Source of the DNA: Phoronis australis
Lineage: Eukaryota > Animalia > Phoronida
DNA: 64,000 nt
Reading direction: 5' to 3'
NCBI GenBank assembly: GCA_002633005.1
Contig: NMRA01000153.1
Coordinates: 495,557 to 559,556 of the forward strand
The notes below the pieces were generated by a model that worked only from the letters and a program-made list of their open reading frames with translations, was not told the origin of the DNA and did not search any database. This document shows, one piece after another, positions 1 to 64,000 of the stretch. Both the position numbers and the translations under genes were made by a program. Numbering within the stretch: position 1 is the stretch's first letter; each line of letters begins with the position of its first letter.

Positions 1-2250
1 TCTTTACCACGTACCTCTACCGAAACCTGTCAGTGGTAGGCCAATTCCATAATTTTTTAAAGCCATTTTTGTAGGTCCTAGAAGTGAATGGCCGAATACA
101 ATGCATTGAATGGAACTCCCTCACTGTCAAGGGCTCTAGTGAAATCTCAGTGCCTAAATGTCCATCCGAATCATACAACTGAACTGTAGGTTCCACTAAA
201 CAATGTCCACCCAACACTCTTCAATCAGAAATGGCTATTCAAAACTTTTTTAGTTTCATTAAAAGAATATATATCTATTAATTTGGCTCCCTACCAAAAT
301 ATTTTGAAATGACAAGAGAGAAAAAGAGAGATACCCTGGCAGGAAGCAAACAGCTGCCAGGCATGTTATGTGTATCCTCACACATAGTAAACAACTACCT
401 CAGGGCAAACCAGGGTCTTCTTAAGGCAATGTTCTGGTCAGTGTCTTACAGAGCAGTTAAAATCCAACAAATGAAAGGCGAGGATTTTGTGAGTGTGCTA
501 GGAGCCTTACTAGCGTGCCAGTAAAGTGGCAGCCAATGAATTGATTGCACCACAGGCAGCTGTTGGGGCTACAGCCCCCCAATTATTTCAGTGCTGTGCC
601 GCCCGTGTTTATTGGTTGGTATGTTGATACCAAACTTTACTAACCCAGATGATTCATGGTTAATAAAAACTAACCCTAACAAGGTAAAAGTACCCCTTCT
701 TTGCAAACACTTCCCAGTTTTCCCAGCCGATGAGAGTTCTCTACCACTGAATAGTTCGATGAGAACAAGCTGATCCTGACTACATGGGGTCATAAAAGTT
801 CAAGTGTATCAGACAGTTGGTCACTGACCACCATCATCTGAGCTATTTTTAGACACGGGCAATTTACCTAGTAAACTGCACACCTCACATACAGGTTCCG
901 GAGCCCCTGGCATTTACAAAAGGACTCTGAGAAGTCTATGTTACATGCTTACAGTGAACGCAGATGGTAAAAATATTGCTTTCATCAGACAAAACCAGCA
1001 AACTCGACTATCTGCCCTGTTTTTCCCCTTCCCTCTCTCATGACATGCTCCTTAAGAATTTATTTATAGCTGGCCTCAAAGCTAAGACAACAGATATGAA
1101 AGGATTGGTGTCCACCCTCTTGATTTCTCAGAGATCAGGAAGTCAAGTGACAATCGTGCAGCCTTATTTCTCTGTCTAATCCCATTAATTCACTCCTTCC
1201 TGGTCTCTACAGGCAATCACCCTATCACCCTTCTTGTTCGCTTGACCACACCCATCCATCAACTGATTTAAACCTGCAGATAAAAGGCCGATGCTATAAA
1301 TAGGCGGGGACTTCCATAAATAGTGCAGGTTATCTATCATTTGTAAATATTTATTGAAGATTCAGAGCTCACCAGATTCACATCAGATGCGGGTTAGAAT
1401 TCTGATAAGATCAGCTGGCTACCTGAATGCAAAAGCAACGCACTAACCCTAATCAGTTCCTTCACAGCTCATGGACCTGATAAAACTCAGTTCACCAACT
1501 CACAAAAATGGCTCACCAACTGCCGAACACAGCACACCGTGTTAGCGGTCCGTGAGCTGTATGTGGGAGTCGTTGAACTGAGAGTTTATCAGTTTATAAG
1601 AGCAGAAACAACGTATACTCATAAGTGCGGTGACCATGGTGTTTGCGTCATTCCAGTAGCCAATGTTAGCCATTGTAGAATAACATGTGACCTTGTTCAA
1701 TACAACAGGAGTGGTGGGCATTACGATAACCTTTGAACTGGTCCTTTGCACCACAAGCCAAAATTACATATTGAAAATGGTGACTAGTCCAGAGTAGAGC
1801 ACCAGGTCCAGGTGGCATTCAATAGTTGTTTTGAGCCAAGGTAGAATTTACCTTTCTTAAGCCATGATTACTGCTATCAAATGGGAAGTTGAAATTTGGC
1901 AGGAAATTCAAGTAGCCTTTAGACACTAAGATTAGTAAAAAATTGGCGATCTACACCCACTTTTCACCAGATTTTTGTGATCTGGAGAGTTTTGGCAGTC
2001 TAGGAATAATAGTATGCAAATGGTAGCTTTGAGGCGAAAAATGTCACTTTGGAGGATTTTTGTTTTATTTTTTAAAGTAGCCAGCTTCACTTCCGGTAGT
2101 TGTATTAGGCAGAAAAATTGACTAGGGACTCAGTATCAATAAACTTTGCATTATTTTGAAGTCTTTGGCCCATAGTTTCAGGGTTTTTATTGCCTGCGGA
2201 ACACACTGCTGTAGCTGCCAAGACCTAATTTTTCAAGCCAAAATCAGCAA

Positions 2251-2424
2251 AAATGGTTGAGTAGCACCTATAACTACATAAATGGTTGAGTAGCACCTAT
2301 AACTACATAAATGGTTGAGTAGCACCTATAACTACATAAATGGTTGAGTAGCACCTATAACTACATAAATGGTTGAGTAGCACCTATAACTACATAAATG
2401 GTTGAGTAGCACCTATAACTACAT
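2251..2424. repeat. Perfect minisatellite, 6 x 29 bp (AAATGGTTGAGTAGCACCTATAACTACAT)
   Basis: Six identical head-to-tail units with no spacers. Confidence 0.97.
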
Positions 2425-5400
2425 TTTCAGTTCACACCATTAATTCCTTAATGAAACTTAACATTTATTTCTGGGCTTGGAAACTGGATAGTACAAAATT
2501 GTTCGAAACCGTGCTCCACAGGTTGGATAGTCATGGGGGGGGGGTTGTTATATGGCACTGAGCATAAATCAAACAAAAATTAACTGTTAGTTCTTTCCAT
2601 GCTCATATTTGAATAAGGAACAAGTTGCAACCAGTTTTATACAGGAAAGTGGTTTAACTAAAAAGTTAATTTCTTTGGCAGTTTGTAGATTCGTACCAGC
2701 TTTAGCATTGAGGAACTAATGAATTCAAAATTGGTTGAAATTCTAGAGTTGGCGTTTACCTAGTAGGGCGAAAACCCGATCTAAGTGGTGGGCATAAAAC
2801 GGCACCCGCACGTGGCCGAAGCATTAAGAGGTGAAAAGTAAAACTGGTAAAAAAATTCTGGAGTGGGCATATAACCAACCATGACAGACATTTACAGCAT
2901 GAGGGACACAGCCTTTGCTGTAATCAATAAACTCTACCCCAATAATGACACGTGTACAAGACTAAACAATCATGATTTCGGAAAATCATTCAACTTCATT
3001 TTAAGACCAATTTCCTGCAATTGCAGTTAACATTTCCTACCAAATAAAAAACCTAATTTAGTTTAAGGGCCCTTTCCCACAAAGTTAAATCTCATACTAA
3101 CTAAGCATCCACGTAATCTGCGATGTTAATTTGGGCATTTCCATCAGAGTGATCACTTGGTGATGCTTCAGTTATCGAAGTTACCACAAGGTGGTGCAAT
3201 ATGACCTTCACTACTGTCCCAGGAGTGACCCCAGTCAATAACTCCAATGAACACAAACACGTTGAACGTTCCCACTGCAGCAATGAATTGGTGCTTCACT
3301 GTTAAATCCATCTGTTTACTGCGATTTTAATTTAATGAGCTACTTCAATCCAATCCACAACAGAATTTAAGCATTCCCACTCACCAATGCCCCCCTCCCC
3401 CACGAGTGAAGCGTTGGAGTTTGTGGGAAAGGCCTATTAGATACCTTGTTGCACCTAGACATAAAGCTGAGAACGAGATTACCACATGCAAAAGGTACAA
3501 CGGCCAGTTCAACGATCCATTCATACACTATACCTTAATGTCAGGTAATATTTACATGCTGCGACTATAGGGAGACATTTTTACATTAACTGCATCAAAA
3601 ACTCAAAACACTTTCAATGGCGGATTAATGACCTTAACACCTGCCAGCCTGGCCATGTCCAAGACAGTTCTAACATCTTGGAGATCTATGTATTTGAATG
3701 GCTTACATGTTCAAAGATGTTGACAATGAACATTAATCCAAGTTGATAGTCTAGCTTCCAACAATATAAACACAGAAGTTCAGTCATCCAGAATATTTGT
3801 TTATTAGTTGATCAATTCACCATGGTTGCAGTAGACAAACAAAGCCAGAGGGCCATGCACACTATAACATGAAATGTAATCACAACTAAACCAGAGCCAT
3901 ACAACTTGAGCCAAAAGCACTAGTATCTACAGTATCATTATAATTCTAACAAAATCTGTAGGTGATTAATCCATGGATTTAGGCACTCCTAACAAACTGA
4001 ACTGAGTGACACTGCACACATTACAAGGCTACATATTTAAACAACTATATAAGTAAGTGTACATGTTAAACAGGTAGAAAACTAGGGCGCAGATATACAT
4101 TACAACAGACATTCAACTTGCAGTTGCTGTGCAGTAGAGGAATTCTGACCATTGGAGAAAATTATGAAAGCAACTTTTGAAAAGGAAAACTTTTAAAGAC
4201 ATCAGCCTCAACTGGCAACCAAGATCCGATAGCTGAGAATAGGAAAAATATCATCTGCTTCTGCTGGTGCTGCTCACGAGCAAAATTTTATCGGGAGACC
4301 AGAATGTCTCGACCTTCTTCAAACAACTGGGTTTCCAGGGAAACATTGCCATCTTCACCAACTGCATTGGTGAGCTGACTAAAGCTAGTCAGAGCTTCCC
4401 AAACCGGTCGATCGGACAAAAAAACTGCGCCCTCTACTGTGTGAAGAAAGAAGCAAATTTCAGTTCGCATGGGTAAAAAAATATTAATTGGAAAAAAGAT
4501 TGGTAAATCATGAAGCAATTTTTTATTTGACCGAAGCACACGACTAAACGCGACGACAGGTGCTGGAAAGCAACTCCGCGTGACCTAAACGTTTGGTGTA
4601 AATTGCAAAGGCCCCATATTTCATAAAACAAATACACATGTACACGCTATTAATTTAGCGTTTCAACTACTGGAGACAATGAAAAGCGACTATTAATCCA
4701 CCCACCCGTGTACTCAGCATGAGGTAACCAGGTAGCAAAGACATTGAATGTTGACATTCCGGCTACCAGTAGCTGGGCAGCAAATATTGGTCGATGACAA
4801 ACAGGCCACCATATTAACTGTCCAGCAACTGGCTATTCTTAGCACAACAGGGTTTACAAGCCTCACTCCAAGCAGCAGCAACAAAACAATTTATGAGCAG
4901 GAGGGAGGAAAGGTTACCGGAATTGCAATTTGTAGATTGCTGATGTTCAAGAAGATATTTGTACCAAGCCAGACACCTTAGAGATGGAAACAAATTGTTG
5001 TCTACAACAAGCAAGGGACCATGACACCTTGTACAAGTGATAGGGACAACTTTTTAACTTCCAAGTAGACCGTTTAAATGTAAACATTCATTTTTCATTC
5101 ATGAAAACTAGATTTCAATACTTTTTCCAACACGCTCAGACTAGCATTACACAAATTAAACTTTCAAGCACATTCAGTGATTTACATAATAAGCTTTCCC
5201 AATGGACTAGTCTATGTCTAAAAATAACTAATCAATAACTTGTAATCAGACCTGAAATTATATTTACTGGATAACCTTTGCCTTGTCAAGACAACAGATT
5301 TCCACCTTTGTCTTGCACAACACAACAGCAATGTTGTTAACAACTTGGCCACAGCACTTTGCACTGTTGAAAGCCATAATTAACACCAACTTGGACAGTT

Positions 5401-5611
5401 TGCACTGTTGAAAGGGCAAACGTAAAACCAACTTGGACATGGACACTTAGTGTAAAACCTACACTGAAGTCCCAATGTATCAACTAATGGTCTGCCTAGC
5501 CTTCAGTGTTCAGTCCCTACTCCCTTCAGTCTTTTTCCAGCTATCTAATTTTCTTTATGTACAAAAGTGGCCAGCTTATCAGTTCTAACACGTTAAATAT
5601 TCAATAAGAAC

Positions 5612-6624
5612 CATAGGCGGATTTAGGGGGGGGGGCCAGGGGGCCCGGGCCCCTCCCCCCTTGGCTGCCGCAAAAAATAAAACAGCAAGAGCGTAGGGAA
5701 ATGTTGAGTTTATTAATTTGCCCCGGTAATTAAAATTATACGGATGAAGATTTAAATGTGTGCAGTTTTAGTGTTTGGGGGGGGAGGGCTCAGATCCAAT
5801 TTCAAGGGTCAAATTCGCAACACGGTGCATTCATAACGGAACTATGGCTAAGTATAGGCTCTCCCGCGATATCCCAGGGGACCGGCAGTGGCGCTGCGCA
5901 CTACGACTCCGTTTCTGTCGTCTGCTCCACTGTGCAATGAAGAAAATTTATATCATTTTTTAAAGAAAATGGAACCTGAGTGATGATGAAAAAACAGAAG
6001 CTGCTGAAAAGATGCGAATTTTAATTGAAGCCTAAGTGAATCACTCAGAAACTCATAATTCTCTCTTTGTCAAATCTTAACTTAAGACGATTTCCCAAGC
6101 AATCCCGTCATTATTGCCAACATGAAAAACGGATTTGGTCTTTTTGGCATTTGAAGACTATTTTAAATACAACAAATTTGTTAAGAACCGGTTGCACAAA
6201 ATATATAACGTGTAATAAGCATTACAAAAAGAAGTAGGTTTCGCGCGCAAACGCTGTGGACCATAAACAAGTAGGTCTCTTAGTATAAGATTAATAGTTA
6301 AAGCGTGGTGGTGTAGTGTTAAAGCACGTGCGCTCTATTCTCCAGGTCGTGAGTTCGAGTCTGTGGTACTTGCAGTTTTTCTTCTGTGACACGTTCTCCG
6401 GTTTTTTTTTTGCCTTTTTGTCTTGGATAATACTTCAGAAATCAAGGAAAATGCTTGATTTTTAAAGGAAAAAAATAGAAAAATTTCCTGATGGGAGGGT
6501 TTGTCCCCCACCGCCCGACCTCCCCCCATTCGGTGCTATGCGCATCTACAATCGTGGTTTGTGCAAATGCTTACAGCCGGATAAAATGTTGGCTCCCCCT
6601 TGTGATATCCTTGATCCGCCACTA
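5612..6624. mobile_element. Non-autonomous DNA transposon (~1 kb) with GGCGGAT-core termini and a 5-bp TSD (hAT5-like by inference)
   Basis: Starts CATAGGCGGATT and ends GATCCGCCACTA; flanked by AGAAC at 5607-5611 and 6625-6629; CpG-rich relative to its flanks. Confidence 0.8.
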
Positions 6625-6939
6625 AGAACAATGTGAGAGACCTTGTACTCCTTAGAAATCCAGTCTAATCAGACCAAGGCTCAAGCCAAGACCAATTTTA
6701 TAGTGGTATGGTAGAACCTCACCCATTTCGCACATGACAAAAATGATGGTTAAAATTGACTTTTTCAATTTTCAAGGGTTTCTAACCTTGTTATGATTGC
6801 TTACATGTTTTTCTCAAAATATTGAGTGGTGGTAGCAACAATATAGAACTTGCACTGAAATGCTTGCATCTAATGTTAAATGTCTTAAGGAAAAAGCAAA
6901 ATCAACCACACTGTGCCCTAATATGGCAAGATTTTAATG

Positions 6940-7636
6940 TAAGTGTCGTGGCTATTTCACTGCAAGTGCCGTGGCTATTTTACGGTAAGCGTCATGGCTA
7001 TTTTACGGTGTCGTGGCTATTTTACCACAAGTATTTTGGCTATTTCACTGTAAGTGCCATGGCTATGTTACCGTAAGTGTCGTGGCTATTTTACCGTAAG
7101 TGTCATAGCTATTTTACTGTGTCGTGGCGATTTTACTGTACGTGTCGTGGCTATTCAACTGTAGGTGTCATGACTATTTTACTGTACATGTCGTGGCTAT
7201 TTTACTGCACGTGTCGTGGCTATTTTAGTGCAGGTGTCATGGCTATTTTACTATACGTGTCATGGCTATTTTACTGTACTTGTCGTGACTATTTTACTGT
7301 AAGTGTCATAGCTATTTTACTGTGTCGTGGCCATTTTACTGTGTCATGGCTATTTAACTGTGTCGTGGCTATTTTACTGGACGTGTCGTGGCTATTTTAC
7401 TGTACGTGTCTATTTTACTGTACGTGTCATAGCTATTTTACGGGCTGTCGGGGCTATTTTACTGTACGTGTCGTGGCTATTTTACTGTATGTGTCATAGC
7501 TATTTTAATGTGTCATAGCTATTTTACTGTAAGTGTCATAGCTATTTTACTGTATGTGTCATAGCTATTTTAATGTGTCATAGCTATTTTACTGTAAGTG
7601 TCATAGCTATTTTACAGTAAGTGTCATGGCTATTTG
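6940..7636. repeat. Degenerate minisatellite of ~23 bp (GTGTCRTRGCTATTTTACTGTAM) with 19-bp variants, roughly 30 copies
   Basis: Recurrent GTGTCGTGGCTATTTTACTG units; these explain the repetitive ORFs at 7077-7518. Confidence 0.95.
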
Positions 7637-7649
7637 ACATGGAACATAT

Positions 7650-8330
7650 CTGAAGCTAGGTAAGGTTAGGACTTGAATGACCAAAACAATTTCATTCTGA
7701 AACTAGACACGTCTTTCACAAACAACAACCATATGTAACTACCATAAGCAAAATGAAAGCAGATTTTACCAAATTTTCCTTGAACCTATTTCTCATAGAT
7801 CTTGGTTTAAGGTAGTAAGTAGGACCTTATCGACAACTCTATATGCATTTCACAAAATATCTACACAACTAAAAAGTTTAAATTGGTAAAAGTGGATATT
7901 ACCTGAAAGTAGAAGACTGTAGAATTTGATTTTTGACTTTATATCATCCAGCCATTGTTTTGGTCATGTGACAGTGACCATGAATTTTTAATAAAAAATT
8001 AACAAAAAAGTTAAAGTAAATTCATAGCAAGACAACATCAATAACAAGAGCAAACTTTTTTCATACAAGTGTTCAAGATGAAATCTAAAAAACGCTGTTA
8101 GTTTTCCAAATAATTTTCATTTCATACAACTCTTGCAAAGGGGATTAATATCAAAACAATTCCTAAAAGCCTTTTTGGAGAACAGAGCAGCAAGCACAGT
8201 GTCTGAAAGCTCCATTTGATTTTGAATAGTAATTTCTGAGATATGATATTTCGAAATTTTGCAAGTAGGTATATAGTGACTAAAAGTCAAGAGTTGCAGC
8301 GTAAACGAGGTACCGTATAAGTCTTAAGCC
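7650..8330. mobile_element. Old dispersed repeat (MITE-like, possibly Kolobok type); related copies in the opposite orientation at ~56700-57180 and ~58605-59040
   Basis: The motif GGTCACATGACC...AGTCAAAAATCAAATT(C/A)(T/C)ACAG is shared by all three sites, as is ATCTCAGAAAT; the 58605 copy begins TTAAGG and the 57180 copy ends CCTTAA. Boundaries are approximate. Confidence 0.6.
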
Positions 8331-11300
8331 ATTTTTCACGAAACAGAAGCATGAGTTCTGTAGATATGAGAGTGCACGATCGCGCAAGAGTTGGAGAGAT
8401 ACCACCACAAGCGAAGCACGTAATCACACCAGGTTTCTCAGCAAGATTCTTCTCTCAAGCTAACAGAAATAATACAGTGCTAGTTCTAGATATTCCTACG
8501 GAAATTCTTGAATCCTCTTGAGCCCTAGTCACCTGCCCAGGAAGTGGTGGACCCATTCATTCTTTGCAAATTGCATTGGAACATTGTGCAGCACTCAAGC
8601 ATTATGATCGCTAAGCACTGCTGCATACAATAAGGCCAACTGCAAGCACTAGACAATCTATCACTCAGCATTGTAGCTAAAAATAGCATCAAATCAAGCT
8701 ATATTTGGCCCCTGGGGTTTATAAATAGCTGAGTGGTGAATCAATGGGAAATTATGTGCTAGGCAATCCAACACCAGCACATGCAGGCTTGCATTCAGGC
8801 ACCATTTGCCAATCACAAGCACTAGGCATAATGACTCACACAACTGGTGAACCCTTTGTACTGCTTACTAGCAAAGTTTGAAAGCTAAATCACAGCCTAA
8901 AGTGGTTCAGCTTGCTAACAGAATGTAGAGACATTAGACACTGTACTGAGCAACTTGCTGCAATTGGAAATTGTGAAACATAGCCGTGATTTTTGTGATT
9001 AAAAGTGAAAGATCGTCGATATTAAAACTCTTACATGACTCAAAGCGAAACTACAAAAGAAAGTGGAATAGACAAGGTGACACAGATAATGACCCCTCAT
9101 GACCATATTATGATCTGCAGACGCTGCTTTCCACATCATTGATATCCAGTAAAAAAATGATTGCACAAAGACAAACCCATAGGCTCACACACTAAGACAC
9201 AAAAGTCCACATGCTAAGATGAACTTTTCACAGTGTAAACTACACCAAGAGCAGCCAAATAATGAGTTACTCCAACTCAGTAGTATTTCATAAAGCAGGC
9301 AAGTTAACCTTCAGAAAATTACACAGGTAAAAAAGTGGAGTGCTCTACATTTGATATTTTGTGGAATGGGCGGCACCCTAACATCAGAGGACAGCAGGGG
9401 ATGGCTACAGATATTTGTGGCCAGTTTTGTCAAAGGTTGTACGCCAGGTCTTAGCTAAGAGTATTAAGCAGATTATAGAGAATGCAACTCTACGTTTTTT
9501 AACATGTCGATAATCCTTTATATTCATACTTAATGAACACCTGCACAAGATATGACCGGAAGTTCACATGCCCACATTGTGGCGAGTTTGTATGCAGATG
9601 GCTTTCGAAATGAGAACCTTTAACTGGTGTGAAGCATCCAAAATATCGTGCTTCGCTGAAAAACTAAAATGACCATCTCCCATGAGTTCAAATTCATTGG
9701 ACTAATTTTCAATATCTATGCAGGCAAGCCAAGCTTGTCGTGGGAAAAGTCCAACTTTGCAACTAGTCAAAACAGAACACTGTGTGCAGCCCTCTGGATG
9801 GGTGGCTGGGCGACCTCCTCTAATGTCCCTATGCAGCCCTGTTGTCACCTGAATAGCGCTTTTAACTAAAAGCTGCTGGTCATGTAGAACTGTCATGCCA
9901 CAACTAACAAAAGGTACACCAATACAGGGTTCGAATTGGTGACCTGCAGCGACCTCAGATTTTGTTTGATGACCTGGTTTTAATACAGCTAGGAGGCGAG
10001 CCCGTTTGGAATATTAGGCCCCACAAGGGGGAAATTGGTAGTTGGCGAGCACATGGCATACTTCTAGTTGAGGGCCCTCTTGGAAAGCAGTGCTATCACT
10101 GAAGAGGCCACCCTCATTTTAAACATCACAATAATAAAAAATAATAAAAAAATAAATATTAGTACAACTTTACACATGCCTCATGTTGCAACGGTCATTT
10201 TGCTAACTTTGCCCGCTCTTCAAGTCACATATTCACCATTTCGTCGATCGTTATCAAGGATGGTCACACCCTTGAACGCAATGATTCCTCATTTTGGCAG
10301 CCTTATTTCCCATTTAGCAACCAGGTAAATTGTACCTGGTGGCATTTGGTGAGTTGGCGTTATGCAATAGCATTGTGAATAGATGAGAACACAGTTGTAA
10401 CGCCTTACAGGTTCAAACACTTGGCTGTCTGAAAGGCAGTTGTTGTGGGAACAATTTGATTCTCACTTGGCATGACGACCAAGCAAGAAGTCACATATTA
10501 CAAACTGTTCCACAAGCAAACTTGACCAGCAGTAGGCAAATTTTCGCATGTGCATACAAACAGCTATGAGACGACAGAAAGAGCAACGGACCACAAAAAC
10601 AAATTGTCCTGAGTTCATTTCGCAGCAACAGAGATTATGGTTAAGAGTTTCAATTCAGGGCATATTATCACTAGATAACAAATTTCTTTAATGTGAAATT
10701 TATTCATAAAATAATAACTAAGAAAGTGTAATTTCAGCTTGGTTTCCGTTGTTTAGTCACCAAACAAAAGCATTAGAAATTCTTGTAGTAAGGCTTTGGG
10801 AATTGCAATTTTAGCATTTACTTTGGTCTGAAATCAAATCATCTTTATCACAGCTGTCAGCCTGTCACAGGAGTTCCACAATAAACGGAAGAATTCACAG
10901 CAGCACATCTAGATAGTGGTTTCATATGGTATGAAACGAGTCAACTTTTCACCTCTAGCCATCGGAGATGAGGGTCAAACTCAACACAATCACCGAGGGC
11001 ATGCTAAGTACATTTGTGGGCACTTGGCCACTAAAAATAGCTGCTGTTTGGTAATTCAACCCAGTCAACAGGGAGCAGATAGAGAAATACAAGGTATCTG
11101 ACGAATGAAGGCACACTGAACCAGACCGGGAAGTGCTCTGGGGTCCATGCACTTGTTCATTATATACAATATCTAAACATATCTAATTATACAGTGTCAA
11201 ATTAAGTACAACTGCCCAAGTTTACATGCCTGAGTTCACGTTCACATACAAGTCTCAACAATGAAGTGAGCAGCGAGTTTGCTCATTAGTGATTGAACAT

Positions 11301-14032
11301 TACACAGAGTGTAGTATATATGGAGCAAGGCAGGCAGGGTTATTGTCCATCTAAGTATGACGACGACAGTCTTCATCTCAAAAATATTTCACAGGCAAAT
11401 CAATTTGAACTGCAAGAGTGCGTCGCTTTAATTGCCTTGACGGTGAGACTGAACTACAACATGCAACAACTTGCAAGTGTGAGAAACCACTGACAACAGT
11501 ACAATCTTATGGCCAACTAGTAACTCTCAACACCACCCAATGGTGGAGAGGGAATTATGAAGACAGCAAGCCTGTTCTAATGGCAGCAAAGTTTGAACTA
11601 AGCCACAGTGAGCCTAATAATGACAAACAGAGAGTCACCAGACCAGGACAGTGGTGTTGTTAGTGACCTGCCTCAGGGAAGCATAAAAGTGTACAAGGGT
11701 GTGACCTAAGCTAAAAATAGATAACCTTTAGTACAGCCTTCAAACACATTATGATGATGAGTCTTGACTCATACTCTGTGTAGGGCGGTGGTGGGTGATG
11801 GACACAGGATTGCTCTAAACCAACAACAAGATGGCCAGGCCAGATAGTGGCTTTATCTGACGACAACGCAGTGCTGGCGCCTGTCTCAGCACAGCATGTG
11901 CATCCGTGAAGATTATTCACGCATCTACTTAATATGAGCATTATACAGACCAGATGGTATTAACACAGTTATTAATTAAATGGAATTGGTATGCAGACAC
12001 GGCAAACTTATGTTCTATTCATAAAAGCAGAGGTGAACAATGTGAAACAGTTTGAAAAGAACCAAATACTAGCTACCATTTCAAAAAAGTCTGCTCAACA
12101 CTTTCAAACAACAAAACACCCAGACATTCAATGGTCTCTCAACACAGACAACAGACTCCTTTCCTCAATTACATATCACTGAGACAGACTGATCGGCTGA
12201 GACAGACTGAACCCCGGGTGATGACAAAATGCAGTGACCACTGAATATATTTAAAATCAACAGACATCACCATCTCTTTCTAGAGAGTTATCCAACAAGA
12301 TTGCATAAACTCACGACTAGAGAGCACCAGCATAGTGCCATACTGATGATGTCACAAACCAGGGCTCGCTTAATATGCAAAATCAATGAATGTCCCCAAC
12401 ACATCACCACACAACAGCATCTGCTAAATATATACACAAAATCACCTAGCAGTCTTACTACTGTTGGTAAAGACAATGTCCAGTCCAAGGCATCCAGACA
12501 ACAAACGAATGGACTGTACACTTTCAAAGACACGATTTTAAATAACTGAAACCGAATCTGATAAACTTTGGTGTGAAAGAAAACTTTCTGCTACTTAATT
12601 TCGAACATCTTTCACAGCATTTTACAGAATGTGAACAATGTGTTCATGCAATTAGATCAAACTGGCCTGCAATCCATAGATGCAAGATGTGCACGAGAGA
12701 AGCTGGTGATATTACTCATGACTTGGTAGTATTACATGATATCTGGCCATCATCTGGCGTGATATTGCATTTTTGCAGGTATCTTTTATCTAATAAATGC
12801 AGCCCTGCTCAGCTGATCTATTTGCAAGTACACCATTAAAATTGAATGCATGGATACAAGAGTTTCACTTCTACTCACAAAAGCAGAAGTTAAAAGACCA
12901 GGTACTGCTTTTGTGAAGAATGTAAATCATTGAATTCTTTCTGTGCATTGATTTTTCTAATTTCTGTCGCATTAAGGCCACTATAGACAGGCCAAAACAA
13001 CTGAACACTATGGAGTGCTTCCACAGAATTTGCTCCCCTCTCTTGCCAGCAAACATACAGCAGAATGAGAGACTTTCAAATAGCAACGTAGTTACTGGTC
13101 ACATGGGGACAGACACCAATAAGCTCTAGAGGAGGAGAGGGCACCTTCAGGGCTTGTAATGACCAATGACAAAAAACGCGGAAACTTTGAAACTTTTACA
13201 GCCTAAATCATGCCCGATAACCAGCCTTGAAATGGTCAATGTGAACCTTTCCCCGACAAAAATCGGAAGGACTAAAAAAAAAAAAAAAAAANTGCACAGT
13301 CAATAAGCTGGTATTCGTTTGACCTTTCGTAACACACTTGCACTCCTTTATCCTGCCACAGTATCTCTGTGTGCTCGTAGAACTCCTAAAATAGTCAACA
13401 GCAACATACACGCCGCTACAGCAAACATGGAGTCTGAACAGAGTCTGCCCAGTACGTGGCTGGACAAGTTAGGCCAATGAAGGCACTTTTGAAAGCAACC
13501 ACAAAACTGCAACTAAGGATTGACAATTATGAGGACATAAAATAAGCAAGGAGTTATAAGTTGAACAACTAATGTAACAAACAGTTCACCAAATGCATTA
13601 CCATAGTTGCGACACTAACATTTTTGTTGGAAAGTGGGTTCTTTGAATGTTTGGAAAGCAAAACAACGTTTTAAGAGCTTGAGACTACCCTCCTTCGTTA
13701 AACTCGATAATTGAGCTATATACAGCACTTTCAGACAACATAGCTTTATAGGGAGGTTAGTGGCAGTGTGTGGTTGCTTAGACTCAACCGAGTCCACTAA
13801 TTAATACATCTCAATTTTTTGTCAGATGACAAGTTTTCAACAAACAGGGCACAGATATGTTTAAATTGAATACAAATCTGCCAGCCAAAAGTTGTTAAAA
13901 AAACGCTTAAGGAAAGGCGCTTTCATAACCTGTGTTGCTATGGCAACGAGTAAAGCTTAAGGTATGATAATTGATAGACAACAATATCTAGCAACAGAGT
14001 TCAGCATTTCACTTAAATGTGCCGCATCTCAT

Positions 14033-14406
14033 TCTGTGCAATTGGCATGGCCACATCCATTTTGACTCTGTGCAATTGGCATGGCCACATCCATTTTGAC
14101 TCTGTGCAATTGGCATGGCCACATCCATTTTGACTCTGTGCAATTGGCATGGCCACATCCATTTTGACTCTGTGCAATTGGCATGGCCACATCCATTTTG
14201 ACTCTGTGCAATTGGCATGGCCACATCCATTTTGACTCTGTGCAATTGGCATGGCCACATCCATTTTGACTCTGTGCAATTGGCATGGCCACATCCATTT
14301 TGACTCTGTGCAATTGGCATGGCCACATCCATTTTGACTCTGTGCAATTGGCATGGCCACATCCATTTTGACTCTGTGCAATTGGCATGGCCACATCCAT
14401 TTTGAC
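14033..14406. repeat. Perfect minisatellite, 11 x 34 bp (TCTGTGCAATTGGCATGGCCACATCCATTTTGAC)
   Basis: 374 bp equals 11 identical head-to-tail units. Confidence 0.98.
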
Positions 14407-17008
14407 GCTTGAACTTATCATTTAGATACTATGTTTCAGCCATGATCAGGGGGGTTTAACTTGCACTTGCACGGGTGCTTAGTGAGTGTAGTGCACCTCA
14501 GAGAAGAATCTAATAGAGCGGAATAAGAATAGATAGTGAAAAATTTACCGCAGGATAATCAAAGTCCGGCTGGCTAGCTACGTCCTGGATATAATCCACC
14601 CGAAACTGATTTCCTGGATTTTCTAGTGCTATGGGCGGATTGAGGGTGCTCATTGCACCCGTTATTGTCTGCAAGTAAAGTGAAACAAGATTAGTATCTC
14701 CAACAGAGAAAGGAATGCAAGAACAAAAGCAATGAAATTACAAGACACCCAAACTTCAACATCACAATAGCACTATTGTCAGGGGCTGGGGGTGAGTAAG
14801 ATAATGGTGTGACCTCCAACTCGGTAAAAGTGTTGATTTCACTATTCAGGGCAGCCTAAAAATAAAAAATATGGAGCCTTAAATCAGAGTTCATGAGAAT
14901 GAAAACCGCCAGTTTCACATTCACGTACAGCCAAAAAAAGTCATTTCACAGGTCGCATCCTCTTCATCACTGGCGTGTGCCTTATTCATAAACAGTAATC
15001 CAGGAACCCTAATCAAGAATCTACTACTAATCGCACATCATGGGCTTATCACCGAATACCAAAGCGCCCTTGCCCAAATTCCACAGGATTTACCCACAAT
15101 GCAATTACACATTGATTTCCAGTTAAACTAGTATTTTACAGAATAATGTTTCGACACTAATCACTCTAATGCCACAAAAGTTGTCACAAGCTGGATGGGA
15201 TGCAGTACATTGCTCTTGCCTTTTTAACTAGGTTGAGGGCCAAAGCTCTTGAAAACTAGGTCATCGTGCAAGGTGGTTTCCGCCTCGGTGAAACAGGATA
15301 GATTAACTTGGAAGGCACCTACCCCATCAAGGAAACATTTGACCATTAATTATAAGCTGCGCCCACCCCCACAACAGGATAACAGAATACAAGAGCTGCC
15401 TACCCTATTACACATTATAAAGTATTTGGTCATCCTTCATCCAGATGGCCAGGGTCTAATTTTATTACGGTAAATCTAACTCTTAATTATTTTTGAGACT
15501 TTTTGTTTAACATTAGTGGGAACAAAAGTTAAGCCAAAAAGCCTACACAGTAGTTGGTTCTTGTCTGCTTTTTCTGAAAACCAAGTCTGTGGTGTGGTAT
15601 TTTTTAGTTGCTCACCTTCTCTAAAACGGAAAATCCACCTGAGATGAGCCAAAGGGATAGAGGGAGTTTCAAACCTTGTTGACGTGCACTTTTATGGTTT
15701 TTAAAAAATAAAAAACACAAAACCTTGGGTGAAATTGATGCAAGGGACATTTCGTTTTTTTAGTTGGTGAGTGCAGGTCTCAAAATGAGTCAGGGAACTG
15801 ACCAAAACCAATTTTTCTTCTTTGGCCTTGTTGTCTATTGTTTTGTGCTCAAGTGTCCTATGGTTTAAGCAGATCAATGTCCAAATAAATCATATTTTGC
15901 ACTTGATGACCCCTGCATTATAGCTACAAAATTCCAGTTTTAACTCAAAATCTTGAGTTTTTACTTGAAATCTAGTTTGCAGCTTGAATCATGGGATCAC
16001 CAAATGTGATCTTGAATTAGACACTTATCTGTGAAAACCTTAGTATAGTAGAGCTCAGTGTAACGTAAAACATCAAAAATATTTTCCAAACCCGGAGATT
16101 AGACTCCATGCCCCAGGGAAGCTCTTCTATTTGTTGTTATTTATCTTTAAATGATGGCCAAAAACAAAAAGTGTTAGTCCCAAGTACAAGGTGTCTGGGT
16201 TTACAAGGGACTTTCTGGATTCGAACACAACACATTAGCTGCTTGTCAGGGTTCTGCTTTAAAAAATTAAAGAGGGTGGAAATTAACATATAAGGATGGA
16301 TGACCCCATCCCATTCGGGGTTTGGGGTATATCCCAAGAAAATTTAGACTGGAAAAAGTTAGTTCCTGCGTGTTGGTGAAATCTTCACTATCCCAAACAC
16401 AATATTTAGAGAAAGCCACGGTAAGTTTTGCACAGTACACAGCTGGATATTTAAGACTAGGTGGGTAAACAAATTTAAAGACGGTGGAAAAGAAGGTGGG
16501 ACAATTAAGTTGAGGCGTAATTAAAAAGGTGCAGTGCCCTGCAAGAACAATGCGTGGAGAAACCTGTTCACACAGGTACTTTTGCCATCACAGGTATGCT
16601 GTCTAGATACTCAGCTGGAGGACGCAAGAAATACCAGAGGCAAGTTGCCATCTGGACAAATCTTTGATCAATTTCTACGGTGCATACTTGTATTGAGCAT
16701 GGCTTCGGCTGGTAAAAATTATCAACTTCAGAGTAAAATAAAATAAGAATGAAATGGTTTAATAAGCCAATACTAGCTAAATTCCAAACACAGCATGACT
16801 ACACACAAAACAAGTGTCAACCTCATTGCATCCCTGCATCTAAGTGAAACGGGATGTCCACAACTAATATAGAACTATATTTTTGTTCAGAAATTTTGAC
16901 AAAGTCAAAACTCCCTTTCTTGCGATATTGTCCCCCAGACTGATGAACTGAAGGGTTGATACCATTTTCACCTTGCGGATATTAATTACCTATTCAAAAA
17001 GTAAAAAT

Positions 17009-18225
17009 GAAAGCGCTCCGAGGAGCAAAACTAGGCGAAATTTTAACCAAAAACCATGTTAGAGATGACCTGAAAAGATGACGACAGAGATGATGACGAA
17101 GATGACAGCTATGAAGACGATGGTGGCGATGATGGACAATGCAAGTTAGGATATCATTCATATGACGAATGTAGAGGTCAGAAATTACTAAGAGATAGGC
17201 TACAGTCTCAAGCGACACTTGGCGAAATTAACTGAAGAAAAGACGACGTCGGAGATGACAAAGATGACAAATATGATGATGGTGGTGGAGATGACGAACA
17301 ACATCATAACATTCTTATGACGAACTTAGATGTCATAAAACAATAAGAAATAGGCTACAGTCTAGTTCAATAGAAGCTAAACCAACATCAATGCCGCAAG
17401 AGCGCTCAACAAAGGAACAGCGTTATCAGAAAATCTCAAATAACTCAAAAAGTAGATGTCCTAGCGAAAAATGGAAAACATCTTCTGAAAGGCCGTTCAA
17501 AACTCTATCTAAATTGAAAGTATCACACAATTTCGTAAATTTTTCGAAAAAATGAAATTTTGCGTTTTTTTAAGAAATTCAGTCAAATATCTCGAAAACG
17601 GTAAGTCTGAGAAAAAAATTGGTTCATTTGAAAGAGTATACCTTAGACAATCCACATGCAAAAATTCACGTCATTTCCTCCTCCCGTTTAAATGGCACCT
17701 TAGCACGACTGAAAATGGGTCAACATGCGCCAGATCCACCATCTTGAAAGTAACTTCTGGTTTTTAGCTTTGTATAATAGCAGGTCATAAGAAACTAATA
17801 TCTGCAAAAATTCGAAGGAATTGGCCGTATAATGCGCCCTATACAGGAGAAAAAACGTTTTTCCCGAAATCAAGGTGCACATGTGCGAGTGCCAATATTT
17901 CCGCCATCTTTAACCAGAAGTGAACAATTTCCTGTACACATGAAGTATACATCTGGTCCAATAATTGTGCCGATTTTCAGCCCTGTACATAAAAAATTGT
18001 AGCCTCCAGAAGCCTTTGAATCTTAAAATGAAAACAAAATGGCCGCCACAGCCGCCATCTTGGATCCCATTATGACGAAAAACATTAGGCTTCCATAATT
18101 CCGAAACTACGTATCATGAGTAAATTTCATGATGATCGGACGAAAATTGAGACCTGTATCGTGCGAACAAACAAAAAACTTGATGGAAGAGCAACATACT
18201 TGGTGAAATTTATTTCGCCAAGTAA
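17009..18225 (-). mobile_element. Non-autonomous Helentron-type element (HINE/DINE-1-like architecture)
   Basis: One end has the short palindrome GCTCCGAGGAGC next to CTAGGCGAAAT; the other has the hairpin ACTTGGTGAAAT-TT-ATTTCGCCAAGT whose outer arm is the inverted repeat of that motif. There is an internal ~160-bp GAT/GAC-rich duplication at ~17075-17365. The segment AAAATGGCCGCCACAG..GCCATCTTG recurs at ~55775-55900. Confidence 0.6.
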
Positions 18226-19648
18226 ATTTCGTCAACTAAATTAATAATACTTTGTCCTGATTAATCAGTCCTCTTACACACAACCTGTACAACTAAGGAA
18301 GCGTGAGATCTAAAGAGCCTGATTTTCCGAGAACTACGTGAAGATTCTATTTGCTAAATTTGCAAATTCCAAATATTATTTCAGAAGGAAAAATAACACA
18401 AAACGTTCTGCTTGCTTTGCTTTTTTCCGCTCAATTATGTCGCATGCCTGTTTTACCTTGATGGGAGCATGAGTTTATAGCTTCTCTGAACACAAAAAAA
18501 AACAGCGCCACCTTCAGAAAAGACGAAAAATTACTCGATCACGTCTGCCACAAACATTAATGTCCAGAATAGTAAAATAAAATTGGATGGATTAGTTATA
18601 TTGCCATTTCTTGATAATTAAAGGGTAAAAATATTAGAATTGTGATATCAACTACTGGAATACATGAATTCCCTTTTAAATCTAAATCCGTGAAAGAACA
18701 GAGATTCCATGAATTCTATCAGTTTTTAGTTATTGTGGAGAATCCGGGTCTCTAACGATTAGTATCACTGTGATATTATCAAGACCACAATGCAAAGAGT
18801 AATTTCAATGACTATGAGTTCGTCATCATTAAGCATGAAAATGTTTTCTGACGATCAGAAGACAATGTGATTATTCAAACAATGATGACAAAACAGTGAC
18901 AATAAGCTTACCAAAATTGCATCTCTTATATTCTTTTTAATATCGTCTATTTTCTCCTTTCTTTCACTGCAAGGAAAGGAACATATGAATTAGTATCAAA
19001 GAATGCATACATGATCATGACTATGAAACAATAATAATTGGCAAAATCAAATGTTTGCGGCAAAGAGCAAAGGAACTTTAAATATACACCCATGCACACA
19101 CAAGCAAATAGCGAACGATATTTCACAACCAAAATGTTTATGAATTCAAAACAGTTCATATAATAGTAACACCAACGAGTTTACAGATCTAAAAGAGTGC
19201 ATGTGTACCGATACTTTCTGAATTGAATTAATTCTTACCAATTTTGAACAAAATAATTGCGAAAATTGCACTTGCTTCATGTTTCAAGGACTTCTAATAT
19301 CGCTTTGAATTTTGACAACTTTTCAAAATAATGTCTGTTGATAGCTATTGGATATGGCAAAGCATCATTCCGGTACCATATATAATTTACGCGAAAACGA
19401 GGACATACAATTTCACCTGACACTGAGGCCATATTGTGTCCTAAATTGGTGAGATCTTACCATAGCATTGTCTTTGGTTAAAAATAAAACTGTCAGAAAC
19501 CAAGACTCTTTGGAAGTTAACGGAATTTAACAGCCCCTAGGTGTGAACAATTGAGGCTAAATATAGACATCTCTTCCTGCCTGAATTTGAAATTCAATAG
19601 GCGCATCCACCATTGAAGGATAGTTATAGAAAATACATTACACAACTT

Positions 19649-19787
19649 GGTAATAGTGACATACAAGGGTCCTGCCTTTTAATAACACGTTTTCTCCGCT
19701 AAGTAACAGGCATCAGACTGGTTTTCAAAATCCGACATGCATCAAACTGGTTTTCAAGATCCGGAACCCCTGTAAATGACCATTGGC
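19649..19787. mobile_element. Short (~100-140 bp) hairpin MITE; related copies at 32416-32516 and 56277-56389
   Basis: All three run AATAGT..TACAAGGG-like ... CC(C/T)TGT(A/G)A(A/G)TGAC(C/T)ATT as imperfect inverted termini around a shared ACT(G/T)GTTT..AA.ATCC core. Confidence 0.6.
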
Positions 19788-20491
19788 GTATCACCCGACC
19801 TACTTTTCAAAATGTAAGGCATGAGTTGACTTACAACCAAAGCACATCCAGTGCTGATAATTGTCTTTTTTTGCCAATTTCTCGTTGTCAGCATTGCAAC
19901 TCAAAATACAATAATGCAAGTTTGCCTGCCTTAAATTGATGAATTGCAATTGCACACTAATTAGGGATACGAGAACCAGTACTTTGATGTGAAGAAGCAA
20001 GACAAGTGCTCGACACTTTAGTTGCATTGTGGGTAAAGAATGTAGAAGAGTGATACTATGCTATTTCACGATAGGCCTACCATGATAGCACACCTGAGGA
20101 AAGGTCAAGGACAAAATCACCTCAAGGCACCAGTGTTAAGGGTACTAACACAAACATCTGCATAAGGCTTGCGGCCAGGATTCACACATTTTGCCAATGC
20201 ATATCTCCACCATGTTTATTTCATTATTTCTTCATTTTCTGAACATGAATTACAAAATTCATGTACGTGTTTGAAAGTCCATTTTCATACTAAGGGGAGT
20301 TTGTGTCTGAAGTCTTGGAATAAATGTAATGAACCAGTAACCAAAAATCCAAAATGTTGTAATTTGACTAATCTCCCAACATTTCAAACTCACTGCATAC
20401 GTTTTCAAACTCAAGGCAAGTAAGCAAACCTTGTAAGCAGTGACGAGCCAAAACAAGTTGTGAAGAACACTGTGTTTGCAAGCAGTTGATT

Positions 20492-21128
20492 TAAGATACC
20501 TAAACTACACTGTTATCGGACTGTTCAACATGGTGTCATGCAAAAACATGACTCGCACACCTGCAAACACCGTTCACTCCAACAAAGCAGGCCGAATACC
20601 AGGTCACGTACTCATCGACTTCCTGGGTAAGTAGCGGGGGAAAAGTGATTATTACGCAGAAAGAGAATTGAAACAGAACAGTCCATGTTATTTTGAGAAG
20701 AAAGCAAAAGATAACGGAAGTCGCTGCTCTCACTGTCAGAACTGAGAATTGATGTTACAAAAGGAACTTGTGTGTCAATAAAGTGTAAAACAAATAAGCT
20801 TTTAAAATAACGTTTAGTGTTTCTCATTCATAACAATAACATCACATTACAGACAAACACATGACCAAATTATATTTAATCTCGCACCCATTACACAGCT
20901 GTCGAAGCACATTTCTACATTTTATCCTTTAACTGTTTGGTGGTCCGTGTGTTGTGTTTCTACATGCATGTGAGTCCGCGACCGTGTATTTTGAGTGAAC
21001 GAATTGTGTTTTGTGAGTCCGATCCCATGTATTCGAGTCTGTGAACGGTGTTTGGAAGTACGTGCGTAGTGTTTTTACGCCCGACACAGTGTTTAGCAGT
21101 CTCTTAATCGTGTAGTTTAGGTACCTTA
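20492..21128. mobile_element. MITE with long degenerate terminal inverted repeats
   Basis: Left end TAAGATACCTAAACTACAC is the inverted repeat of right end GTGTAGTTTAGGTACCTTA; complementarity continues inward (CAAACACCGTTCAC / GTGAACGGTGTTTG). Confidence 0.75.
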
Positions 21129-24100
21129 TGATTGTATAAGTACATATTTTTCCTCACTGATGAAAGTAATACAGTGAACCGTAAATGTGGCCATTAAATG
21201 TTGGATGTTCCTTACACTACTTTTGGTCTAAAACACTTTTCTGAGAAAATTTGCATAAAAAATCACATTAGTGACTAGCACGATCAAAGGGAATAACGTT
21301 AATTTCCAAAGTTCCTGTTTCAATGCTCGCTTCAGAGTTCTACTTCATTAAAATGCTTCTAGACAACCTTTTTCAAAATGTGCAGTTTAAAACCCATTGG
21401 CCACTTTTGGTTAGCGACAGGAACCGAGTGTGCAGCAAGTTTACAGTTTGGGAGGAGGAAAAACTGGGATGTCTGCTACATACTTAGGGATGACGGCCGC
21501 GTACTTAGGGATAACTGTTACATACAATAATCCACTAAAGGTTTACATGACAAATCTCTTGAGCTTAGTTTTCTTTCATTTTGAGTCATTATGTAAAGCC
21601 AAGATGACCCAGAATAGAGTTCAAACTAGGCTATGTTGCCATTGACAGTGAATGCAATGATGTAAACATAACACTCAAGTGATCAACAACATTGATAAAA
21701 GTATTGTTGATCAATGAATACACAAAGGTACTGATCTTAGTGGCCAAGTTGTATGTAGTATAACATTGAACAGTCAATATCAATTCAAGGGACCCATCCA
21801 CTCAACAGGCGTGATCACAGCATTCATTCATAAATCTGAAAAGCAAGGATTTCTCTCATCTTCTGAAAGTAAACCCGCGATGAGGTCCAAAGCATGGTAA
21901 AATCACAAGAACTATTGAGTTTCTCAAATTGATGACAAAGATTGCATCTCTCCATGAATATCAAGAATAACATAAATCTATCAAGAATAACATAAATCTA
22001 AGCAATTATTTCTTAAACTAAAGACGGCAATTTGACAGAAGGCCAGATTAGTGTTCAACAGTAAATTATTGCACTAAGTTCAACAGAACCCTGTCTTAAA
22101 GTGGAACTTGCAGGCTAATTCTTTATCTCTGTGACTGCTTGGCCAAATTAGAAACAAAACGATGTGGATATGAAGTAGATTGAAAATTGCCAAATGTTTT
22201 TAAGAAGCGAGTTTTGTGGAGAAAATGATCCGCCGCAAATCAGTGAACCATGTCCAGTAAGTATCGCAATGTGGTGCTATGTGAGCTCGCAAGATACGTC
22301 ATTCGTGCAAAGGTCACAGATTTGCAGAATTTTTTTTCACATTTACAAGTTGTCAGTGAATACAACTGTACTTTGCTTAGCATAGATTATGTATAAAATA
22401 GCATTCGTTTAGTTCCTGCTACACATTAGCATAGTTAGGAGCATGCAAATAACGTTTAATTAGTCCACGTTGAATACACACCTATGTTCAATTTCTTCCC
22501 TTAAAAATATGAATAATAAGCCACAAAGTCAGCATAAGATGGCAGAGGGCAGATTTATGTGCCCTGGACAAAAGGCCAGTAGTCTAATCTGTCCTGTTGT
22601 CCCACAACAGTTCCTTGGTCTGTTTACAGGAACCTAAACTCCAGGTTGCAGAGTAGCAATAAACTGCAGTGGTTGCTAGGCATCAGACCCCTGATTACAT
22701 TATTGAGCTGCATAAAGTGGCAGATGAATTCTGAGCTAAAAATAGCACATCAAGTTTTAAAAATGTGCTGGCTGTGTCCTGGCGTTATATTTGCAACAGA
22801 TTAACGGCCAGGCTGTGTTTCATATATGTAGTAGCACAAAGCCTGTCCTGGTACAGTCCTGGTGCAGTCCTGCGGCAATAGGTGAGTGACTCAATGGGTG
22901 GCATTCAGGAATCAACAGGGAGCATTTCCTACTGCCCTCAGGAGATACATCTTCTTCACAGCAGGTGGCGTAGAGTAACATGTTTGACTTCATGGAAAGG
23001 TCCTTTTAGAGCATGTGATTGGACACGAGGAGATTAAACAGAAGTGAAATCATCACCTCATCATCTAGACACCTGTATTCGACCTGGCCACACTTCACAA
23101 ACATAAGACACTGGTGGGTAAAGGTGGTATGATCACATACTTCACTTATACTGCATAGCTACATTTCACAAGGACTTGCGTGATTTCGCTTTTCTTGCAA
23201 GAAATTTGCTCCACCAACCCAACCCTGATCAACAAAACATGGTTTGAAATTTCAACATCTACCAACAAGTTCCACCAAGTTGATTTCTAGCACACCGTGA
23301 TTGCCCTAATGCTTACGGTAAGACAGTGATGCGGCCATTTCCAACAAACACGGTCGACCACGATGTGGTGTTTTTATTGTAGCACCTCTGTCACTGCAAC
23401 ATGATTTCCAAGACGGTATGGGTATAGTTAGCCAATTAAACTGAGCCGGTTGCTTACAGTCACAATATGAGAAATGACGACAATAACGAACATTGAGAGT
23501 CAAAACTATCAAACTGAACGAAAATCAGATGGACATGGTTTGCCAGCCTATCCTGCAATGATTGTCCCTGATCTGTTGCCATGCACCCTGCAAAGCACTG
23601 GATCCAAAAATAGATCTGAGAAGGTTGGAAATAACATGTGTTATGCAATCTTGCTCAGTAATGGTCCCCTACATGTATTGTATAACATATTTTCAGTGAG
23701 CACTAACTGTCCTTGGAGACCATCCACAAAGAAACAAACCTCATAAGTGGAGAGGCAATTGAGACCACACTTTTGTGATACATACCAATTTACACCAAAA
23801 CTTCACCAAGCCAAAAACACAAAATGTGATACTTCCACAAATGAGGACTGTGTATTTTGTATAAAAGGATTACATTATTACAACCAGAACAAGTAGCTTG
23901 AAGGGAGAGAACTTATTTTAATCAAGTTCCAAGAATATTTTTGTCTTTAACTAAATTGAAACGAAACCAATAAATTGGATTTTTTTCAATGCATTCTTGA
24001 AAAAAAACTTAAGTGAATACCGTGGTAATTTTAAGCATTTCAGAGCTTCTTTTCTTAATATTGACAAACACCACCATGATACCCTAGGCTTGCGGTAATT

Positions 24101-27100
24101 TCAAACCCAGCAGCTGTATTCTTCACCACAAGACAGACAACTGGGGTGAAAACAAAAAGTATTCATTTCATATTAACTTTTCTACCTTGTCTATAAAATA
24201 CTTAATCTGACCTGCCACCTTAACCCAGGTTTTGGCAACACGTCATCCATGAGAAGGTAGTAACATTGTCTTGGCGGCATCCAATAGTGTAGTCACAGGG
24301 CGAGGGAACCAATGTCCATTGACAAGTGTCCTATGGCCAGCAATTTTGCATTTTTATTCCGCTGTTCAAAGTAAAAAATTTCCCTGCAGCCACCATTCAC
24401 TTCATTGCCAACCAGTAAAAATGCTAAAATTCAGGTGTACAATTGCACAGTTACCCCACAAATGAGTCACTTCTATTCTCCCTATCCGCAAAAATTCAAA
24501 TAAGAATCTTCTTCACAATGTAAGAGACTCCCACCTGACATGTTCAAGTACACAGCTCATCTATGACTTTTCAACAGTATGGATCCCAAAGATCCTTACT
24601 TGGGCAGCATTCTGTCGACTAAGTTTATTGACAGAAAAGACCTCGCAAAACCACGTGAGTGAAACATTAGCGTTTCGTGAATATGCTCGGGAGCTTCCTA
24701 GCCTAGACCAGCAAAATGGCGACCACTGAAGTGACTGTCTGGCGAGGTTCAATGTTGGAATTGTGGGATTGAATTCATAAATTATGGAATAGAATTCCGG
24801 CATTTCATCAGCGAAGACTTTTTCGCCACAAGTACAAGCTAATGTCTTAAGCCACATTTACACAGGTGACAACTGTCATGTAGCAACTACCACGGAACAA
24901 CTGATCGGGCGCAAGTGTGTGTGTGCACACACCACTGACACGGAGCAAGCTGACACCGGTTTGAGAGGTGGAGCGAGTTGCACGTGATCAGTTGCTCCAG
25001 TGTCAACTACACGTCTAAACAACTGGGGCAGGGTGGAAAGGGATCATCTTTCAGTGCGTTTGCGCAATAGCGTATATACGGATGATCCGCTGGCATTCCA
25101 CGTGGTTTGGACATTCACTATAGTTTATGGCAGCATACGCAGTCTTTGTGACTCATGCTGATCCAGTTTGCAATCTAATGTTGTGTAAATGCGGTGCAAG
25201 TCTCATTTCTCGTGTAAAAACAGGGGTCTAAGGAACACTGGGTGAACGATATTTCCAAGGTTGGCTAAAAACAATAGAATTCCAAATTTGGTTGGTCTAT
25301 GTAACATCTTCATTCTCAATTGCACCATGGGGTAACTAACCATGTAAAATACCTAACATAGGTGCATAAATGTGGTAATTCAAATTCTACTGGTGCTTCA
25401 GCTTCAAATTAAGTTAGGACAACATCCAGACAGCACTGTTGCATAACAAAGCAAGCCAAGGCCTTGACCAAAATCTAGAGGGAAACAATTTACACTAGAC
25501 TGATGGTAAATCAATAGATATTTGAAGACACCTAATAGCTAAGTCCACCTGAATGTGGTTGAACAGTTGACCCAGATATTGATGCGCCACCAGCCCCAGA
25601 CAGACATTCACTGGGGTCAGACAAGAACATGTGTTAACCATGAAAGCCTGGATGTGAGCAACAGTGCTATTTTAATACAAGACAAATGCTATAAATATAT
25701 AGCATTTAGATAAACAGCAAAAGAGCATTGTTGCCTCTTCACAGGTTGAGACCTAACATGACACGCAATCTGCCAGGGTGCTTTTGGGATGAGGATTAAC
25801 CTCAAAACGATAACAATTTGACGGTCTACAATCGTAGAAATGAAAACGGAGGTTTGAATCCAAGTGAACAAATGTGTTTTTCGAAGACTGTGTTGGTTCC
25901 TGGCCAGGCGGTCTTTATAAATCCTTTGCTTCGTGGATTAGTCAGAGGATAGTCCGTGGATAGACGGTTCACAGAAAGTCCATAGATTAAGCATCACAAT
26001 TGAGTCAAAGAGTGGAGAACAGAATACTAGCTACCAATTGCACGTCAACTTCCAATATTTACTGCAGTAAAGATATCACCAGACCTTAGTCTCACAGAAG
26101 TTTTGTTGAAAAACTCTTCATACCGGGTCTAAGTACTATTAAAGAAAGAAAACTAAAGTAGTGGTGATACAGGATACCATTACATGATAAGCTTTGGAGA
26201 TTGACGTGAATATTACAATCATTCAACTGCAGAACTGGCAAGGCCAAAACACTATAGATTGAGCTGGAGCACTATAAGTTTAAGCAACAGCATAAAATTC
26301 TCAAATGCTTTAAGCAAGTCACCAATGTATGGTTCAAACCAAAGCGGTTATAACTTTTAAATTTGATTTAAAGGTTATAGCTCGGTCTGGACACTTTATA
26401 ACTGGTTGTAACATTGTAACTGTGGTGCAGTTATAACCCTCTGTGAGGGAGGTTTAGTGAGAAACTCTAAACCGTTTAACATTTTGGGAACCCAGCATTT
26501 GTAAAAGTTATATTTCTGTACGTAGCGCTGCTGTAAATTTTTTTTGGAAACAATGGTGCACCAAGGCCTTAACAAAAGCAATACCACTGAAGACTAGAGA
26601 CTAAAAGCAAGAACTAGGGTTACAACGGATTTAACTGTACCGTAGGTGAGAACGGTAACGATTGCACAGCAGTTACAACTGTAGAAAGAGTTAGAACTGG
26701 GTTTAGTAGATCTGTATACAGCTCATAAGTAGCGCATTACAATAACAGTCTGCTACCCACATGAAGTACGAAGGCTGCAGGTAGGTAGTGCATAGGGTTA
26801 AGTAGCACAACTCAGCTTAGAAAGGAAATAAAGATTGTTCAAGATCATTAGATTGGTTTGAACTCTAACCCAGCTCTGATGGGGTGGTCAAACAGATGTC
26901 AAGCAGTTTACTATACTGAAGCCTAAGGGACATATTCTGCCAGCATCTAATCATTAACTGAAACCATGGGATGGTGGTAATGACCAGCCAAACTGGCCAC
27001 TGACCACAACCACAGATCAGCCTCCCTCAAAGGCACTGCTACAAATCCAGGAGGAAAGAACACAAGCAAATTATGACCAATGAGCTCCTTATTCTTGGAG

Positions 27101-29509
27101 ACCTCCTGCAGTGCAGGCACTATCGGGTTACATCATTTCCCAGACTCCATGCAAACTGATTAGGATTTGCTGGTTAAGCCCACTGTGCCTTTGACAGCTC
27201 CCAGGCTACCACTAACCAATTCCACTTCTTTCCTAGTCCTCAATAGCATGTCACAGAAACAATATCTGACAGACAATAAGTTTCAAATCCATGTTTGCAG
27301 GATAGTCTTCAGAATGGGATCCCAAAAAGGTTGAAATACACTGTGTCGTAATCCCAGTCAAAATGTGTAAATCAAGGCCTAAGAGGTGAACGGTTTTAAT
27401 ATTCCAGCAACAGTAAGCAATCATTATGGAAGAACAAATGGAGGGCAATAACCACAGGATAATCAATACTTTATTTAACAAGTGCTCACAGCCAGGAATT
27501 GAGGAGAGGTCGGGCTGAAGGTAATGAGACAGCCTCGTAGGATGATACCGTCTTGAGTGACCCCCAGAGAAAACGTGACAGATTCAGAAAAGGAGCACTC
27601 AGACAGGTGATCATAAACAACTCCCGTGTCATTCTTTGACCAGAGACTGACCAATGACCAATATTGCCTTCAAGATGTACTGATCAACAAAACTCCACAA
27701 TTAGTGACTAGCTGTGGTCACGGATGAGTGGGCAGCAAGCTTTTGATGTGCTTTATCTACACAACAATGAAGGTTGTCAAGAACCTGGTAACAACCAATT
27801 TATGCAAGGATGCATAATAGTAATGGTGTGAATAGGGAATCAATGAGTTGAGTTTATAGATCTCTCTTCAGTAATGGATGTTGTTAACAAAAACAAGTAG
27901 ATAGGATCTGATCAACCATTGGCAATGTTTTCACTAGGCTTTGCCAGAGTGGGAGTGCAACCATGCTGAATTTTTTCTAAATATCGACTTTGGCTACGAG
28001 TCAGAATTTCACAACTGATGACAAGTTTCCAAATTGCTAAAATTCCACCATCTGCGCATGACTAGGTATCTGGGATGAGAAACAGCCAATGAGTCAAAAC
28101 ACATTGAAAAAGATCCCAAACCCACTATCCAAATTAGTTAAAAAAATAGTTTCCCAAATACCGCTAAAGATCGCTTAGTTGCCATGTAGAATGGTGCAAC
28201 AATTTTCAGTTCTAGAATGAGGCACAAGTTCAGATTGAACAACATACTCACAATATGTTGTGCTTTCTACCATGTCCTATTTTCACATTCACGGCCAGAA
28301 TTCAAATACGGAACATCTTCCAAACAATGCCATAACCAAGTTCTCTTATATTTTATGATCCTTGGCTAACCACTTTCCTTCTGGAGTTCCAACGGTAAAA
28401 AAAAATGTATTTAACATTTACTGAGGCATTTTCTTGAATTTTCAAGAATTTCAGAGAGGTCTTTTACTTGCCTGAAGCATTTCATTGTACACAAGGGTGT
28501 AGTCAGGTTCTAAAGAAATACATAGTAGCATCTCCATCAAATGCAAGCCCCTCAGAAGTTTTGAAGCCAATGGCCCCCAAAAAGTTGTCTCAACATTTCT
28601 ATTCTTATGCTGCGTGTAGATCACAGGAAAATCCTAATTACCAAGTGTCATTAAATTATTAATCACAGAAAAACTATGCAAATCTTTTAATACAACTACG
28701 GTAATGTTGTCCCACCATCTGTGGAATATCTGCTTCATTTCTAGCATAAATTATGTTGATTTGATAATTAATGCGGTATGGTATCAACTCTGAAATACTC
28801 TACAAAAACTGAACGATCGACACAAGTCACGGTACTTAAAAACAAATGTAAAAGATTGACAAAAATAGCAGCAGCGGTATGCTCTAAACTTATAGGTACA
28901 ATTTCAAGTTGCCAACATTTTTTAACGTAAAAGCAAGCCTATTTGAAGGGACCATTAAATACAAATCCTGAACATTCTCTGGACAAATTTCAACATTAAT
29001 AACTGTCTGACCCTAATTAATTAAGCACAAACAGTAGTGAAGTGATGTAAAGTAACATGTTTGCCCAATGTAAGTAGACACAGATACAAGATGCAGGCCT
29101 CTGGCACAGTCCTTCACATGTCTTATCTAACATTGCATACATAGTTACACAAGGCCAAGACAACAGCCCATAAAATGTCACAAATTTAGGACACAATATG
29201 GCTGACGAGTAAAATTTTTTCAATTTTTTTCAAAATGATAAATAGCACCCAATTAATGCTTTAAAAGTTTCAAGTTTTTTACCATAGCTTCTGTCAGATG
29301 CTTTGTACAATTTGTGGACATTTCCAACAACGTATGCTTTTCCCCTAATGCCCTTCTATACTACCATTTACTTTGTTCAGATAAGTGACTACATTGTCAG
29401 CATCATTAAACCTTCCTTTATAGCACAGCACATCATAACCGTGAATTCAACAACCCAAAAACGAGAAAACAGAAGAACGGAGAAAGTTTCTTAGCTGGAC
29501 AGACATGAA

Positions 29510-29920
29510 AGCGACGTATGAACGTAACCAGCAGTAGTGTGTCATCAACACTATGAGTTTTTTATGCCATATCCGCACTTCTCTGACATCAGAGCCAAAG
29601 CATGGTCAAATACTGAGTTGTCACAACCACCACAAACGCGATGCATCGACATCCTTCATTGCACCATAAACCACGGGAAAGCAAGCAGCAATATCCGACG
29701 ACTTTTCACACTAAACACAAAGGAGGATGACTACTGCCTCGATTGGTGATTCCGACTCTACGTAGTAAGCATCAACCAATAAATGCTCGTAATTCGAAAT
29801 CTTGTAATTAACACATCGTCAGCTGGTGTTTGCAGGTGTTCTAATTTGACAGCTGATCGACTGCTAAGTTTGTTTTTTGGTATTTTTGATACAAAATTGA
29901 GCATTTTAAGACTATTGAAT
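29510..29920. repeat. Dispersed repeat; diverged second copy at ~57890-58310 in an ARPC3 intron
   Basis: Colinear shared blocks: GACGTATGAA, CATATCCGCACTT, TCAAATACTGAGTTGTCA, ACCAATAAAT, ATCGTCAG, TGTTCTAATT.GACAG.TGATC. Confidence 0.8.
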
Positions 29921-30883
29921 GTATGTGAAAGTTTTAACCATAGTCCTTTTAGTGACTCCTCGGGTTTTTCTTCCCTTTCTTTTCAGGCCCAACATGTGTT
30001 TATGTGTTCAATAAATTTGTGTCATTCAAAATCATTCACTTCAGCTCCGTTTGATTTTGTATTTGACGCGATTTTGAGTAATTACTAGCGTGGTGATCTG
30101 AATAACATAGCCTAACTTTTCCTCGTAGAAAATGGCCCATTTGTTAAAAAATAAGGGACTGTCCAAGTGATCCTGGTTCTCCTAAATTTGAAATGTCACA
30201 TTTTACAACAGCCCCAAAATAACCAGACAAAACAAAGAGCTTTAGCTCAAAAAAATTGTTATCAACTGTGAAAAATAAAGAACTAGAGAAACATTCTTGG
30301 AAAGGTCTCACCACACTAAAACACTGATGACCTAATCTTGATAACACTTGTGAAAACATTAATTTGTGTAGTGGACACCTTAGATTTCTGAAAATTTCAC
30401 AAAGGCTAACATGACAACTTTCATAACATTTTATTCATAACAGACTTGAGAAAAAATTCTGTATCAAGATTATTGTAATATTTTTCTGGACATTGAGTAA
30501 TTAGCTCAAAAGTGTGTTGGCTTAAGTATGGTTGTCTTAATTTCGCAAAGACATTTAGCAGAAAGAAAGGTTTCTTGGCTTTGAAAAAAGCAAACAATAT
30601 CATGTGAGTCCGCTACAGAATAGATTCCACATTGAACACTACAAAAGAGTTATCCGACAAGTAGTTTATGCAGGAAATAGTCGGATGGGTCACCGATTTG
30701 AGAACCTCCCACATAATAATGCCCATTAATCAGTGGTAGTAACTGGTTCTCAAATAAATTTTAAATAAGGGAACAACCTATCTGACTATTAGTCTAATTT
30801 TGTGGCAACTAATATCATGAAACATTTTAACTTGCAGTCTTGCAGTTGGAGAAAAACAACACTACTACCACAACTATACTTAC

Positions 30884-30956
30884 TCTTGCCCAAAGCCATC
30901 CACATGCAATATTTTCATCTGCTTCACTATAGTGGATTTTCCAGATTCTCCAGCGC
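30884..30956 (-). CDS. GNAS: G-protein alpha-s subunit, exon 2 (P-loop; [G][24 protein letters not shown])
   Basis: 73-nt exon bounded by TTTCAAG and GTAAGT; encodes the G1 box GAGESGKST; same length and phase as vertebrate GNAS exon 2. Confidence 0.95.
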
Positions 30957-31101
30957 CTTGAAATGAGAAGAGCAAAACTGTGTAAACATGGTAAACAGAG
31001 ACAGGGAAAACAGTTATTTGAAAAACAGTCATCATTCTTTTTCATGAGGAACGAATAGAAAGAAAGTTCAACCGGCAATAAAAAACAGACTGACCACCTA
31101 C

Positions 31102-31231
31102 CTAATAATAGTAACCTATGTGTTGCCCTATATAACTGTTTATCTTTTTGTAATTGTTTTTCAATCCTCTTGTTAGCCTCTCGTCTTTTCCTATCTTCCT
31201 CAGTTTCTTTGGGTTTTGTGAAGCAGCCCAT
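31102..31231 (-). CDS. GNAS: G-protein alpha-s subunit, proximal first coding exon ([44 protein letters not shown])
   Basis: The MGC start and [25 protein letters not shown] are diagnostic of the Gs class; 130 nt, phase-1 GTAGGT donor, 145-nt intron to exon 2. Confidence 0.95.
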
Positions 31232-31486
31232 GTTTTTGAGGTAAGACAGACACCACAGGTGTTGAATGAGCGGGTAATTTCCCGCGCCGACAACAAGTTT
31301 CCCTCCTGAAAATTCTCGGACAGGCTACAATAGAGATCTAAAACGTTGATATTGTATAATCCAATGTTAGCTGGGCTTGACAATCCCCGCAAAAGACCAG
31401 TTTTCCCGAGGTAACTTCATCAAAACGGAAACGATCTCAGCTCTCGGCAACCATTACACATCAACTTGACAGCCTGGGTGGGGTTA

Positions 31487-31512
31487 CAATGCATTGTGGG
31501 CAAGTCTCGCGA
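31487..31512 (-). promoter_or_regulatory. ZNF143/Staf-type motif with an adjacent TCTCGCGA (CGCG-element-like) site in the proximal G-alpha-s promoter
   Basis: The minus strand reads TGCCCACAATGCATTG, one mismatch to the ZNF143 consensus TACCCACAATGCATTG; TCTCGCGA is at 31505-31512, ~260 bp upstream of the ATG. Confidence 0.5.
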
Positions 31513-33697
31513 TGACTTTCGAGACAATGCCTACGTCACTCAAAGTATTTATTCCGCGGGAAAACAATTTTGTTCGCGGAGTAGACGACTATATACAAAA
31601 CGCCAATGTAAATAGCGCTAATAGCTCGATACACCCGTATAGAAATTTTCCAATGCTTAGACTTCAAACAAAAGATTTTCCCAGGAGATTAGAGTCTAGC
31701 TAAAAAATGTCAGTATAGTGAAGATGGCATGAGCTGCAGGCATTCACGGTGTGGCAGCAGCCGCACGTCACGATTACTTTTTAACATCATTTACCAAAAC
31801 AATTAGAAAGGACTAAATACAAATGGAAAGTTGCCCGTTACGTTTTGTTATCTGAAACTTACATAAAAGTTACAAAACATGCTTGCACAGGCAAGCAAAC
31901 GGAGGAATGTTATCAAACGGGGTCGGGCCCCGATTCAGTCCCGCTGAAAAAAATCACTTCTAATCTTTCTCAACATGAAAAAATATTATTACCAGTGCTA
32001 CTGTTCATTTGAATACGCATATATATATATATATTTGGTTTAAATCGATAGTGCCTCCAACGTGCCTTCGTATTTCGCATAAGTCCTAAATTATAGTTGA
32101 AAAAAATAACTCGATCAGGTAATTATTGTTCAAACGAAAATAACGATGGAGGTTGGGGTAGCATTTGACCACGTTTGCTTTTTTCATCGTCTTTTGAGGA
32201 CATTTTCGTTTATGTGAAAAAATTACACAGACGCCTTTTGTCAGCATGATAATCGCGGGAAGGAGTCATGGAAAAGGCGGGAAGCCTCATGGCCATGCTG
32301 GGCTTCTGGGGCCCCACGTGATTTTCTTAATTCTGAAAGGGTTTCATTTATATGTAAATCGCGTGACCGACGGCCTCATCTGCATCAATATATCCATTCA
32401 CCGTCGTTTGTCAGAGTCAATAGTCGTGTACAAGGGTCTCGGATTTTGCCCTTTCTGATTGAGCAGAGATAACTGGTTTACAAAATCCGAGACCCGCCCT
32501 TGTGAGTGACTATTTCACGTTTCGTGATAGGTAACTGAAGGGGTTGTATGCCAAAAGGTAGAAATGATTCTTCCCGTAGCCTTATCCAAATGTAAATATG
32601 AAAGCTTTCGCTAGGACTCAAAAGGCGCTCACAAACAAATGTCTAAGGCCAAGAGGGTACTCTCATTCCACAACCACGGACTTCGGTGTGTATGTCTGAC
32701 TGCAATACCAGCAAAGAAGGGCACTAATTTCATACGGTCAGTTTTGATTGAGAGAAGAAATCTGAATGGAAACATTTTCGCCAGATCACCACGAAATTGG
32801 TCAACTTTTGGGAACAAATGATGAGTTCTGTCAAAACATTCGTTAGAAAAAAATTATAATGTGGTAACATTTTGAGGAGCCATGATGTTACGAGAAAGAT
32901 AATTTTGTGTGCCAAAAATCAGATTGCCGGCCCATGGAAGCACAGCCGACCAAAAATGAGTCATCATGACACAGGACCCGCCGCGGAACGCCGCCTAGTA
33001 ACGACCCCTCGGTGGTCCACTGCTCTTTGTCGGAGGGCGGTCATTACGGATGATAAGAGAGTGACAATGACCTCTCACTATTCTACAGCTTATTCACAGG
33101 GGCGCTCATCACGGACGAGGCCACAAACCTACAAAAAATATTCATTCAACAAGCTCTCGGCACTTGCACAGTATAAGCTCGCAATGGTAAATGTCTATGT
33201 ATCAGTGATCGCCCTACACTTCAACTGGACCCACCACCTTCCAAACATTCATTTCAATATTGCCTGAATCCAAAGAAGTATTATAGAAATCATTATAGTG
33301 GCACAGAACGACGCCCAATATACATAATGAAGTTGAGACGGCCGGAGAATACGAAAAGATAACGAAGAAATAAAAGTTATGAATTCGTTTTATTCATTAC
33401 TATTATACCAAAAGTTGCTGCCTTAAAGGATCGATAAGGCAACCTTTTTTCGTGTCATTTTTAGAAAAGTACGGTTCGTTGATTATCCAAGACATATTTT
33501 CCATTTAATTATAGCTTCCTCTAATTTTATCAACAAAGTCATGCCTTAGTCCGGAAGTGACGTTCAGGGAGTTAAGAATTTCCCGCCATTTTGTTTTCAT
33601 GTAGTCTGAATGTACGAGCTGTCGAGTCAGTCATTGTTTTACTTAGGTTGTGATAAGTTCGGTCGTCGTTTTGCGTTTGTTTTCCGATTCAGTCAAC

Positions 33698-33900
33698 ATG
33701 CTGCAGGGTTGCTGCGTACCGGGGTGTACTCATTATCGTCTCACGCGCACTTTGGGCATGCCATTTTATCGCTTTCCGAAAGATTACAGTACGTTCCGCC
33801 GTACCTGGCTCGTTCGTGTGAACAACACAGCGTTACCGTCCACGCAACGTACAACCTGTGGCAACGCCTGAAAAAGGGTGCCATACTGTCGCTATTTCCA
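33698..33900 (+). pseudogene. Frameshifted THAP zinc-finger N-terminus of the element's transposase
   Basis: MLQGCCVPGC...FYRFPKD...RRTWLVRVN...C, then LKKGAILSLFP (AVPTIF-box equivalent) in another frame. Confidence 0.85.
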
Positions 33901-34272
33901 GCACGGTGCCCCGTCTCCACCCCCGAGAAGTGCATTTTTAAGCGAGTAGCCTCGCCAGCTGGGGCCTCTACAGTGACTGGAGGCCCTTCATCTACTGTCG
34001 CCCGTGCCTCCAAACGTACCCCAGAGCGTGCAATTCCGGGAATTAGCAGCGATTCGCCCTGTGCTGGTGTTGTCAACAGCCCAAAGCCTGTAAGCAGCCC
34101 TGCAGCGAGTAGTGTGAGTGAATAAAGGCCAGGCTCGACACGCAGTCCAGTGATCAGGTCGGTGAGCCAAACTTTGATAAGTTTATTGTGGACCTGACTA
34201 AAGTATCGGAGCTAGAAGGTGCCCGGTGTGTGGTGAAGGAGCCACACGTCGGGATGTAAGCGGTTTGTGTGC

Positions 34273-34554
34273 TCAGGTCACCATCCAGTGGGAACAACAT
34301 TTGTATTTCATTGAGGTCGGCATAACAGTGCACACCGTGCACTTGCACCAAGACAACCCACCACGTCTGTCCTCAGTATCTGCCTCATCCCTCTCAACAA
34401 CTGTCTGCGCATATTCTGCCTCAATATACTTGGGCTCAAACATATATCCATTCACTGACTGTTCGTGAGAAAATTCCTCCTCACCACTGCTATGAACAAT
34501 GTCTCCGTCACTCACGTCACTGTGTCTGTGATATGGGTTTCCGACTCCAGTCAT
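34273..34554 (-). pseudogene. Truncated KolX-like / P2X7 ballast-like Cys-rich protein
   Basis: Acidic N-terminus, GYMFEP motif, then WCKCTVCTVMPT.....CC, matching the WCxCxxCxxMPTxxxxxCC pattern. Confidence 0.7.
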
Positions 34555-35732
34555 TTTCAGGCTACTACAAACTAAAAGATTCGTGAATCCTTCGTAAATG
34601 AATTCTCTAACAATCTAGGTTGTCGTAGAATACTCGTCGATGGCAAGTTGTGACAATTTTAGGACACCAACACAAAAACAACAGTAGAACAGATCTTCAC
34701 AGTAAACTCGAACGCACTAGAAACAAAATGGCGGGAAATTCTTAACCCCTTAAACGTCACTTCCGTAGTAGTGCATGACTAATTAATAAAATTACAGAGA
34801 GACGTAATTAAAACATATGTCTGGGATAATCAACGAACCGTATTTTTTACTAAAAATGACATGAAAAAAGTTTGCCCTCCCCTTTAAGAATCGTTCATCC
34901 AAGTCTTTTCTAGATTTTGCCTTAGTAGTCTTGAACGGTTCTCGCATGAACGCAAAAAATGTCGTAACTATAAATTTTATTCACTCAAATTTAATAAATT
35001 TTGCAGAAAAAAAGAAAATATTTCGAAAAATCCATAAGACTCACATGAACGGTTTCCGCCACAGCCTCCGGAGATCACAGGTGCATTGTCTAGTTTGAGA
35101 CTGCCACAACTATGGTCTATTTTCACGAGTGGACATGAGCCGACAAAAACATATGTAACGTTTTTCGTAAGGGTTATCGGAATTGCTTCTTGTAAGACAA
35201 AATGTCGATTCATGCGTCGGCAACAAAGGTGGCAACCGAGCAGGAAATCTTTTTCTGACGACCTCAGCGAAGGGAAGAAACATGGTGGCATCAGAAGAGG
35301 GCGAAAATTGTCACAACAGCCATGCACACATCCCGATACATTCACATTTCTGTGGGCGTGTTCTAGGATTTCATTGCAAAAAATCCCAGGTTCGTAGTTG
35401 GTCAAGTAATGGCAACCTACAAATGCAGCCATACTAACATAAATAAATTTGGTTTTCGTAATGTTTCTTTTTTGTTAACAATCTAAAAATAGGTGAAAAA
35501 TATATTATTTACGAAGAATTAGGGCCCACGCTCGTTCGATTCAATATTTGTTATTTTCCGTACGGCTTTATAACGTCAATTGGTCAAAATCACATTCCTT
35601 GTTAATGCTAATTTATATTAATTCAGTTCAAGCTCTGTCCGATCCCACCGAGGTGAGTTCTCGAGAAATTTGACACCACTAGCTGAATGGATTCGAACCG
35701 ACTACGTAAACAATACGAGTAACAACCGAATG

Positions 35733-35794
35733 CATGCACTGAGATAGTGGGTGCTCTAGCCCCATCGCCAGCCCCCTATGGTGCTCTGCCCATG
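35733..35794. mobile_element. Deleted copy of the tiny CATG...CATG MITE seen at 62511-62587
   Basis: Shares GCACTGA.ATA and CCAGCC.CCTATGGTGC.CTGCCCATG; flanks GAATG/CAATG are a 4/5 TSD match. Confidence 0.55.
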
Positions 35795-36733
35795 CAATGG
35801 ACGGTACCACATTCAATGGAGATTATGGCCAGCGTTATACAACTTTATTGACGAATTCCTGTAAAAATACAATCAAAACCCTTAGTTAAGAATTGAAGCA
35901 TTACGTCATTGTTTTCGTCCCGAACCCTAAAAAAAGCTCAACAAATGTAGTTAAAATTGTGAATTAGCTTGAAATTCAGGTGACGTAATATTACTTTCAC
36001 AACAGAACCATACGCTCAGAAAATCCATGTTATCAGAACCAAAGAATATCATTAAAAAGAAACGAATCGATCACGTGACAATCGTTTCAGTTCACCCAGA
36101 TGGCAAAGCATAACAAAAACATTGAAGTCAGCCTACAAATGTAACACTACGTGGGAGGACTCGACTCGGCTTTACTAAGACAACGATGGGCCACCGAGGA
36201 TAGAAATGACTACGGTAATACACAGCAGAGATTTTCACTCGAAGCATAACATTTTGCAAGAGTGGTCACCGCATGTTGCCACAGTCACCAAAATATGACG
36301 CCTACTCACTTTGAACTCTCTGGAACAGCATCGTTTTTTGCTAAAATTTAACCGTTCTGTTGTTTTTACTCATATCTCGGTGTGCGTAGCTCTTAGACAG
36401 TAGGCATTCTTCCTTCTCATTAGTGTCAGTTAATCATTAAATAGACATTATTGACGAGTAAAATGATTTTCTGAGATCAGCCTCAAACCTGCAATCACCG
36501 CGGTTGCAGTTTTACGCTCTGCTGGTGGAGTCCACACGATAAATGGCATAGTATTTGGTGGAGTCCACACTATAAATGGCAGAGTATTTGGTGGAGTCCA
36601 CATGAGTATTTTTTACATTTAAATGGTAAAGTCACCGACCTTGATTTCAGCGGATGTCTGCCAGGGCAAAAGCGAGAATTGTCAATTTGCAAAACAGTCA
36701 AAATAATACAGATTTTATTTTTTTATAGCTCTG

Positions 36734-37075
36734 GGGCCCGTTCCAAGAAATTGATTAAGTTCATTTTTGGCTTAAATGTAAGATTTGTCTTAACTTCCAA
36801 ACTTTGAAACATCCTCATCCTGTAAGATAGTCACAATTAAGACGAAACTTATATCAAAACTTAAGTCAAACTTTAAACCTCTTTCTTGAAACAGTATTGA
36901 AATAAATTTAAAATTAATCTTAAAGTTTAGTATTTGTCTCAGCTAAGTCAATATTGTTTAGTCTAACTTAAGATCTCTTTCTTAAAACAGTCTTGAAATA
37001 AATTTAAGTTTAATCTTGAAATTTACTAAAATTTAGTATTTGACTTAGCTAAGTCAGTTTTGTTGGAACGGGCCC
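36734..37075. mobile_element. PIF/Harbinger-like MITE
   Basis: TIR GGGCCCGTTCCAA / TTGGAACGGGCCC; flanks CTG/CTA; homologous to the element at 44500-44733 in the opposite orientation. Confidence 0.8.
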
Positions 37076-38772
37076 CTAGCCAAAATTAATAACTTCAAGA
37101 AATCCATCCCATCCAACGATAATCACAAAAATGTGTTTTTCGGCCGTAAAACCAATAACATTCCTTTAATGTACTGTTTTCTTCTTACGAACTATGTTCA
37201 ATTTCTCGTAGACCGCAACGCAGTTCTTACGAAGCCGACTCTTTTATCAGAGAGAAAGAAAAAGGTTACACGTGTTCTGTTATGTGTGATTTGTTATTAG
37301 TTTCCATGAAGTCGAATAGGATGTGCATAACTATACCACGTGACAAAAAACCTAGTTCGTAGTACCCAGTACTGTATTGTTGTTTACGTATAAAGAACTA
37401 AAAGCTGGGTGGAGTTCAGAATCTGTCTCGCGGCTACTGAGAAAAATTACCCAAAATCACGTGTTCTCATTTAAAAACACGGCAATATCTCACGTAATCT
37501 CGCGAAGTCGTGCTTTTTAGCGAGATCCTAGCGCAACTAAACTCTACCCTAATGAGGAAATAGCACTGTTAGCGAAAAATTCCCTTGCGGGCCGCGACGG
37601 AGAGAGATTATTCGCCCATTTTCTATTCACCCACTCTAGGTTCGTACTAGTAACTAATAGCATCGTTATTTCTGCAACATCTTTCACGGTGACAAGTCCA
37701 TGAAAACGGCCACAACTCCGTTAAACTCATTGTGTCGCGTATCGTGAACCAGACCACATATCACTCACCTGGCGTATGAAAAACACCTACCGAGAAAACC
37801 GGTAGCGCCATCTATTTGTTCTTGCTTAAGTTGAACAATAAGGGGAAACGGTAAAACTGGCGTCATAGTGATAAGAAATAGCTACAAGTAAGGAACTGAT
37901 AAAACTACTTTTCAGTTTCGGTATCACTACTACTGGCAATTTTGTGGATATTGTCCACATATGAAATGCATATTTGGCTTCATACGTAAAATAATCGATT
38001 TTCCGTATTTTCACATAAATTATTCGCTACAAAACAACTAGAAATGCGCGCACTTCAAAACTGTTGTTCTTTTTACACGCTGGGGCAATCTAGGCTACCG
38101 TGAAAGACCAGTTAATGGCCAAACCATATTACTCGTGTTTAGCTTCGGTCCATTACAAACAAACAGACAATGTCATCATTGATCCAGTGTCTCATTTGAC
38201 GTCAGTAAGAAAATCAAACACTGCAATGAATGTTTTCAGTTGTCAAGAAAGGTCGTGTAAACCAACAGGTTTCTTGGTTGAAGTGTTTTGCTTTTATGAA
38301 CACAGAAAGTGCTGTAAATCCCAATAGCATATACTATATGAGCGACTACCACGTCATGCTGCAGGAACACGCGGAGGATGACTTTACACGAAGCACGAGA
38401 GTGTCTGAGTTTGAGTACTAAGAGAATGGGTGTGATGAACATTACTTCACTTATGAATGTTTTTCCTAAGCTTGGTTTCAAGGCAACAACTTCATGCTTC
38501 AGAATTCAAATTGCGTCATTAAACCCGAGCGTTCTGTCAAAAAATCAATCAAACTTACCTACCGATATAAAATTGGTCTTATCTTGTGCCTCATTCAGTT
38601 TAGAAGTGATATTTAGGATTGCTCGGGAAGAACTGACATTTCGTTATTCCTTTAAACGCATTACTACTAAACTTAGTCATCTTCATCATCATCGTCGTCG
38701 TCGTCGTCATCGTCATCATTATTATTATACTACGTGGACGCAGCACTAGCTGTAAGAAGTGAGGAAACGACC

Positions 38773-38933
38773 CAGTGGCGGATTAAGAGGGGGGGGAGGC
38801 AAGGAGGCCATGCCCCCCTAAAATTCTCCCAGATTCCATTTGGCTGTTCGGGGGAATGTCTTACATGCAAAATCTTGGCTAATACCAATTGTTTGCCCTG
38901 CTCCCTCAACTCAAAATCTTGGATCCGCCCCTG
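38773..38933. mobile_element. MITE with GGCGGAT-core TIR and 5-bp TSD
   Basis: CAGTGGCGGAT...ATCCGCCCCTG flanked by CGACC on both sides. Confidence 0.85.
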
Positions 38934-40060
38934 CGACCCCCCTCGGCTATACCTTGGTATAAGCGATCGGCTACAAGCAACCAAATGCTAAACAGCAGTC
39001 CCTCAGAAAGTCTGGATAAGGACTAAAGATGGGTGTTGTGCTTAACTTAGTTCCCTCTTCTTTTAACAAAACAGGAATTTTGTTTGTCACTATATACAAG
39101 AACGTTAATTTATTTAATTTAAAGGGTGCCCATGTTATCAGTGCAAGCGAGAACAGAATGCTGAACACGCCGCTTCGCTGAGCTCTAGCAGAAATCCAGT
39201 GCAAAACGATCACAAATAGCCATGTTCAAATCATGAACAATTTCGGACACTTATATGTGAATTTGCGTGATATTAAATTTGTGTTTATCGTAATGCCACG
39301 CAATTATGTTTCAAGGTGACGTTAATGTACTGATGAGTGATAAAATTTCTGAAATTGCTACCTGTGACGCATAATTTTGGGGCTTGGACTTCTTTTGAAA
39401 AACTGTGAGGTACGCACAGACGCACTAATTAAAGTCGCTAGTACGCACATACTTCATGTATATCATGGGTGCGCACAATTGTGCTTGTATTTACACGGCA
39501 GAGTTGTTGTAGCCATTGAAAACTGATATGATCTTTTTTGTTTAGACGTCTCTAATACCTGCTTACAGCAACGAAAACAGAGAACTAATAATGAAAAAGG
39601 AAATGTCTCCAACGTCTGCGTCCAACAGTATTTTGCATTCTCTGATGTACCGTGCTATTTTTATTCCTCATTTATTTTCCATATGAAAGCATTCCACCTT
39701 CATTTTCCGAACCAATTCTTTCTACGTGTGTGATCATCTCGCTGTGAGAATTAATTACATACAGGTAAAAATATAGCCATTTATTGTAATGAACCAATGC
39801 TGCTAGTTGTGTCAGTATGATACTATTGATTTGAACACCTACCCTAAGATGTGTTCATAAAGGAAATAGAAGGCACAATTGTGAACATTTTTAGCCGGGT
39901 ATATCACAGCATTTGCAGAACACAATTTGCTCGAACGTGACCCGTCTATAATGTCTTATGCGTGTCAGATCTGAGATATTTTTTGATAAAGATTTCATTC
40001 TATACTCTAATAAAACCAAAAGGAAAAAAAATCGCTACACTGAAAAGTGTATTTAGATTG

Positions 40061-40223
40061 CAGGGGCGGATCCAGAATTTTTAAAAGGATGGTCGGATCA
40101 AGGATTTTTTTAAAAAGGGGGTTCCAAGTCAACAATTTGAAAATTCTAGATTCGATACCACTAAAATCAAGGGAAAAACTGAGAGGTCCAGATCCCCTTG
40201 ACCCCACCCTGGATCCGCCAATA
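40061..40223. mobile_element. MITE with GGCGGAT-core TIR and 5-bp TSD
   Basis: CAGGGGCGGATCCAG...CTGGATCCGCCAATA; flanks GATTG/TATTG. Confidence 0.8.
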
Positions 40224-41836
40224 TATTGGGTTTGTTTAAGATCTAACAATTTTTCATCAGTTTTGTGAACGTTCAACATTGAATTTCCTTTCGCAAATGT
40301 TAACTTAATCCAGAAAACGCCAAGACATCAACCAAGACCATGTGATCTGCGTCTGATGAAATCAGCGACGTGCAAATGTGTTGGCTCTAGCATGTACAAG
40401 TTTTTCAATGATATTCTCCAAATTACTTTAAAAATGTTTGCCTTATAGAGGCCATATTCAGGGGCGATTCAGATAATGATTAACAACTCAATAAATGACA
40501 TCCCTCGCCAAGACGCTTTCCCGTCGTCATTTTGTCGACGATCACAAGTGTTCCAAATGCATGGTAGGCTTTTCAATTTCTATATGTGGGTGAACAGGAG
40601 AGGAACAAACTATTCCGTAGTCTTATTACTAACGACGTTTACACGAAAGACACTGTGTGTTTTTTCAGGTATGGTCGATCATAAAAGATTTCTATGACAT
40701 GCATTGTTCGTCATATTTGCTTTGCACTTTCTAATGTAAACGGCTGACCTCAAAGTAGCGGCATTTTGAATTCATCACCGATGCCAACTACATATAAAAG
40801 AAAGCCTGCTCGTCAGCATTAATGGACATCAAATTACATAAATCAGATTGAGCAAGTTTCCCTTACGGCCTCAACATGATTTCAGTTTACAAAACAGTGG
40901 TCGATGTGAGGTATATCGAATAACCAAAAAGGTATACAAAGCTTACAATCAATTAAGAGCAATTGAGGACTCAGTCAAATACCTGTACCAATTTACTTGT
41001 ACTTGGCCATACTTGTAAACTAAACGTTGTTACCGACTTCTATTGTACTAAGCTATATTCTTCTAAAACGGTGAACGTGTTAACCAAGAACTGCACAAAG
41101 ATGGAGACCATATCGTACGATGTTACTATAGATGTTACCTATGTTTGGCGTAAAATGTTCATGGATTGAAAGTATAAATCATTCAGAAAGATTGGCATTC
41201 TAAAAATATTTCTTGCACCGAGATTGATTGCGACATGATACGTCTTATAACACAGCTGGACGTTCTTGTTACGTAGGCAAACAGGCAGTCATTTTGCCTG
41301 TTATTGAGAATAAACCAAGGATATCAAATTTTTAACATAAATTGAAAAGAATAATTTGTCATCACCCAAATGAGTGTTAACATAACATACAGAATTAAAC
41401 AAGCATGGCAATATATTTTCCTAATTCCGCTATGCTATGCTGCCAGCAAGCGCGCAATATTTGTAATTAATTTTCTAAAATGGCAATGGTATTTTATGCA
41501 GTAGCATATCGCTCTTTGACGGTAGTATTGATTTTGATTTTGCTATACTGTATAGTGTTGTAGTTCAATCGACAATGGTGCCTTACAATAGAAAAGACCT
41601 GCTGAACGCAGACGTTTTCAGTTTTCATGATCAAATCGTGACAAGGTAAACATACGGATGGGTTATCCAGAACGCCGAAGAAAAATTATGGAATCCCGGC
41701 GATAACAGAAAACAGAAAACTCGCTATCAAATCACTAAGATAAGAACATGTCAAAAAGAGAAAATATGTCATTCAAGCTTTTGTCATCTTTAGAATCTTT
41801 AACACCAGTTGCTATTTTGTAAAAAAGTGTCCATAC

Positions 41837-41966
41837 CTAGCAACAACAGCCGATGGGTGGCCTTATACGACACTTTGTCTTTTTCCAGTTGCTTCTCAAT
41901 CATCTTGCTTTTTTCTCTTTGCTCTCTGTCTTCCGCGTCACCCCCTCCTGCGCCAAGACAACCCAT
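41837..41966 (-). CDS. GNAS: G-protein alpha-s subunit, distal alternative first coding exon ([44 protein letters not shown])
   Basis: Intact 130-nt reading frame from ATG (context GACATGG) to a phase-1 GTATGG donor; clearly homologous to the proximal exon 1; I saw no separate exon 2 between it and 31231. Confidence 0.88.
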
Positions 41967-43464
41967 GTCGTTGAGTGCTTGCGTGGCTACCCTTTGCAAT
42001 CGAACACTACTCCAGGATATTGTCGCACGGGCGTGCGTATGTGCCGCAGGTCAGGCGCCGTTGTTTCGCTTCGTGAGGGGAAGTTTTCAGCAAACAAAAT
42101 GAATAGCTGTGGTTAAAAAAGTGACAGTGTTCGAAGATTTTGATAATCTGCTGTAATCAATAAAGAAACTTATGCTGCATATCTCGCGGTATTTTTGTGC
42201 AGCACACCTAGCAACAAGACGCGCTGAATCGATCAACCGGCCTGCTGAGAGGTTTGACCACCTGCAAAGAAGGATTATGGGTAATTACAAACTTACCGTA
42301 AAACTGCTGATATTTACTACTAGCATTTTGGTCGCGCATTGTTTGCATTACACGCTGCACAACACATACTCGCGCCTACGCCGATCGAGTAAAGGTATAG
42401 GGCTGTTGGGAAATCATCAGACATCCTGCTTTGTGAATAATGGCGACCGAAACGTGCTAAGTTTAATTCCGTAGTATATCGAGGGCAGCGAGGGCTGGCA
42501 CAGCCATTGATCGGCATGTATCGGAAGAAATGTGAGCCGCATGTTGAAATGGCCAACTTCAAAGGAAGTTAATATGAGAATGAAGCTGTAAACTAAGCCA
42601 AAAATAACACCGCTGAGATCCATTCCCACCTCAAAGAAAACAATAAGTGTTAAACTGACCGTCTGATTTAGTTGTCGACTCCATGAATTAATAGCATTCA
42701 TTATTCGCATTGGGTGAGATGGGATGATCCAAGATAACAGACATATTACCTAAACAGAGTCCAACATACCTTTAACAAAAAAACCTCGGTCGGGTTTTGA
42801 ATTTCAAGTAGACCGGCTAAATATCGCAAAAAACGCCTTTTGAAGATAATGACGTATGTACTGAGCATTGACGGCAGTCGACCCCAAACACTGAATTAAT
42901 GAAACTCGCCTTTGGCCGCGAACTAAGAAAAACTGTGTTTTGCTATAGATCACTTGTCGCAATATAATCTGTCTCAACTTGTTCATTACTCGGATGACTA
43001 GCGATGATTTGTGTTACGTAAGAATGAACTGGTGACTGGGCGGTGGCGGGTCAAGATCATGCTCTGCGTAAAATGACATCCCAACGTATCGAGCCCTCAG
43101 AATACACCTACGAGCCGGTAGTTCTTCTCTCTAGCCCAGGAACTGTTTCAAAACAAAGGAAGGAACCAGTTAAGATTAGTAACGGTAAGCTGTTTTAAAT
43201 CAACTTTTACAAAAGACGAGTTAACAGTCGGTTTAACTTAAACTTGAGCATTGATATTTGAGCTGGTTACTGCTTCAGCCTATTGAATCCCAGCGCTTGA
43301 GACTTAGACGAGCTAGAATGGTCTTCTCATGACAGACACCTGATTAGAAAAAAATAATATTTGCAGGCGATCTGGTACACCGTTCGTGCCAGACGTGCAG
43401 GCCGCTCATGTAGGCCCATTGCACTGATCACCTGGAACCATTTTTATGTTTTATTAATATGTAG

Positions 43465-43663
43465 TTGAAATCGAGCTGGGGATGTATACACCTGACTCAG
43501 GCGTCTAGCTGTGTGCCCCAGTGGGAATCGAACTGGGGATCGAGCTGGGGATGTATACACCTGACTCAGGCGTCTAGCTGTGTGCCCCAGTGGGACTCGA
43601 ACCCACTACCTTGTCGGAGCAAGGGAAACAGAGGCTTATCCCACTAGGCCACACTGCCTCCTC
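43465..43663 (-). mobile_element. tRNA-derived SINE with a tandemly duplicated (~69-bp period) body
   Basis: Minus strand has A box TGGCCTAGTGG and B box GGTTCGAGTCC without a convincing cloverleaf; the body is repeated at 43471-43533 and 43540-43602. Confidence 0.7.
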
Positions 43664-44499
43664 AAGACCTTGTTAGGGTGATTTATTCAACTTAAGACCG
43701 ATGTGGGCGGCTGACTATGTGATATCTACTCCATCGTTTGGGCCGTGTGCCTGCATGGTTACCCCCGACGACTTCCGTCTAACGACCTTGCAAGGATATC
43801 AAACCCGGTTTTGGCCCATTATCAGGTTTAAAAATGACTAAAACAAAATAATGCTCTGTAACCTTTGACAATTATCATAAATTTGGAGCAAGATTTGAAA
43901 ACGCCTTTGGCAAAGTGCTATACCGGCAAGCGTGACCTACTACGCTTTAGCGAGCTACGCTGTGGCGAAAGCCCACCCTGCAACGACGTGTGACATAGGG
44001 AGCATGATTTTTTTAGTTCAATCATGTTTTTATCACTCAAATGGGACACCAATTATACATCAACAGAAGACAGGTCGAGGTTTGGCTGAAATCACCAAAA
44101 CAGGGTTTAGTAACGATCCTTTTAAATTTTCCTCATATTTTCACTTCACGGTAATTGCCATCAAAGCGAAGCCTTTTTGTGACAAAAGGCTTTTTAGTTG
44201 TTTTTTTTCTCTATCTCATGAATGAATTAATGGTCACAGGGGTACTTTATAGGAGTCGGGGTAGGCTACCTACGCAAAGACTAGACGGCTCCGATCTATT
44301 CTGGCTCATGCTTGGACATAAAAACGACATCGAATAACTTAGCAACGAAGGCTGACCCTCCCATCAGGGGCCCATTTATTACAATAAATATCTTTTACTT
44401 TTGATTTCAAGTTGACGTCCGGTGGGTGACGCCGGTCAACGTCTTCGTATACTATCGCCGGTGTTTATTCGTAAAGCGCACTGCAGAACTCTAGACCAG

Positions 44500-44733
44500 G
44501 GGCCCGTTCCAGCAAAACTGACTTAGCTAAGACAAATCTTAAATTCTTGTAAATTTTAAAATAAAAGTTAAATTTGTCTCAAAACCAATTCAAGAAAGAG
44601 ATCTTAAGTTTGACTTAAGTGTTTGACACAAGTTTTTACTTACCGAATGTGGAAGTGTCCAAAGTTTGGAAGTGAAGACAAATCTTAAACTTAAGTCAAA
44701 AATGAACTTAAGTCAGTTTCTTGGAACAGGCCC
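44500..44733. mobile_element. PIF/Harbinger-like MITE
   Basis: GGGCCCGTTCCA...TGGAACAGGCCC with a perfect 3-bp CAG duplication on both sides. Confidence 0.85.
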
Positions 44734-44763
44734 CAGTTCTACAGTTCTGTGTTCGTATTTTAA

Positions 44764-45660
44764 AAAGTGTACGCAACATGACTCTAGTACCTCAAAATAA
44801 ATGTTATTATTATATCTTACTTGATTTCAGTGCCTTTAGTGCACAGCTCATAAAGAAACACGTAAAAATTGAAGAAAAAATTATGTACAACGTCATGGGT
44901 TGAACCCAAGTCGTTCGGCACACTGTTCGGGTCAGCAACTAAGTGTATAGAGTGAAGTGAAAGTAAAATATATTTAGCGTCGAGAAGGTTCGCAGAGGGA
45001 TGAAAAGATGTGTTTGCGGAGGCTGCAGCAACAACAGTCAGACGGAGAACGTCTCGGTGTTCCGAAGGACGCCAAAGTTGCGCAGTAGTGGCATCGCTTC
45101 GTGCGCCGAACGAGAGTGTGGGACCTCAGCGTGGACCAAGCGATTCTGTCCGGGGCCACTCCGTGCTCTGCCCACTTTGAGGAGTCGTGTTCAATATTTA
45201 CTATTCAGAAACATCGGCTCGTTGTTGGATGACTGGGTTGACTGGCAGAGCCCGAAGCCGCTTCTCTCGCGGGAGGATCCAGTTCGTAAGGCCTCAAAGT
45301 AGAAAAGTACGTAGCTGAAAACATATCAAACTCGTTCTCGCTTTCGTGCAACCCCATTTCGTCATCCTGGCCACCATTCTCGTACGTTTCTTCATAGTAT
45401 TTGTTCATTTGTTGCTCATAATCGTTGTCGCTTTCAAATTCCCTACTCTCCACCGTTGTTCAATGCTAGTCGCTGATCTCTTGTGTTCAACCCATGATGT
45501 CACATGGCGGAAAATGTGAAAATTGGCAAAATTGAAAGAGAAATCAAAATTTCGAGCTAATGACACAAAATAATCATGGATTTGGCTAAATTTTACGTCA
45601 TACATTTAGTCTGTGGCCACCGGTAATTCGAAATGTGCAAAAATCCATGGTGTGTACTGT
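44764..45660. mobile_element. Second, distinct internally deleted Kolobok-type element (897 bp)
   Basis: TTAA on both flanks; short imperfect TIR (AAAGT[GT]ACGCAACATG vs ACAGTACACACCATG); THAP remnant on + and a convergent acidic ORF with LRPYELDP on - (45453-45205). Confidence 0.7.
45000..45195 (+). pseudogene. Disrupted THAP domain
   Basis: MKRCVCGGCSN...VSVF / frameshift / KDAKVAQ*WHRFVRRTR...CSAHFEESC retains the C2CH signature with one frameshift and one stop. Confidence 0.85.
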
Positions 45661-45902
45661 TTAAATGCGCAGCACTAATTCGACACTTATCAGATTAGTC
45701 TGTTCACGTGATTTTCCACGAAAGAAGTCAATCACAGTAACTGAGGAACTTTATTTTATTTTCGGCTTACACAGAGTTAGTCAACTATAAAACCAGAGAA
45801 CTTTCGCTGAACATTACTTCTGACTTGTAACGAATTAAAACTCGATAACATGTAAAATTCAGTTTTGGACTTGACACTGACCAATCTGTCGCTGATTGGA
45901 TC

Positions 45903-45996
45903 TAACCTGGTTCCCGGGCCTCACAAGCTGACGTCACGGATTGCTTGTGAAGGTCCCCATCCAACCTCGAGAGTCTGTGCACTAATGAGGAGACTA
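45903..45996. mobile_element. 94-bp insertion with a perfect 10-bp TSD (unclassified MITE)
   Basis: TGATTGGATC at 45893-45902 and 45997-46006; termini TAACCTGG...GGAGACTA; internal hairpin CACAAGC...GCTTGTG. Confidence 0.65.
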
Positions 45997-47759
45997 TGAT
46001 TGGATCATACACATAATGACTTTGCGCATTTCCGGTAAAATATAAAAAAGAAAAAAACAAAACAAAGCTGGTACATTCGTAGAAACATATGGTATCAAAA
46101 ATTAAAAAAAGACTGTAAGTAGTCTAATGTCTTATAGTATGGTGCACAACACGTGGCAGGTTGTATGGTTACCCAATTGCACGAAACACCTGAGTAAGCG
46201 TGCCTGTACATTTCAAAAACATGGACAGGCTTTTCCATGTTGCCATGCACTATATGTTACACGCTTGTGCCGTTCAGGTGATCCATAGCCGACTGAACAA
46301 CACTAATCTGTACAACACTCAACAGTGGTCTGACGTTACGGTAACACTTCACACCATGCAACCCGTGCCCGCGGCCTTGACGTGCTCGTGTCGGGCTAGG
46401 TTACAGTAACCAGTTAAAATTTGAATCAAGTGTGTCTAATGTCCAATTTAGAAGACTCGAAAGGTCTTTTGAACCGTTTGGTTTGATCATATAGAGAAAT
46501 TTCTCCTTGTTTTTTCTGCAAGAGCCAATGTCCCGATTGGGCTACCACCAGCTGAATACCTAGCGGCCATACGCTCCTGCAGCATTCGTAATGTATTGTA
46601 GCAGGCCCAGTACGCAATGCATAACGCTTCGCCTCCCGTTTTCGTGAATTTGTCGGCATTTCCATTGCCATCAAGAGACTTAATCCAGTTTACAGGAACA
46701 GATCTCTCATCCGCAAGCTTGAAGCTCATTAATGCCAGCCGATCATTAGCACATCAGTCAATGAGAGTTCAACTTGAAGAGGCCGTCACGCCGGTCTATG
46801 TGGGCTTTCATGGTGTCAAGAAACGCCTGGAATTTCTTTTACTGTATACAGTTACGATACCTCAAACGCTGTCAATATTTTCCCAACATTTTTTTTTTGT
46901 TTTATACAGTTTGTGATTATTCATAAACTCCCAAAGTATCTTCATGCAAAAGTGAAACCGTTCAAAATAATTCTCACCGTGAAAATGGAGAACAGTGCAT
47001 GCAACAGTCAGTAAAAATTTCAATATGAATCCGGTGAGTTTTGACTATGCTGTTTGGATATACGCTATGTTTAAATGCTGTTCCAGTGTTATCCAAACCT
47101 TAGCCGTGCCAACTCTCCAAAACAGCACGCGTCAGTCTTCAGCGGCAAACGGCGGTTGAACTGGCACCTCTCACATGAGCTTTGCTCGAAAGTCGTTTAA
47201 TATATTTTCCGCCTTTTTTGGATTATTTCCCACAAAAACAAAATAGACTTCCGTAATAATCTTTACTAATTAGTGTCTGCCGGCACACGGCAACTATACT
47301 TTGCAGGCAAGGATGGTCATTTTCTAGTGGCGGCGGTTCGACATTTTAAGAAGGGATTTTCATTTTCACGAGTTTAACCCCTGTAAATTTTGTTGTTCGT
47401 GCACGGGAAATATTTTTGTCATTACCCAGGTTTTCCTCAAAGGGAACCATGTCGAGGAAGTTAGAATCAATGCATCCGCCCCCAGCGTCGGACTGAGTCG
47501 ATAGTCGACCTGTTCACTGCAAATCAAGCACACATCGGCAAGTTAGCAGTTGGAAAGACGAACAACCCGAAAACGAATCCATTTGGTCAGATTTTTGACC
47601 ACGCTAAGCTACAACTTGATTTGTATGCGCATTTCAACATTCACAATTGTTTTTTATATTCTTTATTTATGTATTTTTCATGATCAAAGACGAAAGGTCT
47701 CTGGCGGCTGAAAAGACAAAATGACATGCAACACCGCCAACAGCGACACCTTTTAAGCA

Positions 47760-48882
47760 CAGGCAGGCGCTTGGGTTTATCGCAAATGACGCCACTCAAT
47801 AATATATATATATAAGAAAACATAAAGGTTGGACACTTAAACTTTGCCAAGCCGAGGCTCCCAACTTCAACCGTCCAAAATCCAAATAAAATCTGCGTGC
47901 ACCTCCCTCAGTCTGGTGTTGCATAAACCTTCGAAGCCTTATCTTTCCTAGATCCCACTAACTGTCTTCGTGAGTAGTGAATTGGCGATGGAATTTCCAA
48001 AACAATCTCAAAACTCTGAATTCAAGGACCTGAAATAGTAAACATGGCAGATTTCAGTTGTGCTTCAACTTGTACGCCTGTTGTAGGTGAAACTTCGAGT
48101 TTGGGCAAGCAACCTATATTTCAAATTCAATAATTCTAATCCAAAACTCAACTAATTGAGAATGTTAAAGTTAGTATTTTAATGATTATTTGTAACTTTA
48201 TTCCACTGACGGCTCATTTTAGCCCTTAACTTAGAATTTTATTATATAAACTGGCGTATCTTATTTCTCATCTTGACATCACGCACTTTTTTGATTGAAG
48301 CACAACACACACTCGGCCAGGAAACCCAGCCCGTGCAAGTATTACAATGCGCGTGGCCGACGAGTTAACTCAATGGTTTTGGCCAAAAATAAAATCTTCA
48401 TAAGAAATCATAGTACACAAAAAACTTTGCATATCAATACAGTATCAGAATAATTCATATCTGACACAAATATGTGAGTAATTACATTTATTTGGCAATA
48501 AAGTGGTCTCTGCTTCTCATGATCAAGTAGTCGATGGATTGACGGCGAAAGCCGCGCGAAATTAGACTTTCGGATTTAGCTCGGGAGCGTCCGTCAAAAC
48601 CCGGATGTGCGAAGGCCATCTGCCATGACATCACGGAATTAGGTCCTTGAATTTGTGATTTTGGCATTCTTTTGGCATTTTTGTCGCCAAATCACCACTC
48701 GAAGGCAATTTGAAGAGATCAAATGAAAGAAGGTATTCTAAGAGTTGTTCGATGCTAGTTTCGTGGATTTCCGTGCACATTTGAGTAGAAAATTCTGAGC
48801 AAACAGATTTCGAGTGTCCAACCTTTATATTTTCTTATATATATTATTGTGTGACGTCATTTGCAATAAACCCAAGCGCCTG
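47760..48882. mobile_element. Non-autonomous DNA transposon (~1.1 kb) with ~75-bp TIRs, hAT-like
   Basis: CAGGCGCTTGGGTTTATCGCAAATGACG...AAAGGTTGGACACT is mirrored by AGTGTCCAACCTTT...CGTCATTTGCAATAAACCCAAGCGCCTG; flanks TTTAAGCA / TAAAAGCA match at 6/8 as a possible 8-bp TSD. Confidence 0.8.
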
Positions 48883-48885
48883 TAA

Positions 48886-49932
<1,047 letters not shown>

Positions 49933-50439
49933 TCCATCTAAGTCTGTTCTTAATTCTTTGTATACTAATCTTGTGATTTTGTAACTTTTTAGAAATTACA
50001 AAATACTGAAACTGCATTTTGTGTCGTATTTATTATTTTAAAGCCCCACTCATCGTCATCGTAGAAAACGTGGTTTGGTTTTGATGTGGAACCCTAAATG
50101 TTTTGGCTTTTTAAAACACATGGCTGCACCATGGACTGACTGCAGTTCATTGATTCTTTCACTGGGAAAATCTATCAACGTCGACTGATTTATTTGGAGT
50201 TTGAAATTTGTGACTTTGACTTTAGTTAACTAGCACTGTGTGATGCAACAGGGCAGATTTCATCTAGAGGTGATATCTGCCTTGTCTGAGCGAGAAGAAA
50301 ACGCCACGAAAGGTCAAATTGACTGCTTCTAGTTTTTGGATAGACTGTGTTAACATCATGCTGTTTTGAAAATTATACTCTTTTTTTAACGTTTATTACG
50401 AAATATTCAGAATACAATGAATATACTCTAATAGGCCTG

Positions 50440-50720
50440 GGGTTTGTTCCAGGAAAAGTGACTTGAAACTAAAGCCGGAAATTTGGTCTAATTCGCACTC
50501 CACAAACAAATCTGAAAAATAATTAAATCAGTCACTTAAGCAACAATAGCAAGTCTCGGAGAACATTGCCATTACTTCTAGTTATTTGTAAAAATTATTT
50601 ATAGGTTATAATGTTCTAATAATTACATGGCTAAACCTTTACTTAGCAATTGTGAAGTTGGAGTGTGAGACCAAGTTTCTGTCTTAATACGTCTCTAGTC
50701 ACTTTTAATGAAACCAACCC
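50440..50720. mobile_element. Old Harbinger-like MITE
   Basis: GGGTTTGTTCCA..AAAAGTGACT is mirrored by AGTCACTTTT..TGAAACCAACCC; CTG/CAG flanks. Confidence 0.6.
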
Positions 50721-52455
50721 CAGGTAACGAATCACTCATGAAATTGTACAAAATATGTAGTGCAGGAGAGCACACTTCATTGATAGTGTAACTCAGAATA
50801 TATTTCTCTATTCTTGATTTTGAATATCAACAAGGTGAATGTCTTTGAATCATCATTGCTGTAAAACAATAACTGTTCACAAAGCATGGAACAGAATACT
50901 ATCTCTTAAAAGTCAAAATGACAGTGATTATTTAGTCGCTATAAAACGTGTTCGTGTGTCGAAACAACTTTTCACAGGTATTTTTGCTCTTGCAAAGCTT
51001 ACCGGTAATTTGTTCTTATCCTTTGGTTAAAATGAAATTTGTTGCGTGGAAGTCCCGCCAAGCAATTCAACTGCTTCAATGGCACAATCAACTGCTTCAA
51101 TGGCACAATCTAACCAGGCATGACTAGCAAACTTCATGAGAGTTGTCTAATAACACTAACAAACTGTCAGTTGCTCTGAAGCCAATTTGATGACTGTGAC
51201 TGGCCAATTTGTTCTGCATTTCAATTTCTGAGTTAAAAGCTGTTCAAGGGCAAAACACAAAAAAGTGAGTAATGCACACTCATTTTGGCAGATTTATAGA
51301 AAATGACATTGTAACTGGTTATAACAGGTTTATTCCTAAAAAGCTCTCATATTGACTTAACTTTGGTACGAGATGAGCATCGATGTCAACAATGAAGTAA
51401 ATAGAACCGTTCGTACTTGCTTTGGTAGTTAATTGACATCGGACTGAGGATTCGGTGGCGCTGTCATTACCAACGCTGTTGCCTTGCCACCTTCACACTC
51501 GGTTGCCTTTTCTTGTTCCCATACTCAACCTGCATTACTAGGTAGGTTGAGAGGTGAAACAAGTTATTGCCAAGGTAGCACTGTTGCATAAGCTGAATGA
51601 TCTTAGTTTTTGTACAGCGAGGATGTCCCGTGTGCGATGAGTATTTTTTCAGTATGGCACATTGAGAACCTCAACAATGAAATAGTGACATGTAAGTGAT
51701 TTTTTCTTTGTCAGGTCCTTATTTGATCAAAATATTGGTAAATATTAGCGAGAATACATTTTGGTAAGACTTAAGTTAATCGTTCAAATCCACCTGTTAA
51801 CTGACAAGTAAATTGGAGCCGTTAACTTCGACCCAGGACCAAAGTTAGGCGTTCATACTGAATTCAACACCGCAAAACATCGGCGCATCGACGTTATTGT
51901 GAAAGGTCCAATAAATTAGAAGACTTATTTTTGTGTTGTTTTTGCACAATTACTGAACCACACGACATTTTAATAGACAAACTACAGTTCTACATGATCA
52001 GTTACCAAGATCTGATAAAGCCTCCCAAGTCGTGAGAAATAGAAAACAAACTTGACAGCATAAAATTAATAAAACAAGTCGTCAGTGATTAAAATGTTCA
52101 AATGTATTAGTAATATTAATTGTTATACAGTATATTCAGAAGCAATTGCATTCAACCTATAACAGGCAACGAAGTAGATAACAGTGAGCACCGCCTCTTC
52201 AGATAGTATATAAAATGCTGAGTGGCTACACAACTCCAGCAATGTCTGGATATTGCATATTGCTTCTCCTGCTAGTCCATGCTTGAAATGAAGTGTCTAC
52301 AAATGGCATTAGTGATATAAAGAAGCCGTTGAAGTTTCACCCAGGTACGTCCCAGTACAGTGTGACCGTGCACATTTTTACATCAACTTTGTAACTGCCT
52401 GGATCCATTATGAAGCTGGTCATGACGACGCGCAGTATTGATGGAATGACAGGAT

Positions 52456-55400
52456 TTACTGGCCAGGCGCTGACAGACTTTTGTCCATAAACTTTCTCTT
52501 GGCAAAGCACATCCACCACTGAAAAAAGGGAGAGTTTCATTGAGTGAAAATGGCTTCTAAATGTCAAGAAGCCCTGTAATGCGTAGCCAACCTATTTCAC
52601 GTGACTTTCAAAATAGGAGATTTGAAACTTGTTTGGCCGAGTTTTCTCATTTATAGACCAACCACGGAGGTGAAATGTGAACAGATATTTGTTGTTTTAC
52701 ACTTAATGCTCTTTAAACGTGTGCCTAACCAGATTGAAAAATGAATCATTCTCCATTTTGAAAGCAACATTACTGAGTTTTGGTTGGTCATACTTTGTTA
52801 AGAAACACTTCCAAGTGGAACTCAAAAGACTACAAAATTACTGGAGTTCCGGATTCAGCAGTGTCGATTTCCTAAACATGCAAATACATTGAGGCTTGCC
52901 AGAAAAAATAACAAATGCACCCATCATGTCCATCGTAAATGGTAAATATATAAAGGGTGCTATTTTTCAAACGTGTCCACACACTAGTGAACAAAACTAG
53001 TGAACTTGAAAGTGAGTCTATGGGATGCAGTGGTAGTCACCAGATAACTGGCGAATACAATCCTGGTAGATGTTGAGATTGATACTCTAAGACAAATAAA
53101 ATTACAACTATGAAACTATAGAAACACATTCATCAACTTTGATCTAATTCTTCAAACCACTGAACAGATAAATGAAAGTCCGATAACAAAAATTACAAAA
53201 ACAAACACCAAGTTTACTAAAATTGCCACTAGGAGTGAAGAACATGTTGGAGCTTGGCAAATATATAGGTGGGTAAATCCTCTCTTTCATAGAAACATGT
53301 CAACCAAATGTCGCGAAGATCCTTCAAGTGGTTTGGTAAAGAAAAGGGCAGACGGTGAATACCTGAATGTGATGACACACACACACAGATATTTATGTGG
53401 ATGAAAAACTTTTGATGTAAAAATTTTATGATAAAAGGATTAAGTTAAAAAAGAAGATTTGCAGGTTTTTGTACTAAGCAAAAGTATGTTGTATGTTCTG
53501 GCATTGTCGTCACATGTGACTCAAAAGGCAACATGGAAAGAACGCAGGTGTGTTTTTATTGAAAACAACTGCTATTCTGTCTCTTACTAAACCACGATCA
53601 AAGAAAATTAGAACTGCTAAGGGCTTATAATGGGAGAACATGGGCATATACAGGGATATACTAAGCCACTCGCTCAGCCACCAATGCAAGTAAAAACTGC
53701 AGATGTACACTGTCGTTCCCCAGTTTTTTCCAGAGTTCAAATGAATAAAAGTCTCTTCCCCGTGATATTTTTATCCTGAATTTAAGGTTAATTTTGGTCT
53801 GTGTTTTGCTGCTCAAGCAGTAAAAAACATTGATGTGGCAAACTCACCAATACATGTGACAGTATTGGCGGATATCTTTACCATCTTCCCTGTTTAGCTG
53901 CCCAGTATAATTTTGTGACAGTATTGGCGGATATCTTTACCATCTACCCTGTTTAGCTGCCCAGTATAATTTTGTGACAGTATTGGCGGATATCTTTACC
54001 ATCTTCCCTGTTTAGCTGCCCAGTATAATTTTGTTTCTAATGGGTCCGCATCAGTCAGAACAATTTTTTCCAATTGAGTCTGAAAAATCTATGACATCGA
54101 GGACTGAAGACCCGGGGAGTGGAAAATTGGCAGTGGTGTAAAGGTGTTGTGGGGGGGGGTCTGCAAAGAGAAGAATAAATGTTCGCAAACTACAATTTTG
54201 CGCCAGTGAGTTGCAATAGCTGGCTAAGGGCATGGAACATAGGACCTAGAAAACATCGAGCCGGGGAAACATCAAAACAGGAGATTATCGGGTCTGAAGA
54301 ACATTAGGTGCTGGAAACATCGCAAAGCATCGGAACTAAGTTCATTGTCAAATAAACACCCAGGTGCTTAACAGAGCCAAGCCAATTTTACTCTTTTATT
54401 CAGGACTGTCGCCGTTCTCTTTTGACGTGCAACTTTGGAGTGGTGTTCAGGCTTGAAGTCCCACACTTGAATTGTGGGGTATATGTTACTTTGCCAGCAA
54501 CATGTGAGTGACAGATGACTCATGCACATGTGAGCGTCAGCCTGGCCAGAAGCAAGGGCTCGGGAGTTTCTTCACTACTCGAAACCACTCTGTTGAAAGA
54601 CAAGTCGTGGCCGTTGTTTGGTCACTTACACGATGTCCTGTGCCATAAAAAATGAGACTCGCGTTGAAACAGGTTGTTAATTGTACTTGACGGCATTTCC
54701 TAGTCACAATCGTCTGCCAGAACATTGCGTGCAAACAGCGACATTGTTGGGCATAGCTCACAAGAAAAATAAATACGTTTTCCCACCACAATGTTTGGTA
54801 AATTGATCGTTTAAGAATTAGTATGAACATGGCTGCTTTAAGATGTTTAATCACGGGTTTAATACTTAGTTGGCTGTGAGTGGAACAATGGATAGCAATC
54901 AAAAATCATTTTCCTATAGCGAGCTCTTTTTGTGGAACTCTCTCCCTGCAGATGCCAAATCTACATCCTCCTTTCTAACCTTTAAAAGAATTATAAGAAA
55001 TAGATTTAACTTCATGTAGTATCTAAGAATTGCATGTTTATTCATTTGTTATTTATATAATGTCTTACTTTTATTAATTATTTATTGTCTGTTTTAATTT
55101 TTTATATTTATATTTATTTTTAGTTAATTATCTTGTCTTAATTTCTTTATCTTCTATTTATCATATTTTATTTTTTATTTTGCTTCATCAGTCTTTCCGT
55201 GTTAATTTCTTATTCTTTGCTTATTACTTAAATTTGTCTTTCATTTTGTAATTCTGTTTTTGTCTTACTATCTGTTTGTTTTTTCTGAGGGCCCCCATGG
55301 AAAGCAGTGTGAACTGATGGGGCTACCCTCATTGTAAATATTACATTAATTAATGAGTGGTCTTGCATCATTTCGGCCAGCTTCAATTATTTGATTCATT

Positions 55401-58400
55401 TAACTTACAAGTTGCAGCAGTTCACAGTGCTCATCATTTTACCTTGGATGGCTTCTGAGTTTCAGGGTCAAATACTTTTTCACAAACTCTCAACCCTGTT
55501 TCTTGACGTAACTGTAGCAAATAAGCCTTCATGTTTTCTGTAAAACAATTGAAAAATGAAAATTTGAGAACAGGTCATACTGCTGCAAAGCAACTTGAGG
55601 TATCCCACACAGGTTAAACAATAATCAAAATGAGAAGCGATCCTTGGCAAAATCATATAAGAATTTAAGTTGAAGTCGACAACGAAGCCAAGAACATCAA
55701 CAACCATGACTCTGATGCCTATTACACCGAATGTATTAAGGGTTGCGCAAAGGATCACAGAGCAAACACAATTCGAAAAATGGCTGCCACAGTGCCATCT
55801 TGCATCCGATTTCGCCCCAAAACAAAAGTCCTTGCGTTATTGATGAAATAAACTTTGTACTTAAATTTCATGCTGATCAGACAAAAAAATGTGATCTCTA
55901 GTACAAATACAATAGGCTAATAAAGAGCAGCTATAAAAAACTAGTCAATAAAAGAAACCATCTACAAAGCAGTAAAAATCTTGAATATTGCGAGAATGGT
56001 AAGTCGTAGCGAGAAATCGATTCCACAATGCTAATACTGCTTGAAAAGATCTACCCACAGATCCATCAAGGGATGCCAAAGATATAGCACAAAAACTCAA
56101 TAAATTGGAGACCGGTCCCCAGAAAATCTCAATTAACTCTAGAACAGTAAGACAAAGAGAAAAATAAATGGCACACTTACAATAGCTCTTGAAATAATCT
56201 ATCAACAGAAAAAAATTAATAAATATCCCACCTGAAACAGCAAAGCTATGGCTTTGCAAACCAAAAACTGAAAAATGGCCATCTATTCACTTACAGGGGC
56301 CCTGCAGCTTGATAACCAGGTTTCTCCACAGAATACCGGACATCAAACTTGTTTTTAAAATCCAGGACCCTCTGTAAGTGACTATTGCCTGTAATATGTT
56401 GTTATTGGTCTATTTTTACCAGTTTCGTTCCTAGACTGAGGTTTGGCATAGAGTGCATTGAGTGGGAAGCCATCCTCTCCAGGAATAGGATAGTTGGTAA
56501 GGGCTAGCGTATGCATCTCCTTCAGACCTTGACCTTTGGTTTGACACTGTGAATATAACAATGGAGGTCAACAATGCATAGCAAGGAAATAATAATGGAA
56601 AATGGCAACAATCACATGGACTTCGTGACTCACGCTCCAATATAAGTTTGTACCACAACAATGCCAATTAATATTCATATGTGCACATTTTCTTTTCATA
56701 AAATTCACTCCTTTGTACGGTTTATGTAGATCGTATCTCAGAAATGCCTTATTGGATAGAAAACTTTCCGATACCATGCTTTATGCACTGTCCAAAAACT
56801 GTAAGGAATTGTTTTCCACTTTTGCATGAGGGGCTATTAAAAATAGGATTTCTATGATTTTCAGAAAAAAAATTAAAAGTTGCATAAAACGAAAACGAAA
56901 CGACGATTCAAAAAACTGGAACATTGTTTTTGAGATATCACCTTGAACATATAAACTGAACAAAATTTCTTCACGCTGTTTTGTTATGGATATACCTTTG
57001 TTTTTGCTTATTTCATAAAGACGTGGTCACATGACCCAATTAATAGGAGACTGGTATAAAGTCAAAAATCAAATTACACAGGCTTTTTACTTTTAGAAAA
57101 TATGTGCTTTTACAAATCTAGTTTTGTAAATATTTGGCTAAATACATCGACAAGTCGATGAGGTCCTTGATAACCTTAACTAAACAGATATATACAATAA
57201 GAGGCAATAGTCAGATATAACGTGCCTGCATTTTGCGAACCAGTTTGATACCTGTTATTCAGTGGAGAAAACTGGATCTCAAAATGCCGGCACATCATAT
57301 TCAACCATTAAATAGTAGGATACCTCTGATAGCTTTTCTCATCGATACTTTAACTAGCCATTCGGATCCTGCATCCTTCTAGGGACAAAAATGTTGCCAT
57401 TGTTCGTCTATTTGAAACAGTGACATAGCTATCGGCAGAGGATAATGGTGCTGCCTCTCCTGCCAACATTCGGTAGCCACTGATTTTGTGCCACCTCCAG
57501 TCATGCATGCCAATCTCTCCCGATAGGTGTGGCACCTCCCTCTAGCTATGCCAATGATCTGTACTGCCAGTGATATCAATTTTATAACGTCAGGATTCCA
57601 GACACGGTCTCTTACCTTCTGCAGCTTTTTAAGACATTCACTGACGTAGAGAGTTACATAGATAAGAGTCCTGTCAGCTTCAGTCTGCAAACACAAGGCA
57701 AATTGTTAAGCTCAATATTAAAGCAGTTAAAGCCATATTTACCATGTTTTGAAAAGTGACAACATTGTCAGCATCATTAACCATTTTTTGAGCACTGCAT
57801 ACCACAGATGTGCATTCAATATCCCAGAAACAAGAAAATAGAAGAACAATGACTTCTAATGGAAAGTTTAATAGCTCAACAGACACGATTGTGACGTATG
57901 AATGTACCCAGCACTAGTGCGTTACATCCACCAACATATGTGTCATATCCGCACTTGTCTGACGTAGTGTGGAAAGTGAAAAGAGCCACGTCATGCTCAA
58001 ATACTGAGTTGTCAAAACCACCGCAAATGCAATGCCAAGTCATTCTTTACTATACCACAAACCAATAGATAATGAGAAGCAACAAATGACGACATTTTAC
58101 ATTAAAAACAATGGAGGAAGATTAATGCTGTGATTGGCTGTCCCAGTTTTAAGTAGTATGCTTTGACCAATAAATAGTTAGAACTCGAGATCAGCTAACT
58201 AACAGATCGTCAGATAGTGTTTGTGGATGTTCTAATTCGACAGTTGATCAACTGGTTGGGATTTTTTGGTGGTTTTGATATGAATTTTGTGATTTTAAGT
58301 ACTTTAAATAACGGCTGTACTGCATATTCAGACCTAAAAATTTGGACAAGAGGTTGAGTTGTTTAGTATGATAATGACTCTATTCTGCCACAGTTCTTAA

Positions 58401-61400
58401 ATGGATAGGTGATGACAATGAAATTGTTCCACTTGTCATGGATTGAACCGACCAGCAACTTGAACCAATGCTCTTGACTTTTAATGACAATCTCACAAAT
58501 GCCTTTATCTCTGTAATCATTCTGTAATTCCCATAAAAAACAAAAAAGACAAAAATTCCATGTATAGTTGCCATTATCATTTTACGAAACGATTATATGC
58601 AAGATTAAGGTTATGCAGGAAAAATATCCAAATATGACTAACTTCGGAACATCCCATCTCAGAAATGGCTGTTTGGATTCATATGAAACTTTCTATACGC
58701 TGTTAGGAATTGTTTTAAAACTTTTCTGCCTCAGCATGAGGGACTTTTTAAGATTTTAATGAAAAATCAAGTCATATAAAATGAAAGCGAAACTACAACT
58801 TAGAAATGTCTATAAGATTTTATCTTGAATGTTTATATCAAATGAAAATGGGTCACGTTATTGAAACCTTTGTTTTCCTATGTACCTTCTTTTTTGTTAA
58901 ATTTTACTAAAAACACACGGTCACATGACCCAATTAATGGTAGATTGATATGTAGTCAAAAATCAAATTCTACAGGTTTATGAGTTAAGGTCATTTGTAG
59001 ATACTTGGCTAATTACACACACAGGTGTTAATAAAGTCTTACATAACCTTACATAACTTTGATGGTCTCACCTTGATTTCAAAATTTCTGAAGAATACGT
59101 TGGCTTTGAAGTAATGCAAAGTTTCATCAATCACATCATAATCAGAATCTAAAAATATGAATATATACAAAATGAAATATTTACAAAAATCTTTGTAATG
59201 TAAGAGTAGTACTGCAATCAATACATGAAGAAAAACTGGATCAACTTTAGTATCGTATTCAAATTTGTAATTTTTCTGAAAATTAGACACAAAGCAAAGA
59301 ACAAGATTGTAAGTTTTGAGCAAATGATACTGTGGAAAAAACAAAGTTCTTTGAAAATTCAAAAATCCTTCCTTAAGGATTTGACATTGTTTGCCTTGGT
59401 TTTTGGGCTGAATATTGGCCTTATTCCCAATAAAAAATACTAAAAACCCATATGGAACTTTCTCATCAGGCTCAAATATTCCCTCCAATGATTAAAAAAT
59501 TCCCTTCAAAATTAGAATCACTCCTTCAAAATGTTAGTTTAGGCTACTTGAGTCAATTGGTTATGAGAAGGTGGAATTCATGGTGATCAGAGGAAGAAGA
59601 TTTCCTCTCAACCATAAAATCCCCTATCAAAAGGCACAAGCACCTTCCCTCCCAAGTGAGGGAATGCCCTGATTATCCTCTAAAGGTGTGATTCGCCACC
59701 CACAGTACACATGAAGATAATTCTGTACAGTTTAACACAAGTTAGATATTAACAAAGAAGTATCAGCATATTTAAGCAAATACAACACCATGACCTATTA
59801 CAGGTTTGGAATATTCATTTTTCATTTAGCTTCAGATACATACCTGTTGAAGGACCTGGTCCTTTGTACTTTGTCCTCAGTGGAAGTAATGCCATGTTTC
59901 CAACAAACAACTGGCTAGACAGCTGTGAGTGATAGGCCTGCAAAACGATAAGGATACCCTTACATCAAGGAAGTTGGTGATGCATTTTTGGTAATGTTTT
60001 GTTAGGTACAATAGACTTCTTGAAGTCATTAGATTTGACCAAAACAATGAAACAGCAAATCCTGCTGATTTTGTGATTTTATTATGAATCCTCACTAAAT
60101 TCAACAGAATGAAATGAAATTGAATTTTTGAGGAGAAAACTTCTCACTCTGTAGACCACCATTAAAAATGCGTGGATCATAAATTAGCTTGTACATGGTG
60201 CAGTAAGGCAGTTACTAGATTACTACTTAGACTACTGTAAATGGCTATGATCTATTGTGGCTTATGACTGGTCATGAAAAAGACGATAAGTAATTTAGCA
60301 ACAAAGACTGAACACAGAGTGGTCTCCTCATCGGTTTTGTCTTTTATATTCCACGTTGATGCCACACCTTTATAAGCTCATTCTTTGTGTACACTGTGCT
60401 GGGGCTAGTTCATAGTAACTACACAATACTGGGACCTACAGACTACACGCTGTTGTAGATGTGCTTCCGGGGAATCATATGAGCCTCTGCTAGCTACTCG
60501 TTAACGGGCAATTGCCTATTAGCTGAATGGTTAGCACGCTTGCCGGTTTTATGGGGGTCGCTGGTTTGATTCCCGGGTCGGGTAATCTCGGCTATTACTA
60601 CAAAATGGCGTAGTCGGAAAACGAATGATCTACCGATGAAGCACTGCCAACTAGTACCCGCGGACATCAGGACGGCGTGCATGGAAGGTTCCAGGAGTCA
60701 AGGACCTGTATGAGAGACTACCTTATGTTCACCAGTGTTGTGATGGTAAAGGTACAAGGGACGTTGATGACCTGTATGGCTGTATGCGAGACATCCTGGT
60801 GTTCACCTTCCTGGTCGCGTGCCCGTTCCGTAGGGAAGGGGGGAATGTTGTAGACGTGCTTCCGGNTGGGGGTCGCTGGTTTGATTCCCGGGTCGGGTAA
60901 TTTCAGCTATTACTACAAAATGGCGTAGTCGGAAAACGAATGATCTACTGATGAAGCACTGCCAACTAGTACCCGCGGACATCAGGACGGCGTGCATGGA
61001 AGGTTCCAGGAGTCAAGGACCTGTATGAGAGACTACCTTATGTTCACCAGTGTTGTGATGGTAAAGGTACAAGGGACGTTGATGACCTGTATGGCTGTAT
61101 GCGAGACATCCTGGTGTTCACCTTCCTGGTCGCGTGCCCGTTCCGTAGGGAAGGGGGGAATGTTGTAGACGTGCTTCCGGTGAATTATATGAGCCTCTGT
61201 TAGCTACTCGCTAACGGGCAATTGCCTATTAGCTGAATGGTTAGCACGCTTGCCAGTTTTGGGGGTCGCTGGTTCGATCCCCAGGTCGGGTAATCTCGGC
61301 TATTACTACAATACACTTGTCTTGTTACAGTGAAATCTCACCAATTTAGGATACAGTAAGGCGGTTTTATTGCCCACTAGAAGTTGAAGTTAATTTATTC

Positions 61401-61595
61401 CAATCCTTAAATGTCTATGAGAAGTAGTTGTAGTTATCGTTGTCAGTGACAGTGAGGCAGTGGGCGGATGCCTGAGGCGAGCCCATGTCTGTGGGCCAGG
61501 GCTAGGCCAGGAGACGAACAGAAATTAATGTAAAATCCATGAAAGCACAACATAAAGGTCTACATTATCTTAATTAGGTGAATACTTACTGGCAT
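52456..61595 (-). CDS. ARPC3: Actin-related protein 2/3 complex subunit 3 (p21-Arc), 176 aa, 7 coding exons
   Basis: Exons 61595-61590 (MP), 59937-59844 ([21 protein letters not shown]), 59148-59072 ([22 protein letters not shown]), 57684-57616 ([23 protein letters not shown]), 56546-56420 (..[17 protein letters not shown]..), 55537-55443 (..[16 protein letters not shown]) and 52518-52456 ([20 protein letters not shown]). All introns are GT-AG, phases are compatible, and the total is 531 nt. Confidence 0.97.
53855..54034. repeat. Tandem repeat, 3 x 59 bp
   Basis: TGTGACAGTATTGGCGGATATCTTTACCATCTTCCCTGTTTAGCTGCCCAGTATAATTT occurs three times with one substitution. Confidence 0.95.
54903..55355 (+). 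mobile_element. 5'-truncated CR1/L2-group LINE: ORF2 C-terminus plus 3' UTR
   Basis: 54903-55019 translates [31 protein letters not shown], the WNSLP...FK end typical of CR1/L2 ORF2; then a T-rich UTR and a terminal GAGGG.CCCCAT...ATGGGG..CCCTC stem-loop. Confidence 0.8.
60451..61310 (+). mobile_element. Tandem-array TRIM (LTR-int-LTR-int-LTR) with tRNA-like LTRs, inside ARPC3 intron 1
   Basis: LTRs TGTTGTA...TACTACA at 60451-60602, 60846-60917 (broken at the N at 60866) and 61161-61310; two 243-bp internal regions, each starting AAA-TGGCGTAGTCGG (PBS) and ending AGGGAAGGGGGGAA (PPT). Confidence 0.92.
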
Positions 61596-61673
61596 TTTGG
61601 AAATGTACAACACAAAACTGGTCCGAAAACTCCCAGGATGTCGACAAAAAGAAGTTCTTCCTAGCACTTTCTT

Positions 61674-61717
61674 ACTTCCGGCTTGGCTGACCGGAAATAA
61701 AGTGTCCCACAATACAC
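61674..61717 (-). promoter_or_regulatory. Probable ARPC3 proximal promoter motifs (two ETS-type cores and a ZNF143-like core)
   Basis: ACTTCCGG at 61674-81, CCGGAAA at 61691-97 and TCCCACAATACAC at 61705-17, 80-120 bp upstream of the ATG. Confidence 0.45.
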
Positions 61718-61994
61718 CAGCAACTTCCTCCATATGAGGCGAAATGTGACTGAAAATGCCTACACATTTTGTACATGTGCGCTAGAAATACAGCATTATG
61801 ACGCGATATGCTCAATTAGTCATTGGTCCAGCAGGTAGTGGGAAGGTAAAGGTTGCCTTAAGCACTGTTAGTTACTCATATAGTTGATTTTAAAGAGCTA
61901 AAGCCGGGCATGGTTCTGGCCCAAAACCATGCGTTCAGTAACGCTAGAACCTACGCTAGGTCTAGGACCTAGCTAAAATCTGGATAGTTCTAAA

Positions 61995-62073
61995 ACCCCC
62001 TCGACCCACGACCCCCTCGACCCACGGCCCCCTCGACCCACGGCCCCCTCGACCCACAACCCCCTTGACCCAA
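61995..62073. repeat. Tandem repeat, ~5 x 16 bp (ACCCCCTCGACCCACG)
   Basis: Visible directly; possibly the subterminal array of a transposon. Confidence 0.85.
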
Positions 62074-62510
62074 AACCTGGTTCGTTTGGTCAGGTTATCA
62101 ACTTACCTTTGACTTCGGCTTCGCTGGGTCTGTACAGCTGTACAAACTGGCATAACTAGCAGCAGACATCCACACGTTTCAAACGCACCATAAACAAGGC
62201 GTATGTAATCGAACCTGGAACAACGCACCTTTTCTGAGAAAAACGTCAGGCGGACGTCCGAAGCACCGAAAACAGGCTGATGCTCCTTTCGTCCCATAGC
62301 AGCACAGGAATGCTGACGATGGACAGGAATGCCGAACCATTTTTCAGTTTGGTGGATCAGACTGCCACTACAGCTGGCCGGGGAAAGTTGGCATGCGAGC
62401 TTCCACATGCTCTGTCTGCATGAGACCCCTGTTGTGCGGAGCCAGAGAGTACACTAATGTGTTCGTCCGCTGTAACTACTCAAACTTCAAATTAATTTGT
62501 TACATCAAGA

Positions 62511-62587
62511 CATGGGCTGTGCAGCACTGAAATAAGTGGGGGGGGGGNGGACTATAGCCTCCAGCCTCCTATGGTGCGCTGCCCATG
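62511..62587. mobile_element. Tiny MITE with 5-bp TSD
   Basis: CATGGGC...GCCCATG flanked by CAAGA on both sides; contains an N at 62548. Confidence 0.75.
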
Positions 62588-62624
62588 CAAGATTATTTTT
62601 CAAAAGGGTAAAATATCTTAAATG

Positions 62625-62829
62625 CACAGGCGGATTTTTTACATGGGGGGGGGTTCAGGGGGTTTAAACCACCCCCTGGGAAAGGATCGAAAACAAAAAA
62701 TTAAAAAAACGTTGCCAGGAAAACGAAATCGGCTACAAAAACCAACAAATTCCTCCCCCACTCGGCGCTATGCACCTCGGATTCGTGCGAATCCTAACCC
62801 CCATTACTGAAAACGTAGATCTGCCACTG
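62625..62829. mobile_element. MITE with GGCGGAT-core TIR and 5-bp TSD
   Basis: CACAGGCGGATTT...AGATCTGCCACTG flanked by AAATG on both sides. Confidence 0.85.
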
Positions 62830-62841
62830 AAATGTCTTTAA

Positions 62842-62945
62842 AGGCGAAGGCAACCCTTTTTCATGTCATTTTGAGCTAAAATAAGGTTGGTTGGTTATCC
62901 TAGACATATTTTCCACGTAATTACAGCTTTTCGTAATTTTTATGC
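62842..62945. mobile_element. One terminus of another copy of the 33427-34883 Kolobok family, interrupted at ~62955
   Basis: TTAA-AGGCGAAGGCAACCCTTTTTCATGTCATTTT...GGTTATCCTAGACATATTTTCCA closely matches the TIR starting at 33427. Confidence 0.8.
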
Positions 62946-62954
62946 GCCCACATA

Positions 62955-63125
62955 CCGTAATCGTTCGGGTTAACGCCCATGTTCAGTTAACCGCCCATCC
63001 CCGACTTTAAGTGGATTTCCGATTTAACCGCCCACTGCTCGGTTAACCGCCCTCCCCCGATTTTTTAAGAGTTCCAGTTAAGCGCCCACCTCTCGGTTAA
63101 GCGCCCACCCCGACTTTTAAAGAAT
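62955..63125. mobile_element. Left end of a Tc1/mariner(pogo)-like element with subterminal TTAA(C/G)CGCCC repeats
   Basis: TA-CCGTA start followed by about seven TTAA(C/G)CGCCC units; no right end is seen in the window. Confidence 0.5.
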
Positions 63126-64000
63126 GAAGATTTAGCGCCTAGTGCTAAGGAAACGCGCGATTCCCTGACTTTTAGAAAAAGATCGATGATCACAATGAGT
63201 GCAACGACGCCGGGACTCCGAGACGGTGGTTTAGCAATCTGAATCACAATACAGGTAAAGAGTTATTGTCTTGGGTCATGAACTCACTTCAAAATACTTG
63301 AAGTTTGGTAAGGACATCGTTTAGAATAATGAATTAAAACATTGCTGTTTTCTGACATTTTGTAACATATTTATGCATTTGCTTGAAATTTTATTCTTGA
63401 TCGACGACTGGCTCGACCACCCCCGATCCTTGTCTTTGTTACTTCTTTGCATAACATGTTTGGCGCAACGGCAAGAGAGCAATGCCGGGCTGTCGAGATA
63501 AGACAGCTAGCCGCAGAACCATACGCTGAAAATGTCATTGAGTCACGGAGTGTCGACTATAACATCCCAAACACAAAAAACAGCAGAGTTAAGTTTTTCA
63601 AACTTTTATTACAACCAATTTTAAAACTGCTCTCTGACTCAGAACTTGACAGCTACATATAGTACGAGACCATAAATTTGATGTCTGACCTCTGCAACAC
63701 GTGAAGCTTGCACGCGCGCACTTAAGCAGGGTCACATCTTGAAACAGTTTTAATTCAAATGGAGGCTTCATAGTCACTGGTCGTCTGCGCACCGCAGGAC
63801 GGCACGGGGCTATTACTCAGCAATTTTGTAAATTTAATAGTGAATGACTAATCTGAGGGCAAGAGAACCTTTGTTGGGATCATCCGCTGTTATGACGTTT
63901 TCACAGTCATTTGGCGACGTGACGATGAAGCTCTTTGAAAAGGGCTACGCGTTCCGAGTATGAGTGTCGTGTCGGGATTTAGATCGCCAGGTAAGATTAA

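What the first reader, a model, noticed from the sequence alone, without database searches (positions are those of the whole stretch)
60451..61310. Tandem mini LTR-retrotransposon whose LTR contains a tRNA-like Pol III promoter and which is primed by tRNA-Ser
Seen: three ~150-bp LTRs alternate with two almost identical 243-bp non-coding interiors. Each interior starts with TGGCGTAGTCGG and ends in a polypurine tract abutting the next LTR. The complete LTRs contain an A box (TAGCTGAATGG, in a GCT/AGC D-stem-like hairpin) and a B box (GGTTCGATCCC in LTR3), with a degenerate anticodon arm. Established: TGGCGTAGTCGG is complementary to the 3' end (CCGACTACGCCA) of animal tRNA-Ser. TRIMs with small-RNA-derived LTRs are rare: Cassandra and Helenus carry 5S sequence, and, as I recall, Ajax from a phoronid carries tRNA-like sequence. 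Inference: this is a SINE/LTR hybrid transcribed by Pol III and mobilised by an autonomous LTR partner, either Ajax-like or a new family. The near-identical interiors suggest recent activity. I found no clean TSD.
Basis: partly seen in the sequence, partly recalled or inferred. Interest (0 to 1): 0.75.

Follow-up and report, generated by a model that had tools for sequence, protein, structure and literature searches.

The report
Helenus mini-retrotransposon with palindromic LTR signal
This is an aged copy of a tiny, gene-less, high-copy jumping element whose end repeats carry tRNA-type promoter motifs, a kind described in 2024 as Helenus; its apparent doubling may be an assembly error, and a self-complementary word just ahead of the promoter, shared with many published relatives, would possibly pair two copies of its RNA for packaging.

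Summary
Real element, known kind. Two full LTRs (152 and 150 bp, TG..CA), a 243-bp non-coding interior, a 12-nt tRNA-Ser primer site, a polypurine tract and A/B boxes are present. Reads show a dispersed high-copy family with exactly these ends. None of my motif searches or by-eye reading matched a published family, so it is likely a new family. The scan noted Helenus in other genomes before.

Corrections: the middle 'LTR' is 20+51 bases around a single N, joining two 314-bp stretches that are 99% identical. The tandem may be a false duplication (about 55%) and is no sign of recent activity; the outer LTRs are 93% identical and there is no clean TSD. The copy lies antisense in intron 1 of ARPC3.

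New point: a loop-less palindrome sits directly 5' of the A box, where the Pol III transcript would start. By eye, about 50 of 76 published non-insect animal Helenus LTRs have one, with varying sequence. An RNA-dimerisation role is inferred, not tested.

The parts
60451..60602 (+). 5' LTR (152 bp, TGTTG...CTACA)
   Evidence: Repeat alignment; loose read ends pile up before 60451 and behind 60602
60506..60517 (+). Self-complementary word GGGCAATTGCCT (10 Watson-Crick positions, 12 with one G.U) in the 5' LTR; predicted 5' end of a Pol III transcript (inferred)
60520..60530 (+). Pol III A box in the 5' LTR
60547..60550 (+). T4 run between A and B boxes; one of only two T4 runs on the + strand of the element
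60563..60573 (+). B box of the 5' LTR, non-canonical in this copy (GGTTTGATTCC); most family reads have C at 60567
   Evidence: 79 of 86 and 76 of 89 reads in X5
60603..60845 (+). Interior 1 (243 bp, no long reading frame)
60606..60617 (+). Primer-binding site complementary to the 3' end of tRNA-Ser (12 of 12; 14 nt in most family reads)
60832..60845 (+). Polypurine tract 1
60846..60917 (+). Incomplete middle LTR: first 20 bases, a single N at 60866, last 51 bases; possible assembly join
60918..61160 (+). Interior 2 (243 bp; 1 difference from interior 1; primer site 60921-60932, polypurine tract 61147-61160); may be the same interior assembled twice
61161..61310 (+). 3' LTR (150 bp)
61199..61215 (+). 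6-bp hairpin GTTAGC-N5-GCTAAC just upstream of the palindrome; both arms match the majority of family reads
   Evidence: rows 60490, 60501
61216..61227 (+). Self-complementary word in the 3' LTR, identical to that in the 5' LTR
61223..61296 (+). tRNA-like segment: A box 61230-61240, T4 61257-61260, B box 61271-61281; not a functional tRNA
   Evidence: ARAGORN finds nothing at default or 80-90% threshold, 'possible pseudogene' at 70%; no Rfam tRNA hit
59937..61588 (-). Host context: first coding intron of ARPC3 (GT..AG on the minus strand); the element lies antisense inside it
   Evidence: 169 and 91 spliced reads join 59936 to 61589; Pfam P21-Arc on two exons

Best explanation
This is an aged copy of a Helenus-type miniature LTR retrotransposon from a dispersed high-copy family, likely transcribed by RNA polymerase III from the tRNA-like A and B boxes in its LTR, likely primed by host tRNA-Ser, and likely copied and inserted by the proteins of an unidentified Gypsy element. 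Shown: LTR-primer site-interior-purine tract-LTR anatomy, A/B boxes, many insertion sites sharing these ends, no coding capacity. Inferred steps: (1) Pol III would start about 14 bases before the A box, at the palindrome; (2) it would read through the weak T4 in the 5' LTR and the T4-free interior and stop at the T4 of the 3' LTR, giving a terminal repeat of about 45 bases, or run on into the flank; (3) the palindrome would let two RNAs pair for packaging; (4) tRNA-Ser and the purine tract would prime the two DNA strands. The doubled interior at this locus is either two haplotypes joined at a gap or a later local duplication, not two insertions.
For: Anatomy. A+B boxes: 0 of 20,000 shuffles; the B box is canonical in most family reads (row 60567). 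Primer site: 12 of 12 with a human tRNA-Ser template printed in PMC3299991, 14 nt in most reads (row 60618). Dispersal: loose ends pile before 60451/61161 (17+32 contigs in X1, 18+34 in X3) and behind 60602 (26 in each), with flank agreement of only 0.37-0.42; single short contigs reach about 190 times flank depth in the LTR and about 60 times in the interior (depth is only a rough guide). Class definition, size range 311-1263 bp, tRNA-Ser priming in 5 bivalve families, Gypsy link and tandem arrays: PMC10886601. Palindrome: 0.16% per centre in the window, predicted homodimer favoured by 9-11 kcal/mol.
Against: No clean TSD: 4-mers ACGC/ATAC differ at 2 of 4, 6-mers at 2 of 6, and no other copy with both flanks could be read. 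In two RNA runs 64% and 69% of laid reads run on into unrelated sequence, both strands are covered and no start or end pile lies in the element, so no discrete Pol III transcript is seen; the library selection is unspecified. The T4 in the 5' LTR could stop Pol III early. The host's own tRNA-Ser and any Gypsy partner could not be looked for (no genome held). The 5' LTR B box of this copy is non-canonical.
Confidence: 0.85

Rival explanations
1. The locus holds one element (LTR-interior-LTR, 545 bp); the second interior is a false duplication, two haplotypes or two gap extensions placed end to end around a single N.
For: The 314 bases before the N recur as the 314 bases after it with 3 differences, and one N stands where about 80 bases would be missing. 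Gaps between duplicated pairs are a listed mark of false duplications (PMC9516828, passages). In run X3 the window's own letters at three interior sites reach depth 34-41 summed over both interiors, against 46-59 on the flanks, never double (weak).
Against: Any gap inside a real middle LTR gives the same end-to-end pattern. All 3 Ns in the window are single, so N runs may have been collapsed. Contigs over 60537-60589 reach about twice flank depth in X1 and X2. X1 depths at the interior sites are inconsistent (0-27 against 4-9).
Confidence: 0.55
2. The tandem is real and arose after insertion by unequal crossing-over between the 3' LTR of one chromatid and the 5' LTR of another, giving a chimeric middle LTR.
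For: The middle LTR's 5' piece matches LTR3 and its 3' piece is closer to LTR1, as this model predicts. Tandem TRIMs are common: LTR-11_DR, biv-TRIM (PMC6934838, passages), Cassandra (PMC7215508, passages).
Against: The same pattern follows from an allelic overlap. The join is a single N. No contig bridges the middle LTR (a hole proves nothing).
Confidence: 0.45
3. The A/B boxes are relics of a tRNA-derived SINE that once inserted in the LTR; the element is now transcribed only passively or by Pol II, and the boxes no longer drive it.
For: RNA reads are mostly embedded in other transcripts, on both strands, with no start pile. Kojima states that Helenus promoter activity is not validated.
Against: The A-box region is the most uniform part of the LTR among contigs at 98% likeness, and the B box is canonical in about 95% of DNA depth, while the anticodon arm is not kept.
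Confidence: 0.15
4. The element is a retrozyme-like unit with a self-cleaving ribozyme in the LTR or interior, as other reports of this scan propose for some Helenus-like elements.
For: Lead only (e1-10599781, e1-10588737). The LTR folds somewhat better than shuffles (z -2.4 to -2.6).
Against: Rfam finds no ribozyme at E up to 10 over 60300-61500 or over LTR3 alone. CTGATGA occurs in interior 2 only, and I saw no hammerhead, twister or HDV layout by eye.
Confidence: 0.04

Closest known systems
Helenus (tRNA-type TRIMp3), Kojima 2024, PMC10886601. Read: whole main text (parts 1-6) and supplement parts 1, 5, 6, 7, 9, 10, 11 of 11; parts 2-4 and 8 only through motif searches.
   Same: Short non-coding LTR element, TG..CA ends, A box (TRGCY..YGG) and B box (GGTTC) in the LTR, tRNA 3'-end primer site, purine tract, non-functional tRNA-like segment, 545-bp unit within the 311-1263 bp range.
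   Different: No listed family has a 152-bp LTR with a 243-bp interior (Table S1); the primer motif has 0 hits in the supplement; TSD not seen here; host not identified as any listed species.
tRNA-Ser-primed mytilid families Helenus-2_MyGa, Helenus-2_MoPh, Helenus-2_LimFor, and Helenus-2/3_PiNo of Pinna (same paper)
   Same: By eye: mytilid LTRs 141-156 bp with interiors 226-268 bp, tRNA-Ser priming, hairpin plus palindrome before the A box; Helenus-2_MyGa begins with the same 10 bases; the PiNo families resemble it at the interior start and in the upstream hairpin.
   Different: Different primer-site sequence, different palindrome core, no long shared stretch seen; no alignment was computed.
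Cassandra and Ajax (5S-type TRIMp3)
   Same: Pol III promoter inside the LTR; Cassandra starts in the 5' LTR and ends in the 3' LTR (as summarised in PMC10886601); tandem arrays (PMC7215508, passages).
   Different: They carry 5S boxes A/IE/C, not tRNA A/B boxes; Ajax is nemertean, tRNA-Leu-primed, with 5-bp TSDs.
Ty1 PAL1/PAL2 dimerisation palindromes (PMC6844567, abstract only)
   Same: Self-complementary words near the RNA 5' end of an LTR retrotransposon.
   Different: Ty1 is an autonomous Pol II-transcribed Copia-type element with mutational proof; here the role is only inferred.

Membership tests
Helenus (TRIMp3) | Two LTRs with TG..CA ends around a short non-coding interior, unit about 300-1300 bp | tested here: met
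   152+243+150 bp; ends fixed by loose-end piles; no long reading frame
Helenus (TRIMp3) | tRNA-derived segment with A and B boxes inside the LTR | tested here: met
   A box 61230, B box 61271; 0 of 20,000 shuffles; ARAGORN pseudogene at 70% threshold
Helenus (TRIMp3) | Primer-binding site complementary to a tRNA 3' end just after the 5' LTR | tested here: met
   12 of 12 with a human tRNA-Ser template; host tRNA not available
Helenus (TRIMp3) | Polypurine tract before the 3' LTR | tested here: met
   14 purines abutting the LTR
Helenus (TRIMp3) | Interspersed multi-copy family | tested here: met
   Dozens of contigs with unlike flanks at both LTR ends
Helenus (TRIMp3) | 4-bp target-site duplication (animal families) | tested here: inconclusive
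   This copy: ACGC against ATAC, 2 of 4 differ; 6-mers differ by 2 transitions; paired flanks of other copies not obtainable
Helenus (TRIMp3) | Transcription by Pol III (proposed, not validated, for the class) | not testable with these tools
   RNA runs show no start pile in the element; library not designed for it
Helenus (TRIMp3) | Gypsy partner sharing the primer site | not testable with these tools
   No genome held; none noted in earlier findings for this genome
Ajax / Cassandra | 5S rRNA-derived segment in the LTR | tested here: not met
   No Rfam 5S hit at E up to 10; tRNA-type boxes instead
Retrozyme | Ribozyme in the LTR | tested here: not met
   No Rfam ribozyme hit at E up to 10; divergent folds not excluded
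Functional tRNA gene | Full cloverleaf | tested here: not met
   ARAGORN 0 genes in the window; only a pseudogene call at relaxed threshold, with different anticodons in the two LTRs

The most novel reading that the evidence does not exclude
Animal Helenus elements carry an undescribed RNA dimerisation signal: a hairpin followed by a loop-less 8-12 base palindrome placed at the very 5' end of the Pol III transcript, kept from invertebrates to fishes through compensatory changes and G.U pairs. It would let these SINE-like RNAs form the dimer that Gypsy particles package, and explain how they are mobilised without sharing LTR sequence with their helper.
Probability: 0.35. Interest if true: 0.55.

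Novelty: new member of a known kind. Interest (0 to 1): 0.33.

Why it matters
As a locus it is ordinary: one more family of a class described in 2024, which this scan has noted in other genomes (46 notes in at least 13 genomes hold my search words). It also warns that a 'tandem' around a single N is not evidence of activity. The part worth following is the palindrome ahead of the A box. How a non-autonomous element with unrelated LTRs is recognised by its helper is stated as unknown in the Helenus paper. A sequence-variable but always self-complementary word gives a direct test of that question.

Tried and rejected
Whole-genome search for copies, TSDs, host tRNA-Ser and a Gypsy partner: no genome held. 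Metagenome scans: a 27-base LTR-primer junction gave 0 loci; a 19-base A-box pattern gave 2 loci whose match ends at 21-27 bases with no other part of the element, so chance. Rfam: only noise hits, E 4-6. Run search: no RNA holder listed; uninformative. Laying four DNA runs at 98% likeness did not settle the tandem: no contig bridges the middle LTR and 60880-60921 has no cover in 4 of 4 runs, but contigs drop variants. Host placement: an RNF113A tree of 40 rows (39 picked from the 120 listed hits) puts the window near Owenia with weak support; phylum unresolved. Exact-motif searches of the Helenus supplement with 10 motifs from this element found no matching family. A hexamer count in the supplement was too unspecific to use. 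Earlier findings by sequence: none. Ajax identity, functional tRNA, hammerhead/twister/HDV ribozyme and recent transposition were considered and rejected as above.

Full report
What is in the sequence. Two complete LTRs lie at 60451-60602 and 61161-61310; they differ at 9 bases and one 2-base indel. Each 243-bp interior starts AAA-TGGCGTAGTCGG and ends in 14 purines that abut the next LTR; the two interiors differ at one base and have no long reading frame. The middle LTR is not complete: 20 bases, a single N at 60866, then the last 51 bases. The 314 bases before the N recur as the 314 bases after it, with 3 differences. The other two Ns in the window sit at the ends of homopolymer runs and have no such overlap.

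The tRNA-like part is real but is not a tRNA. LTR3 has an A box at 61230 and a B box 41 bases later; this pairing arose in 0 of 20,000 dinucleotide shuffles of LTR3 and at one other place in the 64-kb window (the box patterns are recalled consensus). ARAGORN finds nothing at default settings or at 80-90% thresholds, and calls both LTRs possible pseudogenes at 70%, with different anticodons. Rfam gives no tRNA, 5S or ribozyme hit at E up to 10. The primer site matches 12 of 12 bases of a human tRNA-Ser template printed in PMC3299991 (one passage read); most family reads carry C at 60618, which extends the match to 14. The host's own tRNA could not be checked because no genome is held.

It is a dispersed family. 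Four DNA runs of one sample hold 62-69% of the words of the stretch. Laid at 85% likeness, contigs stop matching exactly at the LTR ends: 17 and 32 before 60451 and 61161 in X1, 18 and 34 in X3, 26 behind 60602 in each, with flank agreement of 0.37-0.42, meaning many different insertion sites. Single short contigs reach about 190 times flank depth in the LTR (X2, 683 against 3.2-3.8) and about 60 times in the interior (X3, 3057 against 46). The tool warns that depth is no copy number, so I read this only as tens to hundreds of copies or more. This copy departs from most reads at many sites, among them the B box of LTR1 (row 60567) and an 8-base stretch at 60772 that many RNA reads lack (15 of 20 and 12 of 17). 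With LTRs 93% identical and no clean TSD (4-mers differ at 2 of 4, 6-mers at 2 of 6), it is an aged copy.

Context. The element lies antisense in the first coding intron of ARPC3: 169 and 91 RNA reads join 59936 to 61589, and Pfam P21-Arc matches two exons. The host is an invertebrate animal, probably a lophotrochozoan. RNF113A is 70% identical to Owenia and 64% to Lingula anatina; a tree of 39 chosen hits does not resolve the phylum. I therefore do not claim a new phylum record.

The tandem is unresolved. The middle LTR's 5' piece matches LTR3 and its 3' piece is closer to LTR1. Both an allelic overlap at a gap and a real unequal crossover give this. For an artefact: one N where about 80 bases are missing; a gap between duplicated pairs is a listed mark of false duplications (PMC9516828, passages); in X3 the window's own letters at three interior sites reach depth 34-41 summed over both interiors, against 46-59 on the flanks. 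Against: N runs may have been collapsed; contigs over 60537-60589 reach about twice flank depth in X1 and X2; X1 values at the interior sites are erratic; tandem TRIMs are common. I put the artefact at about 55%. Either way the matching interiors do not show recent transposition.

Comparison with what is known. I read the whole main text of Kojima 2024 (PMC10886601) and supplement parts 1, 5-7 and 9-11 of 11. Helenus is the tRNA type, known from six animal phyla, with 4-bp TSDs in animals, Gypsy as likely helper, tRNA-Ser priming in five bivalve families and tandem arrays in zebrafish. Ajax is the 5S type from two nemerteans. This element meets every Helenus feature I could test; the TSD is inconclusive. 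Ten motifs from it found no matching family in the supplement, and no Table S1 row has its lengths. By eye the nearest anatomy is the tRNA-Ser-primed mytilid Helenus-2 group and the Pinna families; I computed no alignment with them. A search for later papers returned no other description of Helenus families among the 3 listed (listing only). Other windows of this scan have reported Helenus, including a double copy and a likely annelid case.

The new observation. Directly 5' of the A box both full LTRs carry GGGCAATTGCCT, self-complementary over 10 Watson-Crick positions and 12 with one G.U. Such 10-mers occur at 102 of 63,980 centres in the window, and a homodimer is predicted to be favoured over two monomers by 9-11 kcal/mol. 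A 6-bp hairpin precedes it, and both arms match the majority of reads. Reading the 76 non-insect animal Helenus LTRs in supplement parts 5-7 by eye, about 50 have a self-complementary word of 8 or more bases (G.T allowed) ending within 5 bases of the A box: 13 of 14 teleost, 4 of 4 coelacanth and sturgeon-group, 30 of 51 bivalve, 2 of 3 Lingula, 1 of 3 nemertean, 0 of 1 ctenophore. The window background would give roughly 11% (1.9% per centre over about six positions). The core varies widely (GTTAAC, AATATT, CTGCAG, CCATGG, AGATCT, AGTACT, GATATC, ACATGT, and CAATTG here), and G.T pairs are frequent, which points to RNA pairing. Caveats: the count is manual, the families are related, I set the criterion after seeing the pattern, and a third of the families lack the word. 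The paper's main text has 0 hits for palindrome, hairpin or dimer; a library search for TRIM, non-autonomous LTR, palindrome and dimerization found 0 papers; earlier findings gave 0. Its figures are not visible to me. Palindromes near the RNA 5' end drive Ty1 dimerisation (PMC6844567, abstract).

Most likely mechanism. From general knowledge of tRNA-type promoters (recalled), Pol III would start 12-20 bases before the A box, that is at the palindrome. The only T4 runs on the element's strand lie between the boxes in LTR1 and LTR3. A transcript that passes the first and stops at the second would have a terminal repeat of about 45 bases, much as described for Cassandra. It would dimerise, be packaged by a Gypsy helper, and be primed by tRNA-Ser and the purine tract. 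All these steps are inferred. The two RNA runs laid show reads on both strands, 64% and 69% of them running on into other sequence, and no start or end pile within the element, so they give no support for a discrete transcript; their library selection is unspecified.

Verdict. A new family of a known kind, interest 0.33. The class assignment is firm (0.85), the tandem is doubtful, and the palindrome is a testable lead (0.35).

Noticed in passing
window 43470-43660, minus strand: A tRNA-derived SINE-like head with A box and B box 48 bases apart, followed by a 64-base near-perfect direct duplication.
   Followed up: no
window 48886-49932, + strand: Intronless, intact RNF113A reading frame (CCCH and RING zinc fingers).
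   Followed up: partly
window 30827-31324, minus strand: A reading frame that includes MGCF...ATHRLLLLG, which I recall as the first coding exon of G-protein alpha s; Pfam gave no hit on this frame, so the name is recalled only.
   Followed up: partly
window 29366-29910 and 57737-58299: Two copies of a 570-bp interspersed repeat, 70% identical.
   Followed up: no
window 60011-60060 and 61326-61362: Two short pieces of other high-copy repeats in the same ARPC3 intron, seen as depth peaks with their own loose ends.
   Followed up: no
window 34273-34614, minus strand; 44967-45302, + strand: Fragments that may come from DNA transposons: a weak P2RX7_C match (E 0.01) and a Cys-rich frame that looked THAP-like by eye but had no such Pfam hit.
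   Followed up: partly
window 6930-7640, 14033-14409, 2248-2424, 53855-54034, 61996-62075: Tandem repeat arrays; units of 68 bp at 14033, 58-59 bp at 2248 and 53855, 16 bp at 61996.
   Followed up: no
RNA runs X5 and X6 laid on window 60512, 61161, 61308: Other copies of this family sit inside well-expressed transcripts: 19-28 reads share one identical flank at 60512 and at 61308.
   Followed up: no
window 13292 and 62548: The two other single Ns lie at the ends of poly-A and poly-G runs, with no duplicated flanks.
   Followed up: yes
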